Source: Promethearchaeota archaeon Loki_b32
GTDB taxonomy: Archaea > Asgardarchaeota > Lokiarchaeia > Sigyniarchaeales > SOKP01
Length of the DNA: 64,000 nt
NCBI GenBank assembly: GCA_005223125.1
Contig: NJBH01000011.1
Span: forward strand, 1 to 64,000
Reading direction: 5' to 3'
The notes under the pieces were generated by a model. The model saw nothing but the letters and a program-made list of their open reading frames with translations. It made no database searches and was not told the origin of the DNA. This document shows positions 1-64,000 of the stretch, piece after piece (position 1 is the first letter of the stretch; each line of letters opens with the position of its first letter). The translations under genes and the position numbers were made by a program.

Positions 1-149
1 TGGAAAGGTAAATTCAGAGTCTGATTTCAATGAAAATTCCTTTGAAAAAACTAAATTTATTCAGGAAATTATTAATACCTTTCTTTATCTGCAATTTAGT
101 TAAAAAAAAAATCAAATTTAGATAGATTATATAGAAATATTAACTTTAG

Positions 150-1940
150 TTAGTTCATTAATTCTTCCAATTGATTTACGAATTCTTCATATTGCTTAAT
201 TCCAAGTTCCCAAAATTCAGGTTTGGTTATATCTAATCCTACAATTTTACCAAGTTCCTTGGGTGAAACACTACCCCCACTTGCGAGAAGTTTCTTAAAT
301 TTTGGAGCAAAATCTTTTCCTTCAGTTTTATAGACTTGATACAATGCGTATACAAAAAGTTGAGCATAGACATATGGATAATTATAAAACCTAAAACCAA
401 CTCGGTAATAATGAGATTTCATAGTCCATTCCCATATTAATTCATCAAAAAAATCAACTGAATCTCCGTATATTTTATCTCTACCAGCAACCCATAATTT
501 CGAGATAGTTTGACCATCCAAATATTCATTATTTTTTAATGCGTTGTACATATCCTCTTCGAACCAATATCGGGCACTAACTTGGAATGCAGCCATTCCC
601 GCATCATCTAGAACATGTGCTAAAATTGCTTTTTTGAAACTATCAGAATCAGAAGTCTCTAATAACAAATCAGTCATTAACAATTCACCAAAAGTTGAAG
701 CACATTCGGCAGTAGTATACCCCGGATGTAAATTCAAATAAGTTTGTTTATCAGTGGCTAAATAATCGTGGATAGCATGTCCAAGCTCATGAGCTAAGGT
801 ATAAATTTCCCCTATTTGACCAGCAAAGTTCAATAAAATGAACGCAGATTTTCCTTTATACCAAGAAGCGCAATATGCTCCATTTCTTTTTCCCATCCTG
901 ATGCTAGCATCTATATGACGTTTTTCAAACATGTCTATTGCAATTTCTGCAAATTCTTTATCAAAACCTTCATAAGCTTCTAAAATTAGCTTTTTTGTTT
1001 CATTCCAGGAATATTTCTTATCTGGCATTTCGAGAAGGGGAGCAAGAACATCGGCATAATTTAATCTTGGTAAATTCAAAAGTTTTGCTTTAAGTTTTAA
1101 AAATCTTTGATAAACATGAGCATTCTCTTCGACTGTTTTCATTAAGCTTTCAATAATTTCTTGTTCTGTATCATTAACTATTAGACTATGATGTAAAGCA
1201 TTATTATATTTTCTTCTATCTACAGTTTTCATCCAATCACTACAGATATTTCGTAAAGCTGTAGAAAAAATATATTCATCTTTCCCTAAAGTACTATATA
1301 TTGATTTATCAGCTGAAATCCGCGTTTCTCTGTCTGGATGACTTAATAGAATATATGCCTCTCCATATGATAAAATTTTTTCTTCACCTTCAACCATGAC
1401 ATGAAATTGACGAGTATTAAGCCATTTTCCCTGCAGTTGACTCCATTGACTGATACCATACTGATCTTTCTCCAAAATTAATTGTTCTTCTACTTCGGAT
1501 AATAGGTGGGGATAAGCTCTTGCAATCTTCTCTAGATAATGTTTATAATTTTGTAATGCTGGATCATTAAGTAAATCTTTATTCTCAAAAACAAATTTCC
1601 CAACTTCTAATTCCAAAAATGTTAGTTTTTTATTAACATCAGTAAGAAATTCTATAGTTTTGTTTTTCAAAGCTTCATGTTCAGTTATTTGCATATCTGC
1701 ATCATACAAAATATGAGCAAATGTAAGGAGTTCATCTAATTTTGCTTCAAATTCTTCTTGCCTTTGGAATAACTTAGAAAGGTCACTCGCACTGAATTCA
1801 GGAGGTTTTATCTTTCCTTTATAATCCTTAATAAATTGTTCAACTTGCTTTTTTGAATCCTCTATTAATTTTTCTATTTTTGGATCATCAGGACCAGTAA
1901 ATAATTTGTTTAGATCCCAAGCAATTTCTTCTTTTGTCAT
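150..1940 (-). CDS. pepF: Oligoendopeptidase F (M3B family)
   Basis: N-terminal WDL motif, HELGH zinc motif, AECAS and FYNYPY motifs. The ATG at 1940 follows a GTGA SD; the ORF track starts at a GTG at 1949. Confidence 0.92.
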   Translation of the reverse strand: MTKEEIAWDLNKLFTGPDDPKIEKLIEDSKKQVEQFIKDYKGKIKPPEFSASDLSKLFQRQEEFEAKLDELLTFAHILYDADMQITEHEALKNKTIEFLTDVNKKLTFLELEVGKFVFENKDLLNDPALQNYKHYLEKIARAYPHLLSEVEEQLILEKDQYGISQWSQLQGKWLNTRQFHVMVEGEEKILSYGEAYILLSHPDRETRISADKSIYSTLGKDEYIFSTALRNICSDWMKTVDRRKYNNALHHSLIVNDTEQEIIESLMKTVEENAHVYQRFLKLKAKLLNLPRLNYADVLAPLLEMPDKKYSWNETKKLILEAYEGFDKEFAEIAIDMFEKRHIDASIRMGKRNGAYCASWYKGKSAFILLNFAGQIGEIYTLAHELGHAIHDYLATDKQTYLNLHPGYTTAECASTFGELLMTDLLLETSDSDSFKKAILAHVLDDAGMAAFQVSARYWFEEDMYNALKNNEYLDGQTISKLWVAGRDKIYGDSVDFFDELIWEWTMKSHYYRVGFRFYNYPYVYAQLFVYALYQVYKTEGKDFAPKFKKLLASGGSVSPKELGKIVGLDITKPEFWELGIKQYEEFVNQLEELMN

Positions 1941-2043
1941 TTTAATCACTTTATAAAAATAAGATTTTATAGGATCTAATTAATGTACCAATTAAAATCT
2001 ATTAGAAAAAAATTAATACTTGTTGCTAATTAGATCATATGTT

Positions 2044-3603
2044 TTATTCATATTCTATTGTACTCGGGGGTTTATTTGATATATCATAAACCACTCGGTT
2101 AATTCCTTTAACCTCATTAATTATTCTTGTACTAATCTTTTCTAAAAGCTCCCAATTTAATTTAGAAAAATTAGCTGTCATTGCATCTACTGATTCGACA
2201 ACTCGAATAGCACATATATATTCATAGGTTCGAAAATCTCCCATAATTCCAACAGTTTTCAATGGTAAGAACACACAGAAAGCTTGCCAAAGATTTTCAT
2301 AAATTCCCGCTTTCTTAATTTCATCAATTAATATCTCATCAGCATCTCTTAATATATTAAGCTTATCTTTATTAATTGGACCAATAATTCTAACTGCTAG
2401 ACCTGGACCTGGGAAAGGATGTCTTGTAATTATTTCTTTAGGAACACCCAATTTCACACCAATTCTTCTAACTTCATCTTTATATAAATCTTTCAAAGGT
2501 TCGATAATTTCCAACATCATATCATCAGGTAAAGTTAAATTGTGGTGTGATTTAATTTTCGCAGAAGCTTTACTTGTAGCACTTGTTTCTACACGATCAG
2601 GATAAATGGTACCTTGTGCTAAATACTTTATATCAGGATTTGCTTGTTCAAGCTTAATAGTTTTGTTTTCGAAAACTTCAATAAAAGTGTGCCCAATTAT
2701 TCGGCGTTTTTCTTCTGGATCTTCAATATCTTTAAGTCTCTCTAAAAAAAGATCTTCAGCATCTATGTAATGGAAGTTTTTAAATTTCAATTTGCTTTTA
2801 AAAGTTTCTTGGACTTCACTTTCCTCATTTTTTCTCAATACTCCGTTATTTACAAAAATGCAATGCAATCTATCCCCTATAGCCTTCTGGAGTAAAACAG
2901 CAACTACTGAAGAATCTACACCCCCACTTAATCCTAAAATAACTTTATTCCTTGAACCTACATATTTTTTGATTTTTTCAATCGAATCATCTATCCAACC
3001 CTCTAATTTCCACTCTTTTTTACATTGAGCAATTTTATAGATAAAATTTTCAAGAATTCTATTACCTTTTGGGGTGTTGGAAACTTCTGGATGAAATTGA
3101 ACTCCATATAAAAATTTTTCTTGGTTTCCAAAAGCAGCAATGGGACACGTGTCTGTTTTCGCATAAATTGTAAATCCTTCAACCAATTCTGTAATTTGAT
3201 CTCCGTGTGACATCCAAACTACCTCTTCTCTTAAAAGTGAATCAAATAATAAATTGGGATCCAATATTTTAAGTATTGCTTTCCCGTATTCCTTGGTTTC
3301 TTTGCTTTTGATTTTCCCTCCCTGATGATACATAATTAAATGATGGCCATAGCAAATTCCTAGAACCGGAATTTTGTTTTCAAGTGTAAATGTGAAAAAT
3401 TCTTGTTTTAATTTTGGGCTATTATCTTCATAGACACTGCTAGGACCTCCAGAAAGAATAATAGCTCTAGGATTAACTTTCCTTAGGTTTTCAATGTTGA
3501 CATTAAAGGGTAAAATTTCAGCATAAACTCCCAAATCTCTTATTCGACGTGTAATTAAATGTGCATATTGTCCGCCAAAATCTAATACGATAATAATATT
3601 CAT
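2044..3603 (-). CDS. guaA: GMP synthase (glutamine-hydrolysing), fused GATase + synthetase domains
   Basis: LDFGGQY, LGICYG, QFHPEV, SGGVDS, IKSHHN, RHPFPGPGL and KPPSTIEYE motifs. Confidence 0.97.
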   Translation of the reverse strand: MNIIIVLDFGGQYAHLITRRIRDLGVYAEILPFNVNIENLRKVNPRAIILSGGPSSVYEDNSPKLKQEFFTFTLENKIPVLGICYGHHLIMYHQGGKIKSKETKEYGKAILKILDPNLLFDSLLREEVVWMSHGDQITELVEGFTIYAKTDTCPIAAFGNQEKFLYGVQFHPEVSNTPKGNRILENFIYKIAQCKKEWKLEGWIDDSIEKIKKYVGSRNKVILGLSGGVDSSVVAVLLQKAIGDRLHCIFVNNGVLRKNEESEVQETFKSKLKFKNFHYIDAEDLFLERLKDIEDPEEKRRIIGHTFIEVFENKTIKLEQANPDIKYLAQGTIYPDRVETSATSKASAKIKSHHNLTLPDDMMLEIIEPLKDLYKDEVRRIGVKLGVPKEIITRHPFPGPGLAVRIIGPINKDKLNILRDADEILIDEIKKAGIYENLWQAFCVFLPLKTVGIMGDFRTYEYICAIRVVESVDAMTANFSKLNWELLEKISTRIINEVKGINRVVYDISNKPPSTIEYE

Positions 3604-4079
3604 GATCTTCCTAATCTGAACGAGTTTTAGAATCTGAATTGAATATTAAGTTGATTTAATTTAGATTATATTTAATAAATTGAAATTGTTTAATTCTTAA
3701 TATTAAAAAAGTGTTTTAACAAATTAATTTTTTCAATCAGATTTTTAAAAAAATAGAAGCTATCGATTTAACAAGTTTTTTAGGAGAATTACTTTTTCTG
3801 TCCTAATTTTTTTTAAAATCTATGAATATTTGATTAATTATTTTTCTAATTTTAATTTTTGACAAGAAAAATTTTACTTATTTGCATAAGGCAAATTTCA
3901 ATTTTCAAATCTTTTTTTAAAATCTATGAATATTTGACTAGTTATTTTTCTAATTTTAATTATAAAAATTTTTCTTATCTATTAGTGCAAATTTTATGTA
4001 TCAATTCTTTTTTATTTCTTATCAAAAGGTTTATATTTAGAGAGAAAACTTAAAAATTCTTTCTATAGACAGTGAATGG

Positions 4080-4703
4080 TTGAAAATAATAGAAGTTCTT
4101 GAAATAAAACCTGTAAAGAATAAAAATATAAATTTTTATTTAATAAGAGATGGAGTATTAAATCAAGAATTGCTCGATAATCTTAGCAATATTTTGAAAA
4201 ATGAAAAATTTCGATTCGCAATTATTGATTTTAATGATTTCCAATCCAAAAAACTATATGAAACTCCCTTACATCTTTTTTTGGACAAATTTAAAATCCC
4301 TTATTATAGTGTCGATATCCCTCAACATGTGCGAGATCCCTTATGTGTAGAGATCTTAGAAAAAGAATTATTAATTAATGAGTTAGAAAATGAATATGAA
4401 GATTTAATTTCTGATCCTGAACAAGAGGAATCATTTAAAGCTCAGAATTTAGACTCTTGGATTAATTTATTAAAACAAGAAGTAAAAGATAAAAAGGATT
4501 ATTTAAAACTAACGTTAAAGCCACAATGGGTAGTGAAAAAAGTCTTAGATATTGTAAAAATGATTAAAACCGATAGATTCTCAATTATGCATTTTACTCA
4601 CGAGGAGATTTTCACAGAATTGAAAGAATTGTTTGAGAAGTATAATATCAAGGTCATTAAATTTGATGTAAATAAAAAAAATTTAAAATCTATTCTAATT
4701 TAA
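4080..4703 (+). CDS. Hypothetical protein, paralogous to the N-terminal domain of the downstream Mtd-like protein
   Basis: EVLEIKPVKNKNI vs QVLELKPLKNKKL; IPYYSVDIPQH vs IPYSLVDIPEY; both have a central coiled coil. Confidence 0.75.
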   Translation: MKIIEVLEIKPVKNKNINFYLIRDGVLNQELLDNLSNILKNEKFRFAIIDFNDFQSKKLYETPLHLFLDKFKIPYYSVDIPQHVRDPLCVEILEKELLINELENEYEDLISDPEQEESFKAQNLDSWINLLKQEVKDKKDYLKLTLKPQWVVKKVLDIVKMIKTDRFSIMHFTHEEIFTELKELFEKYNIKVIKFDVNKKNLKSILI

Positions 4704-4719
4704 AAAGGAGGTTAAAGGT

Positions 4720-6384
4720 ATGCAAGTTCTAGAATTAAAACCTTTAAAAAATAAAAAATTAAAAATAAAATTGGTTGAGAGTGAATTTCCAGTTGATTGG
4801 TCATTAGAAGTACCAAATAATCAAACTGAAGTTCTAGGGGATACTTTTTTTATATCTAGGCAATATTTGGCATTAATTACAGATTTAATAAAAAAAGAAA
4901 GACCTGATTTTGTTGTTGAAGATAAAGGAATACGACCATTTGTAGAAACAAATGGAGATGATGAATTCGTAAAAATATTTAGCGAGGAAGGAATCCCTTA
5001 TAGTTTAGTTGATATCCCTGAATATGCTTTAGATTATATCTCCCTGCCCCTAACTAATAAAAAAGAACTTATTGAGAAATTTGACGTAGAAATTAAAAAC
5101 TATAAAGAAAAGCGGACGGTTTATTATAATGACCTTCATTTCCAGCAATTGGTATTATGGAAGCAATATTTAAAAGATGAGTATAAAGAAGAAGAAAATG
5201 AAATTAGATATAAAATACGTGAAGCATGGATGATGATGGGGATTCTTAAATTTGCTAAATTATTGGACAAGAGACATCTGGTTACTTTGTTTATATGTGA
5301 TAAAAGACATTTTGAGGGGATTCTTTTTTTAGCAAAAGAATTAGATATCGAATGTGACATTATCAACATTAAGAAAATAGCTAAAAATTTTGATAAAGCG
5401 ACTTCAGTTTCGGGGATAATGAAGAAATCAGTTATTGAAATCATGCCAATTAAAATAAAGAAGAAGCCTAAGGAAGAAAAAATAATATATTTTTTTGATA
5501 CTGATGAATATTGTTCTCCATTTGATACTAATATGGGATATGATGCGGGTTTTGATGTGGTTCTCCCTTTCCCCAGGATGACTGCGGACAGAGTGGAAAA
5601 GCTAGTACAAGATGCCATGTTTTCACGAAGGATGGGTGCACCTACAGTCTATTTTATAGGAGGGTCAAATGTTGAAGAAAGCGACAAGATTGCAGATGCT
5701 GTTTTGAATGCTCTTGTACCACCATTTGAATCCCCTGTGATTATAGACCCCCGTGGAGCACATACAACAGCTTCTGCAATTGTTGCTAAAACTATAGAAA
5801 TAGCAAGAATGCATAGAATAAATGCTTTAGCTAATAAAAAACTAGTAATATTAGGTGGGACTGGACCAGTAGGACAAATTTGTGCATTAATCGGATCAAA
5901 ACTTCAAGCAAAAGTGTATATTACTTCTCGTCGGGAAAAGGCCGTTAAAAGTATAGCTGAAGAACTTATGAAAAAAGCAGGAAAGGGTGCCTCTCAGATA
6001 AATGGTGTAGTTGTTATTACTGATGAAGAAAAATTTGAAGTTTTAAAAGATGCGGATATAATATGGTCTGTAGGTAAGGCAGGTATTCAACTGGTGTCAA
6101 AAAAATTGATGAAAAGACTTCCTTCAAATAAAATTGTAGTAGATTTAAATCTCGTTCCCCCTTATGGTATTGAGGGAATAAAACCAAATTTTAATAATAA
6201 AGAGTTCTGTTCAGGAATTTATGGGATTGGTGCGTTAGAAATAGGACGTCTTAAATATAAAATAGAAAATAAGATCCTTAAAGAGGCTACCACAAGAAAG
6301 GGCAAAGTAATCTTTGATTATAATATTGCCTTTAGATATGCAGCAAAAATGATTCTCGGCAGTGAAATTGAGATTATACATTAA
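4720..6384 (+). CDS. NAD(P)-dependent methylene-H4MPT dehydrogenase (MtdA/MtdB-like) with a ~250-aa N-terminal extension
   Basis: SPFD.NMGYDAGFD, VQDAMFSR, FIGG, DPRGAHTTASA, GGTGPVG and DLNLVPPYGIEG match the MtdA/B family. Confidence 0.85.
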   Translation: MQVLELKPLKNKKLKIKLVESEFPVDWSLEVPNNQTEVLGDTFFISRQYLALITDLIKKERPDFVVEDKGIRPFVETNGDDEFVKIFSEEGIPYSLVDIPEYALDYISLPLTNKKELIEKFDVEIKNYKEKRTVYYNDLHFQQLVLWKQYLKDEYKEEENEIRYKIREAWMMMGILKFAKLLDKRHLVTLFICDKRHFEGILFLAKELDIECDIINIKKIAKNFDKATSVSGIMKKSVIEIMPIKIKKKPKEEKIIYFFDTDEYCSPFDTNMGYDAGFDVVLPFPRMTADRVEKLVQDAMFSRRMGAPTVYFIGGSNVEESDKIADAVLNALVPPFESPVIIDPRGAHTTASAIVAKTIEIARMHRINALANKKLVILGGTGPVGQICALIGSKLQAKVYITSRREKAVKSIAEELMKKAGKGASQINGVVVITDEEKFEVLKDADIIWSVGKAGIQLVSKKLMKRLPSNKIVVDLNLVPPYGIEGIKPNFNNKEFCSGIYGIGALEIGRLKYKIENKILKEATTRKGKVIFDYNIAFRYAAKMILGSEIEIIH

Positions 6385-6474
6385 AATTCTTTAAAGAATT
6401 TTTTTAATAACAAAATCTTTTTTTATTGGATTATTCTAACTTAGCAATATAATACTTATTGAAAGTGATTCATA

Positions 6475-7356
6475 TTGCCTTACAAGATAATAGAAAAAAA
6501 GCAACTAGGGAATAGTGATACGTTATATGAGATGGTGCTAAACACACCTTTAATTGCTAAAAAAGCATTTGCAGGGAATTTTGTATTAATTAGAATTAAT
6601 GAGAAAGGAGAAAGAATTCCTCTAACCATTGCAGATTATGATCGAGAAAAAGGAACAATTACTTTAGTAATTCAAGTTATTGGGAAGTCTACATTATTAC
6701 TTTCCCACCAAAATGAAGGTGATGAAATCCTAGATGTTGTTGGGCCTTTAGGAAACAAGATACATATCAAAAAATATGAATATCCAATAATTATCATTGG
6801 TGGTGGTGTTGGAATTGCTCCATGTTATCCTCAAGCAATGGAATTGAAGAAAGTTGGAAATAAGATCATTTCGATTTTAGGGGCTCGTACGAAGGATCTC
6901 CTCTTTTGGAAAGATAGGATGGCCGCTGTAAGTGATGAGGTAATTATTACTACTAATGATGGAACTGATGGCATTGAAGGTTTTGTGACTACTCCATTAA
7001 AAGAAATACTCAAAAAAGAAAAGATAAGCCTCGTCATTACTATTGGCCCTCTGATTATGATGAAAAATGTAGTCTTACTTACTAGTGGTATAGAAGGATT
7101 ACCTAAGGTAAAAACGTTTGTATCATTAAATACAATAATGGTGGATGGCACTGGCATGTGTGGAGGTTGCCGGTTTTCCACTTTAGATGGTGATATATAC
7201 TTTGCTTGTGTTGATGGCCCTGATGTTGATGGTCATATAGTAGATTTTGATAATCTTTTAAAACGCGCTGATAGATTTGTAGATCAAGAGAAAAATAGTT
7301 TGGAATGTTATGATCCTGAATGTAAAGCTTTAGAAAAATTAAATAATGGGAGTTGA
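6475..7356 (+). CDS. nfnA: NfnA/SudB-type FAD/NAD-binding [2Fe-2S] subunit
   Basis: GERIPLTIAD, GGGVGIAP, IMVDGTGMCGGCR and ACVDGP motifs. Confidence 0.9.
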   Translation: MPYKIIEKKQLGNSDTLYEMVLNTPLIAKKAFAGNFVLIRINEKGERIPLTIADYDREKGTITLVIQVIGKSTLLLSHQNEGDEILDVVGPLGNKIHIKKYEYPIIIIGGGVGIAPCYPQAMELKKVGNKIISILGARTKDLLFWKDRMAAVSDEVIITTNDGTDGIEGFVTTPLKEILKKEKISLVITIGPLIMMKNVVLLTSGIEGLPKVKTFVSLNTIMVDGTGMCGGCRFSTLDGDIYFACVDGPDVDGHIVDFDNLLKRADRFVDQEKNSLECYDPECKALEKLNNGS

Positions 7357-7364
7357 ATTTTAAA

Positions 7365-10082
7365 ATGAAAAATCAAACACCATTAATCAAAATTTTAAAT
7401 GAAAACAGAGAAAAAATACTAAAAGCTGAAAAATATAACGATACAGAATTAGAAAGTTTTTTTGAATCATTAACACAAGCAGAAATTCAAAAACAAACTA
7501 TTTTACAAAGAATAAAAGAATTAGGAAAAATTAATATTGAAAGATTGGAAAACGAATTAGAAATTTCAAATCAAGATTTAAATCTAAATATTGAATATTT
7601 AAAAGAATTAGGTCTTCTGAAAGAGGTTGGTGAAAAATCAAGGTTTTTTCAAGAAATCCTCGAAAAGAATGAGATCGAAGGTTTATTTCCCACTGTCACA
7701 ATAATTAGAGATGTTAATTTATGTTGTGGCTGTAGTTTATGTGTTTCAATATGTCCTGTAAATGCGATTGAATATTTAGATGATACTTTTAAAATAAATG
7801 AAGATTTATGTTTTAAATGCGGATTATGCTTTGCGTGTTGTCCAAGATCTTTTTTTCCCAAGTCATTGAAAAATAAGATGGAGGACAATGATTCTGAGGT
7901 CAAGTTCTTAGATCAATTAAATTATTACCGTGAGATTTACACTGCACATACAAATGATGATAATATTAAGGAAGTGGCTCAAGATGGAGGTATTGTAACA
8001 ACATTACTTAAAACTGCTTTTCAAGAAAAACTTATTGATGGAGTTTTAACTGTTGGAGCTTCAGATATACCACATAAACCCTTACCTCTTTATATTGAAA
8101 ATGAAGATGATCTTCTTCGAACTGCTGGAACAAAATATGCAAATTGTCCCAGTTTTAAAATATTGCATCAATCAAAAAGCTATAATCGTATTGCTGTTGT
8201 TGGAACACCATGTATGATGCAAGCACTTAAAAAAATCTCATTTTATCCTATGAATAAGCCATATTATAACAATATACAGTTTAAAATTGGCTTATTTTGT
8301 ATGGAATCCTTTGATTATAACCAAATTGTGGAGCTTCTAGAAAATGAATTTCAGAAATCCCCAAATGATGTAAAAAAAATGGATATTGATAAGGGGAAAT
8401 TTTATCTATTTAATAAAGATGGAACTTCTCTAAATATACCTCTCAAAAAAATAAAAAAATACGGAAGACTGGCGTGTTTCTTCTGTGATGATTTGACAGC
8501 AGAACACGCAGATATATCAGTGGGGTCTATAGGGTCTGATTCTGGTTGGTCCACTGTTATCATTAGAACTAAAAACGGTGCGGAATTGTTTCAAAAAGCT
8601 GTGGATCGCAACCTAATCGAAAAAAAGGAAATTAAAGAAGAAAATAAAAGCTTTGTCTCTCTTAGTCGTATTGCTAAATCTAAACAGAAATTCTATATAG
8701 AAGGTCAAAGACCTAAGATGATTGAACAGGATCCAAAAGAGAGAATAACAAATTTTAACGAAGTATCTCTTGGCATAAAAGAAGAGATAGTGAAATTAGA
8801 GACTCAGAGGTGTTTACAATGTGGAAGACCACTTTGCATAAATGGATGTCCTGTAAATATCAATATTCCGGAATTCATTAGATTATTGAAAATTGGCAAA
8901 ATACAAGATGCCCTTCATACAATTAAAAAGGATAATCTATTGCCTGCTATTTGTGGAAGAGTATGTCCTCAAGAAGTACAATGTGAAAAAACATGTTTAT
9001 TAAATTCTCTTGGAGAACCCATTTCAATAGGGTATTTAGAAAGATATTTAGCAGACTGGGAAAGAAAAAATCAGTTAAAAGAATGCCCCGATTGTCAAAC
9101 GCCTAATAACATTAAAATTGCTATCATAGGTTCAGGTCCATCAGGTTTAACTTGTGCTGGAGACCTTGCGATGATGGGCTATGATGTTACAATATTCGAA
9201 GCATTCCATGCGGGTGGAGGTGTATTAGTATACGGTATACCCGAATTTAGATTACCAAAAGAAATTGTAGCAGATGAGATAGAAACCTTAAAAATGCTAG
9301 GAGTGAAAGTTGAATATAATAAAATAATTGGAAAAATTTTAACAATCAATGACCTTAAAGAAATGGGATTTAAAGCATTTTTTATCGGTGTGGGCGCAGG
9401 ATTACCATCTATAAGAAAGATCCCAGGGATCAATCTAAATGGTGTACTCACTGCAAATGAATTCCTTACACGGGCAAATTTAATGAAAGCTTATAAATTT
9501 CCAGAATATGACACTCCTATAAAAATAGGAAAAATCATTACAGTCATTGGAGGGGGTAATGTAGCTTTAGATTCTGCTCGTGTTGCACTACGACTCGGTG
9601 CCGAAAAAGTTATCATAGTATATAGACGAACTGAAGCTGAAATGCCCGCAAGAAAAGAAGAATACCACCACGCAGTAGAAGAGGGAATTAAATTTCAATT
9701 TTTAACAAATCCAGTAAGGTTCCTAGGAAATGATGAAGGAAATGTTAATCAGATTGAGGTTCTTAAAATGAAGTTGGGCGAACCTGATGCTTCTGGAAGA
9801 CCAAGACCAATTCCAATAGAAAATTCAGAGTATTTAATTAATTGTGATACTGTTATTATAGCTATTGGTGCTAATGCTAATCCAATTCTAACAAATTCAA
9901 TTCCAGAATTAAAAACTTCTAAATGGGGTTATATTGAAGCAGATGATGATGGAAATACAAACTTAGAAGGAATTTTTGCTGGTGGAGATATTGTATCTGG
10001 TTCGGCGACAGTTATCAGTGCGATGGGTGCTGGACGCAAAGCTGCAAATGCAATCAATCTATATTTAAAATCAAAGTATTAA
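7365..10082 (+). CDS. Fusion: wHTH-like + 2x[4Fe-4S] + FrhB/FpoF (F420-binding) + NfnB/SudA (GltD-like)
   Basis: Two CxxCxxCxxxCP motifs; FrhB motifs AQDGGIVT, VVGTPC, GLFCMESF, ADISVGSIG; NfnB motifs RCLQC...GCPV, CGRVCPQE, GSGPSG, GGGNVA.D.AR, GGDIV.G..TVI.AMG.G. Confidence 0.88.
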   Translation: MKNQTPLIKILNENREKILKAEKYNDTELESFFESLTQAEIQKQTILQRIKELGKINIERLENELEISNQDLNLNIEYLKELGLLKEVGEKSRFFQEILEKNEIEGLFPTVTIIRDVNLCCGCSLCVSICPVNAIEYLDDTFKINEDLCFKCGLCFACCPRSFFPKSLKNKMEDNDSEVKFLDQLNYYREIYTAHTNDDNIKEVAQDGGIVTTLLKTAFQEKLIDGVLTVGASDIPHKPLPLYIENEDDLLRTAGTKYANCPSFKILHQSKSYNRIAVVGTPCMMQALKKISFYPMNKPYYNNIQFKIGLFCMESFDYNQIVELLENEFQKSPNDVKKMDIDKGKFYLFNKDGTSLNIPLKKIKKYGRLACFFCDDLTAEHADISVGSIGSDSGWSTVIIRTKNGAELFQKAVDRNLIEKKEIKEENKSFVSLSRIAKSKQKFYIEGQRPKMIEQDPKERITNFNEVSLGIKEEIVKLETQRCLQCGRPLCINGCPVNINIPEFIRLLKIGKIQDALHTIKKDNLLPAICGRVCPQEVQCEKTCLLNSLGEPISIGYLERYLADWERKNQLKECPDCQTPNNIKIAIIGSGPSGLTCAGDLAMMGYDVTIFEAFHAGGGVLVYGIPEFRLPKEIVADEIETLKMLGVKVEYNKIIGKILTINDLKEMGFKAFFIGVGAGLPSIRKIPGINLNGVLTANEFLTRANLMKAYKFPEYDTPIKIGKIITVIGGGNVALDSARVALRLGAEKVIIVYRRTEAEMPARKEEYHHAVEEGIKFQFLTNPVRFLGNDEGNVNQIEVLKMKLGEPDASGRPRPIPIENSEYLINCDTVIIAIGANANPILTNSIPELKTSKWGYIEADDDGNTNLEGIFAGGDIVSGSATVISAMGAGRKAANAINLYLKSKY

Positions 10083-10241
10083 TCATTAAAAAAATTTGAT
10101 TTGATTCTTTTTAGATTTATTAATTTTCCCACAGCAGATTTAGAATGTATTTAATTTTAATAATCGATAATTTTATATATTTCTAAAGAAAATTCAAATT
10201 AATTTTTCATAATATAAAAAAACATTAGGAGTAAAATTAAA

Positions 10242-11492
10242 ATGACTGAAGAATTAGATCCTTTTAAAATTTCTCAAAAACAACTATATGAGGCTTGTAA
10301 AATTAGCGGGTGCGTTAGTGATGTTTATAATGCTTTAAATGAACCAGAGAGATTTGTTGAAGTAAAGCTCCTTATGAAAATGGACGACGGTTCGTTAAAG
10401 ACGTTCAAGGGCTTTCGATCTCAATACAACTCTGCGAGAGGTCCTATGAAAGGAGGTATTAGATGGCACCCTGATGAAAGTGCTTCCCTTGTAAAAGCTT
10501 TATCAGCTTGGATGACTTGGAAAACAGCATGTGTAGATATCCCATTAGGCGGCGCGAAAGGAGGAATAATATGCGATCCAAGAACTATGAGCAATCGAGA
10601 GCTTGAAACTCTCGCAAGAAGTTATATAAGGCAACTTGCAGATTTTATTGGGCCCAATATTGATGTACCAGCACCAGACGTTTACACAAATCCTCAAATT
10701 ATGGCATGGATGATGGATGAATATGAAAAAATCATGCGTAAGCACGCTCCGTCGGTTATTACAGGCAAACCTTTACCTTTAGGTGGTAGTGCAGGACGTT
10801 TAATTGCAACTGCTAAAGGAGGTGCTTTTTGTATTAGAGAAGCAGCAAAGGAAATTGGATTAAATTTAAATGGCGCAAAGGTTGTTATACAAGGATTTGG
10901 AAATGCAGGATCATGGGCTTCTAAAATCTTAACAAACGATTATAATTGTAAAATTATTGGAATATCTGATTCAAAAGGAGGAATATACAATAAAAATGGT
11001 ATTGATCCTACTAAAGTTTTAGTTCAAAAAAAGGAAACATCATCAGTTTTAGGTTTAAAAGATGCTCAAGAGATATCAAATAAGGAATTATTAGAATTAG
11101 AATGCGATATTTTAATTCCTGCTGCTCTTGAAAATGTTATAACACGCAAAAACGCGCAAAATATTAATTGTAAAATAATAGCGGAACTCGCTAATGGGCC
11201 AACTACTCCTGAAGCTGATGAAATTCTATTTAAGAATGATGTTTTCGTAATTCCTGATTTTTTATGTAATGCAGGAGGAGTTACTGTTTCCTATTTTGAA
11301 ATGGTCCAAGGATATTATCAATATTTCTGGACTGAAGGGGAAGTTCTTACTGCTTTAGATCGAGTGATGACTAATGCATATCGTTTTGTTGTTGATAAGG
11401 CAAAAGAATATAACACTTATAATCGAATGGGAGCTTATATAATATCACTTAACAGGGTTATAGAAGCAATGAGATTACGTGGTTGGTTATAA
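10242..11492 (+). CDS. gdhA: Glu/Leu/Phe/Val dehydrogenase (glutamate dehydrogenase) 1
   Basis: [31 protein letters not shown] and [11 protein letters not shown] motifs. Confidence 0.93.
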
Positions 11493-11755
11493 CTTTTTAA
11501 AATTAAAAAGAAATATGAAAAAAGAATTTTAATTATTGTTTCGAAATATATCTTATAAAATTTCAGAACACTCCTTTTTCATTGAATAATAATTTTTTTG
11601 AATTTAATTTAAAAAATTTTCAGAAATTTAACATTTTATTAAAAAAATTCCAATTTGTTACTAATATACTTGAGTTTTATTAAAAATCATTTAGTTTTAA
11701 ATATTTTCAAAATATTAAATAATTATAAAGAAAAATAATTCAAATTGAAAAAATT

Positions 11756-13009
11756 TTGCTTGATATTAATCCCTTTGAAAGTGTTAAAAAAAAACTTGAT
11801 ATTGCTGCAAGATTAATAGAGTTAAATCCAAATACCTTAGAATATCTGAAAAAAGTAGAGAGAGCTTTAATAGTTTCTATACCTATACTTATGGATGATG
11901 GTTTTCTTAAAATTTTCGAAGGTTATAGGGTTCATCATTCTACTTTACGAGGCCCAGCAAAAGGAGGTATAAGATATTCACCTGATGTTACTCTTGATGA
12001 AATGAAAGCTTTAGCGTTTTTAATGACATTTAAAACAAGTCTTTTAAACATACCCATGGGAGGATCTAAAGGAGGAATCTGTGTAGAAACTAAAGATCTA
12101 TCAGAGAGAGAATTAGAAAGATTAACTCGAAGATACACTGCTGAAATTATTAATATGATTGGACCAAGTATTGATGTTCCAGCACCAGATATGTATACTG
12201 ATTCAACCACAATGGCTTGGATTATGGATACATATAGTATGCAAAAAGGGCGAACTATTCCAGGTGTGGTAACTGGTAAGCCAATTGAAATTGGGGGGTC
12301 AATAGGAAGAATGGAAGCTCCTGGAACTGGAATGTATTATATCCTTGATCACCTTTACCAAAAACTAAATTATTCTTTGACTGAAATGAAAATAGTTATT
12401 CAAGGTTTTGGGAAAGTGGGATCTACTGTTGCTAAGCAATTATGTGACCGTTCATGTAATATCATTGCAGTTTCTGAAAAAGAAGGGGGGATTTATTCAC
12501 CAGATGGATTGGATATTAATGAAATATTAAAGTGGACACAAAAAGGGAATTTATTAAAAAATTACGAAGGAAAAGATATTACCCCAATTACAAATAACGA
12601 ATTGCTCAGTACAAAATGCGATGTTTTAATTCCTGCTGCTGTGGAGAATCAAATTTATAGTAAGAATGCAGACAATGTAGATTGCAAAATTATATTAGAA
12701 GGTGCAAACAGTCCAACAACTTCCCAAGCCGACCGTATCTTAAATGAGAAAGGAGTAATTATCGTTCCAGATATTCTTGCAAATAGCGGAGGTGTATGTG
12801 TTTCATATTTTGAATATATTCAAGATATACATAGCTATTTCTGGGGATTAGATCGTGTTAATAGAGAAATGAAAAATATTCTTATTAAAACTTTTGAAGA
12901 TGTCTATAAACTTTCAAAGGAAATGCATGTCTCACTTAGAACTGCAGCATTTGCTATTGGTGCAAAGAGATTAGCGAAAGCTCACGAATTAAGAGGTTTA
13001 TTTCCATAA
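11756..13009 (+). CDS. Glutamate dehydrogenase family protein 2 (divergent motifs)
   Basis: GPAKGGIR, GGSKGG and DVPAPD are present; variant motifs EAPGTG, GFGKVG, ANSPTT. Confidence 0.9.
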   Translation: MLDINPFESVKKKLDIAARLIELNPNTLEYLKKVERALIVSIPILMDDGFLKIFEGYRVHHSTLRGPAKGGIRYSPDVTLDEMKALAFLMTFKTSLLNIPMGGSKGGICVETKDLSERELERLTRRYTAEIINMIGPSIDVPAPDMYTDSTTMAWIMDTYSMQKGRTIPGVVTGKPIEIGGSIGRMEAPGTGMYYILDHLYQKLNYSLTEMKIVIQGFGKVGSTVAKQLCDRSCNIIAVSEKEGGIYSPDGLDINEILKWTQKGNLLKNYEGKDITPITNNELLSTKCDVLIPAAVENQIYSKNADNVDCKIILEGANSPTTSQADRILNEKGVIIVPDILANSGGVCVSYFEYIQDIHSYFWGLDRVNREMKNILIKTFEDVYKLSKEMHVSLRTAAFAIGAKRLAKAHELRGLFP

Positions 13010-13100
13010 TTTATGATATTCGAATCTTAAAATTTGAATAAATTTAAGTTATAAATAGAAATTGATATGATTTTAAAAAAAAAATTGAGAGTGAATTAAA

Positions 13101-14351
13101 ATAGCAATAAATCCTTTTAAAATGGCACAAAAACAGATAGATATAGTATCTGAAATAATGGGCTTAGATTCTAATATTAGACGATATTTAAAAAGAGTTG
13201 AACGTTCATTAATTGTTTCAATTCCGATTATGATGGATGATGGTAAATTACAAATTTTTGAAGGGTATAGAGTTCATCATTGCACAGTAAGAGGTCCTGG
13301 AAAAGGAGGTATACGATATTCCCCAGAAGTCAATTTAGATGAGGTAAAAGCTTTAGCTACTTGGATGACTTGGAAGTGCAGTCTTTTAAATTTACCATTA
13401 GGAGGCGCAAAAGGAGGAGTATGCGTGGACCCTCGGAAATTATCTAAAAATGAATTAGAACGACTCACGAGGAGGTATACTTCTGAAATAATTAATATCA
13501 TTGGTCCTGATATTGACATTCCTGCTCCAGACGTTAACACCAATGCTCAAGTTATGGCTTGGATTATGGATACTTACTCAATGAATAAAGGAAGGCCTGT
13601 TCCTGGAGTTGTTACTGGAAAACCAATAGAAATAGGTGGATCAGTAGGCAGAGAGAGTGCTACTGGGAGGGGAATGTTCTATGTACTTGAAGCATTATGT
13701 AATAAGCTAAATTATGATTTAAAATCGATGAATATTATAATTCAAGGATTTGGGAATGTTGGAGGATGGATTGCTGATATATTATATACCTATGGTAGTA
13801 AAATATTGGCAGTTTCAGATATCACTGGAGGAATTTATTCAGAAAATGGATTAGATATTAAAGAATTATTAGAATGGAGAAATCAAGGAAAATTTTTACG
13901 AGATTTTCAGAAAACTAATTATAAACACATTGGTAATGATGAATTTTTCAGTATAAAATGCGATGTTTTGATTCCTGCAGCTCTGGAGAATCAAATAACT
14001 AAAGTGAACGCAGATCAAATAAATTGTAAGATTGTTTTAGAAGGTGCAAATGGTCCCACAACTCCAGAAGCGGATAAAATTTTGCATAGTAAAAGTATTT
14101 ATGTCGTTCCAGATATTTTAGCTAACGCTGGTGGAGTTTGTGTTTCCTATTTTGAATATATTCAAGATATCCACAGTTATTTTTGGGATTTAGATCGCGT
14201 TAATAAAGAGCTTAAAAAAATTATTGTAAATGCTTTTGAAAATGTATTTACAATTTCAAAAGAGAAAAATTTACCCCTAAGGGAAGCTGCTTATATTATA
14301 GCTCTTTCTCGTGTAGCAAAAGCTGTTGAATTTAGAGGTTTTTTTCCATAA
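13101..14351 (+). CDS. Glutamate dehydrogenase family protein 3; probable ATA start at 13101
   Basis: GPGKGGIR, GGAKGG, QGFGNVG. The conserved INPF motif is encoded upstream of the ATG at 13122, and there is an in-frame TGA at 13092. Confidence 0.9.
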   Translation: MAINPFKMAQKQIDIVSEIMGLDSNIRRYLKRVERSLIVSIPIMMDDGKLQIFEGYRVHHCTVRGPGKGGIRYSPEVNLDEVKALATWMTWKCSLLNLPLGGAKGGVCVDPRKLSKNELERLTRRYTSEIINIIGPDIDIPAPDVNTNAQVMAWIMDTYSMNKGRPVPGVVTGKPIEIGGSVGRESATGRGMFYVLEALCNKLNYDLKSMNIIIQGFGNVGGWIADILYTYGSKILAVSDITGGIYSENGLDIKELLEWRNQGKFLRDFQKTNYKHIGNDEFFSIKCDVLIPAALENQITKVNADQINCKIVLEGANGPTTPEADKILHSKSIYVVPDILANAGGVCVSYFEYIQDIHSYFWDLDRVNKELKKIIVNAFENVFTISKEKNLPLREAAYIIALSRVAKAVEFRGFFP

Positions 14352-14399
14352 CTTATATAAGTTTATTCAATTTCCTTTTTTCTTTTATCATAATTTATT

Positions 14400-14672
14400 T
14401 TATCCAAAAATTGGTACTAAGATCAATAGAAAAAGGATTGAAAGTCCTAAATGAACTAGTGCAAAAGTAGCTCCTATTTTAAATAAACGTTTATAATTTA
14501 GGTTTTCTACCCCTGAATCGCGTGCAATTTTCAATGTCATCATATCACATGCTGCACCTTGAGGTATAAAATTACCTCCTAGATTTATACCAATTATAAA
14601 CGCAAAAAGCAGTGGAACTGTTGAAAAATTAAACGTATCTATTAATATTCCTATTAAGGGGATAAATATCAA
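14400..14672 (-). pseudogene. Displaced 3' fragment of an ArsB/SLC13 transporter (diverged copy of the end of 16005..17300)
   Basis: INLGGNFIPQGAACDMMTLKIARDSGVENLNYKRLFK is identical to the intact gene; the 5' part is absent. Confidence 0.9.
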
Positions 14673-15095
14673 ATATTTAAGGGTTTAGCATTAGGTGTTC
14701 CCTATTTTAAACTAGCGGGTATGGCTAGAGCACCACTTGCAGCTGCAATGGTCGGAAAAACTATAGGGAATAGTATAGATAATGGGGAATTGTCTGTATA
14801 CATTTCACGTTTTGGAAGAACAAAAGAAGAAATTTTTCTAACTGCTCCTGAGCTTCGGCATAAATTTGGAGATAAATTCGATTCAATACCTCTAGGTGCA
14901 ATTGGATTATATACTTATATGACTAGACTTGAGCAAGGACTTAAACAATTGATGTGCGGAGCAAGAAAATTTACATTAGAATATATTTCTAGAGATGACA
15001 TCGCATAATTAACACATGGAGCTGAAGAAATAACTGGAATCCCATTTATAATGGATTACGATAAAGAAGAAGCTGAAAAAATTCTTGATTCTTAA
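14670..15095 (+). pseudogene. 3' fragment of an FMN-binding glutamate synthase family gene with an internal TAA
   Basis: Reads QIFKGLALGVPYFKLAGMARAPL...GLKQLMCGARKF...RDDIA*LTHGAEEITGIPFIMDYDKEEAEKILDS*; the N-terminal part is absent. Confidence 0.8.
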
Positions 15096-15401
15096 TCTTA
15101 AAAATTTACTTTTTTTTTTATTGTTTGGAGTATTTGAAATGCTTAAGAATGAAAATCTTTATAAAAAAAATATTAAGGTTAGTTAAAACCTTCTCCAACC
15201 TTATGATTCAAATGGTTAAATCTACGATCCTGACGGAATCACTCATAGAAAGAAGTTTGACTACTTTTTAATTTTACTTAATGTATTAAATGATGATAAA
15301 AAAAAATTGATCTTTAATTACAGTGATGGAAAAAGTAGTAGTAGAGAATTAACAGAAATTCAATCAAAATTCTCATCTTTTATATCTGATGAGATTTTTT
15401 T

Positions 15402-15854
15402 TTAAGTTTTAAAATTTATTTTATGAGACATTTTAAAAATATCTATAAAACTTGACACATTTATCTTTGGTCTGACTCCTTCAATCGTCTTGATCTTTTC
15501 GTTGATAAATCTCCAGAGAGACTTTTCATCTTTAGTAATCACACTTGCTATGACATCATGATCACCAGTTGTTATCCCAACTAGCTGAACTTTATTATAA
15601 GAAGCAATTTTTTCTGCAACTTTATTCATTTTTAAAGGATCTACAGAAAGACCTAAGATCGCAACAGTTTCGAAGCCTGCTTTCATTGGGTTTATATTAG
15701 TATCTTCTTTCTTTATTATACCCTCATCTAGCATTCTTTGAACTCTATTATGAACACTGCTTGCTGCCATTTTGACTTTTTTACCTAATTCTTTATACGA
15801 AATTCGGTAGTTATTCTGTAGAATATTTAGGATCTTTTTATTAATATCATCCAT
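15402..15854 (-). CDS. Lrp/AsnC family transcriptional regulator
   Basis: MDDINKKILNILQNNYRISYKELG HTH region; TTGDHD RAM-domain motif. Confidence 0.9.
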   Translation of the reverse strand: MDDINKKILNILQNNYRISYKELGKKVKMAASSVHNRVQRMLDEGIIKKEDTNINPMKAGFETVAILGLSVDPLKMNKVAEKIASYNKVQLVGITTGDHDVIASVITKDEKSLWRFINEKIKTIEGVRPKINVSSFIDIFKMSHKINFKT

Positions 15855-16004
15855 TTAAATCACATTGAATATTTTTTTTATTTTTATATATTATTCAGTA
15901 TTATGTTTTTTTAAAAGTTCTTTTTTTAAATTTCATACAATTAAAAACGATAAGATCCGAATTATGAAAAAGAATACACCATTTTTCTTATTTTATATTT
16001 TCTT

Positions 16005-17300
16005 TTATCCAAAAAACGGAACTAAGATCAGTAGAAAAATTATTGAAATTCCTAAATGAACCAGTGCAAAAGTAGCTCCCATTTTAAATAATCGTTTATA
16101 ATTTAGGTTTTCTACCCCTGAATCGCGTGCAATTTTCAATGTCATCATATCGCAAGCTGCTCCTTGAGGTATAAAATTACCTCCTAAATTAATGGCAATT
16201 ATGAATGAAAACAACAAAGGAACTGAAGAAAAACCAGCATCAATCAATGCTCCTATTATAGGGATGAATATTAATGCTGTTGGCGTGTTAGCGACGACTC
16301 CTGAGATGAAACTGACGATTATGAGTAAAAGAAACGATATAAGAAAGGGATTAAGTGCCTGGAAAGGAATTGCCGCAAAGATGTCTTCAAATCCGGCTTT
16401 TGAAAGACACCCTATTACAACATATAGACTTATAAAGAAAAAGATTATCTCCCATTCAATATCTTTTAAAAGTTCACTCATAGGTTTTTTCGTATATCTT
16501 TTATTTGCCAAAACTAAAATTAAAGCAGAAATCATAGCAGTTAAATATAATAAGGGAAGGATCGCAAAACAAACAATCGTTATAATTATTGCAATACTAT
16601 TGAAATAGAACATCCTTTTATTCTTAATCATAATATCCGTATTTATTAAATCAATAACGTATTTCTTTTGAATTTCCTCTATTTTTGGTTCTTTTCTTAA
16701 AATAAATCTATCCATTAAGAAAATTGTGGCAAATAATAGGAAAAATGAAAAAACCCAAAAATATTGAATGAAATATGCAGTATCAAGATTAAATGCTGTA
16801 GAGATTATAATATTTTCTCCACTCGAGAAGGGAGTAATAATTGAGCCAATATTAATACAAATAGTCATTCCTAATAGATAAGTCCCAGCTCTTATTTTTA
16901 AGAAATGACAAAGTCTAACAACTATAGGAGCTAAGATCAAAACCACTACAACATCACTTATTACAGCTGCTAAAAGAGTAGTGATTGTACATAGGAGCCA
17001 GAAAAAGATTCTTTGTTCTCCCTTTGATATTTTAAAAAGTTTAACCGCTAAAAATTCTAAAATATTAGAATCCTGTGCTATTTTTGTTATAAGACTCATA
17101 CTTAATATAATAATAATTGCTTCCCATCGAATAAAGCCAATAAAACCCTCAATACCTATACCTTTTATCAATCCTGTTATTGTAGCAGCAGTAAAACAGC
17201 ATATTAAAGAAATAGCTACGAAATCAAGATTAGATTTCGAATAACTTAAAATGATTAAGGCGAATAATATGAAAATTATTATAAGGAGTACGAGGTCCAT
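16005..17300 (-). CDS. ArsB/NhaD/SLC13 (ion transporter superfamily) permease
   Basis: About 11-12 hydrophobic segments; NIGSIITPFSS, EWEIIFFF, SGVVANTP and NLGGNF motifs. Confidence 0.85.
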   Translation of the reverse strand: MDLVLLIIIFILFALIILSYSKSNLDFVAISLICCFTAATITGLIKGIGIEGFIGFIRWEAIIIILSMSLITKIAQDSNILEFLAVKLFKISKGEQRIFFWLLCTITTLLAAVISDVVVVLILAPIVVRLCHFLKIRAGTYLLGMTICINIGSIITPFSSGENIIISTAFNLDTAYFIQYFWVFSFFLLFATIFLMDRFILRKEPKIEEIQKKYVIDLINTDIMIKNKRMFYFNSIAIIITIVCFAILPLLYLTAMISALILVLANKRYTKKPMSELLKDIEWEIIFFFISLYVVIGCLSKAGFEDIFAAIPFQALNPFLISFLLLIIVSFISGVVANTPTALIFIPIIGALIDAGFSSVPLLFSFIIAINLGGNFIPQGAACDMMTLKIARDSGVENLNYKRLFKMGATFALVHLGISIIFLLILVPFFG

Positions 17301-17473
17301 TGTTTTTATAAGTTAATTGTTAGAAGTCAATTAATAAGTTAAATAAATAACTTCTAATAAATCTATTTAAAATGAGTGTATTTTATCTTTAGGATAAACT
17401 AATTGAAGGTCTTAACTGGATTGCATAAATATCACTTTAAAATTTAGATAAAGGATAGTATATTTTATTTTAT

Positions 17474-18319
17474 TCATTTTATTAGAAAAAGTTGTAACAA
17501 AAATGTAAATAAATTCAAATCATTTAAGAGGTTAAAGTTTGACATTAAATAGTCAAAAATATTCTCTTTAATAAAATACTTTAAACTTGGAAAATACCCT
17601 TCTTCTTCTTTCAGAATTTCAACAATTCGCCTAATTAAACCTAATATCTGCTTTTCTACAATGAACATATCACAATTCATCGGATCGATATTAATGATAT
17701 TAAATCCTATCCTTCTTCCAAATGTTATTTTACTCAATTCAGGATTCTTTTTGACGATCTCCAGGTCTGAATAGTGTTTAAACATTTGCTCAATTTTTAC
17801 ATATATAATCTCTCTTTTCTCTTTAGATAAATCTCCTTCTATTACATTGATAACTAAATTTAATATTTGTTGATATATTCCTAAAATATCAAAAAATTCG
17901 GCAACAGTTGTAATGCGTTCTGCTTGCTTCCACTGAGTATAATACTCATCAATAACATTCTCAAATGGTTTGTAGATTTCAACATTTCCAGCCCATTTAG
18001 TCCCCCAGCGATTTCCTTTATGAGCATATTGCTGAATAAATGTATAACGTATCACGTCTAAACGAGCTCTTAATGTTTCAGCGGTTACATCTTTAGAATC
18101 TGCTCCTATAAATAGTAAATTTGTATCCTTGTCACTTATATAAACCCACCGAAGTCCTCCCATTTCTATAGATTCTATTCCTTGTTTGAACTCAACTATT
18201 GTAAATTGATTTAGAGCCGTTAAAAGCCCCGATACTAAGTCTTCATTTATGGGAAAATCCATATAAGGCTTGTAGACAAGTGTGATGCCAGAATCGCTCT
18301 CCATAACCCAAATATTCAT
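17474..18319 (-). CDS. Longin-like domain protein (Asgard type)
   Basis: N-terminal IWVMESDSGITLVY...DLVSGLLTALNQF...IESIEMGGLRWVY pattern; paralogue at 40541..41386. Confidence 0.7.
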   Translation of the reverse strand: MNIWVMESDSGITLVYKPYMDFPINEDLVSGLLTALNQFTIVEFKQGIESIEMGGLRWVYISDKDTNLLFIGADSKDVTAETLRARLDVIRYTFIQQYAHKGNRWGTKWAGNVEIYKPFENVIDEYYTQWKQAERITTVAEFFDILGIYQQILNLVINVIEGDLSKEKREIIYVKIEQMFKHYSDLEIVKKNPELSKITFGRRIGFNIINIDPMNCDMFIVEKQILGLIRRIVEILKEEEGYFPSLKYFIKENIFDYLMSNFNLLNDLNLFTFLLQLFLIK

Positions 18320-18397
18320 TTTTTAACCCTTGTTTTTCAAGATATTCCAATAAATGTTAATTTTTCATATTAATTAATGTATCGTATCTGAATACTA

Positions 18398-18886
18398 TCA
18401 TAAATCATTCAAAGAGTTTGTTTTTAACCATCGCTCCAAATTTCGTAGCATATCAGTAATTTTAGTTCTCAATGTGAGCTCTGCTGCGCTTCTTCCGATT
18501 AATCCAAGAAAATCACTGCTTAACTTAAAGCTGTTTATAAACACACCTATTTTTGATTTATTATCCGAAATTGCCTTTATCCGCATACGACCCTCTAATT
18601 CTCTAACATCCTTGTTATTTCGTACATTTAATTCAATTAATAGTCCTTTTCCACCTTCCTGTTCACCCATATCTTGTAATACTAATTCTCCTTCCATTTC
18701 TATTTTAATATTGATAATCTCTTCCGTTATTTTAGTGTATAATACATTTGGGGCTATAAATTTAGCATCCATGTGTTTAGCAGGGTTAACAGTTAGCCAA
18801 AATTCTGGTTTATAGACCGCTTTTATAAGTGAATCTTTATTGCAGTTTTCTATTTCCACAACTTTAGAAATTATGTTATTTGACAC
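18398..18886 (-). CDS. Hypothetical protein, possible SRPBCC/START-like fold
   Basis: Size and alpha/beta pattern with a long C-terminal helix (ITDMLRNLERWL). Confidence 0.55.
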   Translation of the reverse strand: MSNNIISKVVEIENCNKDSLIKAVYKPEFWLTVNPAKHMDAKFIAPNVLYTKITEEIINIKIEMEGELVLQDMGEQEGGKGLLIELNVRNNKDVRELEGRMRIKAISDNKSKIGVFINSFKLSSDFLGLIGRSAAELTLRTKITDMLRNLERWLKTNSLNDL

Positions 18887-19054
18887 AATACATACAATTT
18901 TATTTATTTTTTTATATAGTTATACGAATGAAAACTTATTAGCTTTAGCCTCAGTCTTCCAAGATTTAATCATATAGGAATCATTATGAGTTTTTTTTCA
19001 TCATAGGCTATAAATAAGGAAATTAAATCATTAACAAAAAAACAGTTATTAAAA

Positions 19055-19258
19055 TTAAGTAGCTCGGAATAGTTTACTTTCTTCAATACCAATTTCTTCT
19101 TTACAGTGAGGACAAATCCACACTTTATCATTTTTTTTAACAGAATTAATACAGTCATGGCATATAGCAATATCACAAATACAGTAATGAGTAGATTCCA
19201 TTGATGCTTCACAACTTTTTCCACAGCTGTAACAAATAGGAGGGGGTCGTTCTGACAT
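19055..19258 (-). CDS. Small Cys-rich RING/PHD-like zinc finger protein
   Basis: CYSC...CIC...CHDC...WICPHC spacing. Confidence 0.7.
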   Translation of the reverse strand: MSERPPPICYSCGKSCEASMESTHYCICDIAICHDCINSVKKNDKVWICPHCKEEIGIEESKLFRAT

Positions 19259-19354
19259 TTTTAAAATAATATCCAGTTTTAAATTATTCTTTATTATACT
19301 TTTAATTTTAAGTATTATATATTTTAATTATTAAATATAATTTTTCTCAGATAT

Positions 19355-19549
19355 ATGGATAAAATACAATCAACAATTCGGTTATTAGCGCTATTTAGTA
19401 TTTTTTTTATATATAAAGTGATTACGGGAGTTATTGAAAATAATTCAAATGAAATTATTATATGGTCATTAATTACGATTGTTTATATGATTTCGCTTGT
19501 TATAATGTATTTTTTTATTAGATTGAGGGAGAAAGAACAGAAGATTTAA
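19355..19549 (+). CDS. Small two-TM membrane protein
   Basis: Two hydrophobic helices, a charged tail and an upstream TATA-like box. Confidence 0.6.
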   Translation: MDKIQSTIRLLALFSIFFIYKVITGVIENNSNEIIIWSLITIVYMISLVIMYFFIRLREKEQKI

Positions 19550-19552
19550 GTT

Positions 19553-19831
19553 TTATTTCCTTTTCTTTAGAAAATCCGGAATCATTCCGTCAATTCCGAG
19601 ACTCTTCAAAACAGTGTCTCTTATATTCAACTGAATTGTTAAGTCAGACATTATTTTCATAGTATCCTCTAATGCTTTTGAAAATTTTTCACTTGCCTCT
19701 TTTATTGTTTGGGAGGTTAACTTTAAGGATTCTCTAATGGCTAAATTTGTCTCATGTAATTCATCTGTTAATTTTTCTATGCTACTTCTCATTTCAAAAA
19801 GTTCTTCTTTTAACTCTTTTATTCCTGCCAT
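19553..19831 (-). CDS. Coiled-coil hypothetical protein
   Basis: Heptad pattern; protein-like composition. Confidence 0.65.
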   Translation of the reverse strand: MAGIKELKEELFEMRSSIEKLTDELHETNLAIRESLKLTSQTIKEASEKFSKALEDTMKIMSDLTIQLNIRDTVLKSLGIDGMIPDFLKKRK

Positions 19832-19956
19832 TTTTTTCTTCTCTGCTCGTTCTTAACCTATATAAATATTTAATATTTATTAAAATTGATAAATTATTGC
19901 TAAGGATAGCGTGTTTTGAATTCAAATTGAAAATAAAAAAAAAAGATTTTATTATA

Positions 19957-20068
19957 TTATAGAAGGTTGAGTCCAAAAATACTTACGTCCCAAATCCATA
20001 ACGCAAATCCTTGAACAAAACAAAAAATCATTACAATAAAAGCAATTGGGAGCCAAGACATGAACTTA
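19957..20068 (-). pseudogene. Displaced 3' fragment (shorter) of membrane-protein gene 23573..24256
   Basis: DNA nearly identical to 21800..21910 (gagtccaaaaatacttacg...gccaagacatgaact). Confidence 0.85.
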
Positions 20069-20149
20069 ACCTTTAAAACTCGGAGAGACTACCAGTTTCG
20101 TAATTTTCAACAAAAATTATATGACATATGATAAAAATAAGGAGGAGAA

Positions 20150-20380
20150 TTATAAAATTAGTCTGAACCTTTTTAAAATTCCGTTATCAATTTTAAAGTC
20201 TTGAATTGGGACTGTGTGAGGTGTATAATTGGAATATAGAAATGTTTTTGGAAACCAAAAAGATTGCCTATCTGTAAGCTTTACGAGAACAGATCGCGGT
20301 GTTTCAGATACATAGAATCCTTTCACAATGCTAAAAGGTTCTCTTGAGTCTGGACTTTTTTTAACAGATGTGGATAACAT
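20150..20380 (-). CDS. Small hypothetical protein sharing a domain with the C-terminus of 30629..31354
   Basis: ETPRSVLVKL...FWFPKT vs ESPKALLITL...FWIPKS. Confidence 0.6.
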   Translation of the reverse strand: MLSTSVKKSPDSREPFSIVKGFYVSETPRSVLVKLTDRQSFWFPKTFLYSNYTPHTVPIQDFKIDNGILKRFRLIL

Positions 20381-20482
20381 AAATATAAAATGAATTTTTT
20401 AAGTTTTAATAATAAACAGTGTAGAAAATTAATGATCTCAAAAAAATAAAAAAATATTAACCGATTTCTTCTTTTTTTATTC

Positions 20483-21334
20483 CTATTTAAGAAGTCTTAA
20501 TCTCTTTCTGAAATCTTCTCGTTCTTTTATTCCAACATTTATCAAGAGTACAAATTTATCTATCTCAATAGTCCAAGCATTATTAACTTCGTTAGGCTTT
20601 CGATTTTCCCAAATATCATCAATATTTTTAAGGTGATTAGATAAATCAGTTAGAATATCTTTTGAGATATTAAATTCCTCGTGAGAAGGATATAGCTCAT
20701 TTAAATTTTTCTCATTACAAAGGTTGATTAATATTTCAAGACTATCTATTACTTGTGCAAGATATTCTTTTGAAGGAAGAAGAACCATACCATAACGAGC
20801 AAGATCACCAGGGAAAAGTTCACCTTTATCTGTATATAAAGAAATAGATCCTGGAGAATGTCCTGCATTATGAATGATTTCAACATCGATACCACCTAAA
20901 CTAAAGACTTCTCCACCATTTAAGGGAGTTATTCTTTTCGCAGGAGGTAAGATCAAATTTATATCAGTGTAGCGATTTAAAATCGTATTTGGAGCATCTT
21001 TTAGGAAAGACAAATTAAGAGGTCTTGAAATTAGTCTGCGTTCTTTCTTATGAATAAAAATATTATCAAATTCGCCATTTGCTCCTATATGATCCCAATG
21101 AAAATGAGTATTAACTACATTTAATTTTTTTCCATTAAGTAATTTATCAATAACAGGTTTAAGTGGAAAAAGACCACAGCCCGTATCAATTAATAAGCAC
21201 TCATTATTTCCTATAATCAAGTATAAATTTGTATATATCGTGAAATAACGAGGATCAATCTCATCAAACTTTTCTCTAATTATAATTAAATGATCCTTTT
21301 GTTGAATTATTTCATAATAGTTTTCCGAATTCAT
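20483..21334 (-). CDS. MBL-fold metallo-hydrolase
   Basis: LIDTG, THFHWDHIG, GHSPGS and PSHE motifs. Confidence 0.9.
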   Translation of the reverse strand: MNSENYYEIIQQKDHLIIIREKFDEIDPRYFTIYTNLYLIIGNNECLLIDTGCGLFPLKPVIDKLLNGKKLNVVNTHFHWDHIGANGEFDNIFIHKKERRLISRPLNLSFLKDAPNTILNRYTDINLILPPAKRITPLNGGEVFSLGGIDVEIIHNAGHSPGSISLYTDKGELFPGDLARYGMVLLPSKEYLAQVIDSLEILINLCNEKNLNELYPSHEEFNISKDILTDLSNHLKNIDDIWENRKPNEVNNAWTIEIDKFVLLINVGIKEREDFRKRLRLLK

Positions 21335-21799
21335 ATTAATCTATTTTTTTTTATATTTATTTGATATATAAAGCTTATGAAATTAAAGAAATCATCAAAA
21401 AAGCTATTTCAAAAGACAAGATGTAATAAAATTTATTTTTCAGATTTTTCTCTATTTCAATTCTTTTCTAATTAAAATCTTAGAAACTGTATAAATTCGA
21501 ATTGCAATAAACAATTATTCTAAAACTAGAAATAAGTCTTTTAAAAAAAAGGGTGATATAAAACTCTTTATCTCTTTAACTAAATAATCAATTCTTCCTT
21601 CCTGTCCTTTTGTCATAATTATCCCTCAAGAAATGATAATCAAGCAGGTAATATAAAATTGTTTCGAATTTCTTCTAAAATAAATGAGTTCCAATTGAAA
21701 GGTTCCCTAAAATTGTAACTATAGCTTCTGGATGCATTGATTTAGCGGTTTGGCACCCCCTTAGGTAGGTTGATAAAAAAAAAAAAAAATTAATATATA

Positions 21800-21949
21800 T
21801 TATAATAGATTGAGTCCAAAAATACTTACGCCCCAAATCCATAAAGCAAATCCTTGAACAAAACAAAAAATCATTACAATAAAAGCAATTGGGGGCCAAG
21901 ACATGAACTCAGAAATCTTCTGGAGAGTACCTATATAAAATTTCGCTGT
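21800..21949 (-). pseudogene. Displaced 3' fragment (longer) of membrane-protein gene 23573..24256
   Basis: TAKFYIGTLQKISEFMSWPPIAF...GLNLL, differing mostly at synonymous sites; the 3' flank 21729..21800 is also shared with 23461..23573. Confidence 0.9.
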
Positions 21950-22157
21950 GTCGGTTTCGCCATTAGGGCTTATTAATGACACTAAAAACAAAACGATCTT
22001 CATGGTGGATGAAGAAGTATGGAATGCTGAGGAGATTTGTTGTCACCCAAATATTAATACAGAAACTCTCCAGATTCTACGTACTGACTTTCAAAAAATC
22101 ATTAAAGCAACCAAAAATCTAATAGAAGTTAAAAAATTACCATTTTTAGAAGAATAA
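21948..22157 (+). pseudogene. C-terminal fragment of a ProX/YbaK-type aminoacyl-tRNA editing protein
   Basis: SVSPLGLIND and CHPNINTETL motifs; the N-terminal half is missing. Confidence 0.75.
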
Positions 22158-22175
22158 GTAAAAAAATTGATATCA

Positions 22176-23300
22176 TTAGTCTGATGTCACGTAATTAACT
22201 TGCCTATCTTTTAAGTATTTAAGGATATATCTATAGTTTTCTTCCTCTACTCCAACATATTCTGGAGGAGATATTCCAACCCTATTAAATTTTCCATCTA
22301 ATACAAGATTTGCCACTGCTGAACAAGTATACCCTGTAGTGCGCGCCATTGATATTGTATCTGTTTCTTTATTGTATTCATCATAAAGATCGTAAATATA
22401 GGTCTTTTCTGCTTGGTTTTCTTGACCTTTAATTAGTATTCGCATGATAGTAAAATCTGCTTCACCGGGTTTTAATTTCCATTTTGGAAATAGTAATTTT
22501 GCAGTGACATCTATCGGTCTTATTTTTATCCCCTTTACATCAATTTTATCATACGAAAAGAATCCACTTTCCCGTAAAACTCGTAGATACTCAATGCATC
22601 CTGGATATCGTAGTGTTTTTTCAATCATATTTGGAATTTTCATAGTATCTATGAGTGATCTTAGTCCATCGGTGTTAAATGCTTCTAGTGTTCCCACTTC
22701 TTTGAAATGGATTAATTCAGGATCTGATAATGCTTCTTTAGTAATTGTGTGAGAATTTTCAACATATCTTGCGAGCCGAGTATATTCTTCAATAACATCA
22801 ATTGGGGAAAAAACTGATTTATATTCATACGGCCATTCACGTATAACTGGTAAACCACCAACATAACAGATGTATTTATCCACTACCATTCTTTCATTAT
22901 GGTAGCCGAGAATGATATTTCCCATACCGGGTGCAACACCACAATCCGTAACAGCGACAACACCATGTTCTTTTGCAATTTTATCAAGGTCTAAAGCATT
23001 TTCTGGGAAAAATGAAATATCAACAATGTTTTTTCCTGCTTCAATGACTGCCTTTACCATTGAATACCCCATAAATCCTGGAACTGCCCCAATAATAAGA
23101 TCGAAATCTTTTACGATTTCATGTATAACTTCTTTTTTTGAAAGGTCGGCTTTCAATGTGTCAATATTATTTCTTGTTTTTAAAATTTCCAATGATTCTG
23201 GGTTGATATCAACAGAAGTAACTCGGAAATTTTTACTTAGATCTATGGCAATAGCATTTCCTACTAAACCCGCTCCAAAAACAGCAATTTTTTTTTCCAT
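22176..23300 (-). CDS. Saccharopine dehydrogenase / lysine 6-dehydrogenase family
   Basis: GAGLVG, DCGVAPG, VGGLP, EAFNTDGLRSL, KTLRYPG and MARTTG motifs. Confidence 0.9.
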   Translation of the reverse strand: MEKKIAVFGAGLVGNAIAIDLSKNFRVTSVDINPESLEILKTRNNIDTLKADLSKKEVIHEIVKDFDLIIGAVPGFMGYSMVKAVIEAGKNIVDISFFPENALDLDKIAKEHGVVAVTDCGVAPGMGNIILGYHNERMVVDKYICYVGGLPVIREWPYEYKSVFSPIDVIEEYTRLARYVENSHTITKEALSDPELIHFKEVGTLEAFNTDGLRSLIDTMKIPNMIEKTLRYPGCIEYLRVLRESGFFSYDKIDVKGIKIRPIDVTAKLLFPKWKLKPGEADFTIMRILIKGQENQAEKTYIYDLYDEYNKETDTISMARTTGYTCSAVANLVLDGKFNRVGISPPEYVGVEEENYRYILKYLKDRQVNYVTSD

Positions 23301-23572
23301 AATATAAATTATTCAGAATCTGTAAATAATGTTTTATATATGGAGAGAAAATATTAAACATGGTCGATTCGATTGTAACCAGAACCTTGGGAGTAGATTT
23401 TATTTATTTTGACCTTATCTTTTTATCAATCTGGATATTTTTTCTCATTAGGAAGAGATACTGGATGCATTGATTTAGCGGCCTGGCATCCTCTTTCGGC
23501 ATCGGAGTAGACTTTTTCTATTATAGGAGCCACTTTAGGTATATTGATAAAAGAAAAAAAAATTAATATATA

Positions 23573-24256
23573 TTATAATAGATTGAGTCCAAAAATGCTT
23601 ACACCCCAAATCCATAACGCGAGACCCTGAACAAAACAGAAGATCATTATTACAAAAGCAATTGGAGGCCAGCTTAAGAATTTTGATATTTTTTGCAGTG
23701 TGCCAATATAAAATTTAGCTGTAAGTCCAACAACAACCGCCACTATAATAAATATTATCACAAGTATCCATTTTGGATTAATAAAATTCCCTATTTCTTG
23801 AACTGCCGTATCTGGAACGATCAATGTTATGATGATTGCTGTAGCAGTACTCGCTAGGAGTCCAATAATGCTAGATAACGGAAGATCTGAGATAGGTTTG
23901 AATGCCATTGTTATACCGATCACGATCAAGAATATACTTGTGAAATGATTGGCATGATTTTCAGTAACATCTCGATATTGAAAACTAGGAGGTATATCTA
24001 GAATTAATGACATAACACCACTCCAAATAACAAAAACTCCAAGAATCAGCCCTAGATATGACATACCACGTAAAAATTTAGTAACATTAAACTCCGCTTC
24101 CTCTTCTACTTTTCTTTTTTTAAATGATCCTCGTCGTTTTCTTTCAAAGCCTAACCATGTAATCGCCATCGCACCACTTAACACCATCATGATTGCTGCT
24201 GATTGAGCAACCCAATCAAAAAATCCTCTAATTACATCCCAATAATCGAATAGCAA
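23573..24256 (-). CDS. Multi-pass membrane protein of unknown function
   Basis: About 6 hydrophobic segments; TTG start after a GTGA SD. Confidence 0.8.
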   Translation of the reverse strand: MLFDYWDVIRGFFDWVAQSAAIMMVLSGAMAITWLGFERKRRGSFKKRKVEEEAEFNVTKFLRGMSYLGLILGVFVIWSGVMSLILDIPPSFQYRDVTENHANHFTSIFLIVIGITMAFKPISDLPLSSIIGLLASTATAIIITLIVPDTAVQEIGNFINPKWILVIIFIIVAVVVGLTAKFYIGTLQKISKFLSWPPIAFVIMIFCFVQGLALWIWGVSIFGLNLL

Positions 24257-24787
24257 TTAAATCACTTTTATGAAATTTATGAATTAAATAAATGTTAGAT
24301 TTTGTTTTTAAAAATTTACTGCAAATTTGGTTAAAATAATAGTGACAATATATTTATTTCCTTACTTGTTTTTTTATCTAAAAAACATAATAAAATTCAC
24401 TAACTATGTCAGAATGGAAAAATAAGTTAGATAACGATACTAATGATACTTATTACAATAAAATCTCTTGTACCGGTTGAGGTATTATTGATGGTGTTAT
24501 TAACAGTATAAGAAATCTTAAAAAACGCAATAAAAAAAACAAACAAACAAAAATTAAATCCAAGAATCTCAAGGAGTAGATTATTAAATCTTAGGATCTC
24601 CTCTTATGAATTCCGTGAAGAATTCGAGATTAACATAAAAATTTCTAATTTTATTAGGGATTAAGAATTAACTCAAAAATCCTTATAAAAAATTAAATCT
24701 CACAATCTACATTTTATATTTTATAATCGCCGCTCTTTTATCTTTTCCTTGCTATACTACAAATAGATAGTTAAAGGTTAAATAACA

Positions 24788-24946
24788 ATGGAAGAACAGG
24801 AAGATTATTTAGATCTTGAATTTGATGATGATTGCTACAGTACAACTTGAAACATGCTTAGTATGTGGTATAAAAGAGCTAAAAAACTCCGAAAAATACG
24901 TGAAGCACAAGAAAAAAAAATGAAAATAAAACTCTCAAATAATTAA
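24788..24946 (+). other. Small ORF with an in-frame TGA at codon 21 (pseudogene or readthrough candidate)
   Basis: MEEQEDYLDLEFDDDCYSTT*NMLSMWYKRAKKLRKIREAQEKKMKIKLSNN; protein-like on both sides of the TGA. Confidence 0.4.
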
Positions 24947-25021
24947 ATCATTAAATGGTAGGATTTAATTATAAGTTCCGCAAGAACTTTGAGATACGAA
25001 AAATTTTATTCTTTATATTTT

Positions 25022-26383
25022 TTAAGGTTTTCCAGGACCCTCTCCAACTTTGCGATAAATAAATCCTTTTTCTTCAACCAGCTTTTTATCAAAAATATTT
25101 CTACCATCAATAATGATTGGTGTTCTAACTTTTTTTCTTAGATCATCAAGATCAATATTGTAATATTCTTTATGATTTGTGGCAAAAATGAGAACGTCTG
25201 CATCAGAGATAGCTTCATTAAAATCACTTGTTAATGAAGTAAGTTTATAATCTCTTTCATTTACATAGGGATCGTGAGCTATGTAGATAATATTATGAGA
25301 ATGATATCGCCCTTGTAATATTTTTATAATATTTTCTGTAGGTGTGTTGCGTGTGTCATCAGTATCTGCTTTATATGAGACACCTAAAAGAACTATTTTT
25401 ATATTGTCAACTAATTTATGGGCTTCTATAAATACATCTTCCATTAATTCAACCATATGATTTGGCATATAGTCATTTAAATTTCGTGAATTTTGGATGA
25501 GTTTAATTTTCTCTTTATTTTTCTTATTTGTATATTTTTCAAAACCATGTAAAAGTAACCATGGATCTTTCGTGAGACAATGACCACCTACGCCGCTACC
25601 AGGGTAATGCATCATTCTATCGTGCCTTTGGTTAATCAACTCAATAATTTCATAGATATTTCTGTTAAAATCCTCGCAAAGTAAAGCCATTTCGTTAGCA
25701 AATGCTATATTGACATCTCTATAAGCATTTTCAATACATTTTGTTAATTCTGCTGTGAGAGTATCCGTCACTTGAATTTCTTTTTTAACAACCTTTTCAT
25801 ATAAGAATTTTGCTCTATTATTTGCTTCTATACAACCCCCTCCAATTACTCTGGGAAAATCAATAATGTATTCTAATAATTTACCTGGCATGACACGCTC
25901 AAAAGAAAAGACAAGATAAAATTCTTGGCATCTTTTAAATCCACTTCCTTCTTCTAAAATCCCTTTTACGACGTTTTCAGTCGTACCAGGAGCAACTGTT
26001 GATTCAAGAATGATTGTTACTCCCTTTTTTAAATGTTTTGAGATCTTTTGAGAAACTTCGAGCAATGATGCATATCTAGGGATATTATCATCATCTACGG
26101 GGGTCTGAACATCAATTAAAATAAAATCTGCTGCATCGACAACATCATAGTTATCAGTGACTTTGAATTTTCCATTTTTAACAACTCTCGTTATTAACTC
26201 GCCTAAACCAGGCTCCTCTCCTTCGAAAGGATTTTTCCCCTGATTAAGCCAATCAATTTTCCACCCCGATCTTTGGGATCGTCGCTGAATTCCGGTTACA
26301 TAAAAATCATCAACATCAGCAAGTAATGCAGCCATGGGAATACCAACATAACCCATTCCAATAACAACAATATTAGTAGGCAT
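25022..26383 (-). CDS. Nucleotide-sugar dehydrogenase (UDP-ManNAc/GlcNAc dehydrogenase, WecC-like)
   Basis: GMGYVG, ESTVAPGTT, ENAYRDVNIAFANE, GVGGHC and DTRNTP motifs. Confidence 0.92.
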   Translation of the reverse strand: MPTNIVVIGMGYVGIPMAALLADVDDFYVTGIQRRSQRSGWKIDWLNQGKNPFEGEEPGLGELITRVVKNGKFKVTDNYDVVDAADFILIDVQTPVDDDNIPRYASLLEVSQKISKHLKKGVTIILESTVAPGTTENVVKGILEEGSGFKRCQEFYLVFSFERVMPGKLLEYIIDFPRVIGGGCIEANNRAKFLYEKVVKKEIQVTDTLTAELTKCIENAYRDVNIAFANEMALLCEDFNRNIYEIIELINQRHDRMMHYPGSGVGGHCLTKDPWLLLHGFEKYTNKKNKEKIKLIQNSRNLNDYMPNHMVELMEDVFIEAHKLVDNIKIVLLGVSYKADTDDTRNTPTENIIKILQGRYHSHNIIYIAHDPYVNERDYKLTSLTSDFNEAISDADVLIFATNHKEYYNIDLDDLRKKVRTPIIIDGRNIFDKKLVEEKGFIYRKVGEGPGKP

Positions 26384-26632
26384 TTTCAGTCTAACGTTTT
26401 TAGATTTAGTATTTAAACTGTTAAGTTTAAAAATAACTCATTATTGAAAAAATTTTATAAAAAAAGAAGAGATAAAAATTGAAAATATTATTTCGGTTTC
26501 TTCTTATAAGATGTACCTTTTACGGCTTTAAATATACTAGCTATTATTGCTAATTTGAAATTAAATTAATATAAACCATAAAAAAGATAATAAAATTTTT
26601 GAAATTTTGGTGAAATATTGAGTTTCCTAATT

Positions 26633-27019
26633 TTAACGTTTTAGAATTTCTTTTATTCTGCCTAAGAGTTCTTTACCTGAGAATGGTTTCGTAATGTAGG
26701 CATCAGCGCCTAATTTTTTTCCCTTTTGAACATCTTCATTAAAACTTTTTACAGTAAATAAAACAACAAGAATATCCTTAAACTTTTCATTGTTTTTAAC
26801 CTCTTCAAGAACAGTGTAGCCACTTCGGCCCGGCATCATAATGTCAAGTAGTATAAGAGCAATTTTATCGTAATTTTCTTCCACCATTTTCATGGCTTCT
26901 TTCGCATTGCTACTTGTGATTGTATCAAAATCACCCAATTTCAAAAATTTTTCTGTAAGATTGACGATATCAGGCTCATCGTCAACTATGAGAATTGTAT
27001 TTTTCATTTTAGCAGACAT
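26633..27019 (-). CDS. Stand-alone response regulator receiver
   Basis: VDDE, LDIMMP and YITKPF motifs. Confidence 0.93.
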   Translation of the reverse strand: MSAKMKNTILIVDDEPDIVNLTEKFLKLGDFDTITSSNAKEAMKMVEENYDKIALILLDIMMPGRSGYTVLEEVKNNEKFKDILVVLFTVKSFNEDVQKGKKLGADAYITKPFSGKELLGRIKEILKR

Positions 27020-27136
27020 AACAAATCCTAACCATTCAATTTTTTGTCTTGATTTGTGTGTAACAATTTTTATCTATAGTATATTGAATTTAGTCAGTTA
27101 TTTAAATGAGCTTATTTTTTACATTTGTGATCATCA

Positions 27137-27796
27137 TTGGTAAGAAAAAATCGACTTCCTAAATTCCCAGAGGATTATTTAAATGATAAGGTAGAAGAAT
27201 ATGATAGTTCGAAATGGATGGAGCGAAATCAAAAGAGATCTACCTTATATAGTTTACAATACCTTATAGACAAGAAATTAAATGATAGGGAAGATAGTGG
27301 GATTGAAATGGGTGTGTCACCCTTAATTTTAGATTTAGGATGTGGTTCAGGATTTTCATCGGTAATTTTAATTGAAAATGGTTTTAGAGTAATTGGTATA
27401 GATATTCTTATTGATATGTTATCAAAAGCAAGGGAAAAGAAAAGGATTTTTAAGGAGTATAAAGCTTTAGAACTTATATTAGCTGATATTAATAATCTAC
27501 CAATTAGGGTCAATTCAATTGATCACATAATTTCAATATCATCATATAATTTTATAATACATGGGATGGAAAATTTTGGTGAAAAAGTAAAGCTCATAAA
27601 TGACACAGCAAGATATTTGCATAAAACTCTGAAAAATAATGGTAGAATTATAATTGAGTTTTATCCTAAAGATGAGATGGAATTAAAAATGTTTAACAAA
27701 TCGTTTATTAATAATGGATTTAGTGGATTTATGGTAAAACAAAATCCAAAACAGAAATCAGGTCAAACATATTTATTATTGAAGAAAAAATCGTAA
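27137..27796 (+). CDS. Class I SAM methyltransferase resembling Bud23/WBSCR22
   Basis: PEDY...EY, LDLGCGSGFS, ISISS, EFYPKD and GFSG...P...YLLL motifs. Confidence 0.75.
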   Translation: MVRKNRLPKFPEDYLNDKVEEYDSSKWMERNQKRSTLYSLQYLIDKKLNDREDSGIEMGVSPLILDLGCGSGFSSVILIENGFRVIGIDILIDMLSKAREKKRIFKEYKALELILADINNLPIRVNSIDHIISISSYNFIIHGMENFGEKVKLINDTARYLHKTLKNNGRIIIEFYPKDEMELKMFNKSFINNGFSGFMVKQNPKQKSGQTYLLLKKKS

Positions 27797-27798
27797 TT

Positions 27799-28944
27799 AT
27801 GGGAACATGTAAGTTTTGTGGGAAAACAGAACAAGATATCTCTGAGGTTCTACAAGTATGTAGAAATTGTATTTTAGCAGGAGATTGGGACAATAAAATT
27901 AAACCCCATATATTAAATGTTCATAAACAAGTTCGTCAGCTTGTAGAATTACCAGAGAAACCTCCTAAAGCAGAAAGACCAAATATTAAACTGAAATGTA
28001 ATTTGTGCCTAAATGAGTGTTCTTTATCAGAAAATGACATTAGTTATTGTGGTTTGAGAAATATTCCCCTTAGAAACTCGGGGCAATTACCTTATCCCTC
28101 AAAATCGAAAGGTTATATTCATGGGTATATAGATTCAAATCCTACTAATTGCTGTAATAGTTGGTTTTGTCCCGCGGGGACTTCGTCTGGCTATCCAGAA
28201 TATTCGAATTATGAAGGCCCTGAATTTGGCACATACAGTTATGCTGCGTTCTTGTATGGATGTTCGTACAATTGTTTAAGCTGTCAAAACTCGTCTCATA
28301 AGCTTTTTTCAAAAAGGCATTTATTTGATGTTGAAACGTTAGTTAATCAAATAGTTAAAAATAAGAAAATCACGTGTTTATGTTATTTCGGTGGTACTCC
28401 AGAAGTCCAACTACCATTTTCAATTAATTTAGCTGAGAGAATTCTTGAAAAAATTAAGGATGAGAATAAATCACGAAAGTTTAGGATATGCTATGAAATG
28501 AACGGAACGGGCAATAAAGATCTAATGGAGAAATGTATACAAGTGGTTATAAAATCAGGTGGTAATATTAAATTTGATTTAAAAAGTTTCAATGAGAAAT
28601 TAAATTTAGCAATGTGTGGTGTCAGTAATAGTAGAACACTTGAAAATTTCAAATCTCTAGCAGAAAATTATTTTGATACGCGGGGAAAAGACATGCCAGA
28701 ATTAAGTGGTTGTACATTAATGGTTCCAGGTTATGTCAACCATGAGGAAGTAGAGTTAATAGCAAGATTTATTAGTGAGATAGATCCTGAGATTCCCTAT
28801 AGCCTTTTAGTGTTTCATGGTGATTATCAAATGAGGGATTTACCTATTACTCCTCGAAAACAAGCTTTAAAATGCTTGAATATTGCCCAAAAATATTTAA
28901 AGAGAGTTAATCTGGGAAATAAATTCTTATTAGGTTTTTCTTGA
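27799..28944 (+). CDS. Radical SAM protein (PflA/AmmeMemoRadiSam-like)
   Basis: CSYNCLSC motif, N-terminal Cys clusters, GGTP and FDLK motifs. Confidence 0.88.
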   Translation: MGTCKFCGKTEQDISEVLQVCRNCILAGDWDNKIKPHILNVHKQVRQLVELPEKPPKAERPNIKLKCNLCLNECSLSENDISYCGLRNIPLRNSGQLPYPSKSKGYIHGYIDSNPTNCCNSWFCPAGTSSGYPEYSNYEGPEFGTYSYAAFLYGCSYNCLSCQNSSHKLFSKRHLFDVETLVNQIVKNKKITCLCYFGGTPEVQLPFSINLAERILEKIKDENKSRKFRICYEMNGTGNKDLMEKCIQVVIKSGGNIKFDLKSFNEKLNLAMCGVSNSRTLENFKSLAENYFDTRGKDMPELSGCTLMVPGYVNHEEVELIARFISEIDPEIPYSLLVFHGDYQMRDLPITPRKQALKCLNIAQKYLKRVNLGNKFLLGFS

Positions 28945-29360
28945 AATTGTTATGAATACAGAAAACATTTACCAAAAGAATATAATCGATTAAAATGTAA
29001 ATAAAAAAAAAGGAATCGAATTATTTGGATAAAACTAGTTATGCCATAGTTAACAACGATTGATTTTTTACCAAATGTCTAATAATGTCTTCAGAAATCT
29101 GTTCTACATTTGGAATAGAGACATTATCTAATCGTTGTCTCAAAGTTGTATTGAAAATTTTATAAAAAAAATAATATTTTACATATTTAAAGTTAAGTTT
29201 ATGCAAAAAAAATTATAATACTTTAGGGCTCATCCTCAAATGAGTCATTGAAGATTAGATAAAAAAATTTATTTAATAGGAAATATTATCGATATCACAA
29301 TATTGAAAAGAATTTTTGATTATAACGTAATTTTATCCTAAATTTTGTGGTGAGTAAAAA

Positions 29361-29666
29361 ATACAAAAAGCACGCATACGGTTGTCATCGACCCAATTAG
29401 ACGCATTACAATCAGTATGCGATTCTGTTATTCACATTTGTTCTACTCAAGGGATTCGGAAAAACGGACCTATTCCTCTTCCTACGAAACGCCTTAAAGT
29501 TCCTGTATTAAAAGCTCCTTCTGGTCAAGGTACTGCTACCTGGGCTAAATTCGAGATGCGTATTCATAAACGGTTATTTGAAATAATAGCGAACGAAAGA
29601 AGCATGCATCTCATCATGAAAATTCAGATTCCTGAATCAGTACTCGTAGAGATTGAGTTAATGTAA
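29361..29666 (+). CDS. rps10: 30S ribosomal protein uS10 (archaeal type); probable ATA start
   Basis: (M)QKARIRLSST...GPIPLPTKRL...EMRIHKRL; the ATA at 29361 follows GGTGA. Confidence 0.95.
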   Translation: MQKARIRLSSTQLDALQSVCDSVIHICSTQGIRKNGPIPLPTKRLKVPVLKAPSGQGTATWAKFEMRIHKRLFEIIANERSMHLIMKIQIPESVLVEIELM

Positions 29667-29683
29667 TTATAACACTTATTAGT

Positions 29684-30445
29684 TTATAACTCATCTAATT
29701 TAATTTGGATTGACTCATTAGTTAGTTTTGCTTTTTTATCAATCTCAATATTATCAACATAATAAACAGTTCCAAGAATTTCAGATCCTTGACCAATTGT
29801 TACAACCTTACCTTTAATATCTCCTTCTACATGAGTTTTGATGATATCTACATTATTTTTAGCGAGTATACTTCCATGAATTTTGTAATGCTGTTTTTTT
29901 ATTTTTTCTCTTGAAACTCCAAAAAGAACATCCTCAGCTACGACATTCCCTTCAATATAAGTCGATCCATCAATAGTAATATTTTTCTCAGAAGATAGAT
30001 TCCCATTTATTTCTGAAGAACCACTTAATTTAATTCCTTGTTCTCCCCTAACAAAATGTCCTGCTTTAAAACTTCCCGAAGCTATTAAAGATCCTTGGAT
30101 ATTAATAACATTACCTATTTCTGCTGAACCAGAGAAATCGGCATCCTCCTCTCCAGTAAGAAATCCAGCAATATTAAATGAACCCGAACTACTAATATCC
30201 CCATGTACTGTTATATTCCCAGACCCTTTTATGACTCCCGATGAAGTAAGTCCATTACATTCTAAATCCCCATTAATTATTCCTGAGCCTGAAATTCGTA
30301 GAGATTTATTAACTTTTCCTCCTGAGATTTTAGTAGATCCAGAAGCACTAACATGTTCTTCGAATTCTTTTAAATCACCAGAGCTACTTATCACGGCTCT
30401 TTTCTCATTTTGCTTATTGGAATTATCCTCATTTTTCTTAATCAT
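29684..30445 (-). CDS. Polymer-forming cytoskeletal (bactofilin-like) beta-helix protein
   Basis: Repeated ISGSG.I.G.L / IDGS..IEGNV.A beta-helix rungs. Confidence 0.75.
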   Translation of the reverse strand: MIKKNEDNSNKQNEKRAVISSSGDLKEFEEHVSASGSTKISGGKVNKSLRISGSGIINGDLECNGLTSSGVIKGSGNITVHGDISSSGSFNIAGFLTGEEDADFSGSAEIGNVINIQGSLIASGSFKAGHFVRGEQGIKLSGSSEINGNLSSEKNITIDGSTYIEGNVVAEDVLFGVSREKIKKQHYKIHGSILAKNNVDIIKTHVEGDIKGKVVTIGQGSEILGTVYYVDNIEIDKKAKLTNESIQIKLDEL

Positions 30446-30628
30446 ATTAATTCGCTTGGAAAAAGTATTTACTATTAAATAACCGCAAATTTAATAAAAC
30501 TTTTTCTTTTTTACTGAACTTTTAGAAAATATCCTTTAAGTAATTACTCAGATTTAAATCAATAAATTGATATAATTTTACTAAATAACAGTATTTTTGC
30601 TTTAAAAACGTTTTACAAGTGAATTAAA

Positions 30629-31354
30629 TTGGCTGATTTTCATACTAAAACTTTTTATGGACAAAAAAGAAGTGTCAGAGTTACAAGTCCCTCCAAACAA
30701 GTTCCCTATATATTCTTAAGTTGTTTAAATAGAAAGAATGATGGTTCTTGGGAGAAACCTTCTGAAGGAGAAGGTAAAACAGTAAGGTTATCAATTGAGG
30801 AAATTATCTGCATCTTAGAGGTTCTTTATAGGAGAAGTGCAAATTGGAGAGGGTATCATGTTTTTAAAGAACGCAAAACCGAGATTTATGTAGGATGGGA
30901 GGATGAATCTCGTCAAGTTTTACAGATTAAAATAGGCGAATATGTAAAGAAACTTCGATTTCCAAATTTAAATTTCATGACACTACTTTTGGATCATATA
31001 CTTAAAGAAAAAATTGAATTTGCTACAAGTGGTACTTTTGAGACTAAAACTATAAAAAAAGCAGAGCTAGATGAAGAAGCTGAATATGGTCTTTTTTCAG
31101 AACATATAACTGCTATAGATGGTTTACACATAGTAGAAACTACAGAATTTAGTGTTTCAAGAAATATAGTTGAAATTAATGCAAAAATAAAGGTAGAAAG
31201 TCCTAAAGCATTATTGATTACTCTAGATTCGGGAGAGGAATTTTGGATACCAAAAAGTACTATACATAGCACTTATGATGTTACCGAAAAAAAGAAATCT
31301 CAAATAATGCTTGTAGATAAATGGATTATAGAAAAGAATAAGATTTTAAAATAA
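30629..31354 (+). CDS. Hypothetical protein; possible PC4/Whirly-like N-domain plus a W.PKS C-domain
   Basis: Beta-rich N-terminus followed by VRLSIEEI; C-terminal ESPKALL...FWIPKS. Confidence 0.6.
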   Translation: MADFHTKTFYGQKRSVRVTSPSKQVPYIFLSCLNRKNDGSWEKPSEGEGKTVRLSIEEIICILEVLYRRSANWRGYHVFKERKTEIYVGWEDESRQVLQIKIGEYVKKLRFPNLNFMTLLLDHILKEKIEFATSGTFETKTIKKAELDEEAEYGLFSEHITAIDGLHIVETTEFSVSRNIVEINAKIKVESPKALLITLDSGEEFWIPKSTIHSTYDVTEKKKSQIMLVDKWIIEKNKILK

Positions 31355-31436
31355 AAAAAAAACTAAATTCTTTAAGTTTAAGAAAGAATAAATAATAATA
31401 ACTAATTTTTACTTCCCTATCTAATTACTGTTCAAT

Positions 31437-32276
31437 TTGATTTTAATGGATTTCAGTATTGATTTTTTAAAACAACTTGCTACAAAAGTATATGATGTAG
31501 TAAAACCCCTTTTAGGGACAAAAGAAGCAGCTCAAAAATCTAAAAGAGGAGCGGGGGGAGATATTTCGATGCATATTGATCTTGTCGCGGAGGATGCCAT
31601 TGTCAAATTCTTAGAAAAAGAAAATATGAATTTATTGTTAATAAGTGAAGAATTGGGAGAAAAATATATTGGAGATCCAGAAAAAGCAAAAATAAACCAG
31701 AATGTATTAATTGTAGACCCCTTAGATGGATCCAATAATGCTGCGAGAGGAGTGCCATATTACTCTGTTTCGATAGCTTATGCAGTTGGAAATAGAGTAA
31801 GTGACATTAAAAAAGCAGTAGTACTTAACCTAATTACAAAGGATATTTATTGTGCAGAAAAAGGAGGAGGAGCTTACTATAATGATACACCCATTTATGT
31901 TTCTGATTTGGATCTTTCACAAAAATGCTTTTTTGAACTTAATCTTCCCATGAAAAACCTAATGAAGAATTTACAGAAGTTAACTCCGCTTATAAAAAGA
32001 TTTCATAGAATAAGAATATTAGGAAGCTGTGCTTTAACCTTATGTCAAATAGCAAGTGGTAATATGGAAGCCTTCATCAACTTGAGAGAAAGTAACCGTT
32101 TAGTAGATGTGGCTGCTGGAATGCTAATTCTTAAAGAAGCTGGGGGAGAGATCTTCTCTTTAAATGGAGGTAATATTGATATTGAACTATCTATAGATGC
32201 GAAGTTTCCATTTATAGCTTGCAATGCTGTATTGGTTTCACTTTTAAAAGAAGAATTAAAGTTAAAAAAATGTTAA
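31437..32276 (+). CDS. suhB: Inositol monophosphatase / FBPase (SuhB family)
   Basis: ISEE, VDPLDGSNN, RILGS and DVAAG motifs. Confidence 0.88.
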   Translation: MILMDFSIDFLKQLATKVYDVVKPLLGTKEAAQKSKRGAGGDISMHIDLVAEDAIVKFLEKENMNLLLISEELGEKYIGDPEKAKINQNVLIVDPLDGSNNAARGVPYYSVSIAYAVGNRVSDIKKAVVLNLITKDIYCAEKGGGAYYNDTPIYVSDLDLSQKCFFELNLPMKNLMKNLQKLTPLIKRFHRIRILGSCALTLCQIASGNMEAFINLRESNRLVDVAAGMLILKEAGGEIFSLNGGNIDIELSIDAKFPFIACNAVLVSLLKEELKLKKC

Positions 32277-32342
32277 TTAGAGATATTTCGTTCATGACTT
32301 TTTACTAAAATTATTTATAATAATTTATATAAATATTTACTA

Positions 32343-33503
32343 ATGAATTCAAGAGAAAGAGTAAAAATTACTTTAAATCATGAAGAACCAGATATGGTTC
32401 CAATTGATTTAGGTGGGCATCAATCTGGAATTCATATAAAAGCATACAAAAAGCTATTAGATTATCTGGAAATTAAAAATAGCGATATTCAGTACTGTGA
32501 TTTTGTCCAACAAATAGCATTACCATGTGAAGAATTATTGGAGAGTTTCAATGTGGATATAAGATATGTCCGCCCTTTAGGTGGGATGGTAAATGTAAAT
32601 GACTTCCAGCCACAATATGAGGGAAAATACGTAGGAGTCTACGATCAATTTGGCTGTTTTTGGGGAAATGACGCAAACAAAGATTTAGATGAAATTTTAT
32701 ATTATGATCCTGTTATTCATCCATTTGCTGATTTTAAAGCTGTTCAAGAGATTGAAAATTATGATTGGCCAAATGGAAAAGATAAAACTCCATTTAAAGA
32801 ATTAAGGGAGTATGCAAAAAAATTGCGCGAAACTACTAATTATGCTTTATCAACACCTCCTACGGGATGCGTATATGAATATACTACTTTTCTTTTTGGT
32901 TTTACAAAAGTACTAAGATTTTTACATCCAAAACCAGAATTAATTGTTGCTGCTATGGAAGGGCTTTTGAAATACTGGATTGAATATAACATAACTTTTT
33001 TAAAGGAAGTAGGTGAATTTTTAGATGTTATTTGTGTTAATGGAGATTTAGCTGAACAAACAGGGCCAATTATGAACTTGAAAATATATGAACAAATTAT
33101 AAAACCAGTCGAGAAAAAACTATCAAAAAAAATACATGAGCTAGCAGATGTTAAGATAAATTATCATTGTTGTGGCTCTACTCCTTTATTCATCCCCCAT
33201 TGGGCAGAAATCGGGTATGATATCTATAACCCTGTTCAAATTTCCGCTTATGATATGGAACCATGTAGTTTGAAAAAACGCTTTGGAAACATGATTACTT
33301 TTTGGGGAGGTATGTGCAATACACAAGGAACACTTCCTTTTGGGACTCCTAAAGAAATAAAACAAGAAGTTAAGAGAAATTTTGAGTGTTTCAAACCTGG
33401 TGGTGGATATATAGCAGCAAATATTCATAATATTACTGCAGAAGTTCCACCTCAGAATATTGTAGCTATGTTTGATGCTGCTAATGAATTTAGGAACTAT
33501 TAG
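32343..33503 (+). CDS. Uroporphyrinogen decarboxylase / MtaA-CmuA family protein
   Basis: MNSRERV..LNHEEPD, YHCCG, FWGG, GGGYI and HNI motifs. Confidence 0.88.
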   Translation: MNSRERVKITLNHEEPDMVPIDLGGHQSGIHIKAYKKLLDYLEIKNSDIQYCDFVQQIALPCEELLESFNVDIRYVRPLGGMVNVNDFQPQYEGKYVGVYDQFGCFWGNDANKDLDEILYYDPVIHPFADFKAVQEIENYDWPNGKDKTPFKELREYAKKLRETTNYALSTPPTGCVYEYTTFLFGFTKVLRFLHPKPELIVAAMEGLLKYWIEYNITFLKEVGEFLDVICVNGDLAEQTGPIMNLKIYEQIIKPVEKKLSKKIHELADVKINYHCCGSTPLFIPHWAEIGYDIYNPVQISAYDMEPCSLKKRFGNMITFWGGMCNTQGTLPFGTPKEIKQEVKRNFECFKPGGGYIAANIHNITAEVPPQNIVAMFDAANEFRNY

Positions 33504-33531
33504 ATATAATTAAATTGATATCTTAAAAATT

Positions 33532-34707
33532 TCAATCTGGTATATTAATAGGATAATTTCCATACTTTCTTTTAATATTTTGCATTGCCTCAAAATGTTC
33601 TACAGGTATAACTGGATTTATTGAGTGACCAGAAGCAAAAATATAGCCTCCTCCAGGTGCTAATTCACGAATTAATTGTTTTGCATAAGTTTCAATTTCA
33701 TAGATCTCTCCATAAGCTAACATTATTGGACTTACATTTCCACAGAATGTAATTTTATCTCCATATTTTTTATGTAATTCAAAAATATCATAATCTGGAT
33801 TTGCAGTAGTTGATTCAACTGGATTTATTACATCTACTCCACACGCAACTATATCTTCAAAGATTTCAAGTAGATCACCATCAGAATGTAGAAATATTTT
33901 ACAATCTTGTTTATGAGCTGCATTACAAATACGTTTCAGCCAAGGAAAAACATAAGTCTTGTAATTTCTTGGACTCATGAATAAACCATTTTTAAACCCA
34001 TAATCATCGTAGAGAAGTATTAATTGAGCGTCATTTTCGGCTAATATCTTTACAATTTCTAAAGTAAACTTACCTCGATCATCAAATACTTTTTTTGCTT
34101 GCTTTTGTTTTGCTAATATTCTTACAAAGTTTTCTAATCCAAAACCTTGCCAGGAACATTCCATCAAAGCACCCGTAGATGGAATCGAGAACACATCATT
34201 ATTTAATTCCTCTTGTGCTTGCCGTCCTGCTAAAAAATTATTTAACCTAGCTTCCCAATAAGGATCTAAAGGTTCCCAGCTTTCATAATCATCAAAATCT
34301 TTAAAGTATCCTCCATGATATCCCAAAATAACTGTTTTATCTTTTTCATAAACTTCAAACTTCATAATACGTCCATATTCATCAATATAACCTTCACCAC
34401 TTTCTAAAAGTATACGCGGATATATTGAAGCAAAGCTAACTACAATATCTATTTCAGCTCGGCGGAAAAATTCGTAAGATTTAAGATTACCCCTTTTGAG
34501 TATTTCTATATTTTTTATACCTTTTAAATAAAGCTCTTGTCCAGCTTTACCTAATTTACTTAACTTTGCTAGAATATCTCTAAAACCTTGATCAGTTGGA
34601 AGATTGTAATGATTAATTATTGAATTATTAGAGATAATTTCAAAAGCAGGAACTCTATCAGGTTCTTCATGATTTATTACTTTTAAAACTCTTTCTGGTG
34701 CTTTAAT
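33532..34707 (-). CDS. Uroporphyrinogen decarboxylase family protein; probable ATT start at 34707
   Basis: The frame stays open for 114 codons upstream of the track ATG and begins IKAPERVLKVINHEEPDRVP, the family N-terminus; LHSDG and GGGYIFASGHS motifs. Confidence 0.85.
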   Translation of the reverse strand: MKAPERVLKVINHEEPDRVPAFEIISNNSIINHYNLPTDQGFRDILAKLSKLGKAGQELYLKGIKNIEILKRGNLKSYEFFRRAEIDIVVSFASIYPRILLESGEGYIDEYGRIMKFEVYEKDKTVILGYHGGYFKDFDDYESWEPLDPYWEARLNNFLAGRQAQEELNNDVFSIPSTGALMECSWQGFGLENFVRILAKQKQAKKVFDDRGKFTLEIVKILAENDAQLILLYDDYGFKNGLFMSPRNYKTYVFPWLKRICNAAHKQDCKIFLHSDGDLLEIFEDIVACGVDVINPVESTTANPDYDIFELHKKYGDKITFCGNVSPIMLAYGEIYEIETYAKQLIRELAPGGGYIFASGHSINPVIPVEHFEAMQNIKRKYGNYPINIPD

Positions 34708-34807
34708 TTCATATCCCCGAAATCTTTAATTTATACTTAATTATAATTTATGTTACAAGTATTTTTTTTGTAAATAAAAGGTTATTCTCAAAAAAAGCTG
34801 TGGTTTC

Positions 34808-35413
34808 ATGACTGAGTTGAAACGATTAAGCAGAGAATTTTTTACGAAAGATACAAAAAATGTTGCAAGAGAATTATTAGGAAATTATTTAGTTAGAGAA
34901 ACAGAAAAGGGACATATGATTGGGAAAATTTTGGAGGTAGAAGCTTATCTAGGTCCTGATGATAAAGCAAGTCATTCTTATAATTATAGGAAAACGGAGA
35001 GAACAAAAGTCATGTATATGAAACCTGGAACTCTTTATATTTATTTGATATATGGATTATACTATTGTTTAAACGTTATAACCGAGCCAGAACAAATGCC
35101 CTGTGCTGTATTGATCCGGCAACTCTTTCCTATTGATGGAATTGAATTAATGATTGCCAATAGAAATGTTAAAATTGGAAAAAAGTTTAAAAATTTAACA
35201 GATGGTCCGGAAAAGCTTTGTATTGCATTAGATATTACCAAAGATAAATTTAATGGTAAAGATTCATGTTCATTGGAATCAAAATTATATTTTGCTCAAG
35301 GAGAGAAAATCCTAAAAGAAAAAATCTTATTTAATAAGAGAATAGGAGTTGGTTATGCTGAAGAAGATAAAGGCCGTCTTTTACGGTTTACTATAAAAAA
35401 CGAAATTGCATAA
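34808..35413 (+). CDS. mpg: DNA-3-methyladenine glycosylase (MPG/AAG family)
   Basis: VARELLG, EVEAYLG..D.ASHS, YIYLIYG, AVLIR and RIGV motifs. Confidence 0.92.
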   Translation: MTELKRLSREFFTKDTKNVARELLGNYLVRETEKGHMIGKILEVEAYLGPDDKASHSYNYRKTERTKVMYMKPGTLYIYLIYGLYYCLNVITEPEQMPCAVLIRQLFPIDGIELMIANRNVKIGKKFKNLTDGPEKLCIALDITKDKFNGKDSCSLESKLYFAQGEKILKEKILFNKRIGVGYAEEDKGRLLRFTIKNEIA

Positions 35414-35563
35414 ATTTTTTCATAATTTCTTTTTTTTCATAATACAAATTTGACATTAATGGATAAATTTATATATCTGTATTCTTCGTCTTTCTATGTA
35501 AGTTAGGGTTTAAGGTAACATATTTTAAAGAGAAATTACTGAATATTATACTGAGGTGATTTT

Positions 35564-36025
35564 ATCCCTAAGGACGCATTAAAGTTTTTTCACGCATATG
35601 TTAAAGAAATGATTGATATAGGTGGGAGTAATTTACCAAAAGCAATTTCTACTAAATCTGGGTCAAAACTGGGAAAATTATATAAAGAAAGAGGATTAAC
35701 TGTAGATATCGGGATTGCTTTAAAACAAGTATATTCTGCACTTAAAGCAAAACCATTGATAAAAAAACTAAATGATGATACATATGAAGTGATTATTAGA
35801 TACTCAAAAAAATTCTGCCCTATAGGAGGGGCTCATAATCCCTCCCGAGCTCCGATTTTTCAAGAGAATATTTGTATTCCTTATACACGGGGTTTTTTAA
35901 ATGAACTTTTTCCACAATTTACGTTTGAAGCAGAAATTTTAAATTGTATACCACTTAATAATCAACATACTTGCCATTACATTCTAAAAATCAAAAATAA
36001 GAAGAATACAGATCACATAACTTGA
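35564..36025 (+). CDS. V4R/MetOD1-like protein 1; probable ATC start
   Basis: The upstream in-frame KDALKFFHAYVKE matches the paralogues; FCP, ICIP, NC and TC cysteines; GAGGTGA SD. Confidence 0.75.
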   Translation: MPKDALKFFHAYVKEMIDIGGSNLPKAISTKSGSKLGKLYKERGLTVDIGIALKQVYSALKAKPLIKKLNDDTYEVIIRYSKKFCPIGGAHNPSRAPIFQENICIPYTRGFLNELFPQFTFEAEILNCIPLNNQHTCHYILKIKNKKNTDHIT

Positions 36026-36196
36026 CTTGAAGGTTTTTTCTAATTCAATTCATGAAATTTTTCTTTAAAAATCTTAGAAACGCTCCTTTCCTTTTTTATT
36101 ATCAAATAAATAATTCTGATAACAAGTCTTAAATAATTTAAAGTGGAGATTAATCTAGATTTTTCTTAATTATTTTAAAATATACATCTCAAACTT

Positions 36197-36655
36197 ATGT
36201 CAAAAAATAAGGATTCTTTAAAGTTCTTTCAAGCATACATTAAAGAAATGATCGATATTGGAGGAAAAAATTTACCAAAAGCCATCTCTAGTAAATCGGG
36301 GGCAAAATTAGGAAAAATGTATAAAGGAAGAGGATTAACTTTGGATATTGGAGCTGCATTAAAACAAATTTATACTGCATTGAATGGAAAACCAGTGATA
36401 AAACAATTAGATGAGAATAGATATGAAGTAATCGTAAAATTTGCAAAGAAATTTTGTCCAATCGGGGGTTCAAACAATCCATCTCGAGCTTCAATTTTTC
36501 AAGAAAACATTTGTATTCCCTACATGCGAGGATTTTTAAATGAGATTTTTCCCCAATTCACGTTCGGAGAAGATATCTTAAATTGTATTCCCCTGAATAA
36601 TCAAAAGACTTGCCATTTTATTTTAAAGATCAAAAATAAACAACATATCAGTTAG
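36197..36655 (+). CDS. V4R/MetOD1-like protein 2
   Basis: Tandem paralogue with the same four cysteines. Confidence 0.75.
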   Translation: MSKNKDSLKFFQAYIKEMIDIGGKNLPKAISSKSGAKLGKMYKGRGLTLDIGAALKQIYTALNGKPVIKQLDENRYEVIVKFAKKFCPIGGSNNPSRASIFQENICIPYMRGFLNEIFPQFTFGEDILNCIPLNNQKTCHFILKIKNKQHIS

Positions 36656-36868
36656 TTATCATGTAAATTTTACAAGGATAATAATTTTATAGTAAAATAA
36701 AATTAGGGTATTTCCTAATTCACTTTATAAACTCTTTTATTTAAATCTTGAAAGCTCTAAATATTTGATTTATTTTCAATTAAATAATTCTTATAAAAAG
36801 TCTTAAATACTTTAATGTTGAGATTTAACTATATTTTACTTTATCAATAAAATAAACACAATAATAAA

Positions 36869-37327
36869 ATGCAAAAAAATAGAGATGCTTTAAAATTCTT
36901 TCAGGCGTATATTAAGGAAATGATTGATGTCGGTGGTATTAATCTTCCTAAATCGATCTCTGCCAGCTTAGGTGCCAAATTGGGTAAATTATTAAAACGA
37001 CGCGGAATATCTGGATTAGAGAATACTCTAAAAAGAATATATAATGTTCTTAATGCTAAGACTCAGATAAAAACAATAGATGATAATACTATGGAAATAA
37101 CTTTGCGTTATCGATCACGTTTCTGTCCTCTTGGAGGAGAATATAACCCTGATAGGGCTGAACTTATTCAAAATACAATATGTATCCCTTATACAGTAGC
37201 AATTTTGAATATTTCTCATCCTGAGTATAAATATAGTGCCAAAATAATGGAATGTATTCTTAATTCCAATCAAAAAAATTGTAAATATCGACTAGTAAAA
37301 GAACTGAAAAGCATTGACAATAATTGA
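36869..37327 (+). CDS. V4R/MetOD1-like protein 3
   Basis: Tandem paralogue with the same four cysteines. Confidence 0.75.
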   Translation: MQKNRDALKFFQAYIKEMIDVGGINLPKSISASLGAKLGKLLKRRGISGLENTLKRIYNVLNAKTQIKTIDDNTMEITLRYRSRFCPLGGEYNPDRAELIQNTICIPYTVAILNISHPEYKYSAKIMECILNSNQKNCKYRLVKELKSIDNN

Positions 37328-37339
37328 GGAGGTTTTAAA

Positions 37340-37649
37340 AAACCTGAACCTCGATGTCAATCCTAATATTATGACCAAATTATCTCATACCCCTCCACTG
37401 CCTTAACCATGAAGCGTGAACACCTATAGTTACGAATGCTTCCTCCCGGACCTGTTCGGGTTTCTAATTACGAGCTTATACCTTTCCTACAAAAGGTACT
37501 ACTCTGACACCCACCATCATGGGGACAGCTTCGACGGAATACAAGATTGGATAATATTACTCATGAGAACTGAATTCAGGCAATTTCCACTATTGAGCAT
37601 TTTGTGGTCGACCCAGCAAGGGGCTTCAAGCATTGCCCAAGTTGCTCGA
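37340..37649 (-). ncRNA. ffs: Signal recognition particle RNA (7S RNA)
   Basis: Helix-8 motif CAGGUCCGGGAGGAAGCA; helix 6 UACCUUUU-GUAG-GAAAGGUA with a GNAR loop; long helix 5 (CCUGAAUUC/GAGGUUCAGG, UAAUAUUAU/AUAAUAUUA); about 310 nt, GC-enriched. Confidence 0.9.
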
Positions 37650-37740
37650 TAATTTTAAAGTATTATTAAATATTAAATTTTTCATTTTCAAAAAATTGGT
37701 TGAATTCTCCTAATTATCAAATAAATCATGAAGTATCGAT

Positions 37741-37905
37741 TTATTTTCTCGAAATAATTTCTTTTTTAATCTCTCTTCTTCTAATTATTGAGAGAAACTC
37801 TTTTGTATCCGGAAAGACGTAAATAAGATCTTCACCATCATCCTCTATAGTAATCTCTTTATAAAATTTCCCTTTAACCTTAGTATTTAAATCATTCAAA
37901 ATCAT
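37741..37905 (-). CDS. Small hypothetical protein (54 aa)
   Basis: ATG-initiated ORF MILNDLNTKVKGKFYKEITIEDDGEDLIYVFPD..., below the track cutoff. Confidence 0.4.
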   Translation of the reverse strand: MILNDLNTKVKGKFYKEITIEDDGEDLIYVFPDTKEFLSIIRRREIKKEIISRK

Positions 37906-38000
37906 GAATTAAAAATACAAGATAAAGATTCATAAAAACGTATAGCACGGTGATAATATGAAGATTATTAGAAAAAGAGAGACTGAAAATAAAGATTATA

Positions 38001-38858
38001 TTAGTTTACGAGGATTTGATCTAAAAATGTTTTTATTTGATGATTAGCAGATTTTCCATGATTAAATAAACCATTTAGATAACCATTAAAGAAAACCTTA
38101 ATTTCAGAGTTAAGATCTTTTATGTCAGCATAATTATATTGTGATTTTAATTTCTTACCATTAACTATTGGTTTTACATGTTTTTCAATTAAACTCAATG
38201 TAAAATTCACGACTGCATGATTGACATTTTCTTTATCATCAGAAGATAACTCATAATTTCCTTGAATAGTATGTTTTCTAATTTCGTTTAATTCTAATAA
38301 CAATTTCTCTAAATCTGATGATAATTTCAATAGTTTTATTTTTGAAGATAAATCTTCACCATTATTATTGGGAAGTTGAGCATCGCAATATTTCTCTATA
38401 TTCGCATAGAATCGGACTAAAAGCTTAAATGTGTCTTTAATTTCATACATACTTTCCCAAATATTTAGATCTATACCAGTAAGAGATTTTTTAATATTAG
38501 CTTTAACTTTTTCAATAACTCCTGATAAATACTGTGAATAATCCTCAAATGGAAACCCAAAATAATAATTATTATATTTTTCTTTAATATCTTTATTTGT
38601 TAAACTCTGAGATTGGATTTTTTCTTTTTTCACGACTTCTTTCATAAATCTTAATACGAAATTACAATTAGGACAGTAAGTAATCCAAGAGCTGAGAATG
38701 ACTTCGGGGGGCTTTACTCCACTAGAACTTATATATCCATTAAAACCTGACAATAATCCTCCATTTGAAGAAGTAAAAGTGGCTTCCTCAGGGTAAAAAG
38801 TCCTTGGAATAAATTTAATACTGCATAGTGGGCATTTTAGTTTTTCTTTTTTATTCAT
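38001..38858 (-). CDS. Hypothetical protein with an N-terminal Zn ribbon
   Basis: CPLC...CPNC; helical C-terminus. Confidence 0.7.
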   Translation of the reverse strand: MNKKEKLKCPLCSIKFIPRTFYPEEATFTSSNGGLLSGFNGYISSSGVKPPEVILSSWITYCPNCNFVLRFMKEVVKKEKIQSQSLTNKDIKEKYNNYYFGFPFEDYSQYLSGVIEKVKANIKKSLTGIDLNIWESMYEIKDTFKLLVRFYANIEKYCDAQLPNNNGEDLSSKIKLLKLSSDLEKLLLELNEIRKHTIQGNYELSSDDKENVNHAVVNFTLSLIEKHVKPIVNGKKLKSQYNYADIKDLNSEIKVFFNGYLNGLFNHGKSANHQIKTFLDQILVN

Positions 38859-39067
38859 GACTCTTCAAAAAATGTAATTATGTATCCAATAATTGATTAT
38901 ACAATAACACAATTGCTAGTATAATTGGTTCTATAAATACAAGAATAATATGTAGACCATATTCCTTTGAATTAGTCTATTAATAAAAATACAAAAAAAA
39001 AGTAACATTAATAGTTATCACATTATAAGCATAATAATAGAAGAAATTTATATGGAAAAATTCCAAA

Positions 39068-40174
39068 ATGTCAGAAGATATAGTATATGTGGATGCTAAC
39101 ACTCTTGAAAATTTTATGAGAGATGTTTTTATAGGACTTGGTGTCCCAGAGGAAGATGCTACTATCATTGCTGATGTATTAATTACATCAGATAAAAGAG
39201 GTATAGATTCACATGGGATACAGCGGTGTAAAATGTATTATGACCGTATTAAGGAAGGAATTTATGAAGCAATTACAAAAATTGATATTATAAAAGAGGG
39301 CCCTACTACAGCTCTTTTAGATGGAAATTGTGGAATAGGTCATGTAATAGCTCATAAGGCAATGAAGATGGCAATCGAAAAAGCAAAAAAGTATGGATTA
39401 GGAGCAGTAGCAGTAAAGAATTCTACTCATTTTGGCATTGCAGGCTATTATTCGCTTATGGCAATAGAAGAAGGTATGATTGGGATAACAGTTACCAATG
39501 CAAGACCCTCTATACCCCCCACATTCGGATGTGAACCAATGTTAGGAACAAATCCTTTGACTGTTGGAGCTCCTACTGATGAGAAATTCCCTTTTCTAAT
39601 TGATTGTGCCACATCAATTATTCAAAGAGGAAAAGTTGAAATTAACGCTCGGATTAATAAACCACTTCCAGAAAATACTGTAATAGATGATAAAGGTGAG
39701 ATCATGACTGATCCTAATAAGATATTAGACGAAATGCTAGAAAGAAAAGCATCTTTATTGCCATTAGGAGGAAAAGGTGAAGAAACAGCGGGTTACAAAG
39801 GATATGGTTATGCAACAGTTGTAGAACTTCTTTCAGCCGCCTTACAAGATGGAATTTACTTGCGAGATACACTAGGAATAGTTGAAGATAATCAAAAAAG
39901 ACTAAAGGTAGGTCATTTTTTTCTAGCAATTAATGCAGAAAGCTTTATTGGAGGGGATTCATTCAAAAAAACTGCTGGTAACATAATGAGGGATTTGAGG
40001 GGGTCAAGAAAGATTCCTGGAGTTGGGCGGATTTACACAGCGGGAGAAAAAGAATACATAGCAGAAAATGAGAGAAAAAAATCTGGTATCCCTCTTAATA
40101 AAAGTCTACAAAATGATATTAAAATCATGCAAAACGAACTCGGGCTAAAAAAACATAAATTTCCTTTTTCTTAG
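39068..40174 (+). CDS. Ldh_2 family (malate/lactate/sulfolactate) oxidoreductase
   Basis: GIDSHG, NSTHFG, GTNP, DCATS and GYKGYG motifs. Confidence 0.92.
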   Translation: MSEDIVYVDANTLENFMRDVFIGLGVPEEDATIIADVLITSDKRGIDSHGIQRCKMYYDRIKEGIYEAITKIDIIKEGPTTALLDGNCGIGHVIAHKAMKMAIEKAKKYGLGAVAVKNSTHFGIAGYYSLMAIEEGMIGITVTNARPSIPPTFGCEPMLGTNPLTVGAPTDEKFPFLIDCATSIIQRGKVEINARINKPLPENTVIDDKGEIMTDPNKILDEMLERKASLLPLGGKGEETAGYKGYGYATVVELLSAALQDGIYLRDTLGIVEDNQKRLKVGHFFLAINAESFIGGDSFKKTAGNIMRDLRGSRKIPGVGRIYTAGEKEYIAENERKKSGIPLNKSLQNDIKIMQNELGLKKHKFPFS

Positions 40175-40298
40175 TTTTTATTAGTATTAAGGAATCTATA
40201 TTACTTTTTGTATAATCCAAGAAAACAATTACATATTTCTAAATTATTATTTTTAACAAGTGCTAAAATTTTTATATTAGTTAACTAATCTATAAGTT

Positions 40299-40406
40299 AT
40301 GGGCAAAAATTTTGTTGAAAAGCCTTGTATAATATATAATGGCTCCTGTCAATCCCCTGGATTTTTGTCTTTTGGTTGTTGTGTAATTAATTACACACAA
40401 GAATAA
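40299..40406 (+). CDS. Leaderless small ORF, PGFLSFG peptide copy A (35 aa)
   Basis: TATA (TTTATAT, 40271) about 25 nt upstream of the ATG; shares an in-frame, identical 22-nt core with 46805..46927. Confidence 0.6.
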   Translation: MGKNFVEKPCIIYNGSCQSPGFLSFGCCVINYTQE

Positions 40407-40466
40407 CCTACTCTGCCTTTTGAAATTTTATGCCTCTCATTGAGGCTTGTTGGCAGGAGCTACCTT
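40341..40466 (+). promoter_or_regulatory. Structured RNA element copy A (attenuator-like)
   Basis: Closing helix 40341-52/40450-61; hairpins TGTGTA-attaat-TACACA and GCCTC-tcatt-GAGGC. Confidence 0.6.
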
Positions 40467-40540
40467 TATTAATTTGAACTTTAGAACTATTTTAAAGTTA
40501 AAAAAGAAGATCTAAATCTCTATAAACGCTATTATTATCT

Positions 40541-41386
40541 CTATAGTAAAAGAAAAGTTCCTAACAGATATGTATCTAAATTCAAATCTTTTAAGAGTTT
40601 CATATTGTTATAAAGATAAGCATAAATATTTTCCTCGCTAAAATATTTAAAACAAGAGTTGTTCCCTTTTACTTCCCTTAAGATATTTACAATTTGAGTA
40701 AGTATCATTTTTAGATTTTTAATAACCAAATTAGTATCACTTTTAATTAGATTAATGTCTTTAATGTTAAACCATGATTCTTTGCTAAAAGAAATATTCT
40801 TTAACTCTGGTTTATTTTGAAAATCTTCATGGTTTTTGAAATTTTTACAAAAGTATTCAATTTTGTTTAGAATTAAACTTTTAGATTTACTATACATTTT
40901 ATTTTCAATAATATTTCTTAACATTATAAGGATTTTTTGAAAGATACCCAAAATATCAAAAAAATCAGCTACTTGTGCCAGATCTTCCACTTCTCCCCAT
41001 TGACTATAATAATCTTCGATTTCGTTAAGAAATGGCAAGAATACATTAATATCTCCGTCCCAAGTATGTCCTTTTTTTTCCCATACAGGATCAAATTCTT
41101 TTATAAAAGCATTTTTAATGACATTTAATCGTCCTAAAAGAAGCTCAGTCTTTATATGTTTTGTATCAGCTGCAACAAAAAGTAGATTATATTTTTCTTC
41201 TAATATATAAACCCACCTTAAACCTCCCATTTCTATAGAATCCAATGATTCTTTAAATTCAACCATTGAAAAGTGATGAAATGCTGTTAAAAACCCAGAA
41301 ACAATATCTTCATCAGCATCCGTTTTCAAAAAAGATCTATATAATAATTTAACTCCAGATTCGGCATCTAATATCCAAATTATCAT
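40541..41386 (-). CDS. Longin-like domain protein, paralogue of 17474..18319
   Basis: IWILDAESG, DIVSGFLTAF, SIEMGGLRWVY and VADFFDILGI are shared with the paralogue. Confidence 0.7.
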   Translation of the reverse strand: MIIWILDAESGVKLLYRSFLKTDADEDIVSGFLTAFHHFSMVEFKESLDSIEMGGLRWVYILEEKYNLLFVAADTKHIKTELLLGRLNVIKNAFIKEFDPVWEKKGHTWDGDINVFLPFLNEIEDYYSQWGEVEDLAQVADFFDILGIFQKILIMLRNIIENKMYSKSKSLILNKIEYFCKNFKNHEDFQNKPELKNISFSKESWFNIKDINLIKSDTNLVIKNLKMILTQIVNILREVKGNNSCFKYFSEENIYAYLYNNMKLLKDLNLDTYLLGTFLLL

Positions 41387-41547
41387 ATTACGAATGAAAA
41401 AAAATAGCTTCTCTTTAGGAGATAAATATATTACTCTTTTAAATTATTTCTAAATATCTTTAGAAAAAAAATATAGGGTTTATATACATTGAAGCGTCAG
41501 TAATTATATTTTATACATTGCCTTTTGAAATTGCTACATCACATTCT

Positions 41548-42555
41548 TTAATGAATATCCAAAAAATGTTCAATTTTGCTTAGTTTAAACAAGAGCCAAG
41601 ATTTGAATTGTTTAAAATCTAATAATGAGGGAATTTCAGAATACTCCGATAAATTATCATAAAGTACATCAATAACAGAATTTATAAGCCCGATAGCTTT
41701 AGGTCTAATTAAGACAATTTTATCCATCGATGATGTTTTAGAGTGTGCTTCTCTGTACTGTGATATAAATTCACATGCTCGTTGGATTATCATAATAGTC
41801 TGATTATCAAAATTTTTTTCAATACAGGCGTAAAAATCTCGTAATTCGGCGTCTTTATAGGGAATTTTCCAATCTTTCATAATTCCAACCCATTTGCCTA
41901 GAGAAATTGACTTTTTTTTCATAAGATCTCCGAACTTATTATTAAATTCTGGTGAAGTGTTTTTTCTTCTAAATTTACTCTGATATAATTCTGTTAATGG
42001 TCTAAGACAGGAGGAAAGTTTATCGTTAAGAATAGTCTCAAGACCCTTTGAATAATTATTAATAACGCTAGAAGCATCGAAATTAGCAGAATTTTGAAAT
42101 TGGTTAAAGATTTGATCTCCAGATGTAAACATCTTTCGAATTTCAAGATTAGAAATTTTATGGATCTTTAAACCATTTAACTGCTGTAAATTATTTTTAA
42201 ATTTATCAATTATATCTTCTATAAGATCAAGTTTGGTGTAGAACCAATCTCTAAATTCTTCTGGTTCTTCATATATAGAAGGAATAGATTCTGCTGGATG
42301 CGTGATTTCTTGAATCTTCAATGTGGGAATTTTATGTGGGGAACACTTGACCTGAGAAGGACTTTTTACTTTATTTAATATTATCTCAAAATCTAATTGG
42401 TCCGCTTCTGTTAAAGAATAATGAGATATATTCATCTGAGCCCATTCCTCAATAAACTCTTGTGGTATTCCTTTATTCCAATGATGATTACGTAAATAGT
42501 TAAATAATTTTTGCGGATCATATAACTCTTGCAATTCTAAATGTGACGGATTCAC
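41548..42555 (-). CDS. Hypothetical protein, possible degenerate HEPN-like C-terminus
   Basis: Long ORF with YSKGLE, SLGKW and REAHS motifs. Confidence 0.55.
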   Translation of the reverse strand: MNPSHLELQELYDPQKLFNYLRNHHWNKGIPQEFIEEWAQMNISHYSLTEADQLDFEIILNKVKSPSQVKCSPHKIPTLKIQEITHPAESIPSIYEEPEEFRDWFYTKLDLIEDIIDKFKNNLQQLNGLKIHKISNLEIRKMFTSGDQIFNQFQNSANFDASSVINNYSKGLETILNDKLSSCLRPLTELYQSKFRRKNTSPEFNNKFGDLMKKKSISLGKWVGIMKDWKIPYKDAELRDFYACIEKNFDNQTIMIIQRACEFISQYREAHSKTSSMDKIVLIRPKAIGLINSVIDVLYDNLSEYSEIPSLLDFKQFKSWLLFKLSKIEHFLDIH

Positions 42556-42661
42556 CCTCTTACTACGGTATTCATGTAAGAAACTTTAATTTGTATTTAA
42601 GGATGAATTATAGATCTGATAAGAGTATATAAACAAAAAAATGAAATTTAAAATTCAAAAA

Positions 42662-42889
42662 TTAGGAAAAATCATCATCCAGAAATTTTTTTATCTTTTT
42701 TCGTTCCTCCTCATCAAAAGCCTCTGCAAAGGCATCTAATTCATCTTCTGCTAAAATATTTTCCTCGTCAATGACGCTTTTGATATCTTCAATAAAAAAG
42801 GATGACCCACACTCAGCACATTCGATATGGGAGACAAAAACAAAAACATTTTCAGACTTACAACGTGGACAGTAATATTCCTTTGGCAT
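42662..42889 (-). CDS. Small Zn-ribbon protein with an acidic tail
   Basis: MPKEYYCPRC...CAECG; likely start is the ATG at 42889. Confidence 0.65.
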   Translation of the reverse strand: MPKEYYCPRCKSENVFVFVSHIECAECGSSFFIEDIKSVIDEENILAEDELDAFAEAFDEEERKKIKKFLDDDFS

Positions 42890-43117
42890 TCTTAAAGTAA
42901 AAAATATACATAATTGGATAATTATTATTATTGAAACTGAGAATATAAAACTATCATCATAAAATATTATGGAAATAAATAATGGGGATTTAATGAGAAA
43001 TCTCATCACCAATCAATAATTTATTATTTCTTTAAGAAATCTTCCCTATTTAAATGAAAATTGAATAAGACCTACATGACTTTTTTCTTTAAACTTTTAA
43101 ATATATATCCTGATTTC

Positions 43118-43411
43118 TCATGAAAAGATTACCGTTTTTAAGATATTATCTTTAAATTCTTCCCGTAATGCATTTTTTGTCACTACATCTACTTTACATT
43201 TAAATTCTTCTTCGAGAAATAAAGAAAGCCCAATGAAATCAAAAAGATCTGCTCCTTCCTCAAAATCGGCAAGTATATCAATATCACTGAATTCCTGAGG
43301 TTCTCCGTTTGTATAGGAGCCAAATAATCCTAATTCTTTCACTTTATATTTCTTTTTTAAATCTGGTTTTAGGTTAGTTAGCCTTCTAAGAATTTCTTTT
43401 TTATTAAGCAT
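43118..43411 (-). CDS. Minimal nucleotidyltransferase (MNT) antitoxin
   Basis: LFGSY, SDIDIL and KVDVV motifs. Confidence 0.92.
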   Translation of the reverse strand: MLNKKEILRRLTNLKPDLKKKYKVKELGLFGSYTNGEPQEFSDIDILADFEEGADLFDFIGLSLFLEEEFKCKVDVVTKNALREEFKDNILKTVIFS

Positions 43412-44130
43412 CTTTTACAAATCATTTAGTATTTTGTTATTTTAAATATACCATTTTTAATATTTTAATGATAACATGTTAAGAATTTAATGATAAAATT
43501 ATGGATTCTCCTATTTTAAATTAGTATTTAGAATTATAGAAGGGGAAAAAGATATCTTATGATGAAAGAATAGATTTTTAATATTTTAATTCAGAAATAT
43601 TTATTTCAAATCTAAATTACAACACTTTTGGTTTAAATATTAAGAAATTTACCAATAATATTGATTCTCTCCTTAATGTGATATAAAAATAATTTTTGAA
43701 AAAATAGAAATTGAATTTTATGATAAGATAGAACTAAAATTTATAATCCATATAAAGAAAATTAGAAAAGGCATTTTAACGAGTAAAGAACACTAAAATT
43801 AAAGATTTGAAAAAATGAACTAGCAATCCGTGGGAGATATATACTGTTCATTATAATATGGATTTCCCAAAGGAAGAATTTGTCTTAGAAAACATACCCC
43901 TCAGATATTGGGTTAATATTATCTAAGTGTTGGTGATAAACTTAGTTCCCAATATAGGCATTTTTTGACAGGTGATGATTAAAATGCAAAATTTCTAGTC
44001 ATTTACATTACTCACAAAAAACCACCCCTCAAAATTTATGAGTAGACGCTTTCTTTTCATCAATTATTTTTTGAGGAAAATGCATAAAAAGGGTAGTCCT
44101 CATTTTATGTTAATTAGGTAAATAAAAGAA

Positions 44131-45367
44131 GTGATCAAAGCATTGGCGACATATAAAACACTTCAAGAGAGTGGACTATTCCCTACTATATCACATCTCA
44201 ATTGCGATATTTGTGGATCTTCTAATATTATAGAAAATCTTGAGGGATATGTGTGCCGGGATTGTGGAATTGTATTAGGAAATTCAAAAATTACAATACG
44301 ATAGACCTTATAATGAAGATTTAATCCAATATGCCAAGGGTGTAGGCAAAACACAGATAGGAACGAGGCGAGAAAGAATAATCTCGCCTCTTTCTATCAA
44401 ATTACAAAGAATAAACAAATACAATTCTATAACCACCAGTGAACGAGCAGTAATTGAGGGAGCCCGTATTGAAGTAGCGAGGATCTTTAATTATTTAGGT
44501 TTAGATGGATATGATGCTTTAAAAGAAATGGTTCTAGATAAGTTCAAAAAAATTAGAGCGAAATTTAGACAGGGTTCAAAATATAAAAACATAGAAAAGC
44601 TAGTTTCAATTACGATTTATTTCTGTCTTAAGCTTAGGAATGTATCTATTAATCCATACGAATTGATTGAAATTTCTAAAATTTCAAAAAAAGAGTTCAA
44701 TGATTTCATTTTGCAGCTTCAAAAGTTCTTACCAGAATATGGTGAACGTAATAGACAGGAATATATTTCCCAGAGAATTCTCGAAATTTCTGAACATTTT
44801 GATTTAGGAATGCCATTTTACTTTCTTTCGAAGAAGATTTTGTATAGGTTATGGCAAGGAATTAAAAATACAACTGATAATGTAGTTGCTGGATTAATAA
44901 GTTCAATCTCTATTTTATGTTCGTATAAAGAAAAGGTAAGTGTAAGTTCCATTTGTAATCGTTTAGGTATTAGAATGAGTACTGTCTAGGCACAGGTTAA
45001 GAAAAAGATTTTTCAGAGGTTTAAAGTTGTGGGATTTGTAAGTTTAATAAAATCGTCCGATTTCTTAGTGAAAATAATAAATAAATTAGGGATTTTAGAA
45101 GAACCAGGATTAAGAGATTAGGAAGATGGAGGAGAAATCATTCTCGGAAATGCTTCGAAAATATTTAATATTCATAATGATTTAGATTACTATTATTTTG
45201 CACTACCAGGAAAAGAAAAATACCCTATATTTCTTTTTCTTAAGGTTTATGATTCTCCGTTAGATTTTAATTATGAAAGACGTCCTAAAATTAAAGGTGA
45301 TTCATTACTCGATTTTGAATTATATAAGTATTATACATCTAAAGACCCTCCTTTATTAGGGATTTAA
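44131..45367 (+). pseudogene. TFB/TFIIB-like protein pseudogene
   Basis: Zn ribbon CDICG...VCRDCGIVL; frameshift near 44279; cyclin-like helices; in-frame TAG at 44987 and 45119. Confidence 0.75.
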
Positions 45368-45487
45368 CTTTTCCTTAGTGTTTTACTATAAACTATAAAC
45401 TCTAATTTTTCACTTTTTTTTTTATTTCCTTTTCTATAAATTTGAGTTAATGCATTATTCTTTTTTTATTTAAATTTACATGTTCTA

Positions 45488-46183
45488 ATGGAAAACATCC
45501 ATATCCGTACAAGAAAAGATGAAGATGTAAAGAAATATCTCAAACCAATGTATATTTACAAAATTGGAGTCGATCTAACAAGTTTAATGGAAGACGTTTA
45601 TAAGTTAATAACTATGGTTCTCGAAGAACGATTACACTATCTTTCTCAGTTAAACTTTTTAGAAACTAAAGGAGAACATTTACATACTAATATCATACGA
45701 AAAGATTTACTCAAATTAAATACAGAGTTAGTAAGGCTATTACAGAGTAATGGGGATAAAACCGGAGTATATAGTGCCCTCTCTATCAATGCTCAAGCAT
45801 TAATCCTTTACCACATGCTAGAATTAGTAGAGCAACAAGGTTTAGATGTTTTATTAGATTATTTTATAAAACTTAGCAAGGATGCAAAAAAGAAAAATAG
45901 CTCAAAAGCTGCCAAGATATTAGCTTCTGATGGACGATTGCAAAGAATTTATTTAGAATTAAAAAAAAATGTTGAATTTTCTCCTGAAAACCTTATTCAT
46001 CCGAAGTATCATGTATTAGTTAAGATAATTTCAGAACAATTACAGAATAATCCCTCCTCTCGGATTTTAGTATGTGTAAAATTAAGAAATTCAGTAAAAA
46101 ATATCGTAAATAGACTAAAAGAAATAAAAACGATAAAACCAAAACGTTTTGTAGGTCAAGCAACAAAATTTTTACATATCTGA
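45488..46183 (+). pseudogene. Internal fragment of a Hef/FANCM-like helicase
   Basis: HPKY, SRILV...R and RFVGQA motifs; lacks the Walker A/B region and motif VI. Confidence 0.8.
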
Positions 46184-46355
46184 AAAATAATCCTTTTTTG
46201 ATTGCTTCTTTTTGGATCTCACGTAGTTGAAATATTTTTCCTTCAAAAAGTACACGTAGAATACGCTTATCATTAATAAATTTAAAAATATCTCTGTTTG
46301 TGGAACATTCTATTTTTTCTTTCTCAAGTTTATCAGAAAAATCTCCTAGAGTTAT
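46178..46355 (-). pseudogene. 5' fragment of a Ski2/Hel308-like helicase
   Basis: IFQLREIQKEAIKKGLFFR (Q-motif-like), cut just before the expected Walker A; GGTGA SD followed by ATA. Confidence 0.6.
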
Positions 46356-46368
46356 TATATATCACCTA

Positions 46369-46671
46369 TTAGTATGGATTTGTCCATTTTTTCATAATTT
46401 CTGAAAACGTCTCTGAATCTCTCGATATCTCTATACTTTTAATGACTCCTATATTTCTAACTTTTAACTCTAAATTAATATAACAGATTAAACTATGAAG
46501 AGGTTCTCCATGTAAATGAATATGAGGGAAATATATATTCGGATTCCCTTGTTTTAAGATATAATATTCAATTCCAAGCTCAATTTCTTTATTACATAGC
46601 GGACATATAACCTTTTGTGCCTGTCGTTTAACTTTTCTGAGATCCTTAATTCTACCAAAAACGATAACGAT
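46369..46671 (-). CDS. 100-aa putative Zn-binding protein absent from the ORF track (ATC start)
   Basis: Open frame (I/M)VIVFGRIK...CPLC...PHIHLHGEPLH...WTNPY*; GTGA SD; in-frame TGA immediately upstream. Confidence 0.75.
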   Translation of the reverse strand: MVIVFGRIKDLRKVKRQAQKVICPLCNKEIELGIEYYILKQGNPNIYFPHIHLHGEPLHSLICYINLELKVRNIGVIKSIEISRDSETFSEIMKKWTNPY

Positions 46672-46759
46672 TGTATATCACTTTCTATTTTTTATGAATA
46701 CAACAAATATCAAGGAAATTTAAAGGAAAAAAATATGAAAATATTCTTATTTTTAAGAA

Positions 46760-46880
46760 AAGGTCACTCCCGCCCCATTAACGCAAGTATGCGTCGAAAA
46801 TATTTTAGGAGGAGGGCGAAATCAGAGTGTAGAAAACTACACTACCAAAAGACAAAAATCCAGGGTATAGGGTGGGAGTG
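46760..46880 (-). promoter_or_regulatory. Structured RNA element copy B (attenuator-like)
   Basis: Closing helix 46870-80/46765-75 (10 of 11 pairs); hairpins AGTGTAG-tttt-CTACACT and ACGCA-tact-TGCGT. Confidence 0.6.
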
Positions 46881-46927
46881 GAATTTATTTTAAATTCATA
46901 TTGAATATTCTTGAAAATTCTTGCCAT
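46805..46927 (-). CDS. Small leader ORF, PGFLSFG peptide copy B (40 aa)
   Basis: MARIFKNIQYEFKINSTPTLYPGFLSFGSVVFYTLISPSS; TATATAAA about 30 nt upstream. Confidence 0.6.
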   Translation of the reverse strand: MARIFKNIQYEFKINSTPTLYPGFLSFGSVVFYTLISPSS

Positions 46928-47038
46928 TACATGTATAATGAACTCAATTTAACATTTATATATGTTGTTTATAATTAGAAAATTCCAAGACTCTATTTTT
47001 TTCTTTATAAATACTAAGTTTAATCTTCATCAATACAC

Positions 47039-50000
47039 ATGACGGAACAAAATCTTCTAGAAAAGAAACAAAATCACAAAGATGAAAAATCTGATACCAT
47101 CAATTCTAGTGTATCTGAAAAATTACTTACTCCTAGTATTGTTAAAGAAGGATTTACAGTGATCAAAGGAATTGGACCTTCTGTGGCGAAAAAGTTGACT
47201 GAAGCTAAAATCGATTCAATAGAAAAGTTAGCACATCTCTCACCAAACACACTTACATCTTCAATTAATGGTATTGGTGTAGCGTCAGCTCAGAAGATCA
47301 TAAATGGCGCAAAGGGGCATTTATCTTTAAAAAAATTAAATGATTTTTCACCATCGACTGAAGATGATGATAATAACGAAATAGAGAGTTCTAAACTCGA
47401 AGTTTATAAAGAAACTAAAGATGATGACATTAATAAAAGCCATTCTAACGATCTGAAAGGACCTCAAGGAAGATCTAATCGATGGTTCGAAGATAAATTT
47501 AAAAAGTTAAAGACAGCAACATGGTACCCTCCGGCTAATTTAGCTCCAGATATAGAGATTATGGCTGAGGAATTATTAGAAGATGAAGAATTAATAGAGA
47601 TTAAAGATAGGGAGGAATTGAAACTGACAAGATTGGAGAGTGTTAGAAATTTTCTCGAATCAGATACAGGTGTACCGTTAATAGAATCAATAAAAAGACC
47701 TAGAGTAGATGAAATATCAATACATTTGGATGAACCAGCAGACTTTATAGAAAGTATGAATCATGAACAAATCAATAATTTAAAAGATAATATAACTACG
47801 ATTCTTGAATCCGGTGAATTTCACATTATTACAAGGCTTCCTTCATTAAAGCCTGTTTTTATGAGGATTGACTTATTAGCTTTAAAACTCATCAATGTTG
47901 ATGATTTCTTAGAATTAATCTGTATTATACCTGTAAAGATTTGTTCTTTAAAGGGACCTCTAATAGTCTCGGAAGATGACATTAGTTATCATCCACTAGA
48001 AGACTATGAAAAAAATATCCACATTGATAATCAATTATTAATTGGATTGAAGATGGTTAACCTAAAGTATATTTATCGATCACCTTTTTGTTTGTTTGGG
48101 AAATTTCTTGAGAGTCTTAATAATCATAAGATCTCCTATAGCTACACGTTAAAAAATCAACCAATTAACTATCATGAGTTCTATAAATTTGGATTAAAAC
48201 ACATTCATGAAAAATTAAAAGACTTTATTTTATTTAGTTCCGAGCATGGAATAAAAAGTGAAGCTGATGCAGAACAATGGCTTGGATATCGCTCTGGAAT
48301 GTGGTACAGCACATTAACACTTACCGTTAATTCATACACATTTAAAAAATCTATCAATGATTGTAATTTCGACCAATTGGAAGAAGATTTATCTAATAAA
48401 ATTGATACTCTCAGGGGGGCATTTAACTCAAACTTTCAAAATTATGAAATTGAAGATTTAAACTCACAGGTGTTAATATCGGGATACCTTTTTACTGCCC
48501 TGAAAAATAACTATTTTAGGCTAAACGGTTCACATCTTAATTATTTGATGGTTCAAGGAGCAAATCTTTCACCATTGACAACTATAGCGGATATCCTTAG
48601 AAAAGGAATTGATACAATGATAGCTGCTGAATTTAATACCCCATTATATTTAGAGAATTTTATAACCATAGGACATACGAGAAATACGGAAGTGTTAGAA
48701 AATGAAGTTAACTTTGGATTTACGAGAGAACAGACAAAAAATCTTTTAATTGTGAATGGTACGACAATAAGTAGGGATTATGCTGCCATGAAGATTGTCT
48801 CTGAATTAATAAAAGCTCAAATCCCTTCTTTGGTATTTGATTTTAATGGCACATGGTCAACCTTAATTAGCTATTTCAAAAATTCAGACTTTCAAAAAGA
48901 AATTTTGCATTTTAAATTAGGGAGTGCGTTTACAATAGATCCTTTAGTCTCTGATATAGCATATGATACTGATAATACCGGATTCCTAGAATATATGCTT
49001 GACGCTTATGGAATGGCTTTTAAAAAGGATCAAAGAATTATTGATATGTTTCGAAATACAATAAAGAAAAATCCTGGATTGGATCTTCCATCAATGAATT
49101 TAGATTTGCAGACTCAAAAAGATTGGGAAAAAAGCCCAATAAATGATTCATTACTGAATCTTTTTTCAGATTTCACTCAGCAAGATCTTACTTTTTTTCA
49201 AGGATTTCAAGGAGATATTAAAAATAAAATAACCAGTCATGATTTTGTTACCAATAATAAAACTGTTATTATCGACCTATCAATTATACGAGATCTTGAT
49301 AAGAAACTATTCTTTGTATTTCTAATTCTCTCAAAAATAATTCATTATATCAAAAATGATGAGCAATTTATCAAAAAAACTATTGTAATTCCAAATATTG
49401 ATATCTATTTTGATTCTCGCTATTTAGATCTAAAAATGAACTATGGAAAAATCAATTTATTTTTAGATCCCCTCATTGAACGCGAATTTGGCTTAATTTT
49501 TCTCGCAAACCAAATTAGGTATCTCCATCCCAATTTATTTAATTATTTTACTAACATCATGACATTCCGAGCAACAGATCATCGTGATGTTACAACTTTA
49601 GGCAGTTTGTTAAACCTGCAGGAGCTTGAAGGAATTGGGTATTATACACTAACCAGAAATCAGACCTATCAGATAAAATATCTAAAAAGCTTGAAGAATA
49701 ATGAAGTGATTGTAAGAAGAGATGATATCTACCAGCCTTTTCCGGCAATAATTGATTGGGAAGATATTAAAAAGATAAAAAAACTAACATATGAAGAGAT
49801 TGTACTATTTATGGAACAACATGGTTATAATTTAAAATATACTGAAAGGAAGATATTAGAACAAGCAAAAAAAACAATATTTGATATAGATTTAGGACAT
49901 TATATTTTATATTTAGAAGAAGTGATCAAGTTTTTAGATGAGGTACAGAATTTTGACCAAGTTGGGAATCTTTATGCTTCAAAGCTTAAAAAACAATTAA

Positions 50001-50725
50001 AAGAAATTGTATATCCTAAAATTTCACAGAAAACCCAAAACAAAGAACGAATAAAGAATATTAGAGATAGATTGTTTGAGATTTTAATAAAGCATGGATA
50101 TTTAGTTGAAAACCATCCTAGACGCGCTAGCGGTTCTGAAGCCCTCAGAACTTCGTATTCTGTAGGACTTCGCTATCAGGAAGCACTCAAGGATTACTAT
50201 AAGATTAAAGGAAAAGCTTCTGCAAATATTAATGTAGAAGTACTGGAAAAAGGTATTGGAGAGCAAGATGACTTAACTCATTTGTTTCAGGAACAACCCT
50301 CCCGAAAATATATTATTCAAAAGGAAAACCTAAAGCAAGCCTTGGCTCGTGAGTTTAGTGATCTTAACTATGATATTTTCAATATCTATCTATTTATCAA
50401 GAAAAATGATTACCAAAATGCATTAAGAATTGAACATGGGTTAATTAATAAATTTCTGATGAATGTCTATAAGCATTTTTATAATATTGATATCTCACCA
50501 GAACCGGAGAAACTAACCACTTTCTTAACTCATTTAACAAATATTGAAGGATTCCCTTTCACAGACCATGAACTTATGGAATATGTCGAGAAATATCAAG
50601 TCATTGAGATCGAATCTGAAAGCATAGAAGCACGAGTCGAACAAGTATATCATCAAATTTATAATTTCTTTATTAAAATACAGAATTATATCTATGAAAA
50701 TGATGAAAAAAATGGAAGATTCTAA
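47039..50725 (+). CDS. Large protein: N-terminal tandem HhH + degenerate HerA/VirB4-like ATPase region
   Basis: IKGIGPSVAKKL / INGIGVASAQKI; LVFDFNG, IIDLS and NQ...TNIMTFR motifs; Walker A/B degenerate. Confidence 0.65.
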   Translation: MTEQNLLEKKQNHKDEKSDTINSSVSEKLLTPSIVKEGFTVIKGIGPSVAKKLTEAKIDSIEKLAHLSPNTLTSSINGIGVASAQKIINGAKGHLSLKKLNDFSPSTEDDDNNEIESSKLEVYKETKDDDINKSHSNDLKGPQGRSNRWFEDKFKKLKTATWYPPANLAPDIEIMAEELLEDEELIEIKDREELKLTRLESVRNFLESDTGVPLIESIKRPRVDEISIHLDEPADFIESMNHEQINNLKDNITTILESGEFHIITRLPSLKPVFMRIDLLALKLINVDDFLELICIIPVKICSLKGPLIVSEDDISYHPLEDYEKNIHIDNQLLIGLKMVNLKYIYRSPFCLFGKFLESLNNHKISYSYTLKNQPINYHEFYKFGLKHIHEKLKDFILFSSEHGIKSEADAEQWLGYRSGMWYSTLTLTVNSYTFKKSINDCNFDQLEEDLSNKIDTLRGAFNSNFQNYEIEDLNSQVLISGYLFTALKNNYFRLNGSHLNYLMVQGANLSPLTTIADILRKGIDTMIAAEFNTPLYLENFITIGHTRNTEVLENEVNFGFTREQTKNLLIVNGTTISRDYAAMKIVSELIKAQIPSLVFDFNGTWSTLISYFKNSDFQKEILHFKLGSAFTIDPLVSDIAYDTDNTGFLEYMLDAYGMAFKKDQRIIDMFRNTIKKNPGLDLPSMNLDLQTQKDWEKSPINDSLLNLFSDFTQQDLTFFQGFQGDIKNKITSHDFVTNNKTVIIDLSIIRDLDKKLFFVFLILSKIIHYIKNDEQFIKKTIVIPNIDIYFDSRYLDLKMNYGKINLFLDPLIEREFGLIFLANQIRYLHPNLFNYFTNIMTFRATDHRDVTTLGSLLNLQELEGIGYYTLTRNQTYQIKYLKSLKNNEVIVRRDDIYQPFPAIIDWEDIKKIKKLTYEEIVLFMEQHGYNLKYTERKILEQAKKTIFDIDLGHYILYLEEVIKFLDEVQNFDQVGNLYASKLKKQLKEIVYPKISQKTQNKERIKNIRDRLFEILIKHGYLVENHPRRASGSEALRTSYSVGLRYQEALKDYYKIKGKASANINVEVLEKGIGEQDDLTHLFQEQPSRKYIIQKENLKQALAREFSDLNYDIFNIYLFIKKNDYQNALRIEHGLINKFLMNVYKHFYNIDISPEPEKLTTFLTHLTNIEGFPFTDHELMEYVEKYQVIEIESESIEARVEQVYHQIYNFFIKIQNYIYENDEKNGRF

Positions 50726-51089
50726 CATAAATCAGCAAAATCTTAATGAAATACTAGAAAAGTTAGTATTTGATGATGGAGATCTTACAAATCTGAAGGT
50801 TTCAATTGATAAGATGATTACTGGCCAAATTTCGAGAAGACAATTTCGAGAAACAATCATTGAAAGTAGATCAAGAATTATTGAGAGAATAACTGAATTT
50901 ATTCCTTTTTATCTCAGACAAAAGAAAAAAGATGATGCCCTAAATAAATTCGCAGAACCCGACAATCATATGAATAATTCAGAATTAGAGGAGCAGTTAA
51001 ACGAGAAGAATAGATTCATTGAAGAAGTGGGAATAAAAATTAGTAATATTTACGAGAAGATGAGACATAAATTTAAGATCAATGTCTAA
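50694..51089 (+). CDS. Hypothetical helical protein
   Basis: Overlaps or is coupled to the upstream ORF; protein-like composition. Confidence 0.6.
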   Translation: MKMMKKMEDSNINQQNLNEILEKLVFDDGDLTNLKVSIDKMITGQISRRQFRETIIESRSRIIERITEFIPFYLRQKKKDDALNKFAEPDNHMNNSELEEQLNEKNRFIEEVGIKISNIYEKMRHKFKINV

Positions 51090-51262
51090 GTTCTTAGTTT
51101 TATACTGATAAAGGCTAATTTTTCGAGGCCTTTTTCTTAAATATTTAAAGGAAAAAAAGACTGACTTCTCTAACCTTTTTTATTTAAATATACTTGCGAA
51201 TTTTGTAGTTAAATCGTTATTAGACTCTCAAAACAAAGAAAAAACTAAAAAAAGTATATATT

Positions 51263-53200
51263 ATGTTATCAGAAGAAATTATTACAACCTCGACAGTATC
51301 ACTAAACGAATTATTCCCTAATTTTATAAATCAATTCATAAAACCCTTTGAGAACGTTATTGATCCAGATATTCATAATGGGATGTATCTTGATTTTGAA
51401 CTTTGTGATAGGGCTCAAAAACACAAAGTAAATCCTATTCTTCGACTTGCGAGAGTAGATGATGCTGAAGAACTTGTTGGAATTTATAAGGAATTATATA
51501 ATGGTACATACCCTTACAAAGAAATGGAAGATCTTGATGAAGTCAGAAAAATGATTCGAGATCCTTCTATACAATGGATAATTTACCAAGATCCTTCGTT
51601 GAATATAGCAGGTTTTATTACATTTGTGTTAGATTTTGATAATAAAAGGGGGTATATTCGAGGGTTTATGCTCAAAAAAAAATATCAGGGGCATGTTGAT
51701 ATCACAAAAGCGATGATCGGTTCTATGATCGGGATGATTCATAAGTTTAAAGATGATATTTATGTGTGGTATGTAGAAAATCGAACTGCTCATTCAAAAT
51801 CACAGTATTCAATGTACGTCTGTGGAATCGCTCCAATTGGTTTTTATCCAAATAAAGATGTGTTTTTAGGTAAAGTAGAGTCTGACTTGATGCAAATTTG
51901 TTATGATGTACGAGTATTGAAAAATCTTCGTGCAACCTCAACTCCAACAATAATATCTCAAGTTGAAGATTGTTATTTATATTCCGATGCGAGATATAAC
52001 TTAGGTAATTATGAAATCCAAGTACCAGGAATTATTTTAGATCATAAAAAAATTTCTCATCTTAAGAAAAATATAAAGAAGAGCGTTAAGAAAGATAAAT
52101 TTGGATATGAGACAATTACGTTTACCATTCCTGAGTCAGATTCATTTTTTGAGTTTCTTTATACTCCTCAAGTACAAAACTTTGAGAAGTCCAAGTATCA
52201 TGTCAATAATCTCGAAGAATTATATGTGTTTATTAAAGAATTTATGAAGACTGGTAAGAGATTAGGAATTCGCTATTGCGAAGCATTTATTTCTGCTTAC
52301 GAACCTGCTCATCAAAATATATTTTATAATGCGGGACTAGCTCCAAGAGGATATATCCCAAGTTGGATTTATAATAAAAGTACAGGTGTTTTTGAAGACC
52401 AAATTTTATTTAATTGGTTTGATGGTAAGATAAGTGAAAGTATTCAGCTTATTGATGAGGGTTTAGAACTTTTGGATGTATTGAACTTAGATAATATAGA
52501 ACCCGTTAGGAATGTTCTTGAAGAGAGAGAGTTCCTAGATAAATTTCCCTTATTTTATTCGTTTAAAGAGAAGATCTCTAATGTATGGAATTATCCTAAA
52601 ACCATAAAAATATCATTAATGACAGGGCTAATGATATACCTTGCGATGCTTATAGGAAGTATAGTAGTTGCAGATTTCTTTGGATTTAATATCGTATCTC
52701 ATACGATAAGTAAACTTGGTACTATCTATTCAACTCCTGTGCCAATGATGTTCGATAGTGCTTGTGTGTTAGGCGGACTTACTACAATGTTGCTATATTG
52801 CTATTTATCTATGAAAATTCGGCTTTCTACTGAGAATATAAAAGAAGGGTGGTTCTTTCTTAGGGCATCTCGATATGCAACAATTATTGGGGTTATTGGT
52901 AGTATTGGAATAATGCTTGTTGGGATATTTAGCTTAGATCGTAAAGGTCCACATGGAATTTATCATAGCTTTTCCACAATAATCGCTTTTGGAGGGTTTG
53001 CAATCGCATTACTTACATTCGGAGTAATAATTTTCCGGCGATATACCAAGATGCTTAAGTTACTAGGATTAAACGGGATTATACCTCTCGCTATGTTCAT
53101 TTTTAACTGTTTGCTTCCCTCTCCGGTGTTAGAGTGGATATTACTATTTTCCATTCTAACAACATTAATTCCCTTGTTTTGTTGGGTATCTTTTTGGTAA
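51263..53200 (+). CDS. Tandem GNAT-like domains fused to a DUF998-like membrane domain
   Basis: LRLARVDDAEELVGIY and KKYQG motifs; C-terminal HTISKLG, VGIFSLD, HSFS and LEW in ~5 TM segments. Confidence 0.65.
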   Translation: MLSEEIITTSTVSLNELFPNFINQFIKPFENVIDPDIHNGMYLDFELCDRAQKHKVNPILRLARVDDAEELVGIYKELYNGTYPYKEMEDLDEVRKMIRDPSIQWIIYQDPSLNIAGFITFVLDFDNKRGYIRGFMLKKKYQGHVDITKAMIGSMIGMIHKFKDDIYVWYVENRTAHSKSQYSMYVCGIAPIGFYPNKDVFLGKVESDLMQICYDVRVLKNLRATSTPTIISQVEDCYLYSDARYNLGNYEIQVPGIILDHKKISHLKKNIKKSVKKDKFGYETITFTIPESDSFFEFLYTPQVQNFEKSKYHVNNLEELYVFIKEFMKTGKRLGIRYCEAFISAYEPAHQNIFYNAGLAPRGYIPSWIYNKSTGVFEDQILFNWFDGKISESIQLIDEGLELLDVLNLDNIEPVRNVLEEREFLDKFPLFYSFKEKISNVWNYPKTIKISLMTGLMIYLAMLIGSIVVADFFGFNIVSHTISKLGTIYSTPVPMMFDSACVLGGLTTMLLYCYLSMKIRLSTENIKEGWFFLRASRYATIIGVIGSIGIMLVGIFSLDRKGPHGIYHSFSTIIAFGGFAIALLTFGVIIFRRYTKMLKLLGLNGIIPLAMFIFNCLLPSPVLEWILLFSILTTLIPLFCWVSFW

Positions 53201-53584
53201 TAAGAATAGTTAAACATCAATACATAAATCTTTCGAGATTAGAAGCAATGCGATCTTATTAGAGATCGATCTTTTAATTTGACTTTTTTTAAGTTTAATC
53301 ATTTGATAAATCTCATCTCGAGAGAGACCAGTATCCTTAATTATTATTAAAATGGAATCCTTAAATTTCATCATTACATTGAGATAGCAATAAATCTAAA
53401 TTTTGTCGTGTGTTTCATACCAACATTTATTTATTTAACAATGGATACTGTTTTGATTTATTAAATTTTATGTATAAAATTATTTATATCTACTATTCGC
53501 TTGTATTACCCTAAATATAATTAATTATTTAGTAGATATGCAAAAAGAAAGGTTTCTTTCAAAATAACATTTTATAGAATTCCC

Positions 53585-54403
53585 TTAGTTCTTTCTTTTG
53601 TATAAACCAAAGAAGATTATTAAAAAAACAAAAATGTCTACTAATTCAGCTAATATGATATACATTGCAACTTCACCTAAAATAAGTTGTATTATTGGTC
53701 TAAGAATGTTTGAGAGTAAATATAAAAAAAAACCAATTGCTAAAATTCCTGGCTTGACGACCTTAAGACGCTTTAATCTGTATGCTAAGAAAAAAATATA
53801 TACAATTCCTATCAATGAGGGAATAACAATTCCAGGTAGAATCCTACCTATAATTGTAGTATTTGGAGCTATAATAACTACAAATGATTCAATACAAACA
53901 ATAATTAGTATTATTACCATTCGCAATTTATTCATATATTCTGTATTTTTTAATATTTGAAACCTATCTTCCAAATTGAAAAAGATAATTTCAAGACCAA
54001 GGAAAATTAAAGGGGCTACTTCGAATATAATAATAAAAAATCTGAATTTTAAAAATATTAAAACAACATCGTCATTAAAAGTAAAAAAGGTAAGATCCCA
54101 AAGTAAATCAATTGCCTTTCCAAAAATTAGAATAAGGAAGAACAATCCTAATAAGAAGGGGATATCTGACAAATATTGAGCTTCTTGTTTAAACCATTTA
54201 TGAAATAAATAAAAAACTGTTATAGATAAGATCAAAATTCTAATGGATATTACCAATAGGACTTCAAATGCGCCTTCATAGGCTTGAAAGGCTTGGATAA
54301 TAAGTGACCAATTAATAAAATATAAAACAATAACCCCAATAATCGCTAAAATAAAGCATGTGAGTAATATTAATTTATAACGTTCCTTTTTTGATAATTC
54401 CAT
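53585..54403 (-). CDS. Multi-pass membrane protein
   Basis: About 8 hydrophobic segments. Confidence 0.75.
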   Translation of the reverse strand: MELSKKERYKLILLTCFILAIIGVIVLYFINWSLIIQAFQAYEGAFEVLLVISIRILILSITVFYLFHKWFKQEAQYLSDIPFLLGLFFLILIFGKAIDLLWDLTFFTFNDDVVLIFLKFRFFIIIFEVAPLIFLGLEIIFFNLEDRFQILKNTEYMNKLRMVIILIIVCIESFVVIIAPNTTIIGRILPGIVIPSLIGIVYIFFLAYRLKRLKVVKPGILAIGFFLYLLSNILRPIIQLILGEVAMYIILAELVDIFVFLIIFFGLYKRKN

Positions 54404-54480
54404 ATTTATTGATTTAGATTGCTCCTTTTAAATTGAACTAAAAAAAAAAAGTAAATTAAAAAAGAAAAAAAAACAGTATT

Positions 54481-55650
54481 TTATTGTGGAACTGCCTTAA
54501 CTTGTTTAGTTCTTCTTTTTTTCCTGAACATATTGATATTAGTCTCAATTTGTTCCCGATTAGGATCTTTTTCCAACTGTTCTTGGATATGATTTAACAT
54601 CTCTTCTTGAGACACTCCTATCTGATTGAAAAAGGCGGTGACTTCTCTATGCTTAAATTTATTTTCAAGAATTAAGGGTGCAGATATTTTCAAAGTTCTT
54701 ACCCATTTTTTTCGTTCTTCGGGATTTTGGCGTACAAGCTCAGCATATTGGTATGCATAGAGAATTCCACTGTATCGATTGAAATCATAGAAGGTTGCGG
54801 CATGGACCACGTTGCAATTAGTAAGGAGCGGATCGGCATGTCCCCTTTTGATATAATTTTTAGATTCAACAAGTTCAATAATATCTTGTTCCCGATATGG
54901 TATTACATGGTAAGGAAGTAAGACTCGTGGAAGGTCTCCATTTTCAATCTCTTCGTCAGTTAAATACCATTGATTATCACTATCATCAAAGAATGGAGTA
55001 TCGAGAATTTCGGGTTTCCATTCTTTTATGACCTCCTCTTGAGGCATTTCATAAAAGTATCTGAAGATCTGGTCCGGTGAATATCCAAATAGCACATAAG
55101 GAATCTCTCTTCTTATCGCTTCTTTCACCACGATACTATGAATCAAGTCAGAACAATAATCGCAGATATACCGTGCTAAGAATGTTTCATTCGAATTATG
55201 GTTAAAAAAGTGGTATTTATATAACTTGGTAAAGGTGGGTATACATTCTTCAATTAGTACATGATCCACATTTATTTGAGTTAGAGTATCTTTCATATTA
55301 TCCTTAGCAATATCTGTCATAAAACCTGTATCTGAAGTTACTGCTAGAGGGTTCAATCCCAAATCATTTACCAGATGATCTAAAAGAGCTGTAGAATCTT
55401 TTCCACCTGAATATCCTAAAATGCAATCATAGGGTATCTTTCCATGATTTTGCTGCATTTGTACCACAACTATATTCCAGTTTTCGAGGGCAGTTTGTCT
55501 TCTCTCAGTACCAATTACTTTACGAGACCAATTAATATTTTTATGGTCAGGATCGCTACAAAAATCGCACATACCCTCAGGATTTAAATTAACCCCCAAA
55601 AATCCATCAGGAAGAATGCATTTAATACATATTTTTTGTTGTTCAATCAT
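54481..55650 (-). CDS. PP-loop ATPase, N-acetyl-sugar amidotransferase (WbuX-like) family
   Basis: CIKCILP, CDFC, YDCILGYSGGKDS and CDYC motifs. Confidence 0.8.
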   Translation of the reverse strand: MIEQQKICIKCILPDGFLGVNLNPEGMCDFCSDPDHKNINWSRKVIGTERRQTALENWNIVVVQMQQNHGKIPYDCILGYSGGKDSTALLDHLVNDLGLNPLAVTSDTGFMTDIAKDNMKDTLTQINVDHVLIEECIPTFTKLYKYHFFNHNSNETFLARYICDYCSDLIHSIVVKEAIRREIPYVLFGYSPDQIFRYFYEMPQEEVIKEWKPEILDTPFFDDSDNQWYLTDEEIENGDLPRVLLPYHVIPYREQDIIELVESKNYIKRGHADPLLTNCNVVHAATFYDFNRYSGILYAYQYAELVRQNPEERKKWVRTLKISAPLILENKFKHREVTAFFNQIGVSQEEMLNHIQEQLEKDPNREQIETNINMFRKKRRTKQVKAVPQ

Positions 55651-55715
55651 TAAATCACAGTTTTTTACAAAATTTTATTCCTAGTTGTAATGAACGTATT
55701 TAAAGGAAAAATAGG

Positions 55716-57372
55716 TCCATTTTTTTGATTGGATACAAAATTCAGTGATGGTGAATTGATCTGATCATAATTTGCACCATAATCATTGAGAATAAGAATT
55801 TCCCAAAGGGAATGAATTGGAACACCTTGATTTCCGATGGAAAATAATTTAGAGATGGCGAAAGATTTATAGGGAGCTTTTCCCTTAATATAATTATGCT
55901 AGTAACCAAATTAAGAGAAAGATTAGCTCCCATTAAGATAGAACAACCCACCCTAAATAAATTTTTTCCTAATTTACCTAAACTTAAAAATAATAGTCTA
56001 CTGGCAGAATTGGAAAGGAGAGAAGCATTATCTAATGATAAAGGATATACGATAAGATTGAGAAGGAGTGGAATGATATATATTAAAGAAACACATTGCC
56101 TTACATGTGGTTCCCGATTGATTAAAAATGGATATAATGACAGGATTGCGATTTTAGATAATGGGCTAGGGAAACATGAGTTTCGCATTCAGAGAAAGCG
56201 TTGTCCTAGATGTGGAGAAATCAAACCTGACTATTCGAAGATTGTGCCAAAATATGGCAATTACCATGAGAATTATAGACGAAGGGCACGACAACATTAT
56301 ATGGAAGGATTGATGCCCTCTCAAATTCAACGAGTGTTCAAAATTGATTTTGGTATAGAGACTTCATTAACCACTCTTGTTAATTGGATAAATGGGGTTG
56401 CCAAACCACTTAGAAAGACATTAAAAGAGACCCCCGTGCCATCTAGTGGATATTGGGGATATGACGAGATCCATTTAAGAATTAACAAAGAAAGGATGTA
56501 TGCCATTGATACTGTGGATGTGAACACCCGATTTGTTCCAGTGGCTAAAATTTCACCTAATATGGGGCGCAATGAGGGAAGAGAAGTGTTAATGGAGGGA
56601 AGGAGGGGTAAAAACCTGTGGATAAATGGATTAATGAAAGATTGTACCACAAACTTAGGCAGACTCTTTAAAACTAAAAGTTTTAAGCATATAATTCAAC
56701 AGAATTGCTTAACACATGTAAAGTGGACAGTTTCTAAGCATGTGAAAGCGTTTGCGGGATTGTCTAAACAATCAAAAAAACCTGTACCTAAAGAATGGCG
56801 CTGGCTCTTGAAACGATTCTATGATCTAATTGATTCTAAAGATGAGACAGATGCGTATATTAAATTAGAGATCATACGTAGAACAGTGGAACGATTGAAA
56901 GGAAAGAAATTAAAAGAGCTTCATACTGCATTAAAGCAGCTGGAATCATGGTTTCCGAAAATTATTGCCCATCAACGGAATCCCTTCATATCAACCACGA
57001 ATAACCTCTTAGAAGCGTTCCATAAGAAATATACCTATTATCCATCGTTTAAACGGAGCATGATGACTCCTGAAGGAGCGCAGAGAGTACTTGATTATCG
57101 TGTATTTAGACACAATTTTGGTGAATTTCCCGAATATAAAAAGTTGTTACAAACAAAGTATGAAAACTTCAAGATAATTTTAACAGAAATTCCTGATGGT
57201 CGAGTAATGGGAGGGCACCATCATTATTTTAAGAGCGAATTTAGAAAATTTGATAAGTGGTACGGAAATTACCAACAACTTTGGCACGAGTATTTCGCAA
57301 TTTTTTAAGAAAATGGGCTTTGGAAAGATTTAAATCATATCACTGGGTTTTGTAACTACCCAAAAAAATGGA
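55716..57372 (+). mobile_element. Insertion sequence with ~47-bp imperfect terminal inverted repeats
   Basis: Left end tccatttttttgattggatacaaaattcagtgat; right end (reverse complement) tccatttttttgggtagttacaaaacccagtgat; no clear TSD. Confidence 0.75.
55896..57308 (+). CDS. DDE transposase (IS6/IS1-like) with an N-terminal Zn ribbon and HTH
   Basis: CLTC...CPRC, WGYDEIHLRI, KD and TNNLLEAFH motifs. Confidence 0.85.
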   Translation: MLVTKLRERLAPIKIEQPTLNKFFPNLPKLKNNSLLAELERREALSNDKGYTIRLRRSGMIYIKETHCLTCGSRLIKNGYNDRIAILDNGLGKHEFRIQRKRCPRCGEIKPDYSKIVPKYGNYHENYRRRARQHYMEGLMPSQIQRVFKIDFGIETSLTTLVNWINGVAKPLRKTLKETPVPSSGYWGYDEIHLRINKERMYAIDTVDVNTRFVPVAKISPNMGRNEGREVLMEGRRGKNLWINGLMKDCTTNLGRLFKTKSFKHIIQQNCLTHVKWTVSKHVKAFAGLSKQSKKPVPKEWRWLLKRFYDLIDSKDETDAYIKLEIIRRTVERLKGKKLKELHTALKQLESWFPKIIAHQRNPFISTTNNLLEAFHKKYTYYPSFKRSMMTPEGAQRVLDYRVFRHNFGEFPEYKKLLQTKYENFKIILTEIPDGRVMGGHHHYFKSEFRKFDKWYGNYQQLWHEYFAIF

Positions 57373-57550
57373 TGCTTACAAAATTAAGTGATACTGAGGG
57401 ATGGTAATTGCAAATTTTCTCTCTATAAGCATTAGTAACAGCTTGAATGAAGACAATTATTCTAAAAAAAATAATTTTTGAGATAATTGAGAATTTTAAA
57501 AAAAAAAATAAAGTGTAATTTAAATTAATTCTTGGAATTTTATAAGATAT

Positions 57551-59488
57551 TTATTCCCCTGTAATTGCTCGTCTCCTTTTACGCAAAGCAAATATTGCTA
57601 TACCAACTCCTACTACACCGGCTATTGACACAACAATAATTACGATCATTATGACATTATCAGAAGGACCTGTATCCACTAATTCAACTATAAGTGTATT
57701 TTGTTCCTCAATATTATCTACTTCATCGATTGCTTGATACGAGATAAGAATATCGCCATATGTATATTGAGATAAGTTAAAGGGGGTACTATACTCAAAC
57801 CAATCGGAATCATTAAATTTATATCTAATCACAGACACACCAGATCCACCCCCATCATCAGCGGTTAATGTAAAAGTTGTCGATTTATTCACCATATTAG
57901 GTTCTTTATGTACAATGTATGATATCGATGAGGTTGGCGCAATAGTATCTTTACGGACAGTTACTTCAGCATACCCCTCATTACCTAAGGTATCATTCCC
58001 AGAGAATCTAATGGTCACCGTGCCATCTCCTTTCTTGTCCCATTCTGTTTGATTGATTATTCCAGTTAATCCGCTAAATATAATATTGGTTATTCCTCCA
58101 TCTAAAGTATACCAAGTAGTTTTTAATAACGGTTCAATAATGGAAATATTGAAGTTTGGGCTTACACTTCCAATAAATTCATTTGGAGTAGGAGAATTTA
58201 TTATAATGGTTGGAACTACATCGTCGATGAATGTATACATTATCTCATAATCGGTACCCCACGGACCAGCAGTATCATCATCCCACACCACATGAACGTT
58301 TCCTAGACTATCTACTGCAATTGAAGGGTAACCACTATAACCATCATTCCAATATACACCCCCAAATCCATCGGAGATCACTGTCGCATTAGACCACCCA
58401 GCTGAAGAAGAATAGTTCACATACATTATCTCTGAATCGGTACCCCATGGACCATCAGTATAATCATACCATACCACATGAACGTTTCCACTATTATCTA
58501 TAGCAATTGAAGGGCATTCACTCCAGCCATCATTCCAATATACACCCCCAAATCCATCCGAAATTACTGTCGCATTAGACCACCCAGCTGAAGAAGAATA
58601 ATTCACATACATTATCTCAGTATCAATTCCCCATGGACCATCAGTATAATCATACCATACCACATGAACGTTTCCATTATTATCCACCGCAATTGAAGGC
58701 CTCTCACTATTACCATCATTCCAATATACACCCCCAAATCCATCCGAAATTACTGTCGCATTAGACCATCCAGCTGAAGAAGAATAATTCACATACATTA
58801 TCTCAGTATCAATTCCCCATGGACCAACAGTAAGATCCTCCCATACCACATGAACGTTTCCATTATTATCAATGGCAATTGAAGGGTAATAACTATTACC
58901 ATCATTCCAATATACACCCTCAAATCCATCCGAAATTACTGTCGCATTAGACCATCCAGCTGAAGAAGAATAATTCACATACATTATCTCTGAATCGGTA
59001 CCCCATGGACCATCAGTATAATCATGCCATACCACATGTAAATTCTCGCTATTATCAATGGCAATTGAAGGGTAACAACTATCACCATCATTCCAATATA
59101 CACCCCCAAATCCATCCGAAATTACTGTCGCATTAGACCACCCAGCTGAAGAAGAATACTTTACATACATTATTTCATCATCGGTACCCCATGGACCAGC
59201 AGTAGGATCCCACCATACCACATGAACGTTTCCATTATTATCAATGGCAATTGAAGCGTCATAACTATAACCATCATTCCAATATACACCCCCAAATCCA
59301 TCCGAAATTACTGTAGCATTGGCATAATTCGAAGAACTTGTTTTAACAGTAATAGATTCACCAAAACCACCAATTTTATATGGAGGTTCCGATATATCAA
59401 ATTTAACTATCGAAAAAACACCGAAAATGAATACTAGATATATTAAAATAGATATGGATCTAACTTTATGTTTCATTTTTTTATTCAA
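57551..59488 (-). CDS. Membrane-anchored surface protein: six-repeat beta-propeller + Ig-like domains + C-terminal TM
   Basis: N-terminal signal/TM segment, six 62-aa repeats, DDVVPTI / DTIAPTS Ig-like starts, TM followed by RKRRR. Confidence 0.85.
   Translation of the reverse strand: MNKKMKHKVRSISILIYLVFIFGVFSIVKFDISEPPYKIGGFGESITVKTSSSNYANATVISDGFGGVYWNDGYSYDASIAIDNNGNVHVVWWDPTAGPWGTDDEIMYVKYSSSAGWSNATVISDGFGGVYWNDGDSCYPSIAIDNSENLHVVWHDYTDGPWGTDSEIMYVNYSSSAGWSNATVISDGFEGVYWNDGNSYYPSIAIDNNGNVHVVWEDLTVGPWGIDTEIMYVNYSSSAGWSNATVISDGFGGVYWNDGNSERPSIAVDNNGNVHVVWYDYTDGPWGIDTEIMYVNYSSSAGWSNATVISDGFGGVYWNDGWSECPSIAIDNSGNVHVVWYDYTDGPWGTDSEIMYVNYSSSAGWSNATVISDGFGGVYWNDGYSGYPSIAVDSLGNVHVVWDDDTAGPWGTDYEIMYTFIDDVVPTIIINSPTPNEFIGSVSPNFNISIIEPLLKTTWYTLDGGITNIIFSGLTGIINQTEWDKKGDGTVTIRFSGNDTLGNEGYAEVTVRKDTIAPTSSISYIVHKEPNMVNKSTTFTLTADDGGGSGVSVIRYKFNDSDWFEYSTPFNLSQYTYGDILISYQAIDEVDNIEEQNTLIVELVDTGPSDNVIMIVIIVVSIAGVVGVGIAIFALRKRRRAITGE
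58235..59320 (-). repeat. Six near-identical 186-bp tandem coding repeats
   Basis: The NATVISDGF unit recurs every 186 bp (59320, 59134, ...). Confidence 0.95.
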
Positions 59489-59761
59489 CTCTTATATAGA
59501 CAATAAATATTGTAATTAATAAGCCTACAAAATATTAGGCTTAGGCATTGAAATTTTAATGTCGATAATTTTATGTTATAGTAATTCAAATTTAAATATT
59601 TTTATATTTTTGTCAAATTTGAGGTGGTATTTAAAAAAGGAGTATTTTATTTTGGTATATCTCTCATCACTGAATTTTGCACCCACCCGGGTTTTTTTCT
59701 TTAAATAGAAATAGTCCGGTATAATCTCAATATTTTAATTAATATCTGATGAGAGAATATA

Positions 59762-60919
59762 ATGGTTCAAGTAGTTGAAAAAATAGATATTGACCATGTA
59801 AAAATAAAAGAATCATACAATCTATGTGAAATTAAGGAAGCATTAGAATGTCTACTTTATGTCCCTGATATTCTGGTAAAGTCCAAAGTAATTTCTGAGC
59901 TTCTACGATATATAGAATCTGGATTTTCAGATCCAAATTATACCATTATCCCGTTTATAGGTTATTATAACTCAGAGATGGTTGGATTTGTTGTTGCTCA
60001 CATTGATCCTTATTATACAAGCTATAGTCGAAAAATTGGAACATTCGGATGGCTTCATGCCGATACATTAGATGTATGTAGAGCGTTGATGAGGGAATGT
60101 AAGAGGGTCCTTAAGGAAAATAGAATAAGAAAGATCAGAGGAAGCATTAACTTTCCTAAAAACTTGGGAGGTTTTGGTATTCAATTTAAAGGGTTTGAGG
60201 AGCAAATACTTTATGGTGTGGCTTATAGCGATCCTAATTCGCAAACAATAGATTATTTAGGTTCACTCGGATTTCAAAGAGAATCAGAATATTCATGTGT
60301 GTATGTCGCCCAGAAAACTTGGAACAAAGGAAAACAAATTGATAAGAATATTGAGTTTAGGTACGTATCATTAAAGGACCTATATGACTATGCTGATGAA
60401 ATACGAGACCTTGCAAATAACTCCTTTCATGAAATATTACCTGATGCATCAGGAAGGAATAGGATTATCGAATTTTATAAAGCTTTTGAGGAAATTCCCC
60501 GATCTTTTTATAAAATTAATACCAATTTCAACCCACATTTATATTCTGATGTTCCCCAATTTATCGAGGCATGGGAAACGTGTGATCTTAACAGAATAGA
60601 GCCGTTTGCCCCAATGGCATTTGACAAAAAAACGGGAGAATTAGTCGGAATATTGTTAGGTTTGCCTGATTTATTTGAAGCTTGGAAGGGTAAAGCGATT
60701 ACACGATGTAACGTAGATACTGCAATGGTAAAGGAGGGATACTTTGGAAAAGGGATCTTCTCAGCTCTTAATAATATTGGGCAATTAACATGTAGTTTAT
60801 ATGGTGTAGATTATTTTGAAGGAACAGCAATCTGGACAAACAATTCGCGCGCAATTGACACAATCTTTCCTCATTGTGAACCAATTAGAAAACATTATGT
60901 AATGCAAAAAAGGTTGTAA
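59762..60919 (+). CDS. GNAT-like (YghO-type) protein
   Basis: GTFGW, IRGSINF, GLPDL, YFGKGI and EGTAIWTNN motifs. Confidence 0.7.
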   Translation: MVQVVEKIDIDHVKIKESYNLCEIKEALECLLYVPDILVKSKVISELLRYIESGFSDPNYTIIPFIGYYNSEMVGFVVAHIDPYYTSYSRKIGTFGWLHADTLDVCRALMRECKRVLKENRIRKIRGSINFPKNLGGFGIQFKGFEEQILYGVAYSDPNSQTIDYLGSLGFQRESEYSCVYVAQKTWNKGKQIDKNIEFRYVSLKDLYDYADEIRDLANNSFHEILPDASGRNRIIEFYKAFEEIPRSFYKINTNFNPHLYSDVPQFIEAWETCDLNRIEPFAPMAFDKKTGELVGILLGLPDLFEAWKGKAITRCNVDTAMVKEGYFGKGIFSALNNIGQLTCSLYGVDYFEGTAIWTNNSRAIDTIFPHCEPIRKHYVMQKRL

Positions 60920-61075
60920 TTTTTCTCTTTATTTTGAATTGTTATTAAAAAAAAATCAAGAATTTAATAAGTAGAGTTTCAAATCACTAACTTTCACCTT
61001 ATCTTAAATATGGTTTTAATTAAATAGAAAGTATCCTAAATAATCTCTATCACAATTTTTTCTTACTGAAATATT

Positions 61076-62215
61076 ATGGTAGAAAAAGCAATAGAACAAG
61101 CGCAACAACGTTCATCAGATGATATTCTATATATTAAAGCTGATATTCTCAAGAGTTTTATGAAAGATGTTTTTATAAGTCTCAAAGTTCCAGAACAACA
61201 TGCTGAAATTATTGCAGATGTACTTATAACATCAGATTTAGAAGGCATTGACTCTCATGGAATCCAGCGATGTAAAATGTACTATGATCGGATACGAGAG
61301 GGAATTTATAATCCTAAAACAGAGATAGAAATTGTTAATGATAACAAATCTACTGCCGTTATTGATGGAAAATGTGGTATGGGACATGTAATTGCTTATA
61401 AAGCTATGAAATTAGCAATTGAAAAAGCAAAAAAATACGGTCTTGGTGCTGTAGCAGTTCGCAATAGCACTCACTTTGGGATTGCCGGATATTATTCACT
61501 AATGGCAATAAAAGAAGGAATGATAGGTTTTGTTACTACAAATACACGACCATCAGTTCCACCTACATTTGGTGTTGAGCCAATGTTGGGTACAAATCCT
61601 CTAACATACGGAGCACCTACTGATGAGAGTTTTCCTTTTTTATTAGATTGTGCTACATCAATTATTCAAAGAGGTAAAGTGGAGGTTTATAATCGTATTC
61701 ACAAACCACTTCCAAGTGGAGTAATCATTTCTAATAATGGTAATTCTAAAACAGATCCTAATGTAGTTTTAGATAAATTGGTTAAACGTTCTGCTGCATT
61801 ATTGCCTCTAGGAGGCGAAGGTGAGGATACTTCTGGTCATAAAGGATATGGATATGGTACTTTTGCGGAGATCTTATCTTCAGCATTACAAGATGGAGTA
61901 TATCTTAAAGACACTGCAGGGGTCATTGAAGATGGTCAAAAAAAGTTAAAAGTAGGACATTTCTTCTTAGCTATTAATATCCAAAATTTCATTCCAATTG
62001 AGAAATTTCAGAATATATCTGGTAATATCATGCGAGATTTGAGAAGTTCTAAGAAAGCGCCAGGGAAAGAAAAAATCTACACTGCCGGGGAAAAAGAATA
62101 TAATACTGAAGCTGAAAGAAGAAAAAATGGTATTCCGGTAAATAAAAGCATACAAAAAGATATTAAAACTATGCAAAACGAACTGGGATTGAATAATTAT
62201 AATTTTTCATTTTAA
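61076..62215 (+). CDS. Ldh_2 family oxidoreductase, paralogue of 39068..40174
   Basis: Same motifs, with long identical stretches. Confidence 0.92.
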   Translation: MVEKAIEQAQQRSSDDILYIKADILKSFMKDVFISLKVPEQHAEIIADVLITSDLEGIDSHGIQRCKMYYDRIREGIYNPKTEIEIVNDNKSTAVIDGKCGMGHVIAYKAMKLAIEKAKKYGLGAVAVRNSTHFGIAGYYSLMAIKEGMIGFVTTNTRPSVPPTFGVEPMLGTNPLTYGAPTDESFPFLLDCATSIIQRGKVEVYNRIHKPLPSGVIISNNGNSKTDPNVVLDKLVKRSAALLPLGGEGEDTSGHKGYGYGTFAEILSSALQDGVYLKDTAGVIEDGQKKLKVGHFFLAINIQNFIPIEKFQNISGNIMRDLRSSKKAPGKEKIYTAGEKEYNTEAERRKNGIPVNKSIQKDIKTMQNELGLNNYNFSF

Positions 62216-62228
62216 TTTACAGTAGATA

Positions 62229-63668
62229 TCAAAAGAAGATTCCTTTTTTTTGTTCTTCAATTGGCTCAGAATGAAGAAAGATCGTATCTAAATTATCAAT
62301 CCCCAATTTATCTCTTATTTTAGTTTCTAATTCAGAAATATATTCATGAGCTTGTGAAATATTTAATGAACCATCAAAAAATACATGAAGCTCTAAAACA
62401 CAATAATCTAATGTGGCCCAAAATTCTAATTCATGATATCCCTTAACATGAGAATGAGCTCTTAAAACTTCTTCTACATTCTCGCTTATTTGTTGTATCA
62501 TTTCTGGTCCTACATCCGCACATTTTATTTGATCTGGTATAGAAACTTCACTTTGAGTATGACCTTCTATATGTGTGATAACTCTTGATATAAGAGGTGC
62601 TTGTTTTTTTATCTCATCTTCAAAATGAGAGGATAGCTTATGAGCTTCCATAAGTGAAAGCTTTTCATCGACCAACACAACTAAAGAAATAAAGTATTCA
62701 TTTTTAATACGAAAAATGTTAAGATCTTTAAAGTTTATTATTTTTGGGTATTCAGATTTCATTGAGAAAATCAAATTTATTAATCCTTCACCAATTGATT
62801 TTTCACTTGCTATAGGATTCATCTCAACGATACAATCCACTTCATATAGAGGAAAGATCTTTTCATTCATGGTTCTTATGGACTTAATAATTTCATTGGC
62901 ATGGACAATAGAAATATGATCCTCCACAGATAAATGTACCTCTAAAAATAATGATTTACCACTCGTTCGTATTTTTATATCATGTACACCAATAACATGA
63001 TCTAAAACAAAGATTTTTTGCCTTAATTCTTCAATAATTAATAAATTTATAGGATTTGTATCAGTAAGTTCTTTTACTCCTGTTTTGGCTAATTTAAATG
63101 CTCCAAATATAATCCAAATAGATATTATTATACTAAGTACAGGATCGACAAATGATACATTAAAAAAAGCAAATATAAGACTTAATATTACAATAATTGC
63201 TCTCATTGAATCTTGAAACAGATTTAACCCTTGAATCTCCATAGTCAAGCTTTTTTGTTGTTTTCCTTTTGAAATAAGAATTCTTGAGAATACCAAATTA
63301 ACCATAAAGGAGATTATTAATATAATTAAACCAATTTCTGGGTTTACAATTTCATATTTACTTGTCAATATTGCTTGAATAGCGTTGTAAATTAATAAAA
63401 CATAAATATTCATTAGGATGATTCCTTGAATTAGGGCACCTAAAGAATCTGTTTTCTTATGACCATACATATGTTCATAATCCGCAGGTTTTTGACTGTG
63501 ATACAAAGAATATAAAGTTATACAGACGAATAATATATCAGTAAGAGTATCTGCTGTCTCAGAGAGAAAACTTAAACTCCCGGTAATTAAAACACCAATT
63601 ACTTTTAATAAAGACTGAAAAAGCACTACAAAAACAGTTAAAAATCCAAATTTGATTTTAATATCCAT
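62229..63668 (-). CDS. Cation diffusion facilitator transporter with three C-terminal dimerisation domains
   Basis: KPADYEHMYGH and DP motifs; three repeats of an S/N..AH...E helix followed by H.E(P). Confidence 0.88.
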   Translation of the reverse strand: MDIKIKFGFLTVFVVLFQSLLKVIGVLITGSLSFLSETADTLTDILFVCITLYSLYHSQKPADYEHMYGHKKTDSLGALIQGIILMNIYVLLIYNAIQAILTSKYEIVNPEIGLIILIISFMVNLVFSRILISKGKQQKSLTMEIQGLNLFQDSMRAIIVILSLIFAFFNVSFVDPVLSIIISIWIIFGAFKLAKTGVKELTDTNPINLLIIEELRQKIFVLDHVIGVHDIKIRTSGKSLFLEVHLSVEDHISIVHANEIIKSIRTMNEKIFPLYEVDCIVEMNPIASEKSIGEGLINLIFSMKSEYPKIINFKDLNIFRIKNEYFISLVVLVDEKLSLMEAHKLSSHFEDEIKKQAPLISRVITHIEGHTQSEVSIPDQIKCADVGPEMIQQISENVEEVLRAHSHVKGYHELEFWATLDYCVLELHVFFDGSLNISQAHEYISELETKIRDKLGIDNLDTIFLHSEPIEEQKKGIFF

Positions 63669-64000
63669 CTCTCAACAGTTTTTAATGAGTATTGAATTTT
63701 TAATTTATTAGAAATTAATAATAAAAAAGGTTTATAAATAATTATCTTTAACTAAAATCTACTCATCGTAGATATTACATATTGGAAATTTCATGCTTTT
63801 TTTAAGTTTTAAAACAAAAAGTCATTTTATTAAATCAAATAACTAAATAGACATTTATGTTGATAATATTTTAGTATTTTCACTCTTTTTAAAAATTGGA
63901 CTAATGAAGTTATAAATGAAGTATTTATTTTCTATTAATTATACAAATTTCAGCAATTTAAAAGTAAAAGAAAATTATGGTGGATCATAAGAATTCCAAG

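Follow-up and report, generated by a model that had tools for sequence, protein, structure and literature searches.

Does the gene of the essential ribosomal protein uS10 begin at ATA, and, if so, is this a peculiarity of one gene or a property of the whole genome? Reviews list AUG, GUG and UUG as the only start codons of archaea (PMC7531240). The window considered here, i.e., the whole stretch of 64,000 nucleotides that was analysed, belongs to a Lokiarchaeia genome of 4.13 Mb and 29.9% GC. The leader of its rps10 gene reads GGTGA (29349-53), a 7-nt spacer, then ATA (29361-63) followed by CAA AAA GCA.

The Start of the uS10 Gene

The features of the locus are the following:

29258..29279, + strand: BRE/TATA-like element, conserved in 40/40 relatives, 62-103 nt 5' of the ATA; putative promoter, according to the archaeal consensus
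29349..29353, + strand: Shine-Dalgarno (SD) motif GGTGA, 7 nt 5' of the ATA; GGTG precedes 48/49 ATA starts of uS10 but 1/20 ATG starts, 16 of the ATG cases being one clade
29355..29357, + strand: in-frame TAA, two codons 5' of the ATA, which closes the frame (read from the sequence)
29361..29363, + strand: ATA, almost certain start codon of uS10; conserved in 40/40 close relatives, the tree showing 0 changes
29361..29666, + strand: rps10 (uS10), 101 aa from the ATA; Pfam PF00338, single copy, residue 1 corresponding to Met1 of solved archaeal uS10
29382..29384, + strand: TTG (Leu8), first canonical codon of the frame and start chosen by gene callers, giving a truncated protein of 94 aa

The frame opened by the ATA is intact and its product, whose N-terminus reads MQKARI, gives a full-length match to the Pfam domain Ribosomal_S10 and is the sole uS10 match in the genome. 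Most of its nearest uS10 relatives bear the label Promethearchaeota (Lokiarchaeia). The product can be aligned 1:1, starting with residue 1, to the uS10 of Thermococcales seen in solved ribosomes, and a start at the TTG would therefore cost seven conserved residues, including QKARIR, which is kept from Thermococcales to eukaryotes. The sequence-only reading had placed the start at this ATA, at the Met position and at normal SD spacing, and had warned that the TTG would shorten the N-terminus. Both proposals are borne out by the closed frame, by the alignment with Met1 and by the 40/40 relatives, and translation of uS10 almost certainly starts at AUA. The gene lies away from other ribosomal genes (window 27131-30490), with SAM methyltransferase and radical SAM genes upstream and a convergent gene encoding a bactofilin domain.

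As the BRE/TATA-like element is found 62-103 nt upstream in 40/40 genomes, the uS10 mRNA is probably leadered, with a leader of about 60 nt. A leaderless start at the ATA had been envisaged and was dropped in favour of this better conserved element. The 16S rRNA gene was not found in the assembly and the SD motif was taken from the archaeal consensus rather than from the 16S rRNA of the host; this motif is enriched before the ATG, TTG and GTG starts of the genome.

Conservation of the ATA Codon

All the congener-level uS10 loci (20/20) carry ATA behind GGTG, while genomes of the sister family mostly carry ATG. Among 80 further loci, the start column holds ATA (48), ATG (20), TTG (6), GTG (4), ATT (1) or GTT (1), with about 15 changes of start codon on the uS10 tree, and a canonical codon lies upstream of the N-terminus in just one of the 80. 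Since the column swaps almost only among start-like codons and the 5' flank is unconserved and bears stops, it would correspond to the initiation site. It had been anticipated that ATG in all the orthologues of close relatives would speak against the ATA; the 40 close relatives checked for uS10 all carry ATA. It should be emphasized that these counts come from related genomes, which are not independent of each other.

On the tree of the 40 closest genomes (length 4.7), the ATA underwent 0 changes versus 2-13 at two-fold or Ile sites beyond codon 10. As codons 3, 5 and 6 are also nearly invariant in these genomes (1-2 changes), the fixity of the ATA is moderate evidence for selection on the codon itself, and part of it may be due to selection for an A-rich 5' end rather than for a weak start. 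In other genera of the family, uS10 begins with ATG, TTG or GTG; AUA is therefore not required.

Probable ATH Starts in the Rest of the Window

The same association of an SD motif with ATA, ATT or ATC (ATH) had been noticed at five other sites of the window. Each of them is located in the column where orthologues carry ATG, TTG or GTG, so that this observation holds for the whole set, the site at 13101 being the weakest:

13101..14351, + strand: Glu/Leu/Phe/Val dehydrogenase, probable ATA start; orthologues have ATG or TTG in the column
33532..34707, - strand: URO-D-family gene, probable ATT start in the Met column; ATA in two congeners
35564..36025, + strand: 153-aa protein without Pfam match, probable ATC start behind GAGGTGAT, in the Met column
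46020..46355, - strand: 111-aa protein, probable ATA start behind AGGTGAT; the column alternates between ATA, ATT, ATG, GTG and ACG among relatives
46369..46671, - strand: 100-aa Cys-containing protein, probable ATC start; ATC in 5 relatives, ATG in others

The ATA at 13101 is private to the host genome and its SD is weak; an ATG found 7 codons downstream would drop a conserved NPF motif. It may have arisen by mutation in the host alone, or from an error in the consensus. A downstream start or a consensus error is possible for this gene and, to a lesser extent, for the one starting at 34707. The first canonical codon of the latter is 114 codons further on, and a one-base error in the host genome is possible given an out-of-frame ATG 5 nt upstream. 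The ATC at 35564 is common to the relatives G009 and G017, other genera having ATG or TTG, and the first canonical codon of the 46671 gene lies 92 codons downstream. With six ATH sites for about 54 ORFs, the window slightly exceeds the genome rate of 4.8% (binomial p=0.04).

Other particularities of the window include two sets of tandem paralogues on the + strand: three Glu/Leu/Phe/Val dehydrogenases (10218-14351) that start with ATG, TTG and ATA in turn, and three copies of a 150-aa protein without Pfam match (35555-37327), of which the first only has an ATC start. At 44122-44989 (+ strand), a TFB-like zinc-ribbon N-terminus (CxxC...CxxC, judged by eye) goes on in a different frame from about 44279, due either to a frameshifted gene or to a consensus error.

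Genome-Wide Census of ATH Starts

Looking for such starts throughout the genome reveals a large excess of ATH codons behind SD motifs. When no canonical start follows the motif, an ATH is found in frame at 4-8 nt in 89 of 280 cases versus 44 of 586 off frame (p=4e-19), a comparison that is reference-free. The spacer distribution peaks at 6 nt, as for ATG. Behind GGTGA lacking a canonical start, ATH represents 51% of the in-frame codons located at 5-7 nt versus 14-16% behind control motifs. The census, filtered against the spacers of canonical starts (the pairwise test being filtered against antisense shadow ORFs), yields 86 SD-led ATH ORFs, versus 15-24 for control codons or wrong spacers; about one quarter of this list is expected to be false positives, for example an eL14-like gene with an ATG 11 codons further on. 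Shuffled-SD controls gave 19-38 ORFs, or 57-70 if the shuffle retained GGTGA; codon and spacer controls were therefore preferred. The same SD-led class includes 176 ATG, 59 TTG and 14 GTG ORFs, so that SD-led ATH genes outnumber SD-led GTG genes.

The orthologue-anchored approach leads to the same picture. Among 392 genes, 19 (4.8%) have no ATG, GTG or TTG before the conserved core; 18 of them offer ATH and one CTG. The corresponding figures are 5/162 and 6/164 in two other genera; for a genome of the sister family, the rate is not significantly lower than that of the host (1/109 versus 3/128, p=0.63). An SD of at least 5 nt precedes 14 of the 19 non-canonical starts and 39 of 279 ATG starts (p=4e-8). 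Taken as an estimate, about 3-5% of the genes would be ATH-initiated, and ATH very probably constitutes a genome-wide, SD-dependent class of starts.

The genome-wide occurrence that six sites had led the sequence-only reading to propose is thus recovered by both approaches. By contrast, its idea of a general relaxation of start selection does not fit the data, the non-canonical starts depending on an SD that most ATG genes lack. Its restriction of the relaxation to the third position is only partly upheld: ATH codons prevail (rates per codon of 0.037 for ATT, 0.027 for ATA and 0.022 for ATC) and AAG and AGG never occur, but CTG (0.054, 4 cases) and ACG (0.035, 2 cases) reach similar rates, although on small counts; all the remaining codons are below 0.01.

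aIF1 and Other Core Genes

The genes with ATH starts are functionally mixed, with ATT and ATC in the majority, and include those of uS10, uS14, uL15, uL16, eS26, eL34 and a proteasome alpha subunit. They also include the gene of the initiation factor aIF1/SUI1 (contig C48, about 127290-127610, minus strand), which has an ATT at its start, an in-frame stop two codons upstream and no available canonical start. This gene is ATH-initiated in 39/39 legible genomes of the family, belonging to 12 genera, and ATG is absent from its start column in all of them. In 30 of these genomes there is no canonical alternative; in the other 9, an in-frame GTG is found inside an SD-like motif four codons upstream. 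Outside the family, the gene begins with TTG, ATG or ATA in sister families and with ATA, CTG, GTG or ATG in other Asgard families, ATA being forced in one of these and ATA or CTG likely in two more.

The other genes behave in various ways. For example, uS14 has ATH in 10/15 genomes of the family, from four genera. In contrast, the uL16 gene starts with ATC in the host and G009 and with ATA in G073; three further congeners have ATG, and all the other genera ATG or TTG. The starts of uL15 and of the 46355 gene swap freely among relatives. In the best reading of these sequences, there would be two classes of ATH starts, labile (uL16, uL15, 46355, 13101) and conserved (aIF1, uS10, uS14).

Several of the core genes have other unusual features. 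A second proteasome alpha gene (contig C4, about 22305-23050) has an ATA start and a hairpin-forming insert of about 29 nt, which changes the reading frame; this insert may be an intron of the tRNA type (bulge-helix-bulge) within a protein gene. In relatives, ribosomal genes are split by stops or frame changes, i.e., uS8 in G048, G123, G050, G118, G120 and G060, uS3 in loci L143, L146 and L148, and uL6 in loci L159 and L161, which suggests introns in protein genes there too. The uS19 of the spc cluster (contig C11, about 72290-72860) carries a long acidic N-terminal extension in the family of the host and not in the sister family.

Initiation Machinery and Genetic Code

The proposal that the ATH pattern bears on aIF1 has to be reformulated: the factor is concerned, being itself ATH-initiated, but its sequence looks intact. 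It retains the zinc knuckle, the basic loop 1 and the GGT and ELQGDH motifs (for the list of features, see PMC6237735), and judged from sequence alone it looks functional. The genes of aIF1A and of aIF2 alpha, beta and gamma are present and start with ATG, and uS9 ends in Arg; a second gene of the eIF5/aIF2-beta family was not found in the genome. The aIF2-gamma protein (contig C49, L394:1501-3048 minus) has about 110 extra residues, consisting of an N-terminal helix-hairpin-helix (HhH, PF14520) and a Lys/Pro-rich linker; within the order, many genomes have aIF2-gamma frames of 476-625 aa, while other genomes have frames of about 400 aa.

The initiator tRNA gene (contig C48, 102824-102968) adjoins the aIF2-beta gene and encodes a CAU anticodon, an A1-U72 pair and a G-C anticodon stem. 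One of its two inserts lies at 37/38 and the other in the T loop; ARAGORN missed the gene on account of these inserts, as it did several other intron-bearing tRNAs, and the gene was found via relatives. Its congeneric counterparts have none, one or two inserts, at different positions. The "tRNA-Ile(tat)" reported by ARAGORN was rejected as an initiator, as it is devoid of initiator features and resembles an intron-bearing tRNA that has been mis-spliced. Inspection of the genes, at the DNA level where tRNA modifications do not show, thus brought to light no defect of aIF1, of aIF2 or of the initiator tRNA.

Within conserved columns, internal ATA aligns with Ile in 59-71% of cases and with Met in 2-3.5%, like ATT and ATC and unlike ATG. 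Joined to the intact-looking factors and to the CAU initiator, this indicates that the simplest mechanism would be SD positioning with a tolerated mismatch at the wobble position.

How Could an AUA Codon Be Used as a Start?

In the explanation that we favour, to which we give as a whole a probability of about 0.75, the GGUGA of the leadered uS10 mRNA would pair with the anti-SD of the 16S rRNA, setting the AUA in the P site. The ordinary Met-tRNAi (CAU), brought by aIF2, would accept the third-position mismatch, so that the protein would start with Met and would be a normal uS10. The lineage would tolerate such SD-anchored near-cognate starts (ATT > ATA > ATC, and a few CTG or ACG) in about 3-5% of its genes. 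The labile starts, for which some congeners have ATG instead, are suggestive of drift that is tolerated in a genome of 30% GC, while the conserved ones (throughout the family for aIF1, within the genus for uS10 and in several genera for uS14) would probably be kept weak, lowering or tuning output. We infer actual initiation at these codons, its efficiency and its regulation from their identity, columns, conservation and SD dependence. Since aIF1 rejects AUU, the very codon at which its own gene starts, the level of this factor could be set by a negative feedback, with a stringency loose enough for SD-led ATH genes; this autoregulatory feedback is a prediction that we hold with a little less than even confidence.

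The most serious competitor is a purely neutral origin, in which AT-biased mutation would turn ATG into ATA or ATT whenever, thanks to a strong SD, a slow-growing cell does not suffer from the loss, none of these starts being selected as weak. It fits uL16, where ATC or ATA occurs in three of six genomes of the genus and nowhere else, the free swaps of uL15 and 46355, the functionally mixed list and the known trend of SD compensation of weaker starts (PMC5622118). It accounts poorly for the aIF1 column, which is never ATG, and for the lack of any ATG in uS10 of 40 congener-level genomes despite common A-to-G changes at body codons, and we regard it as a real but minority prospect. An altered fidelity machinery, i.e., a weakened aIF1 or aIF2, or an initiator tRNA able to read AUH thanks to a modified C34, like that of animal mitochondria, would explain the preference for third-position variants and the lack of AAG and AGG starts. 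It could also be evoked by the Trp found in loop 1 of aIF1 at the position of P. abyssi Tyr32, a residue important for 30S:mRNA stabilisation, and by the HhH domain added to aIF2-gamma. However, neither of these two features tracks with ATH use: the Trp loop is common to Asgard families whose aIF1 starts with ATG, and long aIF2-gamma frames also exist in the sister family and are absent from some members of the family. Besides, the initiator tRNA gene is standard and the strong SD dependence implies that mismatches are still penalised, making such an alteration unlikely.

The codon could also differ in the mRNA or in its reading, a real AUG being created by A-to-I editing or by splicing of a tRNA-type intron, or the frame being reached by frameshift from an overlapping upstream ORF starting at the GTG within the SD. 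Protein genes do seem to carry short inserts (proteasome alpha; stops inside uS8 of some relatives) and there is an A-run after the SD in the host. However, editing cannot yield ATT or ATC, the majority of cases; of the 40 uS10 leaders, whose lengths span a range of 40 nt, 27 are devoid of ATG; the leader fold is ordinary (z=0.22) and the A-run is not conserved among relatives, so that we consider this very improbable. Still less credit can be given to a start at the downstream TTG or to an ATA due to a consensus error. TTG is a common SD-led start here and is chosen in most database entries, but the Leu8 codon is TTA, CTT or CTG in 13 of 40 relatives, which, with the loss of QKARIR, largely refutes it for uS10, and the ATA is present in 49 separately assembled genomes. 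As for a genome-wide reassignment of ATA to Met, suggested by its presence in the Met column at starts, it is refuted by the internal ATA codons aligned with Ile. SD-anchored near-cognate initiation, in which tolerated drift would dominate beside a conserved and perhaps regulatory subset, thus remains the preferred reading.

Comparison with Known Systems

Animal mitochondria, whose genomes are AT-rich, use AUA, AUU and AUC as starts, AUA being also an internal Met codon read by a modified tRNA, on leaderless mRNAs. The host shares the ATH starts and the AT richness, but its internal ATA codons encode Ile and its starts are SD-led.

Near-cognate starts are already known in single bacterial genes (PMC2830850, PMC13009471) and have been inferred in an Asgard tubulin (PMC13394414). 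In S. aureus, strong SDs support AUU and AUA starts at 10-30% of the AUG output (PMC13009471). E. coli pcnB (AUU), S. aureus cvfC1, ccpN and citZ (PMC13009471), and Deinococcus dnaA (ATC) and rpsL (CTG) (PMC2830850) combine, like the genes described here, a near-cognate codon with a normal SD spacing, and conserved and even essential genes, a ribosomal protein included, are concerned. However, the host has an aIF1/aIF2 machinery, uses such starts in 3-5% of its genes, compared with 4 Ribo-Ret sites in S. aureus, and does so for several ribosomal proteins at once (uS10, uS14, uL15, uL16, eS26, eL34). The inferred ATT start of atubA from Kariarchaeaceae, another Asgard group, is also located at SD distance and truncated in GenBank, but it concerns one gene, called "rare", without genome-wide pattern or link with aIF1 (PMC13394414).

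The closest parallels for aIF1 are factors that control their own synthesis. In Sulfolobus, an AUU mRNA is bound by initiation complexes that lack aIF1 and rejected once aIF1 is present, and bacterial IF3 (infC) autoregulates through its AUU start (PMC4705826); infC of S. aureus starts at AUA (PMC13009471). In both infC and the aIF1 gene of the host, a factor rejecting near-cognate starts is itself encoded from an AUU or AUA kept by relatives. However, aIF1 has a SUI1 fold unrelated to IF3, its feedback is only predicted, and such genes number no more than a few in E. coli and S. aureus versus about 60-170 in the host genome. Eukaryotic eIF1, the orthologous factor, also autoregulates through its own weak start (PMC4705826, PMC6237735); it keeps AUG in a poor context, whereas the aIF1 gene of the host has a near-cognate codon instead, set in position by an SD.

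For archaea, non-canonical translation has been stated as shown in elongation and termination only (PMC8211752), and Ribo-seq of Haloferax found about 30% of the putative alternative starts to be near-cognate, but these were set aside (PMC7261190). In the mainly openly accessible literature, we came across neither a genome-wide survey of ATH starts in archaea nor a description of their routine use by core genes of an archaeal lineage, of aIF1 autoregulation or of a non-AUG start of aIF1.

Consequences for Annotation and for the Biology of Lokiarchaeia

The systematic mis-annotation foreseen from the six sites is real without being universal. Callers do truncate the protein, 7 of the 9 members of the uS10 cluster being the 94-aa TTG form, but the 101-aa form is found in two NCBI entries, with ATA as start codon in the two contigs examined. 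More generally, ab initio callers would cut the N-termini of 3-5% of the proteins in many Lokiarchaeia genomes, with consequences for phylogenomics, structure prediction and cloning; the Asgard tubulin is an example of the harm done by such truncations (PMC13394414).

With tens to more than 100 ATH-initiated genes per genome, ribosomal proteins included, the picture of archaeal start codons would change. The lineage had been presented as the closest to eukaryotes, but it is an Asgard branch other than Lokiarchaeia that is at present placed nearest to them. The AUU start of aIF1 offers a testable route to the question of whether fidelity feedback of the eIF1 type predates eukaryotes. We tentatively envisage that ATH is a routine fourth class of starts in Lokiarchaeia and that the AUU-started aIF1 acts as a self-adjusting dial of stringency that would co-regulate uS10, uS14 and others. 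If true, this dial would be the archaeal counterpart of the IF3 and eIF1 feedbacks, and autoregulation by start-codon sensing would exist in all three domains of life.

Follow-up and report, generated by a model that had tools for sequence, protein, structure and literature searches.

The window analyzed here, a stretch of 64,000 nt from contig NJBH01000011.1 of Promethearchaeota archaeon Loki_b32, carries at 40340-40470 (+) what is probably a free-standing gene for a folded RNA with a predicted length of about 125 nt, transcribed from approximately position 40299. Comparative analysis shows that this element (copy A) is a conserved, structured RNA gene with a predicted promoter of its own. 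Judged by its fit to a covariance model, it is a member of an uncatalogued, multicopy RNA family of Lokiarchaeia. Non-coding RNAs are almost undescribed for Asgard archaea, the closest known relatives of eukaryotes. The family merits attention because it is near-universal in a large Lokiarchaeial family, occurs in multiple copies, and combines an invariant strand resembling an Sm site with a complementary box at the 5' side.

A multicopy RNA family

An earlier note on this DNA, made from the sequence alone, had described copy A as the second copy of a structured-RNA element, with a common core at 40355-40376. Both points are confirmed. Covariance model R1, which was built from 18 members, scores copy A with 99.4 bits (E 9e-25) and the paralogue at 46749-46881 (-), copy B, with 113.4 bits (E 9e-29). 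The two copies have the 20-mer CCTGGATTTTTGTCTTTTGG in common (40356-40375 and 46845-46864 (-)), for which none of 100 shuffles gave a match. Copy A thus has the exact invariant core CCUGGAUUUUUGUCUUUUGG at 40356-40375, and on the strand that permits G-U pairing it fits the full model, in which the core is surrounded by a closing helix and a pair of hairpins.

With up to one mismatch, six copies of the core are present in this genome, and model R1 detects seven solid members plus a weak one. These copies have a common architecture, not a common sequence. The layout of a member is: closing helix, core, hairpin, pyrimidine-rich linker, second hairpin, 3' strand of the helix, (A/U/G)CC, and a U-run.

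Of 134 genomes from the same taxonomic family (13 genera), 126 contain a 19-nt core (up to one mismatch), usually in multiple copies per genome; the reversed control was found in none. The core is present in one of 14 genomes of a sister family and in no genome of the other families of the class. Nearly all public records that contain it are Asgard ("Promethearchaeota") MAGs. In one genus of the sister family, the model detects a diverged version with core UUUUAUUUUGUCUUUUUGG, which retains the UGAUUUCGCCC motif and has a fold of -57.5 kcal/mol. This variant is represented by loci L223, L225, and L227 (G016:C1) and by L226 (G017), and has no obvious 5' box; genome G016, a single contig of 6.0 Mb, carries three copies with core UUUUAUUUUGUCUUUUUGG. 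No convincing member was detected by model or pattern in sister-family genome G013, a single contig of 4.4 Mb.

Across the whole window, Rfam gave no match at gathering thresholds; the best sub-threshold match is to snoR31 (19 bits, cut-off 45). Neither a tRNA nor a tmRNA was found. A full-text literature search returned no description of such an RNA, and Rfam has no model for it.

Four viral contigs contain the exact core. In three of these it is a chance match or lies within coding sequence, and the fourth (L199; IMGVR_UViG_3300029288_000001, 224,826 bp) carries a diverged full member (42.9 bits) in its first ~135 bases. This viral copy, located at the very end of the contig, has its own closing helix and hairpins.

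Decayed or 5'-truncated copies, in which the 5' strand of the closing helix is gone or the core is degraded, were found at C44:63559-63683, C19:2232-2329, and C49:1603-1729 of G000 and at L215 (G105). The truncated copy at C49:1603-1729 overlaps the start of a 500-aa ORF without Pfam family. Many copies are located no more than a few hundred bases from a contig end (e.g., G000 C26:107; G023:C273:5; G056:C65:24; G060:C36:347). The repeat thus probably breaks assemblies, so that copy numbers from MAGs are lower bounds.

Fold and covariation

The earlier note had assigned a 12-bp closing helix to copy A, formed by GGCTCCTGTCAA (40341-52) and TTGGCAGGAGCT (40450-61) and containing G-U pairs that favor the plus strand. 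This helix is present, with G-U pairs at 40341/40461 and 40349/40453, and it grows to 14 bp in the minimum-energy fold, where 40340-53 pairs with 40449-62. The plus strand folds with -42.0 kcal/mol (z -5.7), the minus strand with -32.4 kcal/mol (z -3.1).

In this fold, the closing helix (P1; 5' strand 40340-40353, 3' strand 40449-40462) encloses a junction. It is followed by the invariant U-rich core CCCUGGAUUUUUGUCUUUUGGU (40355-40376), which is predicted to be mostly unpaired in the junction and has an identity of 1.00 among the orthologues. Then come hairpin P2 (40374-40408; inner stem GUGUAA/UUACAC, lower stem GGUU/AACC), the linker UAACCUACUCUGCCUUUUGAAA... (40404-40431), and hairpin P3 (40432-40446). 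The closing helix of copy A, 12-14 bp in length, hence surrounds a junction made up of the U-rich strand, which is invariant, a hairpin on either side of the linker, and the pyrimidine-rich linker itself. A 3' tail consisting of CC and a broken T-run (40463-40475) is the likely terminator; conservation drops after 40475.

The fold of copy A is supported by family-wide compensatory changes. Covariation was scored on 38 hits from 30-odd genomes, and compensatory changes were seen at all 22 modelled pairs (11 in P1, 6 in P2, 5 in P3), including both strands of the closing helix and both hairpins. Cells are paired in 93.8% of cases, compared to 35-43% when partners are slid, and none of 500 shuffles reaches the observed values. 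Within the copy A orthologues, covariation is uninformative because the stems hardly vary; a U-G pair of the closing helix is kept in 21 of the 22 rows of their alignment. The earlier claim of constraint at the nucleotide level is borne out.

A CUGA following hairpin 1 was considered as part of a K-turn or C/D-box. This reading was rejected since the motif is not conserved in the family and is missing from copy A.

The copy A locus across the genus

The convergent gene next to copy A (40541-41386 (-)) has orthologues in 51 of the 53 genomes of the genus. It ends at 40541, as had been noted earlier. Its label as a longin gene is less firm: the match to Fuz_longin_1 (E 0.013, 16.2 bits) stays below the cut-off of 26.1, so that a longin-like protein is plausible. 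The RNA is convergent to this gene in 21 of 30 fetched loci and in 7 of 13 more distant loci, thus in 28 of 43; it is absent or decayed in the remaining 15, and copy A is therefore dispensable in some species. In every orthologous locus that has the RNA, the next gene is convergent. Because the same arrangement is found in 28 of 43 loci across the genus, we consider it ancestral, with copy A never having had a downstream gene. This contradicts the proposal that copy A lost its regulated gene at the edge of an island, and the comparison of 43 loci throughout the genus revealed no missing downstream gene. As judged from gene order, copy A is shown to be a positional orthologue with a fixed place convergent to the longin-like gene across the genus.

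A conservation profile was computed from 21 close orthologues of copy A. Mean identity is 0.95 for the promoter (40263-77), about 0.75 for the leader region (40283-40315; 0.72-0.78 for the first ~17 nt of the predicted leader), 0.43 in a dip at 40326-37, 0.8-1.0 for the RNA body (40340-40470), and about 0.5 beyond 40475. In the DNA flanking the promoter, identity goes down to 0.2-0.5. The conserved block hence runs from promoter to terminator and is bounded by poorly conserved DNA, which, together with the convergent neighbor, argues for a stand-alone gene. The earlier alternative of a unit that acts alone as an sRNA is supported in this respect.

The upstream side of the locus is variable, with a divergent Ldh_2 paralogue in most relatives and a same-strand Ldh_2 gene in this genome. 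The latter (39068-40174) is directly upstream of the RNA. In the relatives at L049-L076, two Ldh_2 paralogues (~87% and 68% identical to the window gene) flank the longin-like gene. The differing arrangement suggests a local rearrangement.

The other paralogues of the RNA are positionally fixed as well; in 34 of ~119 loci, the RNA lies ~444 nt upstream of a radical-SAM gene. The paralogues are thus ancient, positionally fixed genes.

Promoter and complementary 5' box

A TATA element near 40271 had been reported, and TTTTTATATTA is indeed found at 40269-40279 (+). Together with an A-rich stretch, the TATA box TTTTTATAT forms the promoter at 40263-40279 (+). From the TATA distance, transcription is predicted to start at ~40299, which results in a predicted 5' leader of the primary transcript at 40299-40339 (+).

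Within this leader, the anti-core box GGGCAAAAATT (40301-40311 (+)) is a complement, with Watson-Crick and G-U pairs, of GAUUUUUGUCU in the core; the duplex of GGGCAAAAAUU with this part of the core has an energy of -10.6 kcal/mol. Such boxes were searched within 140 nt upstream of the members (Watson-Crick and G-U pairs) and in five equal-sized control regions, which included the antisense strand. The strict 11-mer box is found upstream on the sense strand in 37 of 104 members, compared to 1-5 of 104 in the controls; with one mismatch allowed, the figures are 71 of 104 and 18-30. Of the 37 members whose box is strict, 25 have a TATA box starting 28-35 nt ahead of it, which places the anti-core box at the extreme 5' end of the predicted primary transcript. 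In copy A (TATA at 40269-79, box at 40301-11), the box follows ~30 nt after the TATA element. The spacer between box and closing helix ranges from ~25 to 90 nt.

The signal is clear only with the strict pattern that includes a G-C anchor; by duplex energy alone, pairing between leader and core is weak (-9.8 vs. -8.9 kcal/mol), and the strict box is present in only about one-third of the members. In some members, the box lies directly against a TATA-like sequence, so that transcription may not include it in every case. Genome-wide, the box pattern is not over-represented (1167 occurrences vs. 1411 for the reversed sequence), and we therefore consider it specific to this RNA family. There are 48 TATA-preceded matches genome-wide, three of which belong to the family. 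A TATA element followed ~30 nt later by a core-complementary box (e.g., AGATAAAAATT), with no family core within 200 nt, occurs in the window at 27075 (-); further such sites are G000 C1:3555, C1:6325, C70:897, and C63:16256. These could be chance matches or the 5' ends of other RNAs that have this box in common with the family.

The linker between the hairpins

Most members carry the C-rich box UGAUUUCGCCCUCCUCCCCCUAU between the hairpins; copy B, too, is a paralogue with a C-rich box. In copy A and its orthologues, AAUAACCUACUCUGCCUUUUGAAA is found in place of the family box UGAUUUCGCCCUCCUCCCCC, with an identity of 0.95 across the orthologues; since copy A lacks the C-rich box, it represents a diverged subfamily. 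The linker motif of copy A occurs once per genome in 22 of the 53 genomes of the genus and in no other genus at up to two mismatches. More distant orthologues at the same locus carry ACCUUCUCCUACUU. From the comparison of AAUAACCUACUCUGCCUUUUGAAA, ACCUUCUCCUACUU, and UGAUUUCGCCCUCCUCCCCCUAU, it follows that the core is fixed and that the linker drifts while remaining pyrimidine-rich. A diversifying linker next to a fixed core is the pattern expected of a common scaffold with copy-specific specificity.

CTCTGCC, which had been proposed as an alternative pairing partner, is located at 40411-17, just past the TAA stop at 40404-06, as described. It belongs to the linker conserved in the copy A orthologue group only, and no covariation was found for the proposed switch.

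Searches of the genome by blastn-short with the linker, the C-rich box, and the core returned only low-complexity noise. The sequence AAUUUCAAAAGGCA at 41519-41532 (minus-strand transcript) is a perfect 14-nt complement of linker positions 40414-40427. It lies 18 nt past the stop of the gene for a 335-aa protein (41548-42555 (-)), and ~0.23 such matches are expected genome-wide. No counterpart was found in 20 orthologous loci, and we therefore treat it as a chance or lineage-specific match.

Proposed role of the RNA

Taken together, we slightly favor the reading that copy A is a free-standing gene for a folded, trans-acting RNA with a U-rich loop on which an Sm-like protein or another partner docks, and which the RNA's own 5' end can mask. 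The RNA would act in trans as a ribonucleoprotein, with the invariant strand GGAUUUUUGUCUUUUGG as the putative docking site of a conserved partner. An unpaired strand of 19-20 nt that is invariant across 13 genera and in all paralogues argues for a single conserved partner. The paralogue-specific, pyrimidine-rich linker may confer specificity to each copy. The primary transcript is predicted to begin with ~13 nt that are complementary to the U-rich strand and may cover it until the leader is removed or displaced; alternatively, the 5' end might lock the U-rich strand in a pseudoknot.

The most likely partner would be an Sm-like (SmAP/LSm) ring. According to PMC12360213, the Sm-site consensus is AAUUUUUGGAG for spliceosomal snRNAs and AAUUUGUCUAG for U7. 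The core includes AUUUUUG, similar to the former, and AUUU..GUCU, similar to the latter. The element GGAUUUUUGUCU between P1 and P2 has an A, a U-run, and a G in common with a site of the AAUUUUUGG or AAUUUGUCUAG type; the flanking purines are not in common. The core departs from the Sm consensus by a G in place of the first A and by a U after the G. Three genes with an LSm domain, at C6:63687-63878, C37:65430-65645, and C46:139-303, are encoded in this genome, which speaks to the availability of a partner only. The resemblance to both types of Sm site and the presence of these genes make docking of a ring on the core the favored option, which we regard as tentative and as having somewhat less than an even chance. 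U-rich strands can bind many proteins. If an Sm-like ring does bind, the RNA would be a concrete, testable archaeal counterpart to the eukaryotic Sm-class RNPs.

Simple complementarity to the genome, to orthologous loci, and to rRNA gave no convincing target. A pairing of the core with 16S rRNA at ~712 (-24.5 kcal/mol) was rejected, as 4 of 200 shuffles equal it and the reversed core reaches -25.4 kcal/mol; for 23S rRNA and other queries, pairing was no better than for shuffles.

Alternative explanations

A 35-aa ORF (MGKNF...PGFLSFG...YTQE) is present at 40299-40406 (+), and PGFLSFG begins with codon 20 in copy A and codon 22 in copy B, both as previously described. The element might therefore be a small-protein gene for a PGFLSFG micropeptide or a dual-function RNA. 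The start of the ORF roughly coincides with the transcript start predicted from the TATA distance, and PGFLSFG is in frame in both copies. Conservation of the peptide fails, however, as an ATG upstream of and in frame with the motif is missing from 14 of the 21 orthologues, and a stop is usually found a few codons 5' of the closing helix. In a set of 107 distinct members, ORFs that begin with ATG and extend to the core were counted 26 times for the PGFLSFG frame and 39 and 35 times for the remaining two; because the PGFLSFG frame is open no more often than the others, we regard the ORF as incidental. Two of the six copies in this genome lack a start codon, and a third, the C26 paralogue, has a conserved upstream ATG in another frame. 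Where the stems change, they do so in a way that compensates at the level of the RNA. The 35-codon ORF over the RNA, whose frame is not conserved, is thus accidental by sequence criteria and not a gene, the identity at wobble positions reflects constraint on the RNA only, and the small-protein reading is largely refuted, with a minimal probability left to it. A cis-acting leader, attenuator, or riboswitch, with its regulated gene lost at the copy A locus, would agree with the family's commonest locus, where the RNA precedes a radical-SAM gene of the same strand in 33 of 34 loci (median distance 444 nt). It is hardly probable, since copy A is convergent to its neighbor throughout the genus, family members end in a U-run, and contexts differ among paralogues. 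As to a leader-peptide attenuator, the ORF is not conserved and no same-strand gene lies downstream of copy A. To an equally small degree we consider a mobile or integration-related repeat, be it a miniature transposable element or an attachment site resembling a tRNA gene, which would account for the truncated or decayed copies (three in G000, one in G105), the many copies at contig ends, and the full copy at the end of the 224-kb viral contig. This is opposed by the fixed positions of the paralogues across genera and by differences between copies that consist of compensatory changes, not of recent identity. The 55 kb between an intact (C49:56481) and a truncated copy (C49:1729) hold housekeeping genes for CysRS, a radical SAM protein, and a ferredoxin-domain protein, with no integrase, and the idea of an integration site was rejected for this reason.

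Two further explanations assign a different function to the core and its 5' box. As the main alternative, the invariant core may be an antisense seed instead of a protein site and pair with purine-rich targets of the type AAGAYAAAAAUY on other RNAs, with the 5' box mimicking the target and keeping the seed closed. The box shows that a sequence of this type can form a duplex of 11-13 bp with the core and that selection acts on the pairing, and a seed is often the most conserved part of a regulatory RNA. Against this, the box pattern is no commoner genome-wide than its reverse, only 48 matches are TATA-preceded, of which three are in the family, and the core at its best does not exceed the controls in pairing with 16S rRNA. 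We consider the antisense seed unlikely, yet worth keeping in mind. Quite improbable, in our view, is a self-contained tertiary fold, in which the 5' end enters the junction as a pseudoknot and the core is structural in a very stable or catalytic RNA, e.g., one resistant to exonucleases. Pairing between box and core crosses the closing helix and thus results in a pseudoknot if both form together. The spacer between box and helix is variable, though, many members lack a strict box, and no known ribozyme or nuclease-resistant family in Rfam matches.

Comparison with known RNAs

The proposed trans-acting RNA with a docking strand resembles the eukaryotic Sm-class snRNAs, in particular U7, in having a short U-rich single strand beside a stem-loop (for the two site types, see PMC12360213) and in being multicopy and, as predicted here, small and stable. 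As in U7, there is a pyrimidine-rich stretch with CUCU/CCUCC; this is the substrate-recognition site in U7 and is located 5' of the Sm site there, whereas it is 3' of the putative site in the present RNA. Other differences are the G in place of the first A, the lack of a 3' GG/UAG, the enclosure by a long closing helix, and the self-complementary 5' box. The likeness is at most functional and would not indicate homology. The U7 snRNP, whose guide is pyrimidine-rich and whose Sm site is unusual, delivers a CPSF73-type nuclease to histone pre-mRNAs. In archaea, 3'-end cleavage makes use of the homologous aCPSF1 (PMC7515710). A snRNP-like particle of Loki-type Asgard archaea can be imagined by analogy, with an Sm/LSm ring on AUUUUUGUCU, the pyrimidine-rich linker of each paralogue guiding it to purine-rich sites on other RNAs, and the 5' box as an assembly checkpoint; we consider such a particle very unlikely.

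Small regulatory RNAs bound by archaeal SmAP or bacterial Hfq include multi-paralogue families such as Qrr. Like copy A, they are encoded by genes that stand alone, each with a promoter of its own and a U-run as terminator, and they combine a U-rich protein site with a variable recognition region, the paralogues being built on one scaffold. With 19-20 nt invariant across 13 genera, the present strand is far more constrained than Hfq or SmAP sites usually are, and those families are not known to have an enclosed multi-helix junction or a masking box at the 5' side (for archaeal SmAP-RNA surveys, see, e.g., PMC12817955). In addition, the 5' portion of the primary transcript could keep the active strand inactive until its removal, which is reminiscent of ArcZ and RprA. 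In enterobacteria, the precursors of these two RNAs are processed by RNase E, and processing frees the active strand. The masking duplex differs in that it would involve the extreme 5' end and would cross the closing helix.

Additional observations

No 16S rRNA was found in this assembly. A second 23S rRNA match of ~4.0 kb is located at G000 C68:17319-21347 (1570 bits, compared to 2480 bits for the match on C48), and may contain insertions or stem from a contaminant. In the window, a 97-aa protein with a nucleotidyltransferase domain (NTP_transf_2, E 4e-15) is encoded at 43118-43411 (-). Such nucleotidyltransferase-domain proteins are found in small toxin-antitoxin-like pairs.
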